64,000 nucleotides of DNA, taken from assembly GCF_024521635.1 (NCBI RefSeq), contig NW_026250432.1, positions 1 through 64,000 of the forward strand. The letters run 5' to 3'. The stretch is from Tricharina praecox (taxonomy: Eukaryota). Positions 1 through 64,000 of the stretch are shown here, in pieces. Each line of letters opens with the position of its first letter. The first letter of the stretch is position 1. A program made the position numbers and the translations under genes. The notes under the pieces were generated by a model that ran no database searches, was not told where the DNA came from, and saw only the letters and a list, made by a program, of their open reading frames with translations.

Positions 1-3000
1 CTTCAGCTCGCTGCTCGAGCAGTCGCGGAAGCTGCGCCAGGAAACCGACAACGCCGACCTCCCGTCCATCCAGCTCGGCCTGGGAGAGATTGAGCGACGC
101 GCCAAAGAGCTAAAGAAAACTGTCCCCGGACGAACCGATGCGAGAGCGTATGTTTGATACCCTTCGGAGAAGGGAATGCGAGGTGTACTGATGGGGGATC
201 ATCGCGCAGACGCTACCTGCTCCGCGCCGGAGGCATCGATGCCGATCAGAACTTGAGGGATCTGGAGTCAATCGATTTCCAAACAGCTTACGAGCCGTCG
301 GGACCGATCGACACCGACGTCGAGGTGAGCTTCATCCTCCAGCTGCCTGTCCGGCCATGTGTTTGTTTTTCTTGCTGACCCCGGATACACGTGAAATAGT
401 CGTACCTCCGCAACCGACGAGACCAGAGCGTCGAATCATCGATCGAGGAGGGCATGCGCCGTACTGCCCGCGACTTCGATTCGTTCGTCGCCAAGAATGT
501 CACCACCGAGTGGGAAGCGCAGAAGCAGCGGATATTCGAGCACTTCGGGCTCGGAGGAAAGCCGTCGCCCACCGCGCAGAACGGCGATAACGGCGGATTC
601 GGGCTGAGCGCTTTCGGTGCGTCGTCGTTCGGACGGTCAAGATTGAGCGGATCTGTGGGCCCCGCGAGTAACGGTGGAAACCTGGGTACCAACAGTGTCT
701 GGGCGAAGTTGAATCTGGGACAGAGCGTACTGGGCAAGTCAGTCACGGCGAGACCAACAGAGCAGACCGCTTCGATGTATCAGGGAAGCTTGTTTGCCGA
801 TGTGGACTCGTCGACACAGGCGGAGCTCTCGAGACCGGTACAGTTGAGGCAGCAGAGATATTCCCAGGCAGTCAAGAATTTGAACCTCACACGGCTGAGC
901 GCAACTCCGGGATCGGGGAGCTTCGCGATCATGAAGGAGTTTGGTGATCTCACAGCTGCCACGGGCGGCGATATGGTGAGTCCCGTACTGTACTTCTCTT
1001 CGCCTAAGACGGAATTATTAACACTTCGGGGTAGTTGACGCTACAGTTGCAAGATTCATGGAGCCTACTCAGTAACATCGTTTGCGAGGACGGCGGAGAC
1101 AACCCTTTTGGAGGTGCACAAGAACGGCGGTTTGTACGAGATCACATCTTGAATACTGCAGTCGACGGACAGGAGGCAGGCCGGATCCGCAAGCGTGTTG
1201 AGAAGGGCTCCAGGCGATTTTTGGAGAAACAGTAAGCTCGGTATCTTCGATAGCTCCATGAGGCGTGGCGCTGACTAGGGAAATCAGGTTCAACCAAGTG
1301 GTCGATAAGGCGGTTTCCGACAACCCCCAGATCGCTAGAGTTGGAGGTGTGCCATCAGTGTTTAACAAGTTCCGTGGTTTCATCAATGTCAAGATGGCTC
1401 AGAATAAGGACAAGCCAGACTGGGACGTCAGATGTTTCCAATCCATCAACGAAGTGCCGTGCTGGGCGATGGTCTTCTACCTGATCCGTGCTGGTTTGCT
1501 CAAGGATGCAGACAGCTATGTTCAGCAGCATTTGGCGCAGTTCCAGAAGCTTGATCGGGGCTTTGCATCGTACTTGCACGCGTACGTAGCCCACGAAGAC
1601 CGCCGCTTGTCCCGGCCGCTTCATGATCGTATCAACGGCGAGTACAACAACCGCATCCGTCATATGGAGGATTGCAAAGATCCCTTCAAGCCGGCAGTGT
1701 ACAAGATCATTGGACGGTGTGAGCTCGCGAAGCGATCACTCCCCAACATCATGCCCACGGCTGAGGATTGGATGTGGCTACAGCTCGTTTTGACGAGGGA
1801 AATCGACCGGACGTCGGAGCCTGCCCACGAGGTCTTTACCCTGCACGATCTCCAGAAGAGTGTTTCGCAGTTCGGCGCAAAGCACTTCATGGCTAAGGGT
1901 AGTAACTTTGGCCTGTATTTCCAAATGTTGCTCATGTGCGGACTATTCGAGGATGTAAGGACTACTATTCCCCCCACTATAGGATTCCACTGACGGGTTA
2001 GGCTGTTCACTATCTGTACGGATTCCAGTTCGTCGACGGAGTACACTTTGCCATCGCCCTCACATATTACGGATTACTGAGGCCGTCTGACAATCCAATG
2101 ACTCTGGAGCTGCTCACCCTGGGCGTAAATGGCGAAAAACGGATCAACTTCCCTCGGATGATTGGTTACTATACCTCCGATTTCCGCACCCCGGACACAG
2201 AGGCAGCAGTAGATTATCTCTCCCTTATATGTCTCAACGGTGATCTTCCCGACCCAGTCGGTCCTGCCCAGCTCAAGATCTGCCACGATGCTCTGCGGGA
2301 GCTCGTCCTCACAACCCGCGAGTTCACCAAACTGCTGGGCGACGTTCGTGCAGACGGAACTCGCGAGAAGGGGGCGATCGAGAAGCGGATGAAGCTCATC
2401 AAACTCTCGGACCAAGACCAATTCCTTCATACCATCACCGAACAGGCGGCCGTACAAGCGGACGACGACGGTCGGGCTGCAGATGCGGTGCTGCTGTACC
2501 ATCTTGCCGAGGACTATGATACAGTCGTACAGATCCTCAACAAGTATCTGTCTAGTCACATCGCATTGGACGATGGCATCCCGTTCCAGGGCCTTCACGG
2601 GTCAAACGTTCCTCCTGGCTCCAGCATGTCGCTTGCCTCTGTTGATGATCCTACGCACTTGGCGATCAACATGCTCACAGTGTACAAGAACAACCACATC
2701 GCGCGTAAGATCAACCCGCGTAATCGCGAGGCCTGTGGTGTTCTACTGCAGATCTCGGAGGCCAAGAGGCAATACGAGATGGGCGAGTGGGCAGCATGTC
2801 TCTCGGTAAGTCCCCCATCCGCCTTCCTTTCCCTGGGGCACACACAGCTAACCAGCAGCAGATCATCGACCACGTGGACGTGATCCCGCTCGACCCCCGC
2901 GGCGACGTCGGCAACATCCGCCGCCGCGCACAGAACTTCGTCACGCTGCACGAAACGGTGGCGCGCAACGTCGGCATCCTCCTCAAGATGGCGGTCGACT

Positions 3001-3179
3001 GCTGCACGCGGCTGTGCCAGGAGCTGCGCGAGAGCGGATACACCGATGCCAACAAGGATCAGAAGCTCGGCGAACTCAGGGCTAGGATAAAATCCGCCAT
3101 GATCTATGCCGGCATGATCCAGTACAAGCTGCCCGCCCATATCTATGCTTTCTTGAACAGCAGGGATGTCGGCGAGTAG
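1..3179 (+). CDS. NIC96: Nucleoporin Nic96/Nup93 (5' end outside window; about 7 introns)
   Basis: Spliced translation: FSSLLEQSRKL...LPSIQLGLGEI, then WAMVFYLIRAG, DPFKPAVYKIIGRCEL, EDWMWLQL, YHLAEDYDTV, YAGMIQYKLP. These are Nic96-family motifs; the ORF pieces are joined by GT-AG introns. Stop TAG ends at 3179. Confidence 0.93.
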
Positions 3180-4472
3180 TGGTGGTGGCACGGCACTGGT
3201 GGGGTGGGCTGTAGATGAAAATCTTCTTTTGGTGGTGGGTATTTGTGGGGATACGAGATTGGAATGCGCGATGGTGGAGTTAATGATGGCTATGAATCTT
3301 GCGGTCCTACTACTCCATACCTTGTGACATTTAAGTGTGCTTTTGGTCTTTGTGATTCATCGTTCCGTTGCATTTTGGTTTCCGTGGTCCGAGACAATTC
3401 AAACCTTGGGACAACATCCAGCAAGAACCAGAGCTGACCGGGCGTCTGGTAAATTGCGCGGGGCCAGCGTTTTTTTCTGTTTCGGCATTTTGCATTCGTC
3501 CATGTTCGACCACGACAGTTTTTGATTACAAAAGGCCGCTTTCTGCCCCACTGGTCACCGAGTGTTTCTCCTCTCCACTATCCACCGGCGTATCAACGAT
3601 AAAACCAACGCAAAACCTAACACAGAAACAAATCACACATCCAAATACCAATACCGGACTCCCGAATAAGTATCCCAACGAATGATAGTACATGCCATAG
3701 GTCTACGGGCTGAGCATACTACTACAGAGAACTACTTTACAAACTCCCCTCCCGCTTGATAGCGATACATAGCAGACCACTCCTCGGCCCGCGGGGAGGG
3801 GATAACCATATATTTTACATAGGTGGAGGTAGGTGGAGGTAGGTAGTCGCCGAGTAGCATGATCTATCACTCTGGCCAGTAGCCATTTCCAAGGTGCCGT
3901 TTTTTTTTCCCCAGTGGCGTTTCGAACTACCAATCCAAGACTCAATACCGGTATGTATAAGCCAAGGCAGATATATAGGAAGAAAACTGGCAGAGCCACG
4001 AAGTCCTTGAGCATTGGCTTGGAAAATATCTGGCAGCTGCTATGTAGGTATTCTCGTTTGACGGTGCTGGCTGGGACATAGAATACTCTAACAACAACTT
4101 GTATCAACCCTATCCCCACCTCACCCACCTCACCCACCTCACCCACCGCCGCCTCACACGAAAAAAAAAGGAAAAAAAAGGAGAAAAAAGGATGTAATTT
4201 CAACCAAATGAACAGATAGACAGCACAGACAGACCAGACAGCACAGTACAGCAAAGACCCCATTCCAAACCCCGATCCCTCCCTCTACCAGGTGTCTCTT
4301 CCCTCTTTCCAACCATACTTTACCTTACGCCGTGAAAGCCGCATTGTTCCCTTCCAGAGCATAGTCTACCGTGATTCTCATGACTAGATTTCGCCAAAAA
4401 CCGACCCGAAAAGGACACACACACGATTTCAGCGGGGGGACAGCACAACACACCAATTACCATCATCATCAA

Positions 4473-5924
4473 TCAACGCTGCCGTAAGATTTCTACCGGG
4501 AACGACAAAGACCCAGACAAAGGTGCCATGCATTAGCAGCCTTCAGGCGGTGGCAGGGTGTGGGGAGGTGGGGGGGAGTAGGGCGGTTGGGGGGTAGGGA
4601 AAGGGAAAGGGAAAGGGAAAGGGAAAGGGAAAGGGAAAGGGCAGGAAAGATGGATGTAATATGTTTTGTCTGCGTACCTGTTAAGAACTCCTCAAAGCTG
4701 AGGGTGATGAAGCCATCCCTATCATCGTCGTACTTCTTGAAGACCTCCGTCATGCGTTTCAGCGAGATGCAGCTCTGCACAAACAGATCAAACGAGATGG
4801 CGTTCTGTCCTGTTATGCGTAAATCAACCAGATCAGCACCCATCTCAGCGCAACATAGTTGTCCCCCCCCCATTGGTGCAGAAAAAAGCCGTTCCCACCT
4901 TGCTGGGTTGGCTGCGGCGAGGAGTCCTGACCTCTTCGGTCGTATGACCTGAAAAGCAGCTGCACGAATTGCGGGGACAGCCGATATCCAAAAGCTGCGG
5001 GGCCGAGTGCCGTGGCGTCAGAAAGATTCCCGTCGAGGAGGAGGAAAGGTCAGTCATCTACCCGCAAGAGCGTTCGCAAACTCTTGGTACGAGATGTTAC
5101 CACTCTTATCCGTGTCGAAGCGGTCAAAGAGCTGGCGCCACGCGGCAAGAAAGCCCCACAGTCCACTGGATATACGTCCATTAGCCCCCCAACGTCGACT
5201 ACTTCACGAGAAATGATTCGGAAGTGGGGGCCACCAACCAGAACTCATTGAATCCGATGGTGCCCGAGCGATCGGTGTCGAACATCCTTCTCCGGAGTTA
5301 GGAATAGATCGATCCCCTCATGAAACCGGGATAAGCGTGTACCTGATCATCATGCGAACCGTATGCGGATCGAACGAGGTCCAATCACCGTTCACCAGGG
5401 CAGCGCGCAGCTCCTTTTCGCTCAGCTGTCCACTTCCTGCGGCGCCCATCAGACCCTCACTTCCTCGAGTCGAGCACCCGCACACGGGTGTACTACTAAC
5501 CGTCCTTATCGACCGCCTTGAACAGCGGAAACAGAGCGGGGTCGGGACCGCCGGGCGGCGCCGGAGTAGGCGGCGGCCGGGAAACCGGCGGCGGTCGCTG
5601 TCCATATCCCTGCGGTGGAGGCGGACTGGCAAACGCGTTAGGCGGCGGCGGGCTGGCGAACTGATTGTGCGGGGGAGCTTGGCTGTATCCCGGGCTGGGA
5701 CCGCGACCAGGTACGCCGCCGCCGCCGCCGCCGTACTGCTGCTGCTGTTGCTGCGGATGTTGCTGCTGCCCGTATCCTTGCTGGGGATGTTGCTGCTGGG
5801 GGTGCTGCTGTTGCTGCTGCTGGGGGTGTTGCTGCTGCCCGTAACCTCCCTGCTGATAATTGTGCGCTTGCTGCCCCTGCTGCTGCGGGCGTCCGGCTGG
5901 ACGTTCTTGGAAGTCTGCCATCAT
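4473..5924 (-). CDS. PEF1: Penta-EF-hand calcium-binding protein (peflin/Pef1), about 6 introns
   Basis: Q/G/P/Y-rich N-terminus, then EF hands DKDGSGQLSEKEL, DTDRSGTIGFNEF, DTDKSGNISYQEF and DDDRDGFITLSFEEF; ends EILRQR*. Confidence 0.9.
4597..4641. repeat. (GGGAAA)n microsatellite inside the last PEF1 intron
   Basis: About 7 tandem GGGAAA units, read directly. Confidence 0.9.
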
Positions 5925-6738
5925 TTGTGCTGCCTTGAGAGTGTTTCAGCAACAGGCGCGAATAGAATACGAAGTGTGCGTATATGTGAAGCGTGGGTGC
6001 GTCTGGAGGAGGAGGAGGAGTGCTATAACCAACCTGTTCAGGCTCCGCATGGCTGTGGAGAGAGAAGATAGAGACATCAGCACAGTGTCATAATTTCTTG
6101 GAGCTTCATCCATAGCGGACAGGAGGGCAGGGCAGGACAACAACTTACGCGGGCAGAGCGTCGGGATTCGAGTTGTAGTACGCCATCGGGGGAGCGAAAG
6201 AAGAATGCAATAGAGTACGTATCTATCTATCTATCTGTCGGTCCTACGTTTCCCTTTGTTAGCTTCCACGTGCGTCCAGGATACATAGATGCGACGCAAC
6301 GGCGGGGGGCTGGACTGACGCGGACGAGTTGCGTATCGTACCTGCAATAATCTCTCACGAGCCCGCTTGCTATGTCTTGTCGATCGTCGCGAAGATCTGT
6401 TGTCGGAGGTGATGGTCAAGTTGGAGGAGATGAGGAGTAGTTGAGACGAGGTCGTATAAAGGTAGAGGTGGAGGAGGGGTGACGGCGGCAGCAGCAACCA
6501 AGCAAGCACAAGGTCGGGGGCTGCTTACATGGATCTATCGTATCGTCTCGTGGCTGGGGCTGATGAGGGGTGGTGCACTGGGAAACACACCCCGGGATGT
6601 CGCCAAGTCACTCTATTACTCTATACGCTTACAAGTTACTCCTACCTAGTACTCGCTCTGACAATTTATATCCAGTTTTCTATTCCGCTTGTTCCTCTCA
6701 TTCTTCACGCGAAACAGTATCGCCGAGCAGCCTTGAAG

Positions 6739-8155
6739 ATGAAGTTCGCAGCAACAGAAGACTTCTACCTCTTTGGCTACGGGTACGTGCAAGTTCTCGC
6801 GCTCTCTATCACCACCACCACCCTACCGCCTTGAAAACATTGCTATTTTGCTCGCGGAACGGACGGGCAGGCAGAAAGGCTGACTTTCGTGACTGAGCTC
6901 AGATCTCTGATATGGAAGCCACCGCCGGACTACGGTATGTGTTTTTTCACCTCCTCTCTCTCCCTCTCGTAAGGTCGCCGGTGATAACGAGAGATGTAAT
7001 CTACACACAGACTACAAGATGCCCGGCTACATCAAAGACTACGTTCGACGATTCTGGCAGGTACTGTACCATTTCCGCCCGAATCTGCCTGCCTGTCTGT
7101 CTGTCGAACGAAATCTAACTGCAGAAGGCCAGGTAAATATTCTATCCCTCCGGGTGCACCCGCGACGTTCGGACCAGTGGTACGTACATGGCTGGGTACG
7201 ATAGCTGACCCGATCACAAAAACAGTGAGGACCACAGAGGAACTCCGGAAGCGTAGGCCACCCCTCCCCCCTCCATCCATCTAGGGCTGAAGGGAAGGCA
7301 AGGAAGGGAAGGAGAAGGGCTGAAGTGAGGGCTGACACTGAAACTCCTGCCTTTCTAGACCTGGGCGTGTGGTGACACTCGTTGAGCGGAGCGTCTGGGA
7401 GACGCTTGGTGACCATCACGGCGCCGACGAGGAGGTTTGGGGAATGGCGTACCGCATTCCGAAGGATAAGGTCGAGAGCGTCAAGGAGTATGTACCCCCG
7501 CCTACCTATACACCTATACAATTGGGGAATGAACGAGCGAGCGGTGCTAACGAGTGAACCAACAAAGATACCTCGATATCAGAGAGATCAATGGTTACGT
7601 GAGTATTCTCCGTCCCCCAGCGAATTCCGTAGTGGAGAACATGGCATTGATGTGAGGCCGTCACCAGTCGATTCACTACGTGGACGTCTACCACACCGAT
7701 GAACACCTCCCTCCGATCAAGGCGCTCGTATACATCGGTAGGCATACTATATACCTACCTATTGTAGGAACCATCTCACTGTTCTGGAAGCTAACCTTTC
7801 ATCTTCAGGCACCCCAGAGAACCCCCAGTTCGCGGCCCGCAACGGCGTACCAGGCGAGAGTGAGCTTGCCAAGCACATCTTCGACTCATGTGGCCCCTCC
7901 GGCGAGAACAAAGAATATCTCTACCAGCTGAACCACTCGCTCGAGGAGCTTTGTCCAGAGTCGAAGGACAACCACGTGCGGAGCCTTTTCCGGCAGGTAT
8001 GTCTCCTGGAGGCGGAAGCTAGACTCAATGGTGTCGACCATTCGGAGGATGAACAGCCGGTGGTGCCTAGCCATCATCCGGCCACGGTCATGGAAGAGAC
8101 GGAATTAGTACAAGTGGGTGGGGAAATGGACATAGACACCGAGATGATGCACTAG
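6739..8155 (+). CDS. ChaC-family glutathione-specific gamma-glutamylcyclotransferase, many small exons
   Basis: Spliced: MKFAATEDFYLFGYG|SLIWKPPPDY|...RRFWQ|AS|EDHRGTPEA|PGRVVTL...YLDIREINGY...GPSGENKEYL. FGYGSLIW and DHRGT are ChaC hallmarks. Confidence 0.92.
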
Positions 8156-8464
8156 AATCAACATCATGTAATTAGAAAGACCATGATGATTGACCGATGA
8201 ACCGTTTCATTTCCATTACTGACTGGGGACTTGAAGAAATCGTTCCATCAGATTGAGCCATGATTGCGCCGAAGATTGCAGCCACCAAGAAAAACAAGAA
8301 AGAAGCCCGTGTGGTATACAGCAAATGAGACGACAGAAATGTGTGATTGAAACGAAAACCAACGATCAAGATCTCGGACAAAGGACTAAGAGACACGATC
8401 CGTTACATTGTATGTGAAAGGTGGTGTTCTAGCTTCGCAACCGGACTTTTGACTGCTTCGCTAC

Positions 8465-9338
8465 TTAGTATCCACCGCTCTGGCCGCCGTAACCTACGCA
8501 ATCAGACATGTTAGCGTCGTGCTCAAGACTGATGTCACGATGGACGGAAATACATACCACCGCCGCCCTGCTGGCCGCCGTAGCCACCTCCGCCACCTCC
8601 GTAACCACCTCCGCCACCTCCGTAGCCTCCACCGCCACCTCCGTAACCGCCACCACCGCCACCTCCGCCAGCACGGCGATCGGTAGCCTTGTCAACACGA
8701 ATCCTACGTCCATCGAACCTGTTCCTGTCAGCATTAAGCGGACCGCAGATGGGATGCAGATGCGTACTCAGTGTCGTTCATGTCATTGACCTGTTCGATA
8801 AGTGTTAGTGACAATGCAATCAAATAACGGTTAGGTAAATGGGATATGCTTACAGCCTTGTCCGCGTCCTCCTCGCTAGCGAACCTAACGAATCCGAATC
8901 CGCGCGACCTTCCAGTGTCACGGTCCTTGACAACGACCTGCATGAGGAGAGGATTAACGTCATCCCGAGATAGGCGGCATGTGTGCTTCTAAGCCGGGAA
9001 GCGGGGTGATGGAGGGGGGGGGGGGTAAAACATACGGCCTCCTCGACGGCGCCGAACTCCTCGAACTTGGCGCGAAGAGTCACGTCATCGGTGTGCCAGG
9101 CAAGGCCTCTGCAAGTTTATTGTTAGTAAAGTGGCGTGCTGGGGGTGCGACGATCGCCCCACATGTTCGCAGCAGCAGAAGCAGCAGCAGTAGCAGGCTA
9201 ATTGTGTGTGCAACCATAACCACTGCGACCGCAACCACTGCCGACAATTGCGGGGCAAAATGGGAAGGGGTGTGAAACAGGTGAGGGGATAGGAGCAGTG
9301 CAATTGAGAGAAACGTACCCGATGAAAAGCTTCGACAT
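8465..9338 (-). CDS. Glycine-rich RNA-binding protein (single RRM plus GGY tail), 5 introns
   Basis: Spliced: [50 protein letters not shown] (RNP2 and RNP1)...[11 protein letters not shown], then GGGGYGGG repeats. Confidence 0.92.
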
Positions 9339-12300
9339 GGCGATTTATATTATCGCGGGTTGAAGCAAACTGAACACACTGTTTAACACCACACACTGCG
9401 AGGGTAGCCGTCATCGAGAAGGCGACGACCGCGGTTGGGACAAAGGGAGAGAGAGAGCATGCCTGGTCGTTGTTTTGTCGTGAAGAGTCGAAGTTATTGT
9501 CGAGTGTTTTTTTTTGTGGGTGTGGGGGAGAAACTGATACAGTCTGGGAAGGACTGGAACAGTTGTGGAGTTGGGAAGGAAAGGAGGAGAAGGAGAGGAG
9601 AAGAAGAGGAGGAGTGGGGTGGGAGCGAGCAGAAGAAATAGAAGACTGGTGTTTGGCAGAGAAGAGGGGTGTGGGAGCAAGCAGAGAGGGCTAGGTCTAA
9701 CTCGGAGCTAGGTGCAGAGGGGGGAGCAGAGCAGAGAACAAGCACGAACAAGCACGAGCCAGCAGCGATCACACAAAGCAGGAGGCAAGTGCACGTAAAT
9801 ATTTCATAAGTGCTCGAAGCTAAGGGGAGAAGTGATGAAGTACCATGGAGTACCATCATAGTGGAGCAGATCACCCATCATAGTGGAGTAGAGCGGAGCG
9901 GATGCGAGCTGTAATCATGATGTATATCGCAGCGGGAGCGGGGGGGAAGGGAAAGCGAAAGCGGTGAGCATCATACTCCAGACACGCGGCGGGTAGAGGG
10001 GGGCAGACGAGCGCGGACTTTGCGCTGCTGCTGCTGATACTGCTGATACTGCTGCTGCTGCCTGCTCCCGTCCAAAGACGAGAAGGCTCGCAGAGGGCGG
10101 TACTTGCGGGTGACATCCTCCACATTCGCTCTACATGCTCATCGAGACGGTGGACGACGTCATAACCTCATATCTGCCCTCCTCTCCTCGTCGGTCCATG
10201 ATCGATATCCAGCCATGGCCGCTTCTTCCACCTCTTCCGTCGTCGTCGCCGCCGCCATCACCATCAGACCTACTAGCACCACCGCACCACCCACCTCTTG
10301 CACCCCATCCACCCCATCCATCCACTACCCTCCACTACCATCACCCCCCACCAACACTCCACGCCCTACCCCCCGTCCTCCAACGCCATCCCAATCGCCA
10401 ATTCCCTCACACGCATTATCGCGACGGCAATCGATCGTCAGGCCGTAGCAGCTGTCCCGATCGTTTTGGTATCATTTTTATCATCGTCCCTCCGGTCCAC
10501 CAAGAATGCGACCTGTGTGAGTGAGCGAGCGAGAGAGCGAGTCAGTGGTAGGCAGCAGTACCTACCGGCTGGTCGACGGTGAATGGGAATGGACATTAGA
10601 CAATGGCCCCCCCTCTAGCTCCGATGCATGCAAGAATTTCCATTCCAGGTCGTCCCATCTGCCAGGCCTGCTGGAGACTGGAGTGGAAGGTTGCTGCTCT
10701 AATCTTGGAGGAAGGCAAGTAGATCGTCTCAACTCTCAACGCTCGACTCTTGACTCGACTCTCAGCTATCGAAGAGTCGAACGTCGAACGTCTCACTCTC
10801 ACTACTGGCTGGCTGCTACAGACGGTACAGGTCTACTGCTGAAGCCGGTATCCGCTAGAGATACTCTAAATAGTACACTTTTAAGCACTTGGGTACCGGC
10901 TCTGGGCTCGTGGGGCGTGTGGAGGAGATATCTGTTCCATGCTCTTTTTTTTTCTTCCCCTCCGTTGCCGGGGGTGGCAGTGAAGGATGTGATTCTGCAC
11001 CAGAGCTTGTTCGCACCGAGCGGCATGCATCGACGCCGATTGTGGCAAGGTGGGATGTGGGATGTGGGATCCTGTGGTATGCAAGTACTTCGGTATCATC
11101 AAGAGTGTCTGCAGAATCGGTCGGTTCCCCACGTCCCGTCCGTTGCGGGGGAACTAAAGTAAGCAAGGGAGGATAATCTTATCTCTCCCTTACCCATCCG
11201 CAATGAGAGAAAAATAAATAAATTAAATAAATTAAATTAAATGAATGAAAATAGAAAATCAAAATAGAAAATAGAAGAAAAAAAGTGAAACATAAAAAAA
11301 AAAGTAAAAAAAAGAAAAGAAAAAAAAAGGAAGGAAAGAGAGGAAAAAGAGTTGGTCGTGTCAACACTTCTCAACCAGCCATCCCCGCACCCTCCTACTT
11401 GCTTCGTTCTCGCCGCTTTTTGCGGATGATGGTGGTTGTTGATGCTGTGATGCCTCGTAAGTTCCAGTTGAGGTTGTCCGCCCAATTGCGGTATTGACGC
11501 CGTAGCAACATTGCGTCATGGCTCGGGCTAATGGGCAGGGATGAAGGATGAAGGATGACGGACGATGGGTGGTAGCACATCAGGCTCTGGCCGGGAGAAG
11601 ACGACGAAACTGCTCGACCGGCTGACCGATCCCTCCGCTGGCTCCGGTGCCCGCCGGCGGCCGCTTCGGCGCCGGCATCGGCTTCGGCGTCGGCTTCCTT
11701 TGGGGGCTGCTGTGGTTTGGGCCACAGGTGGAAAACGGTCTCTGGCTGGCACTCTACTCTAGGTACTCTACCTACAGTAGAGTACACTACTCTACTCTAG
11801 ATGGAGTGTCCGTGGCTCCAGAGTCGACACGACCCACGGTTCCACCTCCTCCTGCGGTTTGGCCGCTCCCTGGCCTGTGCTGTGCTACCTCTGTCTGTGC
11901 CTCTGTCTGGCCGCCGCCACAGCTCGAACCATGCCCGTTCTGGCGCATCGCGATCGCTCGGACGGCCGCTGCTTCCATCGATGCCTTCTCGTCCGCAACC
12001 AACCACGACCACGAACTCGCTCTTCCCTCCCTTCGCTCTCCTCTCATCTGCTCCTTCTCTTCTTCCCCCGGCACCCGAGACTATTTCCCGCGAATCGCCA
12101 CGGAACACACAGACACCAACGACTCAACCTCGACTCACAGGTCCTACCTATCGGACATGGAGAACACATCTGCCGGCAGGGGAAAGCACAGTGCCTAGAG
12201 CATACCGGAGAAACCAGGCGGAGCAGGAGATCCAATCCTTTGAATTTGACGCCTACCGGTATGTATCTGTGCTACCCACGCTGTTGGGCCCTCGCAAGTC

Positions 12301-12383
12301 ACCTGTTGCTGCCAACAAATGACATCCCCACTATCCCTCCCCCCCTCCGCCCAAATTGACTAACTCAGGATAGCCGCCAACCA

Positions 12384-12505
12384 CAGCGAACCAGGAATTT
12401 CACACCTGCTTCACTTGCGCTCCCAGCGAACCAGGAGTTTCACACTCTTTCCACTTATGCTCCCAGCAGACCAGGAATTCACACTTGCTTCTCATACGCT
12501 CCCAG
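12384..12505. repeat. Imperfect tandem repeat, 3 copies of a ~40-bp unit
   Basis: cagcgaaccagga(a/g)tttcacac... starts at 12384, 12424 and 12464. Confidence 0.8.
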
Positions 12506-12694
12506 TACACCAATCCTAAAGGAAAAAATACACCCTTGCTGCCACCGTGAGGGATAACTGCAGCATTGAGAAGCCGCCGCCTGCAGCCAGTAGAAATACT
12601 ACGAGCCTGGGAAGCAAATTCGCACCGATTAAATTCAAAAAAAATTCACAATCAAAATCAAAATCAAAATAATAAAGAATTGGACAAATCAACC

Positions 12695-15361
12695 ATGAGT
12701 TTGACTTTCCAAAATCTACATGAATTGGAATGGGAGCACCGCCGTCGCGGTGAAGCAACTCCAGATCCGGTTACGGCTTTCGTTATCCAACAGCAAGCCC
12801 TGCATGAAAAAGGCGATGCATGGCGTCCGCACATCTCGGATAACAGCGGTGAAATGCGGGGTACGAACCATATCGTGCAGCCGTATGAGGGACGACGCCA
12901 AAAGCGTCGACATCGCGCACGAGAAGAAATTGTTATGCAAGGTATGTATATCTGCTTGCCTATCGCACCGTCGTCGCGGTTTCATCGGTGGGCAATGTTG
13001 ACAACGTTCGTAAGACTCGTGCCGTGATGCTGTTGCGGGCTTTCCAGAAACCAACGTTTCCAGCCGGGAAAGAAAGGCTGAAGCGCATAGGCTGGTGGCC
13101 AGTCCCAGGCAACGCAAGCGAGGACGGGAATGCAGCTCGTCCGGCGGCTCCCTCGATTATGCGGAAAGGCATGCGGACAGGGAAAATTCCCTCATGGTCG
13201 ACGTTCGTGGCGGCGAAGAGGTTGTCTGGGATGGCCGGAAGACCAGGGATTTTCAGAAGAGGGCCCGGCATAAGATGTTAGACAAGAGCCGCAAGACTGC
13301 GAGCAGGGCTATACCGAGCAAACCCTCTCCTCCTCCCAAGAAGAAGAACGGAATGGGAATGGGAGTGGGAATGAGAATGGGAAGGGGAAGGGAAAAGGGA
13401 AAGGGAAAGGAAATGGGGAAGGGCGATACCCTGCTGAAGAAGACAACCCAGGCTGGCGTGACAAGTGGGCATCGAACGGTAGGTACATGGGTTCTAGGGA
13501 GACACATTCATCCATGTCTTGACAATAAGTTGCAGTTGCCAGCGACACACGGCTTGGAGGTTATCAGAAACGGTCGGACACACGTCCCTCTGAGTAGGGG
13601 TCGTATGTGCATGACTTTCCACGACCAGGGCCCTGCTGACGTATCGTATGTAGTACCAGACCTTACGTTTAGCGACATGAGTTTCCTGGGCCAAATGAAG
13701 CCACGGTTACCGGCTGTCGAAGAAAGGCAAGCACCGAGATCCTACAGGGCGACTGGCCGCGAGACGAGCCACGGCACTAGCTTCGTGCCTTCTGGTGGGT
13801 TTCGGGGTCATACTAGGTCGATTTCTGTTGCGAGTGCGCCTGCGCATCGGCGTGAATCACTATCTCGAGGCTCGACGACTATTGCGTCTGGACTGTTGAT
13901 GAGGGAAAGTCTCGATGATCACAATACATCGCCGTCCCTGCGAGAATCGATAACGACCGACTCCGATGCCCACTCCGAGTATTCACTGCAGTTACGACGG
14001 GCTCGTAAATATGGAGGAGGCCCACCAGATGACGATCCGGCAAGAATAACTCCACTGCCGCAGCCTGCAGCAATAATGATAACAACACCTCAGAGGCCCC
14101 AGAAGGACGACAGTCCGCGTCCCACGGAAAGTGGCCCGGCAGGGGAAACGAACCCGAAAGAAGGAGAAAAACCGGTTTGCACTGTCCATATCGCAGCCAT
14201 AGAGGAAGAAGCCTTGCCAGTAAGCTTCACCAATGATAATCACATACTTGTAAGCCCCCGAAGTGGTACTAATATCACGGCAAGTAGGCTTTACATCAGA
14301 CCCCCTCGAGTCCTCTGCACGATTTGATACGTCTCTGTGCAGAGTTTACACCCACGAAGGTCTCCGAGAAAGGACCGATAAACACAGGGCCAACCGATCA
14401 TTACTCCTGCGAGGATGGCCAATCATCGGGGTTTATTGCTGAACCTAATGTCCACACAAACCACAGTCACCAACCGGAATACCACTCTGCTGCGGGGTTC
14501 GTTGGCAATGCTTCAACCCTACATGCGGGAACATATCACACAGATCCGCTTGGCTATACAGAGAACGACATCTTTAATCACAGATCCCACTGCTATGTTC
14601 ACGATCGTGAATCCGAGTATATGTACCCACAACGCATGGAGGCCAGCATCTGGGGGCCTAGCACTGACCCTCACACCCGCCATCACGGAAGTGACTTCAC
14701 ATACGATCACTCGGTCTTTCCCCAGTTTAACGAAAATCACGACCGTCACGACCACCATGACAGCAACCACTACACCGATCATTACAGTCCGCGTAATGAT
14801 CACATCCGCGTCAACCATTACGGCCGAGATGTTACGCCTGGAGAAACGACCTGGAACGTTGAGGATAACTACTTGCGGGACTCGCAGCACCTTTCACAGT
14901 ATGACCAGGAGGACAGTCACATTGTTGCCCCCAGTCGGTCCGGTTCGTATATTCCCGGGAGTCCCTGGAATCGACAAAGGCCTGGAGATTCCCCAAGTCT
15001 AGACATCAGCCACCACCCCGATCGACAACTCGGTAACTATTTCGAATCCGATTCACACTTATCAGAAGGTATCCCAGGAACAAACGTCGAAAGTCAGTTC
15101 GATCTGCGGCCTGAAGAGGATTTTCCGGAGCTTAATATCGAAGATCCCTTTGATCGACACCTACGTGAAGGTTTTGGTATTAGTCTAGACCTGGATGGTG
15201 ATTATCCTTTGGAGCCCAGTGTTGGGCGACAACGCTACGATTCCCCAAGACCGAATACTGGAAGCCACTTTGATCCATATCCTTATCTAGAAGAAGAAAG
15301 TTGGAGGTCAGGGCCTTCATATCAAAATGATCCACTACTGAATGAGTTCTGGAAGGCGTAG
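12695..15361 (+). CDS. Hypothetical, largely disordered fungal protein (multi-exon; start uncertain)
   Basis: Consecutive long + ORFs (12566-13027, 13095-14327, 14324-15361) are linked by GT...AG introns. Motifs DFQKRARHK and VPDLTFSDMSFL resemble a conserved uncharacterised filamentous-fungal family. Confidence 0.55.
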
Positions 15362-15634
15362 TGTTCGTGAAATGACGGTCATTGGTGGAATTTGTTTGCT
15401 ATACACTTTTTAATGTGTGATGGGTGTGAAGCGATTTTATGGGATCAGATCAATGACCGCGGGCTTCAAATGTGTTTCATCATGTGTTTTAAAGCAAGAG
15501 AATCATAGGTGTATTAATTGACCAATGCCCTTTTCCGACATCTGATTTCACGCACAACACCCCCACGAGCCTTAACCATGACAGTGAAAATTACCCTTCC
15601 TCCCCCCTCCCCCGCCATGCTCCCTCCACCTTCA

Positions 15635-16496
15635 TTACTTCGCAGGAGAAGGCGAGGAGATCCCAAGCACAGACGAGATCCGTTCCATATCCTGCGTATG
15701 ACTCACGCGAGCCTCCTCCACCTCCGCCTCCTTCAACTGCGTCCACCGCGCAACGGTGGCGATCCTATTTGTTTTACCGTCAGAACCCACCCCACTACAG
15801 ACAGATGAGAAGCAAGCACATAGACTAGACAGACAGACGGGCGGGAAGGGGAAGGGGAAGGGGAAGGGGAAGCAAGCAGGCAGGCAGGCAGGTACATACT
15901 CGCGACTAAACCGCACGCTCTCGCTCTGTGCGCGGCGGATGGTGTAGAGTTCATGAAGCTATCTCGTGGAACGTCACATCAGCTACCAATCCATTTTCGC
16001 CCAGTCTATAGTAGAGAGAGTGGCTACAGACCCACTCCCAGCTCCTATACTCCTCGAGCAGCGCCTTCTCATCGCTCTCGACGGCGGACAGCTCGTGTGC
16101 GCTCGAGCCGAGGAAGCCAGACCAGTCGTAGTCCGCTTGTGGGGCGAGGAGGTCGTCCGCCGCCCCCGCCCCCGCCCCCGCCGCTGCCGATGCTTGCTTG
16201 GGGGTTTTCTCTGTGGCGGTGGGGTTGGGGGTGGCGGTAGGGGGAGTCCTAGTGGGGGAAGTGCTGGTGGTGGCCCTGGTGCTGGTAGTGGCGCCGGACT
16301 GTGGCGCTGGCGCTGGCGGAAGTAGCGTGGTGAGGGAGGGCGAGTGAGATGCTGGGGCTGGGGATGGGGATGGGATTTGCTGCTGCTGAACTTCTGAGTG
16401 CGCCGGCTCCGGGCCGGTATTGCCGCTGGCACTTGCGCTGGCGCTGCCGGCAGAGGGGATGGCGGATTTGCTGGTGCTGGGGCTGGGGCTCGACAT
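15635..16496 (-). CDS. Conserved hypothetical protein: S/P/T-rich N-terminus, helical C-terminus; 2 introns
   Basis: MSSPSPST...YDWSGFLGSSAHELSAVESDEKALLEEYRSWEW|LHELYTIRRAQSESVRFSRE|IATVARWTQLKEAEVEEARVSH... Confidence 0.55.
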
Positions 16497-17266
16497 TTTG
16501 GTTTTATTTGGTTTATTTGTTTGGTTTTAATTTGTTTTTGTTTTCGGACGGGTTTGTTTATTTTTTTTGGCGGTGGTTTTGTACCTTTTTGAATGACTGG
16601 TTGGTTGGCTGGAGTGGTCGGAATGGTTGGAGTGGTCGGAATGGAGTGGTTGGAATGAAGGTACTTTGGTTGTTGGTCTTTGGTCGTCGGGCGTTGGTGC
16701 TGGTCGTTGCTGGTGCTGGTGCTGGGTCGTGGTTGAACGAGCAAGACCTTGCTCGTGAGCCCTCAGCCCTACTGGGCTGAGCTCGGCCACTGGCGGGACG
16801 TGGCGAAGCCTAAGGGCCGACAGGCCGGGTGACGCATTGAACACTAGGACCCGGACGTACGCGGGCCTATGTAGTGCGCCTGTGTGGTGGTCACTGGTCA
16901 CTGGTGGTGGGGATCTGGGCCCGCCTACAAGGTATGCGGATAAGATGTAGGCTATCTCCATAGAACGATGTCATCGACTCATCGTGTAACCTGAACTACA
17001 TTAAACGCCGCCGCAGCTCGCCCCCCAGCTCAAGCGCGTAGTAAGTAGGGCAGGTACATAGCTCGACGATAGATAAACCACTACACGACACTAGTAGCTG
17101 GAAGTGGAGCTTCGATCGATGCGCAACCCACACGCTCACACACATACACACACACACGCACACGCACAACCTCCGTCTCCACGTCCACCTGTAGTTGCCA
17201 TCTCCACCACTGTCCGCAGCCTAGATGCCTCCCGATATACCATACAGTGCCAACCGAACCCTACCC

Positions 17267-18663
17267 ATGAGCTTGACGCACTGCCAGATCTGCGACACCC
17301 GCGCGGCGCGGCTCACGTGCGCGCCGTGCACGCAGGCTTCGCTGTGGCCACGGCGCACCGAGTTCCTATTTCTCGCGGCGGAGCGCGATGGCGCCGCGGA
17401 GCGTGTACACGAGTATCTCGAAGCCTCTGGGAGCGCGAGGGGAGCACTGGACGACTGCCGGGTCAAGAGCGATGAGAAGCGTGAAGAGTACAGAAGGATT
17501 AATGATGTATTGATGGGAGGTATGTTGCCCCCTCCGACACTAGGATGGGGAAAGGGGGGGCGGCGGCTGATCTGGGTTGTGTGGGATAGAGAGGAAGAGG
17601 ATGGAGATGCTGCGAGCGGAGAATCGTTCGAGACGGCGGAAACTTGAGGCGGCGAGGGAGGCGGCGCTCGGTGAACAGGCCAGGGTCGATACGCTCAAGG
17701 CGGAGATTAAGCGGCTCAACCAGAAGACGAAGATTCTGTGCTCGAGGATGGCGGAGGCGCGGAGTTTTCTGTGTCGCGATGCGGCGGGGCTGGTGGGGCT
17801 GCGGTTGAAGAGACGGAAGAGTGGCAAGGTCGAGTATCTCATCGGCGGAGTGCTGATTCCGAACCTGTTGACGGACCTGAGTGGTAGGCAGATCTCCGGG
17901 GGGATATGGGAACGCTGTGATACTGATGACGGGGATTTGGATAGTACATCCGCACACGAGCATCAACGTCTCACTCGACCACCTCGCCCGCCTCGTCGTC
18001 CTGGTTTCCCACTACCTCGGTCTCAAGCTCCCGAACGAAATCACCCTTCCGCACCGCGGGAACCCCTACACCACCGTCCGCGGGCAACTCAACAACCGGC
18101 ACATGGCGGTGCGGCCACTAGTGGCCGACTCCCCACTACCAGTGATGGCGCGCGAGAACACCACGGCGCACTCCAAACTCGTCGAGGGGATCTCTATGCT
18201 CGCGCTCGACATCGCGTGGCTGTGCTACTCGCAGGGGCTCTTCGCCAACGAAGTCGAGGACGCCAGCAACATTGGCTACTGTATGTGGAAGCTGCTGGTT
18301 GCAAAAGACAGCACTGCCGTCACGAGCCCGGCCTTCGGCCGTATGTCGCACGCAACCATCAACGGGAACCTGACGCTCGCCCGCCACGAGCCCGTCATGG
18401 CCGGCTTCAGACTGAGATACAACCTCATTGCGGACCGCATACGCACCACGCTGCAGGGCGAGACCATGGTCGCCGACTGGGACATGGTGGCCGACGCTGA
18501 GGAACACGATAGTGCCACGTCGCGCAGGAGGTCGGTCCCCGATGCGGAAATAGACTCGTTTGAGGACGCAGCACTCAGCTTTCCGGCGGGGCCGGCGAGT
18601 AGCGGCGGGGGCGTGGGGAAGTGGACGCGGATTCGGTCGAGGAACGATGGCAGCGTTGGGTAG
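17267..18663 (+). CDS. Atg14/Vps38 (UVRAG-like) PI3K-complex subunit, 2 introns
   Basis: N-terminal CQIC...CAPC cysteine motif, a long coiled coil, then LVVLVSHYLGLKLPNEITLP and LALDIAWLCYSQG, typical of the fungal Atg14/UVRAG family. Confidence 0.75.
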
Positions 18664-19190
18664 CGAGCTGTGACTGACTGACTGTTTGTATTTTTCTTTC
18701 TCGTCTTACAGCTGGTTTCTTTTCACTACTTGACGGGTTCGCGGAGTTTGGAGTGGCGCACTTCTGCTTGGGCGGGAATGAATATATGTATATACTGATA
18801 TTGTTCGTTATACACGGAAGCGGGAGGGGGGAGGGGGGGTGGACGTCTCGCCGACCACCAGTATTCAATGCCGGGATCTTTGTGATCTTTGTGGAATCAA
18901 AGGGTTCCGTCTCGTTTGTGCGCTGGGGCGGGGGGCCATTCGAGCGTCTGTCGGTGGCCATTCAATGCCACGGCTGTAGGATAGGCTATCTTCTCCAGTT
19001 CTATTGCATTGGTGATCATAGAGAAGATACATGTGTGCAACGATCAATCCAAAAGTAGCGCCCATAACACCCAAACCACCTATATACAATCATCATCATC
19101 CGTCATTCATATGAGATCAATCAACCATCAATCCGTACTCCAAGTATCATAAATCGAAGTATATGTCAATCACAGCCCCCACCCCCGCAT

Positions 19191-21229
19191 CTAGACCTTC
19201 TCCATCTCCACCTCCTCGCTCTTCCCGGCCTTCTGCTTCCTACTCATCGCCGGCTGACTCGAGTTCAACTTATCACTGAGGTGGTGCCTACCCACACCCA
19301 CACTAGCGACGACCGCACACAGCGCGATCGCGAGGAAGAACCACCACATAGCGCGCATTCCGGTAGCATAAGCGTCCTGCGCAGCCTCTTGCTGTCCTTG
19401 GTCAAGGGACTTGATGAACTCGATGCTGGCGCTCGCGCTCTCGCCGCCGATCCTCTTTGCGACGTCGTCACTGAGGCCGCCTTCGGTAGTCGTCTTCGCC
19501 ATCGTATTCCCAAAGACGACGAGTCCCAGCGATATCGCCAGCGCGGTGCCAAGCGTCCGCAGGAATGCGAACGTGGTTGTCGCGGTGGCCATGTCCGCCG
19601 GCGCTACGGTCGCGTGGATAGCGATCAGCGGGGACTGGAATAAAGGCCCGCTGCCGATTCCGCCGAGAAGCTGGTAGATCACCAGCTCCGACCAGCCGGA
19701 GGTGCGCGTCAGCTTCACGAGCAGCCCGAAGCCCACCGTTTGGATCAACACGCCGAACCAGATCACTTCCTGGTAACGGCCGGAGCGGGAGATGAGGACG
19801 CCGGAGAGCGCGGCGGCAAGAGAGAGGACCACGACGTAGGGGAGGACGTAGACGCCCGAGAGGAGGGGTGTGGCCCCGCGCACTGCTTGGAAGTACAGCG
19901 GCAGGAAGTAGCAGCCCGCGATGAATACGAAGCCGTGGAAGAACGCGATGGAGTAGCACGAAATGCTGGTAAGGTGCGTGAACAGCCGCAGCGGCATGAT
20001 GGGCTGCGACGCGAAGCGGTATTCTACCAGCAGGAACAGCAACATCAGCAGCACGCCGACGGCGAGGAAGCACACGACGATGGGTGACCCCCACGGGTGC
20101 GTCAGGCCGCCGAATTCGAGGCCGACGAGGAATAGGATCACCCCAGTGACGATCAGGAAGGTCCCGAGCCAGTCCACCCGCTTGATCCCCGCCCCGAGCG
20201 AAATCGTGGGGGATTGAAGGTGCAGGAAGAGGTACAGCCCCAGGATCGCGATGAAGCCCATCGGAATGTTGATGATGAAGCAGAAGCGCCAGCCCCAGCT
20301 CGCCATGCCCGTGAACACGCCGCCGAGGACGGGGCCGATGGCGGATGCGGCCGCCCAGGTCATACCGACGTACGAAAGGTACAGTCCACGCTCACTATAG
20401 CACCCCCACCATTAGACTAGAAAACTCGAGTTTGATCATCAGAGCGGAGAACACATACCGCATGGTGACAATGTCCGATATCGTAACATTGACCAGACTC
20501 AACTGGCCACCCGCACCGAGCCCTTGGATGATCCGGCCCAAGAGCATAAGCTCGATCCCGTTCGCCGCTGCACACAGGACACTCCCGATCATGAACAACA
20601 CTGCGGCAGCAAGAAGCACCGGTTTTCGGCCCCAGATGTCACTGAACTTTCCCCACGACGGCATGAAGCTAGATGATACAGTCAGCCGACAACTTGACGA
20701 GTGTGTGTGATGGAGCTGAGGGGGGGACTAACGCAGCAGATGCGAGAAGATACGAGCTGCCGATCCAGGTGTACGCCGACGGCGACTGGAACTCTCCAGC
20801 TATCACGGGAATCGCCGTGGTGATGATTGTCTGGTCCAAAGCGGACAGGAAGACGCACAACTATTACGGTTACTCGTCAGCTTCTGTTTCTTTCCCTCGT
20901 CTGTCTCTCCCCTGGTTGAGGCCTACACATAACGACAGTACAATGAGAAATTTACTCTTGCGACTGAGTTCCTCCTGCTCCAATTCGGGCTCCGCCGGCT
21001 GTTTTTCCGGCTGTGGCGCCGCCGCTGTGGCACCCGCAGCATCCTCCATCCTGGCCGCCGTGGACGTACTGGCACTATCCTCGAGCTCGTTGAGCTTCTC
21101 CGACTCAAGAGACGTTATCGACGCGTTGGCTGTATTTGTATTTGTTGTCGTTATTGTTGTTGTTGTCGTCGTCGGTAGTGGCGATCCTGTTTGCATGTCC
21201 ACTCCCACTCCCGAAGTCTTTGGGTCCAT
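19191..21229 (-). CDS. MFS drug:H+ antiporter, DHA2 (14-TMS) family, 3 introns
   Basis: VFLSALDQTIITTAIP, WGKFSDIWGRK (motif A), GRIIQGLG, GPVLGG, FFHGFVF..YFLPLYFQAVRG. Confidence 0.92.
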
Positions 21230-22815
21230 AACTAACGAACGACACACGCACACACACGCACACACTTCAAGCTTTTCGAGCCTGGGGCTTCAAGATGATC
21301 GATCAGTACCGTATCCGAACGTGTTGGTTGTTGTTCGTATGTCCGTATGTATGTACGAGGCACTTCCGTATGTACAATACCAGTACTTCCGACTTCCGAC
21401 TTCCGACTTTCGACTTGGAGTTCAGCTGAAGAATGAAGAGAAAAAAAAACCCCGTAGTTAAACGCACGGGCTTCCCGCTTCTTTATACCCTTGGCCTGGC
21501 CTCAGTGGCCTGGCCCGCGGCGCGGGACCTACTTACCTACCCTCTTCATGCTTCATGCAGCTACCTACTCTACTACCTATCTATACTGTACATATCTGTC
21601 GGCAGCGGCCTGGGGAACGGACGTCATCTTCATCCTAACCTACCTAACCTACCGAACCTACCCAGCCGAACTCAACCTAACATCTGACCGACTACCTACG
21701 TCTAGAGCAGACGAAACGAACGTGCGGTGGTTTGATAGAAGGTACATAGAACATAGAACATGAAGCAAACTGGCAGCTGTCCCATCCGTTCTATGTTTCT
21801 GTTTTACATTCTCGCCACGCCGGAACAGACAGACGTCGAGGGGGGAGGCGTCAAAGAAAAGTACCGTCTGTACCGTACGTGCTGTGCAAAGAAGTAGGTA
21901 CTCTAGATGTCTGGCCCATGTGGACTGGTTGGGTAACTTTGTAAGTCATAAGTCACAGAGTAGATGTCGGCTTTACCCGTGCGCCACTCGCCGGATCGTC
22001 GGCTCGCCATGCAAGAAACACCACTCGGCGCGGCCATCTCCGTTTCTTGTGGGCAATCGATGGGCGGGTGGAGATACCACTACAGACATGCCAGGATCCA
22101 TGATGGCCACTTCCTTTCTATTTTGTGGGTACATGAGGAAGAAAGTTGAGTCGAGCCTTTTCAAAAGAGGTGTCAAGAGCAAAGAGCAAAGGAAGGAAGA
22201 GTTTGCTGTGCACGTATATAGGACGGTATGAGCACCCAGAATGACTGTTTGCAGAGCAGGCAGAATTACATCGCCCGGTTTGCTACGGCAGCTGTGGCAG
22301 CTGTACGGGAGGCGGGCGGGCGGGGTCGAGATAACTACCGGTTTCTGCAGAAGTCCATTACCCACTGCGCATTACATATTTCGCACCACGAGGTCCCGCC
22401 TCCTCCTCCCCAGTCTCTCCAGTCGATTATCCCCCACTTCGGTTCGGGTCGCTTATTTATGTTTTACCTTTATCTCCCCCCCCAATCCCAGCCACAGCCC
22501 AGTCCAGCCCCAGCGCCATTGGCGGCGGCGTGCGCCGTGCGCTGGACATCACTATCACTCAGCCCCCCCTCCCGCAGCGACCAACAGCGACCAACAGCAG
22601 TGAACAGCAGTGAACAGCTCCTGATTCAGCGCGCGCCTGCGACTTCCCTTTCCTTTCCTTTCCCTTCGTTCGTAGAGCACTAGTACTGGGTAGTATAGTA
22701 GAGTAGACACGCCCACCCACGTGCCCGCCCGCCTGCCCCACGCCCCGCCCACCTGCGCGCGACGACGCGTTCGGTGTTCGCCCATCCCACCCACCTTCAC
22801 TCCCGCACAACCACC

Positions 22816-23175
22816 ATGTCCTCCACCACAACTAGCACGTCAGAAGCAGACCTCCAAAAAGTCTCCCCTCCTCCCTTATTCCCCCTACCTTCTCCCCCCT
22901 CCTTCTCCCCCTCCCCCTACCCATAGTCACCCCGCTGACCCAGCGAGAAATAAAAGGAACTCGAAACCCTCCGCACCCTCCGCGCGGCGCTGGAGAGCGT
23001 GAAGCAGCTGGTCGGCAACGTGCGCGCGGATGTGGCCACCATGCGGGGGAACTACGATGCTGTGACGCGGGTGGAGGAGCGGCTCGAGGGGGTTTTCGGG
23101 TTTGCTTCTGGCGAGGCTGCGGCTGATGGGGAGGAGGGGCTGAAGAAGGGGGGAAGGTTTGGGAGAAGGGAGTGA
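22816..23175 (+). CDS. Small (87 aa) coiled-coil protein, possibly a DASH-complex (Duo1/Dad2-like) subunit; not in the ORF track
   Basis: Exons 22816-22860 and 22957-23175 (branch GCTGAC, acceptor AAG) give MSSTTTSTSEADLQK|ELETLRTLRAALESVKQLVGNVRADVATMRGNYDAVTRVEERLEGVF...; exon 2 has strongly GC3-biased, coding-like codon usage. Confidence 0.5.
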
Positions 23176-24275
23176 ATGGACGCGCGAGGGCGTGGGGATC
23201 AGTAAGGCATGCATGGAGCGGTAGAGAAGCGAGCGATAGTTCTGTTCAGTTCTGTTCCATTTCTAGGCGCAACAGATACCAGACACCAGCCAATCCCGAG
23301 CCAATCCTCAGTTAGTCGTAATATACTCATTTCCCAGTCATTTCTCCGTGCGATCCCAAAGCCACACATCCCCATTCCCGTTACATGATTCCCTCCCATT
23401 CCATTCCATATCCCTACCGTATCCCATATCCAATCCCCCAAATTCCCAATTCCCAATTCCCAATCCCAATCCCGTTCCCCCCTCCTTCCTTCCTTCCTCC
23501 CCGCCCTATCCAATCCACCCCAGTCCACCTACCCAGTCCACCCACCCAGTCCACCACCCAGCTCACCCATTCCAGCCCAATCCAAGCAATCGTTCAACGA
23601 GCGTATTATCCGATCCTGCACCCCCCATCCCAGTAGTATTCTAGAATAACAAAAAGCGAAAGTAAGTTGGCGGCGACCGAGCCTGCAGTACGTACGATAG
23701 AGTAGGTAATAGTAGTAAGGTACTTTTGTACTCGTACAATCAATAGAGAAGCCTCCACGGAAGGGGGAAAAGGGGGGTTAGAGAAGAAGAGGAACCAAAA
23801 AAAAGATCACGCAAAAAAAGAAAACAAAAGAAGAAAAAAACGTTATCCGCTAGCAAATGCAATCCAAACCCAGACATGCAGATTAACAAAAAGAGTAAAT
23901 AGAAAAAAGGATTTGAAGAAATAAAAAGGCAGGTGTGATGGAGGAAACATTGCAAGAAGCAAGCAAGCCGAATGATTGCGATTGCGATGGCAAAATCGAA
24001 GCCTGGCCAGCAATACATGCAGGCGGATACAAGTAGAAGGCGAACCAACTCCAAAGTTGAAAAGCATAATCGGCAGCTCAGCTTAGCTTCCCCCAGCCGA
24101 AATCCAAACGAAGGAACCATAGACGGCAGAAGACCCAAGACGAGCACCTTCCCATCCAACAATCGTGTCGTTAAAGTCCATGTCTATGCCGTGTCGTTGC
24201 GTTCTGAGACAAAAGGATGAGACGAATGCAGCCACACGACACGACTCGGCACTCGGCGATGCGATGGAAAAGTCA

Positions 24276-26206
24276 CTAACTATTTTTCGGTCTTTTCGCC
24301 GTCGAACTTTCCGACTGGTCCGACTCGGGTGATCGTCTTTTGTTGTTTCCGTTTGTCTCGGACTCGCTCTTGAAGAAAGGCGCAGGATTCGGCCCAACGG
24401 GTGTCTGGAAGTTGAGTGGACTGGGCAGCATGCTGTCACCGCCTGCACCAGAACGTGAGAACGCATTCGTTCCCATATTGTCCATCCAGCCGGAGTAAAA
24501 CCCTCCCGGCGACGGGAGCATGGCATCCATGAAACGGCTTGGTAATGCGGACATCGGTGTTTGTTCGGGCTGACTGCTGTGCAAGTTCGCTGGGGGCCGT
24601 GAGAAAGGATTGGTGGGACCGGTGGCGCCTGCACTCAAGAGTCCCCCTATGCTGTGGCTGGGGGACGGGGGTGGCAGTACGACTGGTCCATTCTCATTGC
24701 CCGGACGAGCAGACACATTCCCGGCATTTCCGCTTGTGTCCCTGGGGGATGCATCCGGGCTACCGGCATCCGAATCCTCACTAGGAATTCGCACCTTCAG
24801 CTTCGGCCGCATTCCAGCAGACTTGGGGTCTGCCATGCTATTGTTCCGTGAGGGTGGTGGCGGGGGCGATGTGGACAAGGGCGGTAATGGGATTGGGGGC
24901 GGTATTGGCTTCTCCTCTGTCTTTGCCGCATTTCCACTGCCTCCACTTTGATTCGCGCTGGTCTCTATGGGGGGTGGCCGAGATTCCCGCGCGCCAAAGC
25001 CAAAGTGCGCCGCAAGCATGGAATCACTCGGACCGATAGGTGTGAACATGCTACGAGATTTCGCTGGTGCTCTTTTGTGCTCCATCGGCTGTGGTGGTGG
25101 AGGTGGTTCGGAACGCGTGGCCTGCTCGTTCTCGGGAGCAGATGACTCGACATTGTACACCAGTGGCATTGATTGCCGCCTGCTATTCTCGTAGTCCGAC
25201 TGTGGCTGCGATGTCTGTGACGGCTGGTGGTGCTGCGGTGGTGGTGGCTGCGCATACTGTGGATATTGCATCTGGCTCAAGTTGGATGGTTGCATCATCT
25301 GCCCGCCATACACCGGCGGAGGAGGCGGCTGGTGATGCTGTTGCTGATGCTGATGCTGCTGTGGCTGCTGCTGTGGGTGTTGGGGCGGGTGTTGCATGTA
25401 TGCATACCCATTCTGATGTGAAGGAGGCTGACTCGCAGGATACCCGTTCGGAGGCACGAGATTTGAGCTATTACGCCGAATTTGATTCCTCGACGATGGG
25501 CGCGTCATCGGTTGCGGCGTTCCAACACGAGGTCCCATCGGATAACCTGATGGACCGACAAGGGTTTTCGACATGTTTGGGGGAGAAGCAGAAGCGGTAT
25601 GTTGTCGATTCAAATGGGGCGGTGGATGCTGCATGTGGTGCGGCAGCGGATGATCGTTCGAAGAGTGTGAACCAGCGCGGTCAGCACCTATGATCGCGTC
25701 GTCGTCATCATCATCATCCATCAGATCCTTCTTCCCGAAGTCGCCTGGTCCTTTCGTCTCATGCGCCGTCTCGTACTGCAGCCAGAAAGTCAATATCCAC
25801 AGCAAAGAAAGCAGGCAAGCGGAAACTCGCGGAAAACATACGTATGAATGTCTGTTGATCATCTCATTCACGTCACCGGAGCAGTACTGGTATAACTTCT
25901 TGTTACCACTAAAGATGATGACCGCGACGTCTACCGAGCACAGCACGGAAAGTTCATGCGCCTTCTTGAACAGACCACCTTTTCGCTTCAGGAATGTACT
26001 ATGCGAGGGCAAACAGTCAGGATCTCCGAAACGGGCCGGTGAGGGAAAGGAAGCGATTCACGTACACTGAGCGATTCCGGTCATCCTTAATCGGCTTTAT
26101 TTCAATCTACGACCAAACAAGTAGACGTTAGCATTCATGGCCGCGCAATAAACGAGACGCGCCAGTGACCGTTGGGAGGATAAATGCACACCTTTCTTCG
26201 ACCCAT
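24276..26206 (-). CDS. rlmA: MEF2-type MADS-box transcription factor (RlmA/Rlm1/Smp1-like), 3 introns
   Basis: [48 protein letters not shown] (MADS box); C-terminal [25 protein letters not shown] and [11 protein letters not shown] motifs. Confidence 0.92.
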
Positions 26207-28736
26207 CTTGACGGTAACGAGATGTCAATACGACGCGCCCGAGCGGCAAAGACGTCAGTTCCAAGCCCTAGCAGCACGTTCAAAAAAGATTATCGCTATC
26301 CACGCCAGACAGTCGTAGTAGCAGCAGTAGCGGATGTGATGGGCGAGCGAGCGGGTGGACTGTCGTCGGCGCGCGGCGGAATTACTCGGCTGGCCGGAGG
26401 ATCCAGAACTAACGGACGTTTCGCTGGAGCGAGCGGGCCGGGATGGTGGCGGCGGCGGTATCTAAACTTGGACTCTGAAGTGGAAAAACGGCGATGAGAC
26501 GGAACGGGACGGGACGAGACAACAATCCGAGGACACAAAGCAATCGGTACGGGGTGAGGGGGGCGAGCCCGCGATAATTCCAAAGCGCTACGGGGAGAGA
26601 CCAGCAAGCAACAGCGGCGCGACAAGAGGCACAACCACGAGAGCAACACTACGGTTGCTGGCTGCTGAAAGCAAAGGGCAGACGAGCACAAAGAATGGAG
26701 AACTGAGCAGAGGAAGAGGAAATAGATCGGGATTGTTTTTGGTAGGTGCGAGGGTAATTTTTAGGAGAGTTGTAGCGGACAGGCCGGGCTGTAGTGCAGT
26801 GTACCGTGCAGTGTCGGTAGGCTGTAGGCGCCGGAGACGAGAGAGAGCACGAAAGGCTTTGGAAGGGTAGGAAGTGAGGACGATTGGCGATATATTTATG
26901 AATAGAACAGCGCGACCCTTTGCAGGTGACGGGCGCAGGTTCGGTCGGGGAAAAGCTTCGAGACAGCAGCAAGATTCAACGGTGTGGTGCAGGCAGAAGC
27001 GGAGGCGATGGGGTTGGGTTGGGGGGGGTAGGAGAGGAAGGAAAGGGAAGGGCTTAGACTCCATAAATAGAGCAATGTTGCTAATTAAGGTCATTTGGCT
27101 GGACTGGATCTGGGTTAGTGCAGCACACTTGAAACGCCATGCATCGCGCCTAAAGGGTGTGTCATCGATACTCACTCGCCTGCCAGCCACGGACATGCAT
27201 ATGGGGGGCTCTTGGGCTGACAGAGTGCGTCGAATGGGGGCCAAGAGGCGGCACTCAGGCCTGTAGAATACTCTACCCGCACTCTTCTCCATGTCTGCCT
27301 CTCCGCCTTCGACTGCACATCACCACCACAGCGTTGGCAACCACGCTCATCGACCTCTTCTGCTTCTGCTTCCGCCACTGCTTCCCCCGCCTCTCCGGTC
27401 AGAGAATCTATCCATAGACACTCTCGCAGATAATGATTAGAGACGGGTATAGATATATCTACATACAAGTTTGCAGGCTTCGGCTCGCTTGGTTCCCGTC
27501 GGACGAGATATGGCTTGTTGAACATCGAATTCACGAGTCGACCGCAACTACATACGAAACGTCAGCATCAGACAGTCAGAATGTCGGTAAAAAATGACCG
27601 CTCGCCGAAGCACGGACAGGCGGGGAAAACGAAGGCAGGGTAACCTACAGCCGGCCGGGCTTACGAACCCCGGATTAACGCCTCACCGGTGACGCAACGG
27701 TGCAAGTGTACTCAGTACACTTTATTTTTGCATCATCGTGATAACTAGCATCACAGCAACCGTTGCTGTGATCTATATCGATAGGTTGGCACTATGATAA
27801 CCTTGACTTGGACTCTGTCGGTGGACGGCTGAGGGTTAATTCCATCACACCGTCTCGAGTAGTTACACACACACAGTCATGTAACACAAGACTCACTCGC
27901 GATCGGGCCGTTGCGATCCGTGCTCCAGCACGGGCCATGTAGAGTAAAAACTGAATCCAACCTCCTCTTCCTCCCCAGCAAACAGATGGGGAAACCCGGT
28001 AGGAAACACCTAAGGCTAGGTTGGATACTCATTGATCCTGTTGTCATCCTGCAATCAACTGTACTCCAAGCAACGCTCATTGGTGTCATTGAGCACAGCC
28101 TTGGACGGATCATCAACACACCTCTGCTTTGAACTTCGCATTCTTTTACCTCGTTCGCCGAGGGCTCAAGTTTCGCCAAGAGTCTATACCCTCTCCAAAC
28201 GCCACACCTTTTTTGCCGATGTCATGCTGGGTACCTACTCCCATGCACGTGGGATCACTCGAGCGCAACGCCTGCCCCCTCAGTCCGTCCCCGCATGGCC
28301 TGCATGGCAACGCCTGGATACGAGTATGATCAAACAAACTTAAAATAAAGTCTGCATGGCAGTTGAGTGTGCATAGTCTTAACCTAGATACCAGATATGC
28401 TATGTACACGCAATCAATGAAGAAACAAACAAACAAACAAAGCTTGCATGGCAATCTCCGAAGCACGCAACCACAATCATGATTGGGTCCTGGTAGTGAG
28501 GCTGATAAAGCACCTCTGGCCAATAGATGTTGTGGGATCTACTCATCGGACACACCATCTACTAGAAGCTGAGTCAGAACATGCAGTACTTGCAGATGTT
28601 GGTCATTGGATGCCTAGAGAGATGTGTTATTTCTGCATCTAGTTCCCACGGGGACACTTGATGACTTCCAGAAGTCCGTGAACGTTCAAAGTACCTCGAT
28701 CACAATTCCCGGATCTACTCTGGTCGACTCCCCACC

Positions 28737-29873
28737 ATGCTACTCCTCATCCCGCCCAAGCTCGTCTTCAACATCGCCGACCACTGCGACAAGGTGACCG
28801 TCTACAACCTCTCCATCAGCCATTCTCGTTTGTACGAGCTCTTCGGCCCGCTCAGCAAGCAGAACCCCTCACCGCAAGGCCGCTACCTCATCCGGCGGCA
28901 ACAAGAGGACCCGGCCGGCCTCACTTTCGCATGTCGCGGCTGCCAGCGTCTCCGCCCGTTCTACAGCAAGCCCGAATCCATGTACTCCCGCTCGCCCTCC
29001 TACCGGTGGCAAGGCATATGCATCGCCTGCGTCGCAGACAAGAACATGCCTAAGGAATACAAGCCAAAAGACGGCGACAGCCTGTCCTGGCTCGGCGGGT
29101 ACCTCACATGGTGCTACAGCCACGAGGGCTTCGCGGTAATCCAGTACCTGACAGCCAACTTTGCGTGCTGGCACTGTGGGCGCCACTCAGGCTCTCGTGC
29201 TACGCTGTACCACAGGTGGTACGCGGGCGACCCTATCGGCACGCAAGGGCGCGACTGTCTACAAGCGGAGCTACTTTTACGCGGGGAGGCGGACGGAACG
29301 GACGGGCTGGAGTTCCGAGCCGAGAAGCTGGTCTCGCGGCTGGACGCGTGTGTGCGCCTGGCCGACGGGCGGATGGATATGGCCGAGCTGGCGGTGATGA
29401 AACGGCAGCTTGCGGACACGGCGAAGGCCCGCGCCTCCCTGCCCCGCTATGAGCTGTACCATAAGGAGGTTGATACCGTCGGCGAGTTTGTGCGCGTGGC
29501 TGAGGCGCGCAGAAGGACGAGGGATGTGGCACAGCTCGGACTCACGTTCATAATCGAGTATGGCCCGCCGAGGGAGGATAGGGTGCGCGCTGAGGCGTTC
29601 GCCAGGGAGATCTACCCCTTCCGTGCTGGGACGCAAGACTTGAATAGGTTCGGTGATCTGAAGTCAATCAAAGGGGCGGGTTTGAAGGAGGCGATCATCG
29701 GCGGGATCCCTCGCAACTGTGATTTTGAGAGGATCATGAACCGGCCTGATTACGGCATGGGTTATCATGAATTTATAAGGAAGCTTAAAAGCTTGCATTC
29801 CAAGCAGTACCGATATAACTCATGGGATGAACCCTGCGCGCGTCACTACAAGCCGTGGTGGTATGCTAGTTGA
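28737..29873 (+). CDS. Intronless F-box-like/Cys-rich orphan protein (378 aa)
   Basis: N-terminus LLLIPPKLVFNIADHCDKVTVYNLSISHSRLY is F-box-like; FACRGCQRLRP...CIAC and CWHC cysteine pairs follow. Confidence 0.55.
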   Translation: MLLLIPPKLVFNIADHCDKVTVYNLSISHSRLYELFGPLSKQNPSPQGRYLIRRQQEDPAGLTFACRGCQRLRPFYSKPESMYSRSPSYRWQGICIACVADKNMPKEYKPKDGDSLSWLGGYLTWCYSHEGFAVIQYLTANFACWHCGRHSGSRATLYHRWYAGDPIGTQGRDCLQAELLLRGEADGTDGLEFRAEKLVSRLDACVRLADGRMDMAELAVMKRQLADTAKARASLPRYELYHKEVDTVGEFVRVAEARRRTRDVAQLGLTFIIEYGPPREDRVRAEAFAREIYPFRAGTQDLNRFGDLKSIKGAGLKEAIIGGIPRNCDFERIMNRPDYGMGYHEFIRKLKSLHSKQYRYNSWDEPCARHYKPWWYAS

Positions 29874-31549
29874 AACGACGCCATGTGGATTTGCTGCTTG
29901 GTTGTTTCATTATACCAGGGGCCGGTACATAAATACATAATTCCAGTGAACATATCCCAGTGTGTAGATGTTTACATCCAGATCTTGGGTTAAGTACCTG
30001 CTTGGTCTGTAACTGTGGGAGCTGGTGATATCTGTGCAGACTCGTGGAGTGTACCTATGATATCTACCTACTTCCAAGTTCCATCTCCGTTCCTCAGCCA
30101 CCGTTGGCCATTCCGCCATCACTCCCTCGCCCCTCGCCACTCCCTCGTCCCAACTTCCAAGTGCAAAACCTCTATCTCTCTCGTCTCTCATCTCATTCTC
30201 CTTACATATTCCCAGTTCCCATCCCATCCAACCTCAAAATCCCAGCTCCCCGCTCACCAACCACCAACCACCAATCACATCACACTCGCAACCCCACTCG
30301 CAACCCCACTCTACACACATCCTACCCCTCCACTGCATGCAGAGCGATAGTGAGTTACAGAAGTATCCACGAACCGGATCCCCGTTCGTTCTGGAATTTG
30401 AGAAGCTTCCATGTTACAGGTTGAGTACTTGCATGGCTATTTTTACACCTCCCGGGTTTCCCTCCCTCCCCCCCCAAAGGTTGAAGGGCCAAAGTCAAGG
30501 GCCAATGCCCGTCAGATCGCCGCCGGTCGCCGGTCGGATGTCGGCATACCACATATACAGTGGATCAGTGGACCAGTGGTAATGACTTCCAAGCTCCAAG
30601 CAATATCTAGAGCACATAAGTAGGTCGGTAAGCCCCTACATAGGTGCTTAGAAGTTGGGTACGCTAATTACGTGCGTGTTGTCACGACTCAGATTGGCTC
30701 TGTTTTTGGTGCGGATCGGTCGGGTTGGCAATTGGGTATCGTACTTATATGTGCCTAGACTCCTAGGCTCCCAGAGTACCCAGAGTGGAGTAGAGTATTT
30801 CTTTCCAAGGTTTCGTCGAGAGTTTGATCGATACCATAGTGGTTGTCTCCAGCTTGGAAACTTCGCAGCGACTAGGTCTTGCGGTTAACTAAGGTTTGTA
30901 TCAGGGCAACAATGACTGCAACGATATAACGATGACGAAGAACAACAGCGGTCGATTCGTACTGACGCTCCACTCCACCCTACCCGAATACTGAGTCGTC
31001 GTCGGAATGGGAGAGGGAACTTTAACCATATCGAGTGTATTATAGCCGGCACGAGTGAGCACCGGTGAAGCTCTGCCGGAGTCTCCTCGAGTCGTCGTAT
31101 GTGTGCTCCTTCGGTTTCCATCCCATCAACCGGTACGATCAATCTTCGGCGGCAGCATACACAGGGCTCTGTGAATATTTGTATGTGCGCTTCTCAACTG
31201 CTAGGTTCGGTTTGCTGGAGACGAACTCGGTCTCGATTCTCACTGCTGCTGGCCGCCGAGGGTGGAGGCTCCGACTCGTGGGAAATAAGTAACTACCCCC
31301 GGGGTGGCTTCAACTACAATCGATGGTAATTCATTCGCCTATTCATCCCCTTCCATGGCCTGCCTTAAACCTTTCCTCCCTCGCTATAGTACGCTGAGCA
31401 ATCTTCAAGTTGCAACTTGGTGCTCGAAAACAAGCAGAAGCAGCATCTGATCGCCGCCGCAGTTGTAGGTACTTGGCCCTCTGGCTTGTGCACTCCAGAT
31501 TTTAGTATTAGTCTTCGTGTCCCTCTAGGTAGGGAGGATTGCAGCCTAC

Positions 31550-31666
31550 CAGTGTTTTACATATTCCAGTCCAGTCTGTCCGGACCCATGGACGGGACTA
31601 GACTACATACATCCAGATCGTCCGGAGGTGTCTGTCGGACAGACTAGTCCACTAAGATTGTCACTG
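31550..31666. mobile_element. Degenerate short MITE-like copy related to the 33067 element
   Basis: Begins CAGTGTTTTACATA, ends ...TCACTG, with internal GTCC/GGAC subterminal motifs in inverted arrangement. Confidence 0.45.
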
Positions 31667-33066
31667 GCGTCCTCCACGACCCGCTCGCAGGTATCGTTCA
31701 ACAACCTTCCTTCCTTAGGGGCCCTCGGTATTCTTCAATAGATCTACATAGGCCACTCCTTTTCGCACTCGTCCTCGGCAGAGGAAATTATTGTCGTGAA
31801 CCGTGATTCCCACGAGGGTGCCTGGGTGGCTGCGATAGTCCAAACCTACTCGAGCTTGTGGGAACGAGTGTGTTTCTATGAGTAGGTAGTCCACTAGCCG
31901 TTCGGAGGGCCCGTAGTGGGTGCTTGGAATATTCGGTGCGGTAGCGAGTCCAAGTTTGGGTTTCTTTCTCTCTCTGTCGTAGAGTGACGACCAGAAACAA
32001 CCAATAGGTAAGTCGTGCCTCACCACCGTTACGAATTATAAGCGCAAGGTGAGGCACCACTTACTCTTACATCCGAGAATAAGGTAGGTGGCTCCTAGAC
32101 CCGAACATAACAGTCAACTTCACTTCTCTCCATCTCGATCTCTCCTGTGAAGCACCTCCACGAGTCCTTCCAACAGAGCGAAATAGTTAAAACGAAGCTG
32201 GCTTGAGATTTATACATAAAGCTCGGGCTCTAGTTAAGGCAGCTTCGCAACCGCTAGCATAAAACGCCCAGGCGTATGGTGATATCTTGCTTTGTATTCT
32301 TTCAACGGGGGGTGGTCTTTACACACACCTTATCCCGTCCCAAGTCTTTGCGGTCCGGTTTTCGGCGAGAAAGAAGCATAGAAGGTATATATTTAGGGTT
32401 CCATCAGTATGAAGTATGGACAAGTGAAGGTTATCGATACTACATATATCGATATTGATATGGTTGCACTTTCATTGCGTAACTAAAGAATTAGCGGTGG
32501 ATCATAAGTTACGCATGGGGTTTACGCAGCAAGCGCTAGCATGTATATACTCGTTAGAGAATCCCGTCAATTGCTTGGTGGATTCTGCTTCAGTTTTTAA
32601 CAGTTCAAGTTCGGTCGGGTGCTGGGCTCAAAATCCACTATATAAAAGCATACCCAGAAGCATACCGGTAGTAAGCGTACGCAAGCTTGACTCCGTTTCA
32701 ACTACCTACTGACTCATTGTCGATTCCAGCCATATCATCAGAACCAGAACCCATTTTCACCGAGAGTCTGAGTGTGAGCGGATCGCCGCAGATGACCGTC
32801 ACCGCTCATTGCACTCTGATACCTACGTAGGATTGTGGCTTTGGAGTGTTAAAAAGTTACTGGCACAGCGGATAAATACCAGTATTACTATTCTTACCCC
32901 GAGTCCACTTTTCCATGCATGCCGTCAATATACCTACTATCATGTGATCACCTTTTTTGCCAATTATCCAGTTATCCAGGTATTCAGTTTGACCAGTTCC
33001 AACTTCCAACTGGACATTTACACCGCTCCTGTACGTAGTCCAGCTTGAGCCCCTCCAGAGTTCATA

Positions 33067-33335
33067 CAGTGTTCTCCATAGTCCAGTCCGTCCGCGACTC
33101 CGTCCAGTCCGTCCGTCCTAGACCTCGGACGGGACCGGAATGCTTTTGGCAGTCCGTCCGGAGGCTTGAACTGGACTGGACTGGATAAGTCTGGGTCAGT
33201 CTGGGAGGTGTTGAGACTGGACGGACTGCAGTCGACTGCAGTCTTTGAAAATCTCAGACTGGGCGGACTATTTTCATGCAGTCTGCCAAAACCTCTGGAC
33301 TGCAGTCCGGACCGGACTACCTCTGTAGAACACTG
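33067..33335. mobile_element. Non-autonomous DNA transposon (MITE), 269 bp
   Basis: Terminal inverted repeats CAGTGTTCTCCATAG / CTCTGTAGAACACTG match 13/15; the interior is dense in CAGTCC/GGACTG motifs. Confidence 0.7.
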
Positions 33336-36250
33336 CAGGCTCCATAGCCGGTTCAGTGCTGTTGTGATAAGTTTTCGAATCAGTTTGCACTGTTGGAACT
33401 GGTTACTTGGCTGGTCTGCCGCGTTGGATCATGAAGGTCACTCGTCACTCGTGCATATTCCCCCGGAAGGCTAGATGGAAGGTCGGGTGGAAGACTAGGT
33501 GGAAAGTCAGGTAGAACCGTTGAATCCTGATGCCAACGAAGCGAAACGTAGATTGTGGAATTGTCTGGCCGTCGGCCGATGGGTGGGGTTCACCAAACGA
33601 GCTGGCGATATACCTACCGGTAGTATCGGGCATCGAGACGGAAGGACTTTAAATTTTGAACGCAAGTGGGAGACCACACACGCTTGGCTGGTGATAGCGG
33701 TAGACCTGCCAGTATGTAGTTTTGCGGTTTAACCAGCTAGGTATCCAGTCAAGCCGGTTCCATAGTACCTACCGGTAGTCGGGTAGTTCTAAACAGTGCA
33801 GTGCAGTGCAGTGCATTTAGTTCTGCGTATTCCAAGAACTTATCCAGTTGGTTGGAACTTGGAATGTTGCTCTTCGAAAACTGAACCGGTTCATCGGTCA
33901 GGACTCGGTTTCCAAAAAGTGCGAATTCGAACTTCGGTCGAGTGATAGCCTTGAAATGCACATGAACTGAGCTTTAGTGAGCTTCGGGCTTTGGACTTCG
34001 GGGAGGGGAGGGGTTGGTGAAGAGTAATCTTCATACTAGGTAGGTACATCAGGTAGGATGTATATGGATGATGTACTCGGTTATTAGGTCTCGAATTCAA
34101 GACGCAGAGTGCTCTACCGTATATGTACTTCCGGCGATCTCCCGCCTCTTCTCATCGACAAGCTCTTACATACTCACGAGTCACCTACTGTATGTACCTA
34201 TGCGAAGCTGATCATCTAGCTCCTCGGTTTATCCGCCCGAAAAAACAACAACCACCTTCCAGAATTCAGAATCCAGAATCGAGATTCTGTTCCGAACTTC
34301 CGATTCTACGATGCGCGTCGCATGATCCGTGTGTGCCATACCCTACCCTACCCTATGTACCTACCCCACTGCATACGGCGCGGGAGCGAGGTATGATATG
34401 TATCAGAATAGACAGCAGCAAGACATCACAACAGACAGACGGGCGGACCAGCGGGGCGGACCCAGTGGGACGGGGCGGGGCGGGGCAGGGGGAACAAATG
34501 ATGGCCCGACTCCCGTCGGAGTATTTCTTGGATGTTTCTTGAATGTAGGTAGGTGATAGGTGATGGGGGATTCTTCTGGCGCCGGGAGTTGCGAGTCGTG
34601 AACGGTGAGTCGTGGATGCTATTATTAGACCCGTACCCTACCCTATCATCTACCTATGGACACTGTCCATTGGACAGTGGAGTCTGGAGTCTGGAGTATG
34701 ATATGGGCATAGGCTATGGTCCATTCGCTTGAAGGAAGTTGGAACAGTGGAACTCGCACTAACCACCTGAGTAGTTACCTTGGTAACCAAGGCCCTGTTC
34801 ATCAACTATACTCCATTCGCTTCAGGGAACGAACGGAAGACTGGGAGGATCCAAGCCAGCACTGCAGCACTGCAACACGCACAAGCAAGCAAGCACCAGC
34901 CGCAATCTGCCCGCCCGCCACACGGCAGCGAGCGACCAGCAGTCTGCAGACGGGAGGGAGGGAGGGAGTGGGAATAATGCGGATTCGAAACGCGTGGGTC
35001 GGGTTGGGTTGGGGCTGGGTACTCTAGTTATTGTGTACTACGGTGGAGAGTGGTTAGGGGGAAGGGCGAACGAGGGGGACGGGGGATGGGGGGCCCGGGG
35101 GAGGGGGATAAAGCAATTTCATTTCCGTCTCCACCTCCGAAGCTGTACGAGTATGTATAAAGGTAGCGCGCGTGGGTGGGTGTTGGCATGTCTGAGAATG
35201 AATATTGACATTGCAATTGGCGCTCTGGACTCATGTATCTGGGTACGGCCGGAGCTGTGGGTTCAGGCTGCTCAGCGCTGGTTGGTTACTGGGTGGTATG
35301 TATAAGCCGTGGTAGATATAGCGAGGAGGAATGAATACACAGTAGGCCCTGCCGATTTCAATCTGCAGGTACATTCGACGACAGCCACGGGTACTCTAGA
35401 TGGAATCGGAATGCTATTTCTCGGGAGACACCGGTGTCCGGTAGATGGGTAGACTAGCAGGCCTGCATGATTAGTAGACAGTCGAGAACGGGCCGGGGTA
35501 GTTGTGTCCAAAGGAAAGACTGGGTTGGCCAGTACTCCAGCACGCGTTCGATGATGGCTGATTGCGAGCTGGATAACTATGGGAACCACCGACATCTGTG
35601 CGGATCCGGTTGATCGGTTGAGGCTCTCACGCACTGGAGGGGGATCTCGAGAGGTAGGATGTAGAGTACTCTATGTAAGTACCACATATATCTACTGACG
35701 AAAACAAAGGTGGTGGATGATGGTCGCGTTTATTTGTGCAGCTTCCTTTTGGCGAGGTCTGGCCTGAGCTTTGGGCAGCTTGCAAGAGCCCTGGCGAGCT
35801 GTTTGGAGTGTAGCGGGGCCGTCCCTTGGTAGTGGTCACTGGTGGGAACGGTGGTAGTGGTGGTGATGATGGTGAGGAATTCCAACCAACCAGGGCGAGA
35901 CGAGCGAGAGAGCCAGCGACTCCTTTCCTTTCCTTCCGAGTTCGTCTTCGCTCGCGGGAGTCTTTTTGTTTCTTCTCGCACGGCTGTCTCGCTCGCCTCC
36001 TCCCCCTTCCCCTTCCCCTTCCGCCCCCCCTCCCCACAGTCAGTGCAGTTTGTTTCTCTGCTGTTCCATCGACACAGTCCACTCACTCCACTCACTCCAC
36101 TCATTCCCCTCGCTCACTCGCGACCAGTTGCAGTTGCAGTTGTACTTCTTTGCTTTCGTTTGTCCGTTGCCCGTTTCAGGAAATATATTCTCTTCGCATC
36201 TTCTTTTTTTTCTTCTTTTTTTTTGTTCGAGACACCATCCATCACCACTC

Positions 36251-36305
36251 AATCTCTCCCGATAATCTCTCCCAATCTCTCCCGATAATCTCTCCCAATC
36301 TCTCC
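36251..36305. repeat. Short tandem AATCTCTCCC-based repeat
   Basis: Five AATCTCTCC(C) units, two of them followed by GAT. Confidence 0.75.
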
Positions 36306-37609
36306 TTTACCTTAATTGAACCCCTGAGCCAATTCGCGTCCCTGCAACAATTCTGCTCGTACAGAGTCAATTGAGACTCAGTCGGTTCGGCCGGTCACTG
36401 AAGCACTCTCGTACTCGCCCACTCGCCCACTCTAGCTATCCGATCGAGTGCCCCCCAAGTCTCTATCTCATACCGCAGCAGCTTTGCCCTTACTCCCCTC
36501 CACCTCCCCCCCTCCACCATCCCCCCTCCACCTCCCTTCCTCCCTCCCCTCCTCCTCTCTTCACCCCCACAGTTGTTTGCTGTGCTGGCATTCCTCAGCA
36601 GAGAACGCGGGATAACTCGATTATATCTACATTCCTTCACTTTCACCTACCGTTTACGTCCTACATACTACGTATATGCACCATCCATACCGCATACATC
36701 ATCGTACTGCACGGCCCGCGCTCACGCTCCTTTGAATCATCTCATCGCTCGCCTGTCCTCGCCAACACATCAATCAAATCAGATTGATCCGACAACCTTC
36801 ACTTGATCTTTTTTACCTTCACTCCCACTTCGATCTCGCGCGTCCCGAGTCTTTGTTCCTTGTTTTCTTCAACATCGGAGTTTTGCTTCTAGTTATTGCG
36901 TCGCTAGTCAGTCACCCAATCCGTGAGAGATAGAGTGAGAGGAGAAAGAAAGAGAGAGGGCGAGGGACGGACGCGTTCTCCAGAGGTGGACGTCGAAAAA
37001 TTGCTAACAGGCATAACCTGGAAAGGGCACCGACAGCTCCGATCGCAGCCAGCCAATCACCGAGCACGACCTGTAACTGCTGCCCTGTCTGCTCAGTCGC
37101 GAACTCGAAAAGAAACTCCCTCCCTTCCGTCCTTCCTTCCTTCCCATTCTCCCTCCCTAACCCAGCTGGCCTTCGTTTCGCCTTCTACCCACCACAGCGA
37201 TCCTTCCAATTGCTAGGATCTGGAGCTCGCTGCCAACTCCCATTCGCACCTCACTTCACAGCCATACCCAAGCACTTTCGTTCGAATACACGCACAGTAC
37301 ATTGCCTTCTGCTGTCCATCTACACGACATCCTTTGTACCTTCGTACCTCCCTGCTGCCAACCATCATCACTACTTCTCGATTCAGATCCGCAGGCACCA
37401 CGACTACTCCCCCCCTCCCCCCCCGTTACTTCCAAACCCGACTGCCAGGCTCGCTTGTGCCCCACGCGACCGACGACAAAAAAAGACGCCCTTAAACGCC
37501 TATCTGCACGCACGTCGGCACCCGCATTTCAGCACTAAGACGTCCTGCCAGTCGCCGCATCCCCCGTCATCGATCGTCATTGCCCGCCTTGACCAAGCCC
37601 CCCCATTCA

Positions 37610-40600
37610 ATGCCGGCATTCCTGAACCGTGTGTTCAAAAGGGACGCAAACGCGAAGAGGTCACAGAATCAAACTCCTGTTCCCGATCAACCATCGGTTC
37701 CCAAATGGACCGATGGATGGCTGAGGACGGAGGTGTCGCCGATCGAGGTCCAGGAGCTGCTGCGCGTGTGTACTGCTGAAGTGAAATCGAGGGGTGCGTG
37801 GATCAAATCCAGTCAATTTCCTTCCTGAAAGAAAAAAAACCAAAGCTGGAAAATTGGACAAACAGAGGGGAAATTTGGGGGGATTTTTTTTTGAAAATTG
37901 CTGTAGAAAGAAGTGAAGTGCTGATGACAGATTATGTGTGGATTTGAACAGGCTTGTCGACTCCCTTCCTCCTCCTGCCATATCGCCCCAACACCGACCC
38001 GTGCGCCGCTCGATCGTTCATCCGCAATTTCTTCAGCCCGACAAATGGCCAGCTTACGGGCCCCTACCTGCAACAGGAGTTACGACTCACCGATCCCGAC
38101 GTTCTCTGCAGCGCTTTGAAATGGTGCTGGAGCAGGCTGCCGGGAGGTGTAGTCACGTGGGAGGTGTATGAGATGTTCCGTCAGGTAAGCAGAAGAAGCG
38201 GGAAAGCGAGCAGTTTGGGGGGTTTTTTGTTTTTTTGTTGTGGTGACTGACTGTCTTCTAGGGCGAAGTTGGTAAGATTTTTGCCCGTATCCTCGGCCGA
38301 GACACAGACGACTGGGGGAGCTTACCGGAATACAAAGCTCCCGAGTCGTCGGTTTAAGGTTTTAAAGTTAGAGTTAAGGCTGAGCTTTATTTTTTTAGAT
38401 TCGAGCATGGCTCGAGACTCTTTCGCCACATTCATCCCGATCAGTGCCGAGTCCGAGGCCCGGTCCAATATAATCTTTGATTACTTCGACCTACTCTCAG
38501 CCGTCGCCGCCAATGGCAAGCACAACGGTCTGGGTGGACTCAAACTGTCGAGGTTGGCGGGTTGGTGGGCCTTCGAGCACACTGATACGGGTTATGGATT
38601 CGAGGGCGGTTACACTTCATGGACGAGCGCCGCGGATGCAACCTGTCATCTTTTCTTTGCCTATATGAGGTCGCTTTCGCCTGCAGATCCCAGCAGAAGT
38701 GTTTCATTGTTGCCAACCTCGCTGAGAGCGCTGCTTGCGTCCGTGGACTACCCACCCGTGACACCCCAACAGTTGCAGACCCGCACAGTGAGAGTCGTCA
38801 TAACCGTCGACAAAGTCTCGCCCTCTCCCTTTGCGTTGCTGAGGAGGGCCAAGAATCTCCATTACAATCACAGCGATCGTGCATTGAAGGTGTTCACCGA
38901 TTTCGACGACCCCATCCGAGCTCTTACGGACGAGTGCAGACGTGTGTTGAAATGCATCTCCGCGTCTAGTCACGGTCAATCTTCCGCCAGCAGAGCATCG
39001 AACGGGCTTCAGGATCAGTCCTGGTCCAGGTTCCAGGACCTGGGATTCGCTGGACTGACGGAGGCCGAGTCCGAGGACTCGGAGGATGATGCTCTCCACT
39101 CGGAAACATTCAGCCGTCGCATTTCGTCCCAATCTCACCAGCCACCAGCCACGACACCATCTAGTCCCCTCGAGAGAGAGGAATTCGCCGAGGTTGCGCG
39201 GCCGATGACTCCATCGTGGGCAGACTTCATGGATGCTGGCTTTGGCGATCGCGAGATCAGCAATGCTCCAGCTCCGCATCTCCTGCCTCCGGACAAGGTC
39301 CTCCCGCCCATCGACACTGCGGATCGTCTCAAGAGCTCGCAGTCGAACCGGAGGATGCAGATTCTGGAGCCTGGCGAGTTGGAAAGCATCACCCCGATGT
39401 CGGTTGATGACGTGTTTTGGTGGGTTTGGATGTCGAGTTTGGCCGGAGAGGAGACTGCGCTCCGAAAAGCCGTTTTTGGTCGTTGCGCGCTGGTCGAGAC
39501 TACGGTGCAAGGTGCCAAGTGGTTGGTGGTTGAGGCACGTACCGTTTGCACCCCCGACACGACTGAACGCCCTGCTGACTTGTCTGTAGGAGAAAATCCG
39601 CGGCGCCGCAACAATGGCGGAGGCTCCTGTGGTGACCAAGAAGGATAGGAAATGGACCAAGAGGACTAGGCTGAGGAGGAAGTCGCTCAGCACACCCGAA
39701 GTGCCTACCCAGCAGTCACTAAAACCTTTCAATGCATCGCTGCACACCTCGAGCAGAACCAACATCGGCCCGGACCAGACGGCGAAGATTCAGGCAGCGG
39801 CTGCAGCTCTACGACAGCAACAGTCGGATGCAGAGTTTTCGCACTTGAGGCGTAATAGGCCGCGCGAACATGCGACAGATGCGAAGACCAACAGCGTGTT
39901 TACCCTGCAACCAGTCATCATGTCCGAAGCCACGCCGGCCATGAAGTGGGCGAACCGATACGATCGTGACAACCTGCGAGATGCATACATCAAGGGTGTC
40001 CCGCCACCAGAGAAGAAGCCTCAGGTCGACACGGACCGGGCTCTCCCTGCCCTTCCGAGGGAAGAAACCGCTCCTGTGGCTAAACCGCAGGCGGAGACCT
40101 CCCTGCCTGCACCGGCGCCTGCATCTTCGACGACATCCATTCCGGTGAAGAGCATGATCGCGCCCATCGAGGCTGAGCCCCCTCGGAAATTGGCTGCTCC
40201 TGCGAACATTACTATCGCACCTGGCACCGCCGTCGCTCCACCTGCCAACAGTGGACGCTCGTCTCCCGCCATCAACAAACGAATGTCCATGAGTCCCACC
40301 CCGGTGCATCCTGTGGCCCCCACATCCGATAAGTCGAACAAGAAGGTCTCCCGCCTTCGAGCTATGTTTGGCATGAAGGCGGAGGGAACCGTCCTGTCTC
40401 CGTTGGGGGCCCCGGCTTCACAGCAGCTCGCAGTTCCAGTGGCGGAGGTCGGCCGCAAGAACTCCCTGAGAAGGAGCCGTTCCCCTGTTGAGTCTAAGAC
40501 GCCACAGGCCTCGGCCCCCCCGACTCCCGAGCCAAAGATGTCGTCAGAACAGGAGCCATCGATGAAGGAGACTGCACCCGCGTACCCTGCCCCGCCCGTC

Positions 40601-41071
40601 GAAGAACACCCAGCCCTCTCAAAAAATGCCTTCGCATCTTTCGACCAGGGTCCTCTCGACGAGCCCGCGTTCGTTCCTGACGATTCCCCCGATGACTCCG
40701 ACATCGGTGACTCTATCCACCCCGCTATGATCAACGACGACGAAGCGGTTTCGGACATGTCGGCCCCCGGCTCCCCCGAGCCAATCCAGGACCGCTGGGC
40801 GCAGATCAGGAAGAACGCGGCGGATAGGGCCAAGGCGCAGGCCAAGGTGCAGGATGACTCTGCCACCACCACTACCACCACCACAAACACCGATACCCGA
40901 GCAAGCATGGATGAAGGCGAGACCAGTGGAGAGGAGAGTAGGTTTTCCTCCTCTCAAGCATTGCGTGGTGATGATGACCTGCTGACTCCCGAAGCAATTG
41001 AGTCGAGAGTTGCCAGGATCAAGGCTCGTGTGGCCCAGTTGACCGCTGAGGGTGCCACCCACCGTGCTTGA
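37610..41071 (+). CDS. Msb1/Mug8-like morphogenesis protein (DUF1708-type RhoGAP-like domain)
   Basis: MPAFLNRVF...VQELLRVCTAEVKSR|GLSTPFLLLPYRP...ALKWCWSRLPGGVVTWEVY...NGLGGLKLSRLAGWWAF...WSRFQDLGF...FWWVWMSSLAGEET..RKAVFGRC; ends ETIESRVARIKARVAQLT after splicing out 40938-40994. Confidence 0.85.
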
Positions 41072-41730
41072 GAGAGTGAGTAGTCTACGTTGTAATGGAA
41101 AGGGGATTTACGTTTGATTTTCCCTGGGGAGGGGGAGCGGAGGGAGGACGGGAGGTGATACTATTCTTTACTTCTTTTACTCTACATACGATACTCTATC
41201 ACTCTATATTCCGACCACATATTTCCCTATTGCTTTCCTCATATTTCTAAAATTTTAACGTTTTCTCTTCCGCCCGGAATTGTGGTTTTAATTTTGGTTT
41301 CCTCATCCCCATTTTCTTACGCTCTCTTTCTGTTCATTTTCTTTCTGTTCCATTTTTCCCCTTCTTTCTCCGTTCACGTTTATACGAACTAGAAAGTTGA
41401 CCGTATCGTGCGGTGCAATCTATTTGTCTGTCTTAGCTTCGCAGCGTTTTTTTCTTTTCTTTTCTTCTTTTTGTCTTGTTGAGCGTTTATTTCATTTTGA
41501 TTCCCCTTTGAACAATCGATTCCTTATCCTCGTCCTTTCTGTTGGCATAATAGCTATTCTTTTCCTTGCTTCCGTTTCGTTTGTCTGTTCAGTCTGCCGA
41601 TGTAATCGTCTGTATCATAGAAGCCCATACCATATGCTATGCAAATGGTGCAGAAGTCATCGTATCCATTTTCAGTTGTGAGTGATGAGAAGTGGTCTGT
41701 GCACGTGGCTTGGCAGTTTTAACGAAACGC

Positions 41731-41778
41731 ACGCGTTGATTCGTTTTTGGCGCGTTGGTGCTAATACTTTCCGCGTCG
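41731..41778 (+). promoter_or_regulatory. MCB (MluI cell-cycle box)-like cluster upstream of PCNA
   Basis: ACGCGT at 41731, plus CGCGT cores at 41751 and 41772, just upstream of the PCNA 5' UTR. MCB control of PCNA is established in yeasts. Confidence 0.55.
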
Positions 41779-42042
41779 CCCTCCAACCCCCCTTCCACCT
41801 CTTCCTTTCCTTCCCTCCATCCATCAACAACACTCACTTGCGACACTACCTACATCTATCAATCAACCTCTCTACCACCTAATGTACGCCGTGATTTCGA
41901 TCTCCCTGGAGATGGAATGGGTATTATGTGTGGAGGAGTGCTAATGTATTTTTATTCGTGCAGTCGGTTGACCACCTAATCCTCGCACTACTACCACCAC
42001 CACCCCAAACACCACCACAAACAAGCACCCCCAACCGTCAAG

Positions 42043-42995
42043 AGTCTGCCGTCCTTCCCCCAACTACGGAAGAAGCATTGACTGACCATGTCTCTCTCTT
42101 CCAGTGCTCGAAGCGCGCCTCGAACAAGCCACGGTCCTGAAGAAGGTCGTAGACGCGATCAAAGACCTAGTTCAAGACTGCAACTTCGACTGCAACGACA
42201 GCGGGATCGCGTTGCAAGCGATGGACAACAGCCACGTGGCTTTAGTCGCCATGCACCTGAAGACGGAGGGGTTTAACCTATTCCGGTGCGACCGCAACAT
42301 CGCGCTGGGGATCAACCTGGGCTCGCTACAGAAGGTGCTACGCGCTGCGCAGAACGAGGATATTCTCACGCTCAAGGCGGAGGATGCTCCCGATGTCCTC
42401 AGTCTGGTCTTCGAGAATACGGAAAATGATCGTATCAGCGAGTATGATATCAAACTTATGGATATCGATCAGGAACACCTCGGTATTCCCGAGACGGAAT
42501 ACGGTGCCACGGTCACCCTCCCCAGCGCCGAGTTCCAGAGGATCTGTAGGGACCTGATACAGATCTCCGAGTCTGGTACATTTCCCCCTTCCCCTCGTCC
42601 CCCCGCCATCACTAACACGTGCTACCTGCCAGTATCCATCGAGGCCAACAAGGAAGGCATCAAGTTCAGCTGCACCGGCGACATCGGTAGTGGCGCGGTA
42701 ACACTGCGGCAGAACGCGAACGTCGACAAGCCGGAGCTGGGCACGACCATCGACCTGCAGGAGCCCGTCGCCCTCACCTTCTCGCTCAAGTACCTGGTCA
42801 ACTTCTGCAAGGCCTCCGGCCTGTCGAATACCGTTACCCTGTCGCTAAGCAATGAGATTCCGCTGTTGATTGAGTATGTCCCCTATGAGTGGAGGGAGTG
42901 CTGTGCTGATGCATGTGGTTGTGTGTGATAGGTACAAGATGGAACACGGATTCGTCAGGTTCTATCTCGCCCCCAAGATTGGTGACGAGGAGTAG
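42043..42995 (+). CDS. POL30: Proliferating cell nuclear antigen
   Basis: [30 protein letters not shown]...[11 protein letters not shown]...[11 protein letters not shown]. Introns at 42044-42104 (splits the ATG), 42576-42632 and 42874-42931. Confidence 0.97.
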
Positions 42996-43457
42996 GCAGA
43001 TCGTCTCATCTCATCTCATCTTTCCATAATGTGCTACGTGGCTTCGTGCGTTCCGAGGCGGGACTGTTCAAAAAACCTGTTTCATGTCTCGCTTTACTTT
43101 GCTGTTGTCGTGATGCCTTAGCTTTGTCGGGGGGATTTATACCGGTGTATTCTGCGTACTGTTTTCCCGAAGACGAGTGATCCCCCATGATGTGATGTGA
43201 TCGTAATGCGAAAAAACTGTCGGTTCACTGGCTCAATTGTATCACCCAAGTAAAAAGCGACGAAACGATGAAAAGAAAGAAGAAAAGAAGAAAAACAATA
43301 AACGCCAACACCCCAAGCAAACAAGACAAGACAAGCCAAAAGCCACATCCAAATACCCCCCACCCACCCATCCCCCATCCCGCCATCCCCCACTTCCACA
43401 GGCATTATCATATACGCCGCCGACACCACACCTCATCTATCCACCCATACAACCCTA

Positions 43458-44904
43458 TTACTCCCCGCTAAACAGAATATACTGCAAAATATCACTCAGC
43501 GTCAACACGCCCATGAGCCTTCCGTCGGGCTCGACGACCATGAGCCGGTGCACGCGCGAGCGCCGTATCGTGTCGAATATTGCGTCCAGACTGTCGTTGA
43601 GAGAGCACGTATGTACACCCGAGAAGTCCTGGGGCGGAAGGTGTATTAGTAAGAGAAGAGAGGGGAGAGGGAGGGAGGGGGGGGAGTGGGGGGATAGTTA
43701 CGTCGGGACGTCGCAGTAACGCTTCGCCTACGCTTAGTGATAGGTCTTGATAGCTACCGCCCTTGATCAGCGTTAGGACGTCGACTGATTCGTAGATGTT
43801 CAAGAGGATGCCTGTGGATTCGCGCGGATCAGCCTACTGTTGTATGTAGCGAGGGCGAGGGCTCGCAGGGGGTTAAAGTCAAGGTAACGGTACCATTAGC
43901 ATCGACAATGGGCACACTACTGATATCCCTCTGGACGAGCAAATGTATGACGGTGATGACGGGGGTATCCATCATGGCGGTAGCGATATCCTTCTCAGTC
44001 ATGATCCCGATCTCGCGCAGGGGCTTCCGTAGCTGCCGGGTCTCGCGCACATTGAACGCGATAAACTTCAGGATGCGGAACTGCGTGAGCACCGACACCA
44101 CCATCTCCTGCTGCGTCTCGTCGTCGATGTCAATTAGCGGGATGCGCCGCGCCCGGCTGCGCAGCATCCGCCGGCACGCGTCGAATAAGGGCACCATCGG
44201 GTTGACAGATACAGTCTCGATCTGAGTCGTGCCGATGGCTTGCTCGATTTCTACGGACGTCAGTGGCTACCCCAACCCAACCCCGGAAGATGGACGGGGA
44301 CACGTACCCCGCAGGCTGTCGAGCCGGAACCCGTCGATTTGACTCAGCTTGTCGGGGTTCTGCCAGTAGTACTGCACCACGTTGATGTAGTCCGTGGAGG
44401 TGAGGAGCCCCGCGAACGCCGAGGTCTTTGAGTTCCACAGGGGCGCCGAAACGATACCTTCCCACCACCATCAGCATCAGCATCAGTGCCCCCCGCAGTA
44501 GAAAGAGTTGAAGCATAGCATACCATTCTGCACCAGGATGAGGAGACTTTTCTTGACTAGCAGTCCCGTATCCAGCACTATCAGCCGAAAGCTAACCGGC
44601 AGCACATCATAGCTGGTACGGATCTTGAGGAATTCTCGGATGGCATTCTGTTCCCGCCCATCCATCCATCAGCCATCTGTCCCTTCGGGGGTACACGGGG
44701 TACACGGAGAGCATGCATGCATACCAGTCCCTCAGCCTGCTCCCTATCAACAGCACTTAGTTCCGCTGGCGGCTGTTGCGGCGGCGACGGCGGAGATGGA
44801 GTCGCAGCTGGGGCCCGTTGCTGCGGCCGCAGATAGGATGAGGGCCGCACAGGGCATGGCCGCGCGGGGCTGGGCGGGTGGGCGCCGGGCGCGGGTTCTG
44901 ACAT
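43458..44904 (-). CDS. SNF4: SNF1/AMPK gamma subunit (CBS domains)
   Basis: [84 protein letters not shown]. Confidence 0.95.
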
Positions 44905-46203
44905 CTTAATCACGACTCGGGGAGGAGTGGCATTGACCGTAACGCGGGTGTGGGTGCGGGGGGAAGGCGGGGTGTGGGAGGCTGGGAGTATGTAGATTGT
45001 AGAGGTGACGTCCGTATTTCTGGCAGTCTGTCTGAGACGGTCTGGAGTTCTTGGGCTCGGTGGTCGGTCGGCGGTCGTCGTTGGTCTGTCGTCCGTCGTT
45101 GGTCGATCTGACTCCAGGTTGTGTGAAGGTCGCTAATGAACCGAACCTAGCCCGTCGAGTAGGTAAGTAGTGGTGGGACGTGTGTGTGTGGTGGGGGATT
45201 AGATCACAGGAAGTTAAGTACCTAAATATGTAACTTTGGACTTTGGGGGCGATGTCGGATCATGGATGGGTTAACTGCGTCTATTTTATTCCACATTTAT
45301 TTCCAGTTTGGGAACAAACCATGCCACTTCCCTTCATTGCCTGCCAGCCCTCATTCATCTTTCTCCACAACACTCCCGCTTCCCTCCCACCTTCTTCTCC
45401 ACAACATTTGCTCGTCCCTCCCACCTCACATTCATCCCAGAGCCCAGCCCAGCCAGCCAGCCAGCCAGCAGCCACATCATGCAAGATGTCGACACCATTC
45501 TTTAGCACCGGCGTCGGCACAGAGCCTAAATTCAGGGTGGAGTACTCTATCGGAGTCTTTCCCGCCGCTTCAACCGCGGCACATACATTCAAGTCTGGGC
45601 GGATCAATCAATCCTCAATCCCGCAGTCTCGACCGAAAGCGATCCGATAGATAATCTGAAAAGACAGCGGACGGTCGGCACTCTACATACGCTTGCCGCG
45701 GGTGAATAGAGTAGATTGGCCTCTGCAGGGTAACGGGCGCCGAGACGTTGATGGTGATCGTAGATAGGTGGTGTCTGCGCTTTGTGGGGTGACATCACTG
45801 CGCATCGGTCAGCGATCTAATTCCATGTGACGGACTCAGTGGACTCAGTGCGCGCTTTCCGTCGCGAGGGCGGCGGGGAAGTGGGGTAGGTACGCCTCCA
45901 GAAGAAACGAATGGCATTAGCATACGACCGAGCAGGAAGCAACCGCTCATCGCCCAAAAACTCGGGATTGTTGCATCGTAGCTTGGCGGGGGAAGAGGAT
46001 GAGCGGACGAAAAAGCTTGTGCAAGCGGCGGACGGCTCGCCCAATCCGTCGACTCGGCGGACATCGGTTTTCGGGACATCTCCCGGACGCAGAAAACCTG
46101 GGTTAGGGCTATCATCACACGTCTGCATCATCTCCGCCGCCCGCCCGTCAAAAAAAAAAAACAGAGGCCGCGCGCCACTCCAACCGCTCGTTAGGTCAAC
46201 ACC

Positions 46204-46752
46204 ATGTCCCTCGCCGTGCCCCTCCGACCGCTCCTCCGACCGCTGCGGCCGTGCAGCCGGCGCACATTCTTCGACCTTCCTACGGCGAGTCCCCAACGCT
46301 TCACGGCTTCCCGACGCCTGCCGCACCCACCGGCAGCACTCTACCGCCTCATCAGCGACATCGACGCCTACCACGAGTACCTCCCCTACTGCCTAGGCTC
46401 CCGCATCACGTCGCGCTGCCCCGACACCAACACACCGACCGAAGCCGATCTCCGCGTGGGCTGGGGGGCATTCGACGAGACGTTCCGGAGCCGTGTGACG
46501 TGTATACCCGAGCGCCTCAGCGTCCAGGCGGATGCAAGCCAGAACCCGCTGTTTAAACAATTGAAGGCTAGATGGGAGATCAAAGATTCCGATGACGGAC
46601 ATGGGGGAGACGTGAGTTTGCACATCGAGTTTGCGTTTGCCAATCCGCTCTATGCGGCCGTCGGTGGAGCGGTGGCGCCGAAGGTGGCCGGTGTCATGGT
46701 GGATGCATTCGAGAAGCGGGCGAGGGAGGTGTTGAAGATCGTTCCGACGTAG
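46204..46752 (+). CDS. COQ10: Coq10 coenzyme Q-binding START/polyketide-cyclase-fold protein
   Basis: Mitochondrial-type presequence, then LYRLISDIDAYHEYLPYC, ADLRVGWGAFDETFRSRV, EFAFANPLY, AFEKRA. Confidence 0.88.
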   Translation: MSLAVPLRPLLRPLRPCSRRTFFDLPTASPQRFTASRRLPHPPAALYRLISDIDAYHEYLPYCLGSRITSRCPDTNTPTEADLRVGWGAFDETFRSRVTCIPERLSVQADASQNPLFKQLKARWEIKDSDDGHGGDVSLHIEFAFANPLYAAVGGAVAPKVAGVMVDAFEKRAREVLKIVPT

Positions 46753-47079
46753 GAGCGGTGGGGGCGGGCTGGGTAGGGAGGGGGTGTGCAATTGGCTGAT
46801 ATGGGTCGGCTGGAGTCTGATATCATTTATGCCGTGCATATACCGTGGAGTTCCGGTCGATAGTCTAGACAAAAACATGGTGTACGATAGAGCAATTACG
46901 GGCGGGCAAGTAGAGAAGATCACATTCTGGTTTCACTCAGACCATGCATGCCGACTGACGGTGAATATAATGATCTCCAAAGAACAGATCCACTAAAACC
47001 ATGCCAGAAAAAGTAACGGTAGATATAGGTAAAGTAAATACACAAACGCCCGAAGAAACAACTTTTAATTACTTGAATC

Positions 47080-49257
47080 CTACTTCTTCTCTTTCTTCGC
47101 TTTGGTTTGCTTCTTGCCCTTCGCCTTGGCCACCTTCTTAACCTCTGTTGTCTCCTTGGCTTCCTCTACTGCCTTCTCTGCCTTCTTGACCTCCTTCTCT
47201 ACTACCTTCAGCTTCTCAACCTCCTTCGTAGCCTTCTCAACCTCCTTGTCCTCCTCCTTCTTCTCCTCTGCCTTCTCGGCCTTCTTCTCGTTCTTTCCCT
47301 TCTTGTTCTTCGCTTTCTCCTTCTTCTCCTCCTTCTTCTCCTCCTCCTTCTTCTCCACAATCGTCTCCACAATCGTCTCCACAATCTTCTCGTCCTTCTT
47401 GTCCGCCAGCTTAGCATCAGGGTTAATACCCTTCCTCTTCAACATCTTCCTCTCCGCCTTCACGGCAAACTCCTTATCCGCCTCCTCATCGAATGCAACA
47501 GCCTCACCAGATTCATCATCCTCGGTGTCGACATCCATGACATCAGCGGCGACCTCGCCATCCTTGGCGACCTTCGCCTGCACCGTCGGGCCGACCTTCT
47601 TGAACTTGGCGACGAAGAAACCGTCGACGTTGTACATGTGGGGGTAGAATCTCTTAGTCCACTTCAGCTTATCGTTGAACTGCTTTCCGCGGAAGCTCGT
47701 GAACCCGGGGGTTCCAAATGTCAATCCGGTCTCGACGAGCTTGACATTTGGTCGCTTCCTGAGCGCGTAGTCGACGACGGCTTCGTTCTCCTCGACAGTG
47801 ACGGAACACGTCGAGTACACGATGTAGCCGCCTGTGCTCGACGAGTGGTCGACACTGTCGATTGCGCAGAGCAGCAGCTGCTTCTGCAGGTGCGGCAGGA
47901 CCATGAAATCCTTCTCGTCCTTGTTGGTCTTGACACTGGGATCCTTGGAGATAACGCCTGTTCCGGAGCATGGCGCGTCGAGGAGGACGCGGTCGAAGCC
48001 GCCGATGACTTTGGGAAACTCGCGGGCGTCGTAGTTGCAGACGACAGTGTTCTTGACACCCAGGCGGTGGATGTTACCGATCAGACCACGGGCACGGTCG
48101 CGGCTGGGATCGTTGGCGAAGACACAGCCGGTGTTCTTCATTAGGGCGGAGATGTAGGTTGTTTTTCCACCGGGCGCAGCGGCCATGTCGAGGACTCGCT
48201 CGTTGATCTGGGGGGCAAGTGCCATGACGGGGAGGAAAGACGAGGCGGCCTGGAGGATGTAGTGGCCAGCGAGGTACTCGGGAGTGGCTCCGAGGGGGAC
48301 GCTGGACTCGAAGACCTGTAGTCCGACCTTCGACCATTTTCCGACGGGCTCGAGGGTGACACCGCGGTTGATGAGCGCCTGGGCGAGCTCTCTGCGCGCA
48401 GTCTTGAGCGTGTTCGTTCGGATCACCAATGGCCTCTGCTTCTCGTTGGCCTCGAAGAACGAGAACGCCTCGGCGGGAGAGAAGAGCTGGTAAAGTTTCT
48501 CGGCCATGAACGGCGAGTAACCGTAGTATTCGCAGACATCCTTCAACAACTGCTCAGTGTACTCCGTCCTCGACCGTCCCTCCTCCCCTAGGTTCTTGTG
48601 GTCCTCCAGCACACGGATAGTATCGGTGATTCGTGTGCGCAGCAAGGTGATGTCCGGGGGAGCCATCGACATTCCCTCGTCGTCCTCTCCAGCGTTGCCC
48701 AGAATGCGCGGCTTATCCTCCGCAATATTTGTCTGCATCTGCGACTCAGCGAGTTCTGCCGCCGCCTCCGCCTCCTCAATCGCCTTCTGCATGTCGAGTT
48801 TCCGCGACAGACCAGCGATGTTGGCAGCCGTCAACTTCTCCTCCGCATCGGACTCGTCCTCGTCGTCCGAGAACAGCGGGCGCGGCGCTTCGTCACCCGA
48901 GTCGTAGACGTCCGAGTCGGATTCTCCGCCGTCAAGGAAGTCGTCTCCCAGCTTGTCTTCGGGTGTCGCATCGGCATCGGAGTCGTCCTCGGACACCAGG
49001 TCAAACTCATCCTCCGCGGCAGGAGCAGCAGCGGGCTTCGGCTTGGGTTCTGGCTTCCTGGCAGCAGCTCTTGGCTGCGACACCTTCGGTTTTCCCGCCG
49101 CCGCTGTAGGCTTTCCCTTCTTTGCGGCCTCCTTCCTCTTCTTCGCAGGTGCATCGTCCGCGTTGAAACCACGGCCCTTTCTCTTCTTGGTGCCGAACTT
49201 AGCCTCCTGGAGTGACTCCGGAGGTCCTTGATGTTGTCTCGAGCGTCCGGGACCCAT
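47080..49257 (-). CDS. NOP2: 25S rRNA m5C methyltransferase Nop2 (intronless)
   Basis: IRTNTLKT, GATPEYLAGHY, VLDMAAAPGGKT, FDRVLLDAPCSGTG, VYSTCS, DGFFVAKF; K/E-rich tail. Confidence 0.97.
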   Translation of the reverse strand: MGPGRSRQHQGPPESLQEAKFGTKKRKGRGFNADDAPAKKRKEAAKKGKPTAAAGKPKVSQPRAAARKPEPKPKPAAAPAAEDEFDLVSEDDSDADATPEDKLGDDFLDGGESDSDVYDSGDEAPRPLFSDDEDESDAEEKLTAANIAGLSRKLDMQKAIEEAEAAAELAESQMQTNIAEDKPRILGNAGEDDEGMSMAPPDITLLRTRITDTIRVLEDHKNLGEEGRSRTEYTEQLLKDVCEYYGYSPFMAEKLYQLFSPAEAFSFFEANEKQRPLVIRTNTLKTARRELAQALINRGVTLEPVGKWSKVGLQVFESSVPLGATPEYLAGHYILQAASSFLPVMALAPQINERVLDMAAAPGGKTTYISALMKNTGCVFANDPSRDRARGLIGNIHRLGVKNTVVCNYDAREFPKVIGGFDRVLLDAPCSGTGVISKDPSVKTNKDEKDFMVLPHLQKQLLLCAIDSVDHSSSTGGYIVYSTCSVTVEENEAVVDYALRKRPNVKLVETGLTFGTPGFTSFRGKQFNDKLKWTKRFYPHMYNVDGFFVAKFKKVGPTVQAKVAKDGEVAADVMDVDTEDDESGEAVAFDEEADKEFAVKAERKMLKRKGINPDAKLADKKDEKIVETIVETIVEKKEEEKKEEKKEKAKNKKGKNEKKAEKAEEKKEEDKEVEKATKEVEKLKVVEKEVKKAEKAVEEAKETTEVKKVAKAKGKKQTKAKKEKK

Positions 49258-49362
49258 TGTGTGTGTAATTTGGTGGTGGGGGGAGCGTGGTGGGTTCGTG
49301 GGTATATGGTCTGGTTCGATTGACCAGCAGACACAGCAGCACTTTGTAGAGAAACCAAAATC

Positions 49363-49415
49363 AACTTTTTTTGCGCGGAACTTGCAGGGGTCGCCTGTTT
49401 GGTCTAACTCATCGC
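49363..49415 (-). promoter_or_regulatory. PAC and RRPE-like ribosome-biogenesis motifs in the NOP2/GET5 divergent promoter
   Basis: CTCATCGC (reverse complement of PAC GCGATGAG) at 49408-49415, and AACTTTTTTTGCGC (RRPE-like) at about 49363. Confidence 0.45.
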
Positions 49416-49569
49416 TGCTTAGCGGGGTTTATCAGAGAGCTAGCCGACACAGTTATCTAATCTAATCGTCCCGCATAGATTCCCCGCCATCATCCTCACC
49501 ACTTCTCAGCTGCTCCATCTTCATCCCACACAGAAGCCACCACCTACAACTCCTTCTACACCGCCCAAA

Positions 49570-50296
49570 ATGACGGAGCTCAGCTATACAAAGTCCTTCC
49601 TCTCGATGCTGGCCCAGCGCCCTATTCGCCTGACTCCGGACTACGTTGAAGATCCCCGAAAGCTCCCTGCTCGCAATCCCGTATGCAATACTCTCCCGTT
49701 AACTACATCCCATAGCTAACCCCCGAAGTACACCCTGCCGCGTACACACCCCGAGAAAGCGAAGCGCCAACGTATTACGCACAGCACAAGCGCCAGCGGT
49801 CCGTCTTCACGCCCATTCCCACACATGAAACCATAGCTAACAGGCCTGCCGTCTAGTAACGCTCACGCTCAAACCGCTGCGGCCGAACCCAGCGTTGGCG
49901 CCGCTGACCCTCGCGGGCACTTCGCTCTCCACGACCGTTGCGACACTAAAGGCGAAATACTGCGCGTCGCTTCCCGGGAGCGCCGACCCCTCCAAGCTCA
50001 AGCTGCTTCTGAAGGGAAAGCCGTTGTCCGACGTCAAGACGCTCTCCGAGCTGGGCTTTGCGGATGGCGAGGAGGCGACGATCACGGCGATGTTGATGGC
50101 TGGTGGCGGGGCGTCGGCGGCTCCTACCCCCGTTGCCTCCCCGCCGCCGGCGGAGAAGGAATGTGTTAGGCTGCTCGAACAGGAGGCCTTCTGGAAGGAT
50201 TTGGAGAAGTGGTTGCAGGTCAGGTTGGGAAAGAAGGAGGTCGAGGAGGACCCCAAGGAGGTGCTTGCGGCGTTTAGGAAGGCGTGGAGTTCGTGA
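49570..50296 (+). CDS. GET5: Get5/Mdy2-like ubiquitin-like protein, 2 introns
   Basis: MTELSYTKSFLSMLAQRPIRLTPDYVEDPRKLPARNP|YTLP (Get5 N-terminal motif), UBL KLKLLLKGKPLSDVKTLSE, C-terminal FWKDLEKWLQVRL. Confidence 0.8.
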
Positions 50297-51020
50297 GCGA
50301 GTGGGCGTTTGTTGGCTTTGGCGCACAATCAGTAATGCATGCAATACCTCTTCTTCCCATAGTACCTATATGTTATATCCCCTATCATATGCTATCTCAA
50401 AACCTATTATCTGGGTGTGTGTAAACACTGCCGTACAAGACCACTACGGTCTACGACGAGACTTCGCTATTTGGTATGCACCAGGGCGGGTTGTCGGGAT
50501 GGTTTCCCATCGTCTCATTATCACTCAATATACAACGGCATTGTATCACTCGACACGTAGTGAGCCCTGTATTCCACCGACGGTTCGGTTTCAAGGTCGA
50601 TATCGTCTCATTGACCACCTTCACAACATTTGCCCTTCAGCTCCGAAGCCTGTTGGGCTGTCCCTGAACGCTGACGGGCAGAGGAAACAGATCCTTTGAG
50701 CACCGTACAGCAAAGCGCCCACGATAAAGTTCCCGCCGTGGGAACGACCGATGTCTCCACACGAACAGGCCATGTCCTGTAACCCTAGCCCACCCAGAGT
50801 ACCTTCTCCTCTCTTCCGGAGCGTACCGACTGGCCAGAGCTCCCTATCCTAGGGCCTGGCGACACAAACGACGCTAGCCGCCGCAGGCCCGCAGGACCGC
50901 AGCCCCACCTCCATACGGTCTGACAGCTCAGCTCCATTCAGCTCCACCATCTTCAGCGCTCCTCCCCGCCTCCCCCTCCCCACCCCCTCCCTCCCGCCAT
51001 CACCAACCACCACGACGACA

Positions 51021-51756
51021 ATGGGCCTCATCAAATTCCTCTTCAAGAGCGGCTTCTACAGCACGTGCGGTGCGGTCGGGGCGTTCGCAGTGCTGACACG
51101 GAAGTCGCAGTTCACGTCGCTGTCAGAGGCGGACGCATTCAAGGCGGCACACCTGGGCACGTACAATCCGCACGGCAACCCGATGCTGCGCGATCGCTGC
51201 GTGCGCCGTGTACGGTTCGATAAGATACGACCTGAGCTGCTGGAGCAGGAGGGAGCGCTAGTTACGGAATTTTGTAAGGGGATTTGGAGCGGGAAAGGTA
51301 TGTCTGCTTGGAGGGGAAGGGATGGGGGGATGGGGGGCGGAGTTAATACGTGGTGGCTCGGTAGGCTACGAGATCCAGAGGCGCGTGCTGGAGCGGAAGC
51401 ACCATGGCCCGGAAACGGCGGGGCAGCTGTGGGCGCCGGAGCAGCTGGCGGCGTCGGACTACTCTGTCGGCACGCAGATCACGGACCACTTCGAGGTGAT
51501 CGAGAAGACGCCCGAGCGGATCGTTACGAGGTGCGGTGGGTCGCCAAGGACCCGCGGGGTCAGGGCCAACGACGGCATCTTCGAGATGGGCGCGAAGGTT
51601 ATCCCCGAGGAGGGATGTGTCGAGTTTGCCCTCGAGAGTGTCTTCTATCAGGGTCTGGGAAAGACCGCAGAGACAATTCCCACGTGGATGGAGTTCTTGC
51701 ATCAGCAGTATACCAAGGTGTGGATGGAGACGGCGGTGTGGCATTGTATGCGGTAG
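51021..51756 (+). CDS. Conserved fungal hypothetical protein, 1 intron (51298-51364)
   Basis: YNPHGNP..RDRCVRRV...LVTEFCKGIWSGK|GYEIQRRVL...GTQITDHFEV...RCGGSP...LHQQYTKVWME. Confidence 0.75.
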
Positions 51757-53719
51757 GGAGTGGGAGTAATCACCCACTTCACAGCGGGATAGGGGCGAGG
51801 GGAGGGAGGGACATATGTAGGAAGAGGGAGCTTGCCTGGGCGGGAGCGTGTAGCACGCTTAGTGCCAATCATGTTGAATCACTCGCATTTCTCATATCTG
51901 TCGATCACAAAAACATTCGAAACGTCTCGAGCTGCCGATAAATCCGAGGATGCATACCGGATTGCTTGAAAGTGCATGTTGAGCGAGATAGTTAACCCGT
52001 GCGCGTACCTTGTAGGTATATCTAAAGTGGAGACGACGGATGGGGGGCCGACGCCCGGAACACGGAGAGATCTAAGAGGGTGGCGTAACCGGTAATAGGT
52101 GATCGACCAACGTGGACAGACGGGCGGACGGACGGACGGAGGGGGGACGGACTACGGTAGGTACAGGACGGAAGAGCGGGATGGAGCTTTCCATGCGGTT
52201 GGTTTTCGCCATCCACAACATCAGCTCCCCCGGGTTGTCGTTCCGTGTGCCATGTGTATACCGATATCTATGTCGTGCATACGTAGCCCCTGCGAGTACT
52301 AAGAGCTCGTAAATACGGTACCTATTGATGCTGGGCAGTGGGGAGTAGAATAAGTAGAATACTCCAGAAGCTCGCTGACCACGTTTTTGGTGATAGTAGA
52401 AACTAGGTTGCCGGCAAGTTCTCAACACGATGGATTGGGTGTTGACGCGTACGCACAGCTGGCCAGCTGTATGTAGAATAGAGGAGCTCTGGGCAATGGA
52501 TTATGAGAATTCGGTGTTGTGGAGCAAACTCCGCTGGGACCGCCGGCCTTGAAACTCGAAGGCCGAGTGAGTCCTCAGTCTAGACATGTGATATCCATCC
52601 AAAACTAAAGCTAAACCCGGCCGGCACACGCTGAGCTCGGAAGCTCGAGAGTTTTTCCGCGAGTTTTGCGGGTGCCGGAAACTTTTAGCGAAGTTACATG
52701 CCATGGTCTAGAGTAATCAAGGTATTCTAATGAATTGCGTGCTTCGCTCTGGTGATGTTTGGATTTCTCGCCGCGGGTTGAGATTAGTGTTGTAACTTCT
52801 ACCTGCTTTGGAGATGCAAGAACGGTGATGAGACGTTGTGAAGGCGAGGCACGTTGTGAAGGCAAGACACGACAATTTTGGCGAGAAGGAGGCTGGGAAA
52901 ACGTACTTGAGCATCTGTAAACCCAAGAGACCGACCATCTACGGATTGTAATGTCGGGCGCGGGGACACGCAAAGTGGTTGCTCTTCCAAGGTCTATTTT
53001 CTCTCAATAATCTCTACAATCTCGGAGGGAAAGTTGTGAGGCGGATCACTTCATACCTTACGGATATAAGCTCTCGTCCATTATGGCCATGTCCCAATGC
53101 ATTCGCGCGTTGGGTCCAGGCCAGCCGAGGACGCCCACTTTTCAGATACTTTGGGGGAGATCTCTCTCTTCTCTTAAGGAAATCCTGTAGGAATCGCGAG
53201 AAGCTGCTGCTTCTGGGATGATCTGTAAGGTTAATTGGTTTAGTTATCAGAAGTATGAAGTATGTACCATGTGTATTCCTCACAGCGCCCAGATGCAAAA
53301 ACAACAACAGTCAGACGGATGCGAGCGTCACTACATATAATAACACGAGAAAGCCATATATACCGTACCGCTGGTGCAATCCCGTCCACACTGCACGGAC
53401 CAAATGTGGCTTTCGTGAAAACCTGATACTGAACTTCAACAACGAACCTGACTTCGAGGACAGAAACAAGGCGGCGTTCTGCCCTTCACTGTTGATGTGC
53501 AAGAGGGAGGAATAATACGTCCTTGCCGTCGTCGTCGTCGCGAAGGATGTGTCTAGATCCACGGTACGCATACAAACTACAAACTGTGAGTCGAACAGTC
53601 GCCAGCCACCACCCGATTGGGTAATGGCAAGACACCGCATCGTTACTTCAGTCTTGTTTCGTTGGGCTGAATATCCAGATCGAGAAGTGTAGTGCAGTCT
53701 GTCGACCTGGAGGCTGGTG

Positions 53720-53760
53720 GAGTGCCAGAGTGCCAGAGTGCCAGAGTGCCAGAGTGCCAG
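53720..53760. repeat. (GAGTGCCA)x5 minisatellite
   Basis: Read directly. Confidence 0.9.
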
Positions 53761-55710
53761 AACGGAATCCTGAACGGAAATCTGAACGAGCAAACGTCCG
53801 GACGCCGGAGGCTCCATCCGAGTTCTGGAGAGTGTTGCTGATGCATAACGACGTGGCTAACCTAACCCTTAGCTACCCTTAACTATTCTCACTGGTGCTC
53901 ACTCGTAAAAATCACCAGCACCGACCGAATGATGAATCGTCTTTTGTACCGGTATTGTGTGCGGCAACAGCGCGTGATGCTAGTATATACATAGAGTACA
54001 AAAGCTTAGCCCAACCCGATGAGTTCCCCAATTTCTCTTGCGAGAACCTCAAACTGGCGTCTGTGCCTGTGCCTGTGCCGGGGTCCCCTATCTTCTGCGT
54101 CGTTGATTCTCCGGTGGACTGTGGTCCCACGAAGCACGACAGTGGTGCGGGGCGCCTGGCCGAGATGAGGGCGCAACTAGAGCGTAACTAGAGTGTAACT
54201 ATAGAGTATAAAAGTAGAGCCACCTCTGACGACATCACGTCACACAATGTCTACATATACGTAGTATCGGAAGCTGTGCTGCTGCTGCGCAAATTGTAAT
54301 GAGAACTTGGAAGCTTCGTGGCTGGAAAGTTGAGAGACGGTTGCGAGGCCGAGGAATGCTCGCGTATGTCAATACGCACAGCACAGCAAATCTGTTCCGT
54401 GGGCTTTCTCCAGTAAGTTGGCACCACACGTCGGGAGCGGATCGCGTGAAGCTTTCCGCGGGTGCGGAAGACGGCCGGTCCACGGAGGTTGCCAGGGAGG
54501 CGAGAGAGAGAAGGAAGAAGACTACAAATGATTTTGTCTGTTAGCTTGGATTCAGCCCGACTATCATCGAAAAGAGTCGAAAATCTTTATACCCAAGTGA
54601 AGCCGTGGCTTAAGCGCCTTTTTTTCTTCTTTCCCAAGGCGAAAATCAATTCAAGCCCTGCGATGTCGCATGTCGCTTAGAGGTCAGTTTAGTGCGTGGA
54701 CTCTGGAAAAACCAGGGGCTCGACCGTGATCATCACGGTCTGCAGGGCCTGACAGGCCATCACACGTGATTGAATTCCCCAGTGCACGCACCATGTAACT
54801 TCTTTGCTTTGTAGAGTTTGGAGTGGGTACATGCTTCTTGCTTATACTGTATTACCGGTAGTAGAGTAATGGTATTCATGCTTCTTTTCTCTCGAGGGTA
54901 GCGGTCATGTCGTAGAATAGTTATCGGTCTCGGTTTCATGGCACCGACGGGGACCATCGCATATGGCAGGTTTCTTCGCCATCGAAATTGACCTCGACCA
55001 TTGCGGTAAGGCGCCGGTGGCTGCTGTTGTGTTGCTTTTGTTGTTGCGGTTGCTGTTGTTGTTGTCTTAGCGGCCCCCCAACCGCCCAAGTGCTGTTGGA
55101 TGTGTGCACGAAAGAACGCCCAGGCCTGAAGAGTCTTCGAGCCGATGCCGTCTGCAGTGTAGATTCTGCATGTATGATAACTATTTTCTTCACTGTCGGA
55201 TCTGAAACATGGGTGCTCTTGATGTGCACCCTAGATGGCAGACCACTCTAGCCATCCGACTAAGTGTGGATCATGCCGCCTGCCGTCAATCGTCGACAGG
55301 CCCTTTTCGCAGCAGCTGCAGGTACCAGTCCACTGTCCACTGGTCACTGTCCGCTACCTTTGGTACTACGCACTCGAAATGTTTGCTTCTTCGGGCTTTC
55401 GGCAGAACGAGCGAGCTCACTCCTTTCCTTCAACTTCACCGGCCCCCTCCACTCTTGCTCCTTCCTTCTCCTCCCCAGCTCCATAAAACCCTCCCGTCCG
55501 CTCTTTCTAGCTTTGGCAAAGCAGCATCCACGGTCTCTACCAAAACACAATCCCCCCCACTCACGCTCTCTTCGTCCACATTTCGAGTCCAATTGGTAGC
55601 AGCTCTCCTTTGCTGTTCAATCGTCTCGGTTTTATCGGTCACCACCTGCTCATTCAGAGTCCCGTTGCAAATCAAAAACCAAACGAAAACCAACAAGATT
55701 CACAACGACA

Positions 55711-57066
55711 ATGCGTTACTGCGCAAATCTCCTCTCGGTCGTTCTCGCTTTCCTGACGGCGGGATCGACAGTCTCCGCCCAGAACTACGGCAATGGTTGC
55801 AAGACCATTAACTCCATCTCCTACTGTGAGGCCGTCCAGGGCATCGCCTATAACGACATCAGCGGATCCGGAACGTACGATGATGTCTCCCGCATGGACG
55901 CTGCAACTTGCAAGTGTGATACGAAACCTAAGGCCTACAACGGAGCTATGGCACCTTTGGATGAGCAGGTATATAACCGTTCTCAATCGTCAACATCCTT
56001 TGATATCACTCGGTCGCTAATATCTTTCCCCGAATAGCTCTCCCTGCACTTTCGTGGCCCATTAGCTCTCAAGCAGTTTGCGGTGTACTACCCAAGCTCT
56101 TCAGCCCAGGGTAAGCGTAAAGCGAAGCGTGCCACCCACCTCCAGAAGCATGCTCGTAACGACAGGAAGCATGGACATGGCCACAGGAAGCCTCACAGGA
56201 AGGCCGCTTCCGGGAATATGGTCCGCACTGCGTACTACGACTCCAAGAAGGGAACTGCCGATGGACTCGTCTTCATGAACCACAAGGGCGGAGATGGCTC
56301 CGGTGTCTTCGACCAGTACGTATCCCTGCATGTGCACGCTTGTTGAAGGACTATCGACTGATTATACCCCACTACAGCTGTTGGGGAAATTCGCTGTCCT
56401 ACATGAGCCCGAACTGTAAGTCCGGCTCCGCTAAGCCCCAGATCCTTAGCGATATCACCATGCCTTCCAACACCGAGTTCGTGATTTTCTCCGACGAGAA
56501 GTGTGATGGCGACTGTGGTTACTCCCGTCCGGGCATTCCGGCTCATCGTAAGAAGCTTCCCGCTCCGTCACTTTGTTTGTGAGCGTCTCCATACTGACAC
56601 GTACATACTAGGTGGTTTCGATGGTAAGAACAAGATCTTCATGTTTGAGTTCCAGATGCCCAGGGATACCTCAGGTAGCTTCAATCAGAATATGCCTTCC
56701 ATCTGGGCTCTTAACGCCAAGATCCCCCGCACTGCTCAGTACGGTTCGTGCTCTTGCTGGGGCTCCGGCTGCGGCGAGTTCGACATGTTCGAGGTCCTGG
56801 AGGACGCCCACGACTACGTCAAGTCCCACTACCATGCCGCCCAGGGCGCTGTCTCCGGCAACAAGGGCGGAGGTGGTGCCCCCGACTACTTCAAGCGCCC
56901 CTACGACAAGACCATCAAGGCTGCCGCCATCTTCGACGAGCGGGGTACCGTCACCGTCAAGATCCTGGATGACGCGGTCCAGTTCGGCCGTGCCCTCGAT
57001 CCCAAGGTTCTCGGCGAGAACGCCAGGCCCAGCGGCAAGATATCCACCTACAATGTTCCTAAGTAA
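55711..57066 (+). CDS. Secreted TOS1/PGA52-like cell-wall protein (DUF2403 plus DUF2401), 3 introns
   Basis: Signal peptide, then GAMAPLDEQ|LSLHFRGPLALKQFAVY, WGNSLSY, KIFMFEFQMP, MPSIWALNAKIPRTAQYGSCSCWGSGCGEFDMFE, YFKRP. Confidence 0.88.
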
Positions 57067-58099
57067 ATTCGATTTGCTTCATGGTCCGGGGGGTCATGAG
57101 TGATTCTTTACTGTTCATGTAGATGTTTATGTTTCAGGCGCCAGGTTTTCATTTCTGCCATATACTTTGGGCGGGGGAATCTTTCCAGTTTTTGTGTCGT
57201 TTTTGCGTGGTCTTGTTTTGCCTTATCCCCGCGTGTACCTACTCTGCACCTTTGGGAGTCCGTGGGTGTGTGGGTGAGTGGGTGGGAACCGTTTTGTAAG
57301 AGGAATGGATGGGATCGACTCGGATTGCAATTCTTTGTCGGTTGTTTTTTTTCCTTCTGTTTTTTTCTTTTTCTTCCGTCTCGTGTCTGGGATGGGGGAC
57401 GGGAACGGGGAGTGGATGAGCTTCGGTTTCTTGTGCAATACATTGCCAGTCGACCGAGCAAGTATCCTTGATGGTGGGGAGCGTGTGCATGTCGCGAATG
57501 TTCAGAGTGATAGTTGTTTTAATGCACTTTTTTATTATTATTCCTGGTTCTTGATTGTGGATTGTGGATTGTGGAGATGAGTGAATGGCTAGTTGAGAAT
57601 TACTCGACACGCATCACTCATTCCGGGATTTGCTGGTAGGTGTGCACGTGGGCGACTGGAGGAATGGAGAATAAACCGGCACGCAGGTACGTTTCCGATA
57701 TCGCGGTAGTCACATCTGGGTATGTACGCAGGGTGCGGCGTGTCCCATCGAGAAGAGATAGTGAAGCATGGGATATCACGTGAATGGATGGTCGGGGGCG
57801 ACGGAGGGGGGGTTCTCGACGATGCGTGTTGAGACTCAATAGCCCGTAAGCCTGTAAGCTCCTTGGAAGGGAGTTTTAGGTAATTGGCTACCTCAGGCGT
57901 GCGGAATTCATATTGCTACATGGATATACCATACTTCACGTTTCATAGAGTCGATCGACAGAGTGCTCGTCTTGACCGCAGGCATCATAGAAGTACAAGG
58001 CAGAGTGATGACTAGAGCCTATGTGCTTCACGAATCATGATTCGGCAGATGCACATCGCCGCTCATGGATGAGGGCTTATATGACGACATATGCCCCCG

Positions 58100-58628
58100 C
58101 ATTGCGGTTCATCCTGCGGCACCAAGTGCAGCCATGGCACCCGTCGTCGACGCTGGTGCACGAAGCGGCGCTGGCGGTGGGGCGGCTGGCGCCACAGGGG
58201 CTCCTCGCGTTCGCGGTGGCGCTGATGCAGCGCCAGACGGAGTACTTCGACGTCGCGGTGGTCGGTGAGACCCGGAACCAGACGTATGGACGGCTCGCGA
58301 AGCTGGCGGAGGACGTCGCGGGCGTGCGCGCTGACGATATTCTCGACTTGCTGCGGATCTCGGATACGCCCTGCGAGGGGTACGGCGCGTTGAATGTTGG
58401 GAATCAGGTGGGATGCTGCCGTGGATGCGGCTAGTGCTCCGGTCTGGTGCTGATTGGTGCCCGGCGGGATAGGTCACGGATGATCTGAAGATTCACATCA
58501 AGGCGGCGCGTCTGCTCGGCATCCATGTCAGTCCTACGGTGGTCGTCGATGGCATCGTGGAGAATTCAATTTCTTCGGGCTGGACGAAGGAGCAGTGGGT
58601 TGAGTGGCTGGATAAGATTGTGGTTTGA
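58100..58628 (+). pseudogene. 5'-truncated DsbA/thioredoxin-fold gene fragment (intron 58409-58472)
   Basis: LRFILRHQVQPWHPSSTLVHEAALAV...FDVAVVGETRNQTY..LNVGNQ|VTDDLKIHIKAARLLGIHVSPTVVVDG..ISSGWTKEQWVEWL*. The family's N-terminal YLDYVCP-type active-site segment was not found upstream. Confidence 0.6.
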
Positions 58629-60494
58629 TTGGATGCGGTTATTCCGTTTGGGTTCTACCATAGCAATCAACTGCTACTCTGAAGGCCTGCTCCATAATGC
58701 GAGCAGACTCCAACTACCTATGATCGAGTACCTCGATACGGTACTCTACAGCGATGTATAATTTGGTTACTAGCCGTGAGGTATTCCGCGTAAAGTGGCA
58801 ACCACAAAGGACGGGTCAGCACTCTAGGCTGGGTGGGATTGACTGCCACGTTACGAATGATAACCGAGTAATCTCACCCAATTGATTGTCATCGACTTTT
58901 ATTAAGTCCCCATGGGAAACACCAACACAGAAGTAAACAAATACATACTTCCACGCTGATGGCCGACGACCCAAGAATCGCTGGAGGCTCAATCCATAGG
59001 AATTACCAACCGATAGTGTCTGGCTCAATATCCGTCCATGCTCTATGGAAGCTGGCACTGGGAACTGGTGTTTTTTTTCCCTCTTTTTTTTTCTTCTTCG
59101 GGGGCTTGATCATCTACCATTGGAAAAGAGGGGTCGTCTGCGCCTCTTGCAGGCGAGACAGAGCGCACGTCTGGATTCATGCCAGCAACTATGGAGTAGC
59201 CATGTAGCAGAGAGAGTTCTGCCACAACACCCGTGTCACCGCACAAACTCCTCCACTGGTTCGGAGACCGACGATACACCACAGCAACAGGATGCTTTTC
59301 TTTCTTTCTCTAACTATCTCGGAAACCCGAGACTACAGGGACTTTGGAGCGTGTCAATCCGGAGTACCTATCACGCTCCAACTCGCAGTTTTATCGGCGG
59401 TGCTGAAGGGAGATTGTTTTTCTCCAGACCTGTGTCTCCTGCCGAGAAGATCACGAGATGGAACTCCCTTAAAGCCACTACCTACCTAGGTATGTTTTAG
59501 TTTCCGGTATGGTACTTATGAGCTTGAAATGGATCCAGTACATACGGTCGTGGGTGATGCGTGATGTGTGGGGGGGGGGGGGGGGGGTGTTAAGCATGCT
59601 GTCGAAATCGAGGGAAAAAAGCCGAACGAAATGTCAAATGTCGGTGGATGAGCAAAATGCTGGCCTGTCAACGCATGAATCCAACGGATTTAAGCCTTGC
59701 TGTGCGGAGGGAAAGCTCTCGTTTGCCGAGAGCTGACCACATGCCACGTCAGCCCGCAGCGAGCCAATTGGACACTGACACTGCACGTAACGATGTGTCC
59801 AGACTCCACTGACAGGTCGAACTCAGACTTTCGAGTCTCAAGACTCAGAGACCTCCCGCGCCGTGGCGCAAATAAAAGCAAAGCACAGACTGACAAACGA
59901 CCGCCACACGGGACCGTGTCCTTCCCCGCACAGCCATACTGCGCCACAGCACTTACAACTCACTGCGGCTCTGTACGGCGGGGCTCTGCCGCAGCAAAAA
60001 AAAAGGCAGATTATGGATTGAAAACCTGGAATAAGGAAGATTCCTGCCCATACGTTTGTACGAATGCGTGATTTTACTCATGTTGCTGATGTCGATGCTG
60101 GGCTGCCAAGTCTGGAGGCGGGCAAGTCCACGTTGAACTCTCCGCCCACGGCCACGGCACGCATGCGAGGACAAGCATAGCTCAGAGCGTGGCTCTGCCA
60201 ACCAATTGGCAGTGTTCCACATATATACATCTAACTTTATGTTGAGGGCTGCGACTGTCCACATCGGATGACCAGGATCCTGCAACGGAAAGGAATGCTA
60301 TCGCACTGATCTGCTGGTTGGGGCAGCGACCGGCAATAGCCCCCCCGTATGTAGAGCTCACAGTAGCTCTGTGCTTCGAGGCCCAGGAAAGAGTGTCGCC
60401 GGCTTTGAACAGTTTAAATGCAGAGTATGGCCTCGTTGCTTAGAGATTCACTACACCGGACCCGCTGCAGCGTTTGACCAGACTCAGTGTTACA

Positions 60495-63400
60495 ATGTCC
60501 AGTGAAAGTCCCCGTTCAAAGGAGGTTCAAGTGGAAGTCCGGATTGGAGCAATGCCGGGTTTGCAGATTCGAACGAAGGAAAAACTTCATGCTGCGTTCG
60601 AGAAGATCGACGAGAATCCCACGGTGAGTGTCATACCACACGACGTTCGTTCATTTAGATGTCGTGACGTCTGATGATACAACCCGCAGAACGATCCAGT
60701 GACTTTCTGGTGAGTGCAAAAAAAAACACCCGAGTAAACCATCGATGGCTTCTGATGGACTTTGCAGCTACGACGAAACAAATATCCGGCCCGATATCTT
60801 GATTGTACTATCGGCGGAGCTCTCCCGGAGGGTACTAAACAACTACAAAGGAGTTTTTCTTCCCGGAATCAAACTCCCGGACAAGGCGGAGACAAATTTT
60901 TTAGCAAAGCACAATGCCGCCGAATGCACCGTTTGTCCCGGGACGGATTTTTGTGGTCTGCAATCCCTTGCCACCTTGTACGCAACATGCTTGCTGCAGT
61001 ACTGACAATGACACAGACCATGTCGGTTTCTGGTCCCAAATACCGCGTCTGAAGGTATCAGGTTAGCACTCTCCGTTTACCTCCATATCAGCCCGACAAT
61101 ACTGACTCCTTGATTAGAGGTAACAGGCAACGCCGAACGAACTCGTCAGAACATTGAGGATAAACAAAGGATGGAGTTCATAGAAAAGGACGTCGCGTTT
61201 ACGTTTCACACTAGGTAAGTTCTGTTGGCCAGACCGCAAAGGCTATCGAATCAACACTCATAATCCGCACAGCGAAGGGTCCCGCACATACATTCGTACG
61301 CATGCATGGTTCTACATTCTGACTGATGTCCATAACCGTATCTTCGCATTCACAAACGTTTCCACCACTACCGTACCGGAAACTCCTACTGGATGGTTGA
61401 GAGCCTCTCTCGAGGAGATCTGCGACGGATGGGAGGACGTTATCGCAGAATGTGAACAACAGGTCGCCTTCGCAGTACGTATGATCCGTGCGCAAAACTA
61501 TTTCCACTCGGGCTAACCTTTGCAGAGCAAACAGATAGTCCCCGGAGAGCCCGAAGGGCCGGAAGAGAGGTCTGCAATTTCACGTGTAGGAGCGATGTTA
61601 GGCCACTCTGGTAGCCAATCACGTACACGGGAGAGTTTACCGGCACAGTTTTTGCGGTCCTTGACCAAAGTAGCCGATATTTCCGGTCGTCTGGACGCCG
61701 CACATAGGGAACAACAACGAGGAGTGGCCATGATGATCAAGGCTGGCGGTCACCGATGGCCAACACGTCGCGCGCAAAATAACAGAACTGCACCCATTCA
61801 TCATCCATCTCTTGGGCAATCCGGGGGGAGAACGACTGGATTGCAACCAACCATCGGCAATGACACTGAATTGGAAGAAGTTCTACAACGTTTCAAGATT
61901 GTGTTTGACGGCAGTGGGTTGGTTAAGAAGGTCGATGATCTTTTTCAAAGGGTATGTCTTCGGTCACTTTTAGTGGGTACCTGATTTTTGACTCAATCAG
62001 GCTACGAATATCATGTCCATCGACGAAGCGCATAAGGCTCGGGAGCAGGGGGCGAGCATGCGGAGGCTGTCCTGGGTAACAGTAGGTTCCGCCGGTGAAT
62101 GTATTTCCGCAATGACGCTGACGGTTTTCAGTTTATATTTTTACCCCTCCTCTTCGTGGCGGTAAGTGGCCTTGAATGCGAAATTTTACCCATCCGCTAA
62201 TAATCATGCTAGAGTTTATACGGTATGAATGTGGGTATTCCGATACACCCCCTCACCCCCTCCGAACAACATTGCTAACCTGTAGATTAGGTGGATGCTA
62301 CCGAAAACAACCCAACATGGACGACCTTCTTCTACATCGCCGTACCAGTTTTTACCGTCGTTATGTTGAGTGTGTTGATACTTAAGTTCCGCAAGGGGCT
62401 CCGGAGTTTCTTACCCAACCCAGCAATCCGCACGAAACGCAACCAGAATAACGGCGGCGACATAGAGAATCAGAAGGCCGAACTTCACAGCATGAGCATC
62501 CCCTTGATCTCAGCGATCGAGCAAGATATGGTCGCCGTCGTCGAGCAGTATCTTGTCGAGCGGAGTGACATCGATAGAGACATTCCCGAACGCGGGAATG
62601 CACTACAATGTGCGTTGATTGCGGGAAGTTTGGGTGTGACTACCCTTCTTCTGGAAAAGAAAGCGGATGTCAATGCAGCGCCAGGACCATACCGCGGCGG
62701 AAGAACCGCCCTCCAAGCAGCATCGGAAGGACGCCACCTTGAAGTGGTGGATCGACTCTTGGAGAAGGGGGCCGATGTCAACGCAGATCCAGCACGTCAT
62801 TCCGGAAGAACCGCCCTACAAGCAGCATCGGAAGGAGGCCACCTTGAAGTGGTGGATCGACTCTTGGAGAAGGGGGCTGATGTCAACGCAGATCCAGCAG
62901 GTCATTCCGGAAGAACCGCCCTACAAGCAGCATCGCAAGGAGGCCACCTTGAAGTGGTGGATCGACTCTTGGAGAAGGGGGCCACTGTCAACGCAGCGCC
63001 AGCAAGATTTTCCGGAAGAACCGCCCTACAAGCAGCATCGGAAGGAGGCCACCTTGGAGTGGTGGATCGACTCTTGGAGAAGGGGGCCGATGTCAACGCA
63101 GATCCAGCACATGGTTCCGGAAGAACCGCCCTACAAGCAGCATCGGAAGGAGGCCACCTTGGAGTGGTGGATCGACTCTTGGAGAAGGGGGCCGATGTCA
63201 ACGCAGATCCAGCATTTGATTCCGGAAGAACCGCCCTACAAGCAGCATCGGAAGCAGGCCACCTTGGAGTGGTGGATCGACTCTTGGAGAAGGGGGCCAC
63301 TGTCAACGCAGATCCAGCATTTGATTCCGGAAGAACCGCCCTACAAGCAGCATCGGAAGGAGGCCACCTTGGAGTGGTGGATCGACTCTTGGAGAAGGGG

Positions 63401-64000
63401 GCCACTGTCAACGCAGATCCAGCATTTGATTCCGGAAGAACCGCCCTACAAGCAGCATCGGAAGCAGGCCACCTTGAAGTGGTGGATCGACTCTTGGAGG
63501 AGGGGGCCACTGTCAACGCAGATCCAGCAAGTCGTTCCGGAAGAACCGCCCTACAAGCAGCATCGGAAGGAGGCCACCTTGAAGTGGTGGATCGACTCTT
63601 GGAGAAGGGGGCCGATGTCAACGCAGATCCAGCAGGTCATCCCGGAAGAACCGCCCTACAAGCAGCATCGGAAGGAGGCCACCTTGAAGTGGTGGATCGA
63701 CTCTTGGAGAAGGGGGCCGATGTCAACGCAGCGCCATCAGATTGGCACGGAAGAACTGCCCTACAAGCAGCATCGGAAGGAGGCCACCTTGAAGTGGTGG
63801 ATCGACTCTTGGAGAAGGGGGCCACTGTCAACGCAGATCCAGCAGGTGATTCCGGAAGAACCGCCCTACAAGCAGCATCGGAAGGAGGCCACCTTGGAGT
63901 GGTGGATCGACTCTTGGAGAAGGGGGCCGATGTCAACGCAGATCCAGCATATGATTACGGAAGAACCGCCCTACAAGCAGCATCGGAAGGAGGCCACCTT
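60495..64000 (+). CDS. CorA-like membrane protein with a C-terminal high-identity ankyrin array (3' end outside window)
   Basis: Frame-consistent exons: 60495-60623, 60690-60709, 60768-60955, 61017-61061, 61118-61214, 61273-61474, 61526-61951, 62001-62081, 62132-62161, 62213-62230, 62291->64000. They give ...SIDEAHKAREQGASMRRLSWVT|FIFLPLLFVA|SLYGMN|VDATENNPTWTTFFYIAVPVFTVVMLSVLILKF, then GRTALQAASEGGHLEVVDRLLEKGADVNA repeats. Confidence 0.85.
62699..64000 (+). repeat. 105-bp coding tandem repeat (35-aa ankyrin units), 12 full units plus a partial 13th
   Basis: GGAAGAAC(C/T)GCC starts at exactly 105-bp spacing: 62699, 62804, 62909, 63014, 63119, 63224, 63329, 63434, 63539, 63644, 63749, 63854, 63959. 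Confidence 0.98.

Follow-up and report, generated by a model that had tools for sequence, protein, structure and literature searches.

Positions 60495 to 64000 of a 64,000-nt stretch of Tricharina praecox DNA (hereafter, the window) carry a gene for a CorA-superfamily protein with two transmembrane helices (TM1 and TM2) and the GMN pore signature, and this gene is expressed and correctly spliced. In place of the few residues that usually follow TM2, the cytosolic C-terminus is a long solenoid of nearly identical ankyrin repeats, which differ almost only at their hairpin tips. The best explanation, which we hold tentatively, is a CorA–ankyrin channel gated by recognition, a plausible role that we infer from the composition, variation and relatives of the protein.

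The gene has 11 exons on the + strand. It opens with an ATG at 60495, preceded by an in-frame stop at 60441–60443, and its reading frame is unclosed at 64000, where the window end cuts the C-terminus, giving a product of at least 982 amino acids. From the N to the C terminus, the layout is a probable divergent CorA cytosolic domain, a stalk, TM1 with YGMN, an acidic loop, TM2, a basic linker and the ankyrin repeats. Ten GT..AG introns are removed in spliced contigs from two public runs (two studies); the RNA nature of both runs is presumed, and the contigs themselves bridge the introns. Contigs X1 (1976 nt) and X2 (1466 nt) are each identical to the window, with 0 other letters, and to each other over the non-repeat part. 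Their joints bear out the 11-exon gene of the original prediction and, with a public model (BZA05DRAFT_171187, here P0001; 427 amino acids, 100% identical to the window), the sequence and a structure model, give the following features:

60192–60494, + strand: 5′ untranslated part (approximate lower bound; X1 continues upstream of 60400 for 208 nt and shows no other joint there)
60495–60623, + strand: exon 1, ATG and start of the N-terminal domain (contigs and public model)
60690–60709, + strand: exon 2, 20 nt (flanking joints in both contigs)
60768–60955, + strand: exon 3 (joint 60955 to 61017 in both contigs; agrees with P0001)
61017–61061, + strand: exon 4 (contigs; the public model agrees)
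61118–61214, + strand: exon 5 (contigs)
61273–61474, + strand: exon 6, in which the N-terminal domain ends and the helical part begins (contigs and structure model)
61526–61951, + strand: exon 7, helical stalk region (contigs; 100% identical to P0001)
62001–62081, + strand: exon 8, where the stalk ends and TM1 starts (contigs; Pfam CorA match on P0001 residues 358–417)
62132–62161, + strand: exon 9, 30 nt, core of TM1 (joint 62081 to 62132 in contigs; translation)
62213–62230, + strand: exon 10, 18 nt, last part of TM1 with YGMN (48-nt count in both contigs; translation)
62291–62389, + strand: first part of exon 11, with the acidic outer loop and TM2 (both contigs resume at 62291; second hydrophobic segment)
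62390–62698, + strand: basic membrane-adjacent segment, linker and two degenerate capping ankyrin repeats (sequence; 7 K/R in 30 amino acids past TM2)
62699–64000, + strand: 12 full and one partial 35-amino-acid (105-nt) ankyrin repeats (the window end cuts the array)
62795–62803, + strand: hypervariable last three codons of the first unit, as in each unit (repeat comparison)

Both contigs skip eight introns (60624–60689, 60710–60767, 60956–61016, 61062–61117, 61215–61272, 61475–61525, 61952–62000 and 62082–62131). Each contig has exactly 48 nt separating 62081, where exon 8 ends, from 62291; this equals exon 9 plus exon 10, and introns 9 and 10 are therefore also removed; the removal of these two is arithmetic on the contig records, their joints not being among those listed. 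In both contigs the TM1/GMN micro-exons are spliced directly to the exon that carries TM2 and the ankyrin array, as had been predicted, and the continuity from GMN to VD across the exon 10/11 junction is the same in homologues P0002 and P0005. A 39-nt intron with exon 4 at 61017–61054, in another frame, was considered and is ruled out by the contigs. The gene had been described as missed by the open-reading-frame track. Its full structure is indeed absent from the annotation, but a public model does exist; P0001 is truncated, because it keeps intron 10 and meets a stop before TM2. With this faulty 3′ end, domain-based surveys miss the architecture, and other genomes in which micro-exons surround the GMN motif may carry the same annotation error. 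T. praecox is a soil cup fungus. A soil metatranscriptome run (X4) gave a single 266-nt contig, at depth 2, over 62557–62690, to which we give no weight.

The early end of the public model would also be expected of an artefact or a decaying gene, either a misassembled array or a two-gene read-through without a stable protein, as would an array that extends past the window end and contigs that stop 37 nt inside the array region. We consider this very improbable: TM1 is bridged to TM2 and the linker by two contigs, the frame stays open for 1710 nt, the 12 units carry distinct tips and are not copies of one unit, and the same continuous CorA-then-ankyrin architecture is annotated in six other genera (Pyronema, Maublancomyces, Arachnomyces, Ascobolus, Peziza and Lineolata).

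The window product up to GMN (P0001) matches the Pfam CorA family (PF01544) at 50.7 bits (cut-off, 27), and homologues P0002 and P0005 match it at 63.6 and 64.1 bits, with the stalk through TM2 covered; single exons gave no CorA match in Pfam because TM1 is split over three exons. The TM1/GMN string quoted in the original prediction is present in the spliced product, with YGMN at residues 409–412 of the 982-residue model, at the outer end of TM1 in exon 10. Exactly two hydrophobic segments are found; the loop has 0 K/R and 2 D/E, and 7 K/R lie within 30 residues after TM2, a pattern that, by the positive-inside rule, probably places both termini in the cytosol, as had been proposed. GMN is present in 112 of the 113 proteins that have a TM segment followed by G-x-N, counted in a pool of 158 fetched proteins that includes near-duplicate cluster members and some non-relatives, and the stalk helix is also conserved. 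The fungus-specific CorA-like branch to which the gene belongs shares the motif RLSWITFIFLPL..[FY]GMNVD..NP.W.

Although it had been called unrecognised, the N-terminal region most probably represents a diverged cytosolic domain of CorA type rather than a new effector, judging by Foldseek and Atlas. The structure model has a pLDDT of 63, with residues 76–191 below 50 and helices at residues 198–231, 267–304 and 338–410; the best Foldseek matches of this low-confidence model are CorA and Mrs2 (prob 0.99, E 0.02, TM score ~0.25). Residues 6–234 of the Atlas model align to Mg-transporter clusters (TM scores 0.57 and 0.54), and VIA gave Z of 8.2–10.3 for CorA, Mrs2 and ZntB, tied with generic helical bundles. 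At the sequence level, P0001 alone gave weak CorA matches (E ~0.4), a profile of alignment A1 searched against PDB sequences gave matches dominated by ankyrin proteins, and the family PF26616 (‘CorA-like’), named by Atlas, had no match in the Pfam copy used, even at E 10.

A regulated but ordinary metal transporter, that is, an extra CorA-like Mg2+/Co2+/Ni2+ channel of filamentous ascomycetes, would account for the strictly conserved GMN and loop and for a Pfam CorA match above the cut-off. It would also suit the neighbourhood, in which the genes are housekeeping (Nic96, ATG14, PCNA and a NOP2-type methyltransferase) with no NLR or HET cluster among them, and the CorA expansions in Scedosporium (PMC10694956) and Endocarpon (PMC3897900), read as transporters by the authors in the portions of those papers available. 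We nevertheless regard it as somewhat unlikely. Only 4 of 130 matches reach residues before ~250, and a housekeeping channel would not usually have such a nearly orphan N-terminal regulatory domain. Identity to Chaetomium thermophilum Mrs2, the protein compared, is 9–15% in structural alignments, by which measure the gene is not an Mrs2 orthologue, and no Mrs2-like protein was seen among the matches examined of the 130-hit search.

The repeats bear on the same alternative. Tandem Repeats Finder reported a 105-nt period with 12.4 copies and 93% matches at 62698–64000, and Pfam on exon 11 gave 397 bits for Ank_2 and 314.5 bits for Ank, in 12 stretches; the unit length is 35 rather than 33 amino acids. 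The at least 12 nearly identical repeats that had been predicted are thus 12 full units and one partial, the twelve being 93.1% identical at the nucleotide level with a mean pairwise amino-acid identity of 87% (12 × 35 amino acids). Codons 33–35, at the hairpin tip, have 7, 6 and 4 different residues and hold 54% of all nonsynonymous differences, as seen in a single T. praecox genome. For these codons pN is 0.49 and pS 0.056, and for the other 32 codons pN is 0.043 and pS 0.025, values taken between repeats that evolve in concert and not amounting to a formal selection test. As the tail of an ordinary transporter, the ankyrins would serve localisation, scaffolding or mechanical coupling, as in TRPA1 and NOMPC, with their near-identity reflecting recent tandem expansion and the loop tips being the least constrained positions. 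The almost identical units 5 to 7, which suggest a recent duplication, fit that account. Against it, tip pN is about nine times pS and the rest of the unit is homogenised, whereas neutral relaxation would raise pS too.

The same tip positions vary most in the arrays of Pyronema, Maublancomyces and Arachnomyces, and they form the known binding surface of ankyrins and are under positive selection in Podospora NLR ankyrins (PMC4986451, available portion). By the threshold for high internal conservation given there (>85% over ≥100 amino acids; PMC4986451), the array exceeds 85% and has hypervariable surface positions; the proposed likeness to fungal NLR arrays, conserved internally and hypervariable at hairpin tips, is in that respect sustained. 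No Pfam match to NACHT or NB-ARC and no Walker A motif (G-x4-GK[ST]) was found in the 982 amino acids within the window, in line with the predicted absence of a nucleotide-binding P-loop, and neither domain was matched in the eight complete clade relatives (P0005 is partial). The ankyrin region of P0007, one of these eight, contains a chance G-x4-GK[ST] match.

Phylogenetic analysis places the gene in an old and conserved Pezizomycotina clade of CorA-then-ankyrin proteins, so that it is not a one-off: the 10 rows in which ankyrins come after CorA group as a single clade (support 99/97; 100% of 200 bootstrap trees). Paralogues number 2 in Pyronema, at least 4 in Ascobolus and 2 in Peziza. Given several copies in these three related species and an N-terminal domain that diverges fast, the gene is not an invariant orthologue. 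Most other clade members have ordinary diverged ankyrins and not highly conserved arrays, which again suits an ordinary transporter. The wider family is recurrently fused to NACHT NTPases, which does not: 7 of the 39 long relatives scanned are NACHT-WHD-ANK-CorA proteins, all 7 with Walker A and GMN intact. These and the ankyrin-CorA proteins sit in a neighbouring group of the same tree, apart from the clade. The description of the gene as NLR-independent accordingly holds for its clade as far as visible, but not for the neighbouring group with its NACHT-fused forms. We found no paper on CorA–ankyrin or CorA–NLR fusions in the literature, and a paper on Sordariales NLRs mentions none of magnesium, channel, transmembrane or PF01544.

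Among the 39 long relatives, ankyrins precede CorA in 18 and follow it in 9, which suggests modular pairing in which the geometry relative to the funnel is not fixed. Such freedom could mean that CorA is a membrane anchor, providing pentamerisation and attachment while the ankyrin arms recruit or sequester partners and ion flux is irrelevant. An anchor would not require GMN to be invariant or the loop motif to be conserved, as they are across the proteins examined, and the stalk helix is conserved too; we find this reading quite improbable.

In the recognition-gated channel that we tentatively favour, the protein would form a pentameric cation pore in the manner of CorA; that GMN and the loop are strictly conserved argues for real ion passage. 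Five ankyrin arms would hang in the cytosol around the regulatory funnel, and a cytosolic partner that binds the fast-evolving hairpin tips would change the arrangement of the funnel, opening or deregulating the pore and causing a divalent-cation flux whose persistence could be harmful. The repeat pattern, the NACHT-fused forms in the neighbouring group and the mapping of a Morchella candidate make non-self or biotic recognition the most likely context. Several observations count against such a role: GMN conservation fits an ordinary metal transporter equally well, the neighbours are housekeeping genes, the clade members mostly have ordinary ankyrins, the NACHT-fused forms lie outside the clade, the Morchella candidate is only genetically linked and has no ankyrin annotation, the N-terminal model is poor and the VIA fold match is tied with generic helical bundles.

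Most of what is known of non-self recognition in fungi concerns NLRs and HET-domain genes, and to our knowledge the role of highly conserved repeat arrays outside NLRs is unexplained. In dikarya, 60–70% of such arrays have been attributed to NLR-like proteins (Dyrka et al., PMC4986451, available portion). Here, a highly conserved array is coupled directly to a conserved ion pore, which makes the hypothesis that binding controls flux testable by complementation, pore mutants and repeat swaps. A broader proposal, speculative and in our estimate unlikely, is that the fungus-specific CorA-like two-TM GMN domain has gone unrecognised as a membrane-executing module in the innate immunity and allorecognition of fungi; in Pezizomycetes, joined directly to fast-diversifying ankyrin sensors of NLR type as in the Tricharina gene, it would form a one-chain receptor-channel without a nucleotide switch and, in Sordariomycetes, stand at the end of NACHT-ANK proteins whose NLR oligomerisation would assemble a pentameric cation pore. 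Channel output is an emerging theme for plant resistosomes. NACHT-ANK-CorA proteins in plant-associated Sordariomycetes would tie fungal NLRs to such an output and, if this is true, the pentameric CorA pore on NACHT-ANK would be a built-in counterpart of plant resistosome channels.

With CorA, Mrs2, Alr1 and ZntB (PF01544) the Tricharina protein shares a long stalk helix leading into a TM1 with YGMN at its end, then a short acidic loop and TM2, a basic stretch behind TM2, and a probably CorA-like N-terminal domain. CorA has a handful of residues after TM2, whereas the Tricharina product has at least 535; unlike in CorA and MIT proteins, its N-terminal domain is barely recognisable by sequence, and the gene falls in a fungus-specific branch. 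With fungal NLRs (Podospora HET-E/HET-D and Pa_3_8560; Dyrka 2014, PMC4986451, available portion) it has in common repeat identity above 85% and variation at the binding surface, and repeats of the same 35-amino-acid type are present in P0006, an NLR-type protein that has a winged-helix domain. Unlike fungal NLRs, it shows no NACHT, NB-ARC or Walker A in the 982 amino acids seen, and its repeats are preceded by a membrane channel domain, which lies outside the N-terminal effector classes named in the available portion of PMC4986451.

In type III CRISPR systems (Bacteroides fragilis), an effector of the CorA family binds SAM-AMP and, likened by description, shares a CorA-type membrane output of non-self sensing that is activated through a cytosolic domain; it is bacterial, receives SAM-AMP from a separate sensor and, as described in the available portion of PMC10600005, has no repeat domain. 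The plant ANK-TM immune proteins Lr14a and ACD6 and the animal ankyrin TRP channels likewise join a cytosolic array and a cation-channel-like membrane part in one chain, but with unrelated multi-pass membrane domains, not a two-TM GMN domain, and with N-terminal ankyrins; in the available portion of PMC7878491, Lr14a gives race-specific resistance without an NLR domain, and molecular diversity is absent in it. Morchella importuna mimpvic32, a CorA-domain candidate for vegetative incompatibility linked by bulk segregant analysis, also comes from a Pezizomycete and has CorA PF01544, many introns and allelic variation that is mostly C-terminal; it has 773 amino acids and, in the available portion of PMC8940278, no ankyrin annotation, and it is a mapped candidate only, likened by description. 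The NACHT-WHD-ANK-CorA and ANK-CorA proteins of Sordariomycetes, Dothideomycetes, Leotiomycetes and Eurotiomycetes, which are database entries only (for example, in Colletotrichum, Podospora fimiseda, Apiospora and Botrytis), form a separate tree group with ordinary, diverged ankyrins that precede CorA, the reverse of the Tricharina order, but they belong to the same CorA-like branch and likewise carry GMN and ankyrins on one polypeptide.

The translation of exon 7 is 100% identical to one public protein, annotated as hypothetical in Tricharina praecox, 427 aa long and with a Pfam CorA domain (BZA05DRAFT_171187, here P0001), which identifies the window as Pezizomycete DNA. Our 11-exon model was first built on splice consensus alone, and most of its exons coincide with those of the public model; the two disagree around introns 3 and 4, and the public model enters intron 10 (62231–62290) and ends 15 residues past the GMN pore signature, without the second transmembrane helix (TM2). 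Two public sequencing runs from two studies (X1 and X2; library type guessed to be RNA) contained fractions of 0.61 and 0.49, respectively, of the words sampled from 60400–62690. Each gave one contig on the window, with 0 mismatches and eight GT..AG introns skipped, and in each the distance from the end of exon 8 to base 62291 was exactly 48 nt, as long as exons 9 and 10 together. Both contigs reach exon 11 (X1 to 62690, X2 to 62490) and bridge the TM1/GMN exons and the TM2/ankyrin exon, confirming the joint on which the original prediction depended. The corrected product has 982 residues within the window and no stop. The X1 contig reaches 208 nt upstream of 60400 with no added joint and gives no sign of another 5' coding exon.

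The X1 and X2 contigs show the public introns 3 and 4 to be correct, and a 39-nt intron of the consensus-built model was ruled out. Owing to the read-through of intron 10, P0001 has neither TM2 nor any of the ankyrin array; domain surveys using it would overlook the CorA–ankyrin fusion, and the 30- and 18-nt micro-exons around GMN may produce equal mis-annotation in other fungal genomes. A soil metatranscriptome (X4) contains one 266-nt contig, at depth 2, that is identical to the linker at 62557–62690 and extends beyond 62690, too slight a match to support a conclusion. An intergenic run of ~25 G lies at 59566–59590, ~600 nt upstream of the transcript contig start.

The receptor-like gene stands outside any NLR or HET cluster. 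The rest of the window carries housekeeping genes (an MFS transporter and the seven listed here), with no further copy of CorA, ankyrin or NACHT sequences elsewhere in the 64 kb.

Neighbouring genes in the window
1262–2883, Nic96
17571–18500, ATG14
24276–26057, SRF-type factor
38251–39648, Msb1
42086–42928, PCNA
47080–49428, NOP2-type RNA methyltransferase
56485–57066, Tos1

The protein has only two hydrophobic segments, separated by an acidic loop, and seven Lys/Arg within the 30 residues following TM2, a layout that corresponds to the CorA arrangement and would place both the N and C termini in the cytosol. The Pfam CorA match exceeds the cut-off, and the top PDB sequence matches, which are weak, are to Thermotoga CorA across the stalk, TM1 and GMN. 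With the mediocre predicted model of P0001 (pLDDT 63), the best Foldseek matches were all CorA or Mrs2, and a Foldseek-independent aligner returned CorA, Mrs2 and ZntB at Z 8–10, level with generic helical bundles, a tie that does not decide the fold. For residues 1–235, ESM Atlas feature search led to fungal 'CorA-like' clusters and structure search to magnesium-transporter clusters (TM 0.57 and 0.54). For the N-terminal region, originally described as unrecognised, the ESM Atlas and Foldseek matches suggest a strongly diverged CorA cytosolic domain, as a lead and not a proof. The N-terminal two thirds of the protein are matched solely by short metagenome fragments (P0010, P0012, P0013 and P0053; 40–66% identity), presumably from soil relatives; otherwise the N-terminal domain is an orphan.

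A full HMMER scan with P0001 against 1.84 billion representatives gave 130 matches at E ≤ 0.001, nearly all confined to residues ~330–415; four short fragments alone extended before ~250. Pfam domain orders were determined for the 39 matches of at least 600 aa, a selection that favours multi-domain proteins, and a word-based search added two CorA-then-ankyrin proteins (Pyronema P0002 and Maublancomyces P0005).

Domain orders in the Pfam scan of 39 matches, and hosts by source name
CorA then ankyrins: 9/39
Ankyrins then CorA: 18/39
NACHT-type NTPase (NPHP3_N), then ankyrins, then CorA: 7/39 (winged-helix in 4/7)
CorA only: 4/39
Ankyrin-only fragment: 1/39
Hosts, CorA then ankyrin: Pyronema (2), Ascobolus immersus (at least 4), Peziza echinospora (2), Maublancomyces, Arachnomyces, Lineolata
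Hosts, NACHT form: Colletotrichum (13-member cluster, eight named species), Podospora fimiseda, Apiospora (2), Whalleya, a Xylariaceae species

Walker A and GMN are kept in 7/7 NACHT–ankyrin–CorA representatives, all from outside the window (P0044, P0047, P0048, P0052, P0062, P0065 and P0098). Walker A is absent from the 982 residues of the window protein, and no NACHT domain was found in eight complete relatives of its clade. In the Pyronema and Maublancomyces proteins GMN-Val-Asp, loop and TM2 run uninterrupted, matching the spliced window model. A tree of 82 of the 159 proteins was built over 117 columns around GMN. P0001, which duplicates the window sequence, was omitted, as were near-identical members of clusters and any row with fewer than 70 residues ahead of GMN or fewer than 45 behind it (P0022, P0060 and P0030 among the rows omitted). 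All ten CorA-then-ankyrin rows lay on one side of a branch (support 99/97; 100% of 200 bootstrap trees), so that the C-terminal fusion looks like one old event; ankyrin-first and NACHT forms were intermixed in another large group, which puts the NLR link at family level and not inside the CorA-then-ankyrin clade. The family is multi-copy in related species and divergent, in partial answer, for related species only, to the proposal that a single-copy invariant orthologue would mark a simple Mg2+ transporter.

Beyond TM2 the chain runs through a basic stretch and a linker into two degenerate ankyrin repeats; these are followed by 12 complete units of 35 residues, and a 13th has just begun where the window ends. 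Identity between units is 93.1% in DNA (96.2% without the last three codons) and 87% in protein, above the 85% threshold for 'highly conserved' repeats used by Dyrka et al. (PMC4986451). Codons 33, 34 and 35 show 7, 6 and 4 distinct residues, and every other codon at most two. Over 66 unit pairs, pN was 0.49 versus pS 0.056 at codons 33–35 and 0.043 versus 0.025 at the remaining 32, values that describe the pattern and are no selection test, the units of one array being non-independent and subject to concerted evolution. On our own alignment to the designed-ankyrin consensus, codons 33–35 fall at the tip of the hairpin, immediately ahead of the first helix, which is part of the classical ankyrin binding face. 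Four clade members have 35-residue arrays of the highly conserved type (Arachnomyces, 84% over three units; P0002, 71%; Maublancomyces, 64%; and the window), with the last 3–5 positions most variable in each; in the remaining clade members checked, and in all NACHT and ankyrin-first forms checked, the ankyrins are of the ordinary, diverged kind. The repeat type of the window array recurs in P0003 and in P0006, which is NLR-type and bears a GPIID winged-helix domain.

The CorA-then-ankyrin architecture of the gene is demonstrated; that the protein is a pore we infer from its place in the CorA family and from how strictly GMN and the loop are conserved. The ankyrin arms would leave the membrane on its cytosolic side, next to the regulatory funnel, a geometry that could let them control the pore; their ligand may be a non-self or biotic cue, in view of how the repeats vary, of the NACHT fusions that occur in the family and of a linkage in Morchella. 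A recognition-gated channel, in which the arms sense such a cue and control the pore, is our tentative reading of the sequence, held at somewhat below even confidence; an ordinary regulated transporter seems to us a little less likely.

Our literature search found no paper describing a CorA–ankyrin or CorA–NLR fusion, or an NLR layout bearing a C-terminal channel-type domain. The closest case in print is mimpvic32 of the Pezizomycete Morchella importuna, one of two candidate vegetative-incompatibility genes from a bulk-segregant study, which has 8 introns and a CorA-domain product of 773 aa; between its two alleles identity is 92.6%, with most differences in the C-terminal region, the supplementary table of domains lists CorA alone and no ankyrin, and the authors report that strains with identical alleles still give barrages (PMC8940278). 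Precedents for the logic of the window protein are a CorA-family effector of a type III CRISPR system, a binder of SAM-AMP whose proposed action is membrane disruption (PMC10600005), and the plant ANK-TM proteins Lr14a and ACD6, proposed to be Ca2+-permeable immunity channels (PMC7878491).

Follow-up and report, generated by a model that had tools for sequence, protein, structure and literature searches.

High-internal-conservation (HIC) repeats are enriched in NLRs, as the passages of PMC4986451 and PMC13449251 used here report. In Podospora NLRs, HIC ankyrin (ANK) arrays carry positively selected sites in the inner helices and in the hairpin/loop (PMC4986451, same passages). PMC13449251 also describes HIC ANK units of 33-36 aa and documents exchange between paralogs for WD and TPR repeats; in the passages used, its three ANK genes are well differentiated, and ANK exchange is expected, not observed.

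On the channel side, a CRISPR type III CorA effector acts in bacterial immunity (PMC10600005), and the ANK-TM calcium channel Lr14a acts in wheat immunity (10.1101/2024.12.10.627212). In Morchella importuna, mimpvic32 is a polymorphic CorA gene and a candidate vegetative-incompatibility gene (PMC8940278). Table S3 of PMC12258605 contains four CorA-bearing Sordariales NLRs, with CorA unnamed in the main text (12 of its 17 supplementary files were searched). CorA is likewise unnamed in the effector-survey passages of PMC9815663, PMC12881547 and PMC4986451 used here, and the supplements of PMC9815663 and PMC4986451 may list it. Lineage-specific CorA expansions have been explained as magnesium uptake (passages of PMC10694956), and the parts of PMC10684091 and PMC10714772 used hold nothing decisive for the gene described below. 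Our searches of the open PMC/bioRxiv literature, with part of its supplements, brought up no paper in which a CorA-ankyrin fusion is presented as a receptor.

The DNA analysed here (the window, 64,000 nucleotides in all) ends inside such a fusion, hereafter gene A. By its genes and their homologs, it belongs to a filamentous ascomycete. Removal of ten introns upstream of the ankyrin array gives an open frame of 1205 aa that starts at 60495 (Table 1). Runs X2 and X3 belong to two studies, either of which may be the source study; that they are RNA is a guess, and the evidence is taken from the GT..AG joints. In their spliced contigs, eight of the introns appear as listed joints of this kind. In X2 record 6, exactly 48 letters (30+18) lie between 62081 and 62291, which corresponds to both mini-exons, and the record then follows 62291-62727 letter for letter into the first ankyrin unit. 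X3 record 8 extends to 62490 of the last exon. The spliced mRNA encodes a CorA-family domain, made up of a predicted stalk helix, a TM1 that closes with GMN and a TM2, and after it 19 near-identical ankyrin units.

The public protein P0001 equals our gene model up to the GMN motif and then reads through the last intron to a stop, so the public annotation splits gene A. Contigs of four runs contain no other letters in the CorA part, which thus gives no sign of allele polymorphism.

Summed contig depth in X3 was about 100,000 on one ankyrin unit (62699-62815) versus 43 on unique gene A sequence; in X2 it was about 5,000 versus 111. As the X3 unit depth lies far above copy number, another array gene may be very highly expressed, contig depth being a poor measure of this.

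Table 1. Gene A, its tandem paralogs and related array genes (positions without a prefix count from the first letter of the window)
Feature	Position	Strand	Description
Gene A, exons 1-8	60495..62081	+	putative cytoplasmic part and stalk helix, CorA-like domain
Gene A, exons 1-4	60495-60623, 60690-60709, 60768-60955, 61017-61061	+	
Gene A, exons 5-8	61118-61214, 61273-61474, 61526-61951, 62001-62081	+	
Gene A, mini-exons	62132-62161, 62213-62230	+	end of membrane helix 1 and GMN signature
Gene A, last exon, start	62291..62698	+	membrane helix 2, linker, degenerate capping ankyrin repeats
Gene A, array	62699..64000	+	HIC 35-aa ankyrin units, hypervariable codons 33-35
Paralog B	about 66.6-71.1 kb		broken: stops 68562, 68604, frameshifts
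Paralog C	about 72.4-76.4 kb		broken: stops 73247, 75918, 76212; degenerate TM1 exon
Paralog D	80051-85053		open frame, 1535 aa, 28 units
Gene E	C17		fifth CorA-ANK gene, own homogenised array
Gene F	L036:5873-8735 (C83)		helical N-terminal region, weak C2H2 fingers, 8 HIC ankyrin units of the same type
Gene H	C26 (L039)	minus	NACHT NLR with 35-aa HIC ankyrin array, same loop variable
C39 locus	L040	minus	two tandem ankyrin-array genes, both with in-array stops

P0001 matches the Pfam CorA profile (PF01544) with 50.7 bits (cut-off 27, E 2e-13, profile positions 203-263), and its homolog P0004 covers profile positions 91-286. In gene A, as in CorA/Mrs2/Alr1 (2-TM-GxN) channels, a predicted stalk helix leads into a TM1 closed by GMN, and a short loop and TM2 come next. 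Hydropathy gives two membrane helices, with a peak of 2.2 for helix 2, and the alignment of gene A with solved CorA at TM1/GMN is weak (E 0.37). A 16-row alignment of the family has M and N of the motif invariant. The domain is broken up by introns, and so all 10 exons searched singly stay below the Pfam cut-off (best E for CorA 0.044). A profile search of solved structures gave only ankyrin proteins among the best 60 of 544.

The model of P0004 (mean pLDDT 68) predicts a long stalk helix that extends as far as GMN and is followed by TM2 and an ankyrin tail; residues 320-388 are modelled as one continuous helix with two long helices before it, and residues 86-199 have pLDDT below 50. The matches listed in fold searches with the full model were all ankyrin proteins, hence these searches are silent on the CorA fold. 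Four copies of P0004 residues 215-445 are predicted to assemble with an ipSAE of 0.58 (best of three controls 0.00), a value that likeness to solved CorA may explain. Contact agreement between runs was at least 92% and partner pLDDT at least 69; in the benchmark, 20 of 30 solved pairs attained the ipSAE mark, against 1 of 23 single chains (in eukaryotes 17/29 and 0/30). The predicted interface runs along the stalk, TM1 and GMN, which may reflect self-assembly of the CorA/Mrs2/Alr1 type (a homo-pentamer in CorA).

Gene A differs from those channels in a divergent N-terminal part, in its tandem birth-and-death cluster and in a C-terminal tail of about 760 aa, mostly ankyrin. The N-terminal part of all paralogs and several homologs holds a Cys-rich patch (60925-60955 in the window), which is repeated in E. 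This patch is possibly a metal site, model confidence there being low.

No NACHT/NB-ARC domain was found in gene A: P0001 matches only CorA in Pfam, the last exon within the window matches ankyrin families and no NTPase, and the spliced model leaves no room for an NTPase domain. The C-terminal superstructure-forming repeats of NLRs are present as ANK. With the central NTPase absent, we rejected gene A as a fungal NLR (STAND).

From 62699, the window holds 12 full 105-nt units and one partial unit (12.4 in total), and past its edge the array continues to C29:64669, 19 units overall. The 12 loops read DPARHS, DPAGHS, APARFS, DPAHGS, DPAFDS (three times), DPASRS, DPAGHP, APSDWH, DPAGDS and DPAYDY, exactly as the first-pass annotation had listed them; unit codon 33 encodes 7 different residues, codon 34 encodes 6 and codon 35 encodes 4. 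That annotation had reported only about three synonymous differences in the scaffold. The three silent variants it named are correct, and codons 3, 5 and 25 are the only purely synonymous variable codons of the 12 units. Amino-acid variants also occur, at codons 10, 11, 12, 15, 23, 26, 30 and 32. These replacements at eight scaffold codons indicate that the scaffold is homogenised, not kept by purifying selection among units.

Between pairs of units, identity averages 0.962 in the scaffold versus 0.599 in the three loop codons; at the nucleotide level, units average 0.92-0.93 and the loop 0.57-0.63. The array thus combines high internal identity with few hypervariable sites, as HIC repeats do. 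A single-sequence model predicts a regular ankyrin solenoid (mean pLDDT 80; TM 0.83 to the DARPin 6mol) with the variable residues in the inter-repeat loop. The first-pass annotation had put these residues at the tip of a beta-hairpin; the model gives coil there (pLDDT about 65-70), and the loop is two residues longer than in DARPins. The inter-repeat loop is the region randomised in DARPins.

An alternative open frame of 444 aa (window 62667-63998) overlaps the array. It is most likely a by-product of repeating a stop-free unit.

Loop diversification itself is a known kind of pattern, already published for HIC arrays of fungal NLRs. Podospora arrays described in passages of PMC4986451 display what the first-pass annotation had noticed, and Pa_3_8560 and Pa_2_8180 share with gene A near-identical repeats, hypervariable hairpin/loop sites and non-canonical units of 34-36 aa. 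Unit shuffling and paralog exchange are further common traits. Unlike these NLRs, gene A has no NACHT/NB-ARC, and its array follows a membrane domain; unlike the ANK genes in the passages of PMC13449251, it displays visible exchange, between A and D and with C.

Gene A is the first of four tandem paralogs on contig C29, flanked upstream by a Tos1-like cell-wall gene (window 55711-57066) and downstream by ORC3 (L005:8361-10000). A search of the cluster and its surroundings for a partner gene was negative, with a Pfam match in 0 of 10 ORFs. The reading frame is kept in all 19 units of A and all 28 of D. The arrays of B and C are divergent (identity 0.66-0.69), and there too the loops are the most variable part. 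Simple dinucleotide indices gave no RIP-like signature in B or C.

In the CorA part, identity between A and D is only 33%, and the N-terminal part diverges fast. Their arrays have 7 identical units in common (out of 18 unique units in A and 21 in D) and exact runs of up to 386 nt, and their 3' flanks (to 65178 in A) share 506 bp with 3 mismatches. The array end has thus been transferred recently between these old paralogs. D also holds a duplicated block of 8 units. A 62-nt tract spanning the loop is identical in A unit 15, D unit 24 and C unit 3; it does not belong to the A/D scaffold, which makes C its likely donor in what is a single event of inferred direction.

Repeats are thus exchanged within and between genes, as in HIC arrays. 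The array evolves in concert: its units are duplicated, shuffled within the gene, exchanged between A and D and patched by a short tract shared with C, and many different residues persist at the three loop codons. For the other A/D loop variants, the C18, C26 and C39 loci and E gave no exact match of at least 18 nt, and B and F matched at most 35 nt of scaffold; 29 of the 129 genome motif matches lie outside the list searched, so donors may be missed.

Near-identical units and a shared flank 20 kb apart are hard to assemble, and the array or the A/D sharing could in principle be an assembly artefact. We consider this highly improbable. Distinct loop variants are present in contigs from separate studies, as are the last unit and the junctions of both A (into unit 1) and D. 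In DNA run X1, depth reaches about 285 on one unit versus about 9 on unique sequence, and the frame is intact in every unit. A pure artefact was therefore rejected: contigs support the junctions and the loop variants, while the exact number and order of units rest on the assembly.

The variation was strongly concentrated in the loop. Among the 12 window units, the minimum number of changes at the three loop codons is 16 replacement versus 1 silent, and at the other 32 codons 9 non-synonymous versus 4 synonymous steps; scaffold omega is about 0.8-1.9. Codon site models had been proposed as a check of the first-pass annotation, and run among units they put loop dN/dS above 1. M2a was favoured over M1a (LRT 43.8, omega about 26) with a posterior of 1.0 for codons 33-35, and codons 26 and 30 were likewise flagged; these models were custom-made, with equal codon frequencies and FastTree trees. 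Loop omega stayed above 1 even with a separate synonymous rate for the loop (p 0.0007; p 0.004 on a loop-built tree).

Since the units recombine, the tree assumption of these tests fails and they are inflated. A conservative within-loop count gave p 0.08 for the window units and 0.04-0.2 in larger sets, some of which drop A15, D24 and D01 (terminal short units were dropped in all). We also ran 750 tree-free neutral simulations, in which units mutated, underwent in-register conversion and took up sequence from paralogs B and C. The observed loop concentration was reached in 4 of the 499 neutral runs with diversity in range. By codon models and by neutral simulations, the concentration exceeds chance.

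These numbers bear on a reading in which gene A encodes a transporter of divalent cations with a housekeeping role, the ankyrin tail being regulatory and its unconstrained loops refilled by neutral conversion from divergent paralogs. The Pfam CorA match with intact GMN fits such a role, as do the imported loop tract, the variable loops of B and C and the import-only simulations, 4 of 164 of which attained the observed value. The loop of paralog E has diverged equally at silent and replacement sites (loop omega 0.7 with its own silent rate). This suggests that old or imported loop patches have been kept, rather than fresh point mutation; silent loop sites are diverged in F too. The neutral runs as a whole speak against the transporter, and so do the almost invariant silent loop sites of gene A (pS 0.05 versus pN 0.50), the 8 CorA matches over cut-off at other loci of the 38-Mb assembly and a tandem birth and death that has left 2 of the 4 copies broken. 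We therefore regard it as quite unlikely.

The first-pass annotation had left a choice between positive selection and targeted diversification. Diversifying selection on the inter-repeat loop is supported, and a dedicated mutator is not. A mutator of the loop codons, be it similar to a diversity-generating retroelement or a local hypermutation hotspot, could account for variation at codons 33-35 of the window units that lies nearly all in the first two codon positions. Targets of such retroelements carry NNY codons and have a linked reverse transcriptase; the 10 ORFs in and beside the cluster give no Pfam match. Most adenines of the unit are invariant, including those just after the loop, third positions are free to vary in E, and the hotspot null is rejected for A by the separate-rate tests above. 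Furthermore, identical loops in A and D recur through unit copying, and at least one loop variant is a conversion tract shared with a neighbouring broken paralog. A mutator of either kind thus has very little probability; the retroelement type was rejected, as variation is not adenine-specific.

The same loop holds the top or joint-top variability in five other arrays, namely D, E, F (codons 33-35), H (32-35) and I (at C39; 34-35). This repeat type sits on various N-termini: CorA in A, D and E, NACHT in H and others in F and I. In gene F no NACHT was seen, and its helical N-terminal region, which has no Pfam match, presumably resembles a Goodbye-like domain. A separate CorA-like gene lies about 20 kb from the NLR H (C26:441 kb). 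At the C39 locus, the upstream array gene is HIC and is also variable at positions 7-11 of helix 1.

A profile of the GMN-TM2 exon retrieved 48 proteins, with an ankyrin match listed in 27 of the 33 scanned. A search with the CorA part of P0004 gave 45 proteins, including the query and P0001: 20 with CorA and ankyrin, 24 with CorA only and 1 with ankyrin only. The TM2-linker exon had no homolog among 318 candidates. Fusions occur in Pezizomycetes, Eurotiomycetes, a lichen fungus and Colletotrichum. In the 15 of 20 fusions checked, the domain order was CorA-ANK in 6 (including the query), ANK-CorA in 6 and NACHT-ANK-CorA in 3, the last all from Colletotrichum (P0074-P0076).

Many database members of the family start at the Met of GMN; gene prediction therefore frequently breaks these genes at the mini-exons, and the fusion is under-counted. 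Many CorA-ANK homologs have ordinary divergent repeats. Given these and the 24 of 45 proteins with CorA and no ANK, the fusion alone does not imply immunity. What is new is the molecule that bears the array, which the first-pass annotation had missed: a CorA-ankyrin fusion that lacks an NTPase, sits in a cluster with active exchange and comes from a widespread fungal family that is also found within NLRs.

Described systems share parts of this design. The NACHT-ANK-CorA proteins and the NB-ARC-TPR-CorA NLRs of PMC12258605 likewise unite CorA and repeats in one chain of immune-type architecture; unlike gene A, they have an NTPase, and CorA comes last. According to the passages of PMC10600005 used, CRISPR type III CorA is also a divergent CorA channel proposed to open on ligand binding; it differs in being bacterial, activated by SAM-AMP via its cytoplasmic domain and devoid of a repeat sensor. 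Lr14a and ACD6 (10.1101/2021.01.25.428077) similarly place ankyrin repeats and a membrane cation channel in one chain that is linked to immunity and cell death; as described in the parts used, they are plant ANK-TM proteins and not CorA, so this is an analogy only. mimpvic32 is, like gene A, a Pezizomycete CorA-like gene with GMN; it maps with vegetative incompatibility. Unlike gene A, it has no ankyrin tail (Supplementary Fig. 1 of PMC8940278), and in the passages used its allelic variation lies mostly before TM1.

On the observed architecture and diversification we build a proposal towards which we lean, if only slightly. Gene A would be a one-chain, NTPase-free receptor-channel, in which non-self sensing by the loops gates cation flux toward defence or death. 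In CorA, both termini are cytoplasmic. Given this topology, a CorA-like ring would sit in the membrane, and each subunit would carry one ankyrin solenoid that faces the cytoplasm. Stacked along the solenoid, the variable loops could form a recognition surface for a non-self protein, be it that of another strain or of a mycoparasite, or one of bacterial or viral origin. Ligand binding might open or deregulate the pore, and the resulting cation flux could lead to defence or cell death. Selection for new specificities would retain loop variants, and conversion would homogenise the remainder. Although not an NLR, gene A most likely acts in the manner of an NLR-type sensor that is coupled to an ion channel.

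The protein might also be a non-self or stress sensor in which CorA is a membrane anchor, an oligomerisation scaffold or a source of a mild ion signal, with another protein as effector. The evidence for selection and exchange concerns the sensor only, and the N-terminal part is both poorly modelled (P0004 86-199) and fast-diverging between A and D, all of which suits this reading. Against it, GMN is kept family-wide, as expected of a working selectivity filter, and complete NLRs also end in CorA. To us, such a sensor with a separate effector is rather unlikely. Beyond the receptor-channel proposed for gene A, we suggest tentatively, as something just short of an even chance, that CorA-family channels of filamentous ascomycetes make up an unrecognised class of immune or allorecognition effectors; in gene A, a hypervariable ankyrin sensor would then gate the pore directly, with no NLR ATPase involved, and the broken tandem paralogs would be a reservoir of loop cassettes for conversion into the active genes.

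The cluster displays ankyrin-repeat exchange among paralogs, including a broken one, which the passages of PMC13449251 expected and did not observe. For most fungal NLR-like genes the output is not known. If the receptor-channel reading is true, fungal immunity would gain an ion-channel effector, a CorA pore joined to an ankyrin sensor that diversifies, in parallel to the bacterial CRISPR CorA effector and the plant ANK-TM channels. Since gene A is compact and encodes a single chain, ligand gating is directly testable. The same reading would offer a testable mechanism for the Morchella incompatibility candidate, and it would give an alternative account of the CorA expansions that are ascribed to magnesium uptake in the passages of PMC10694956.
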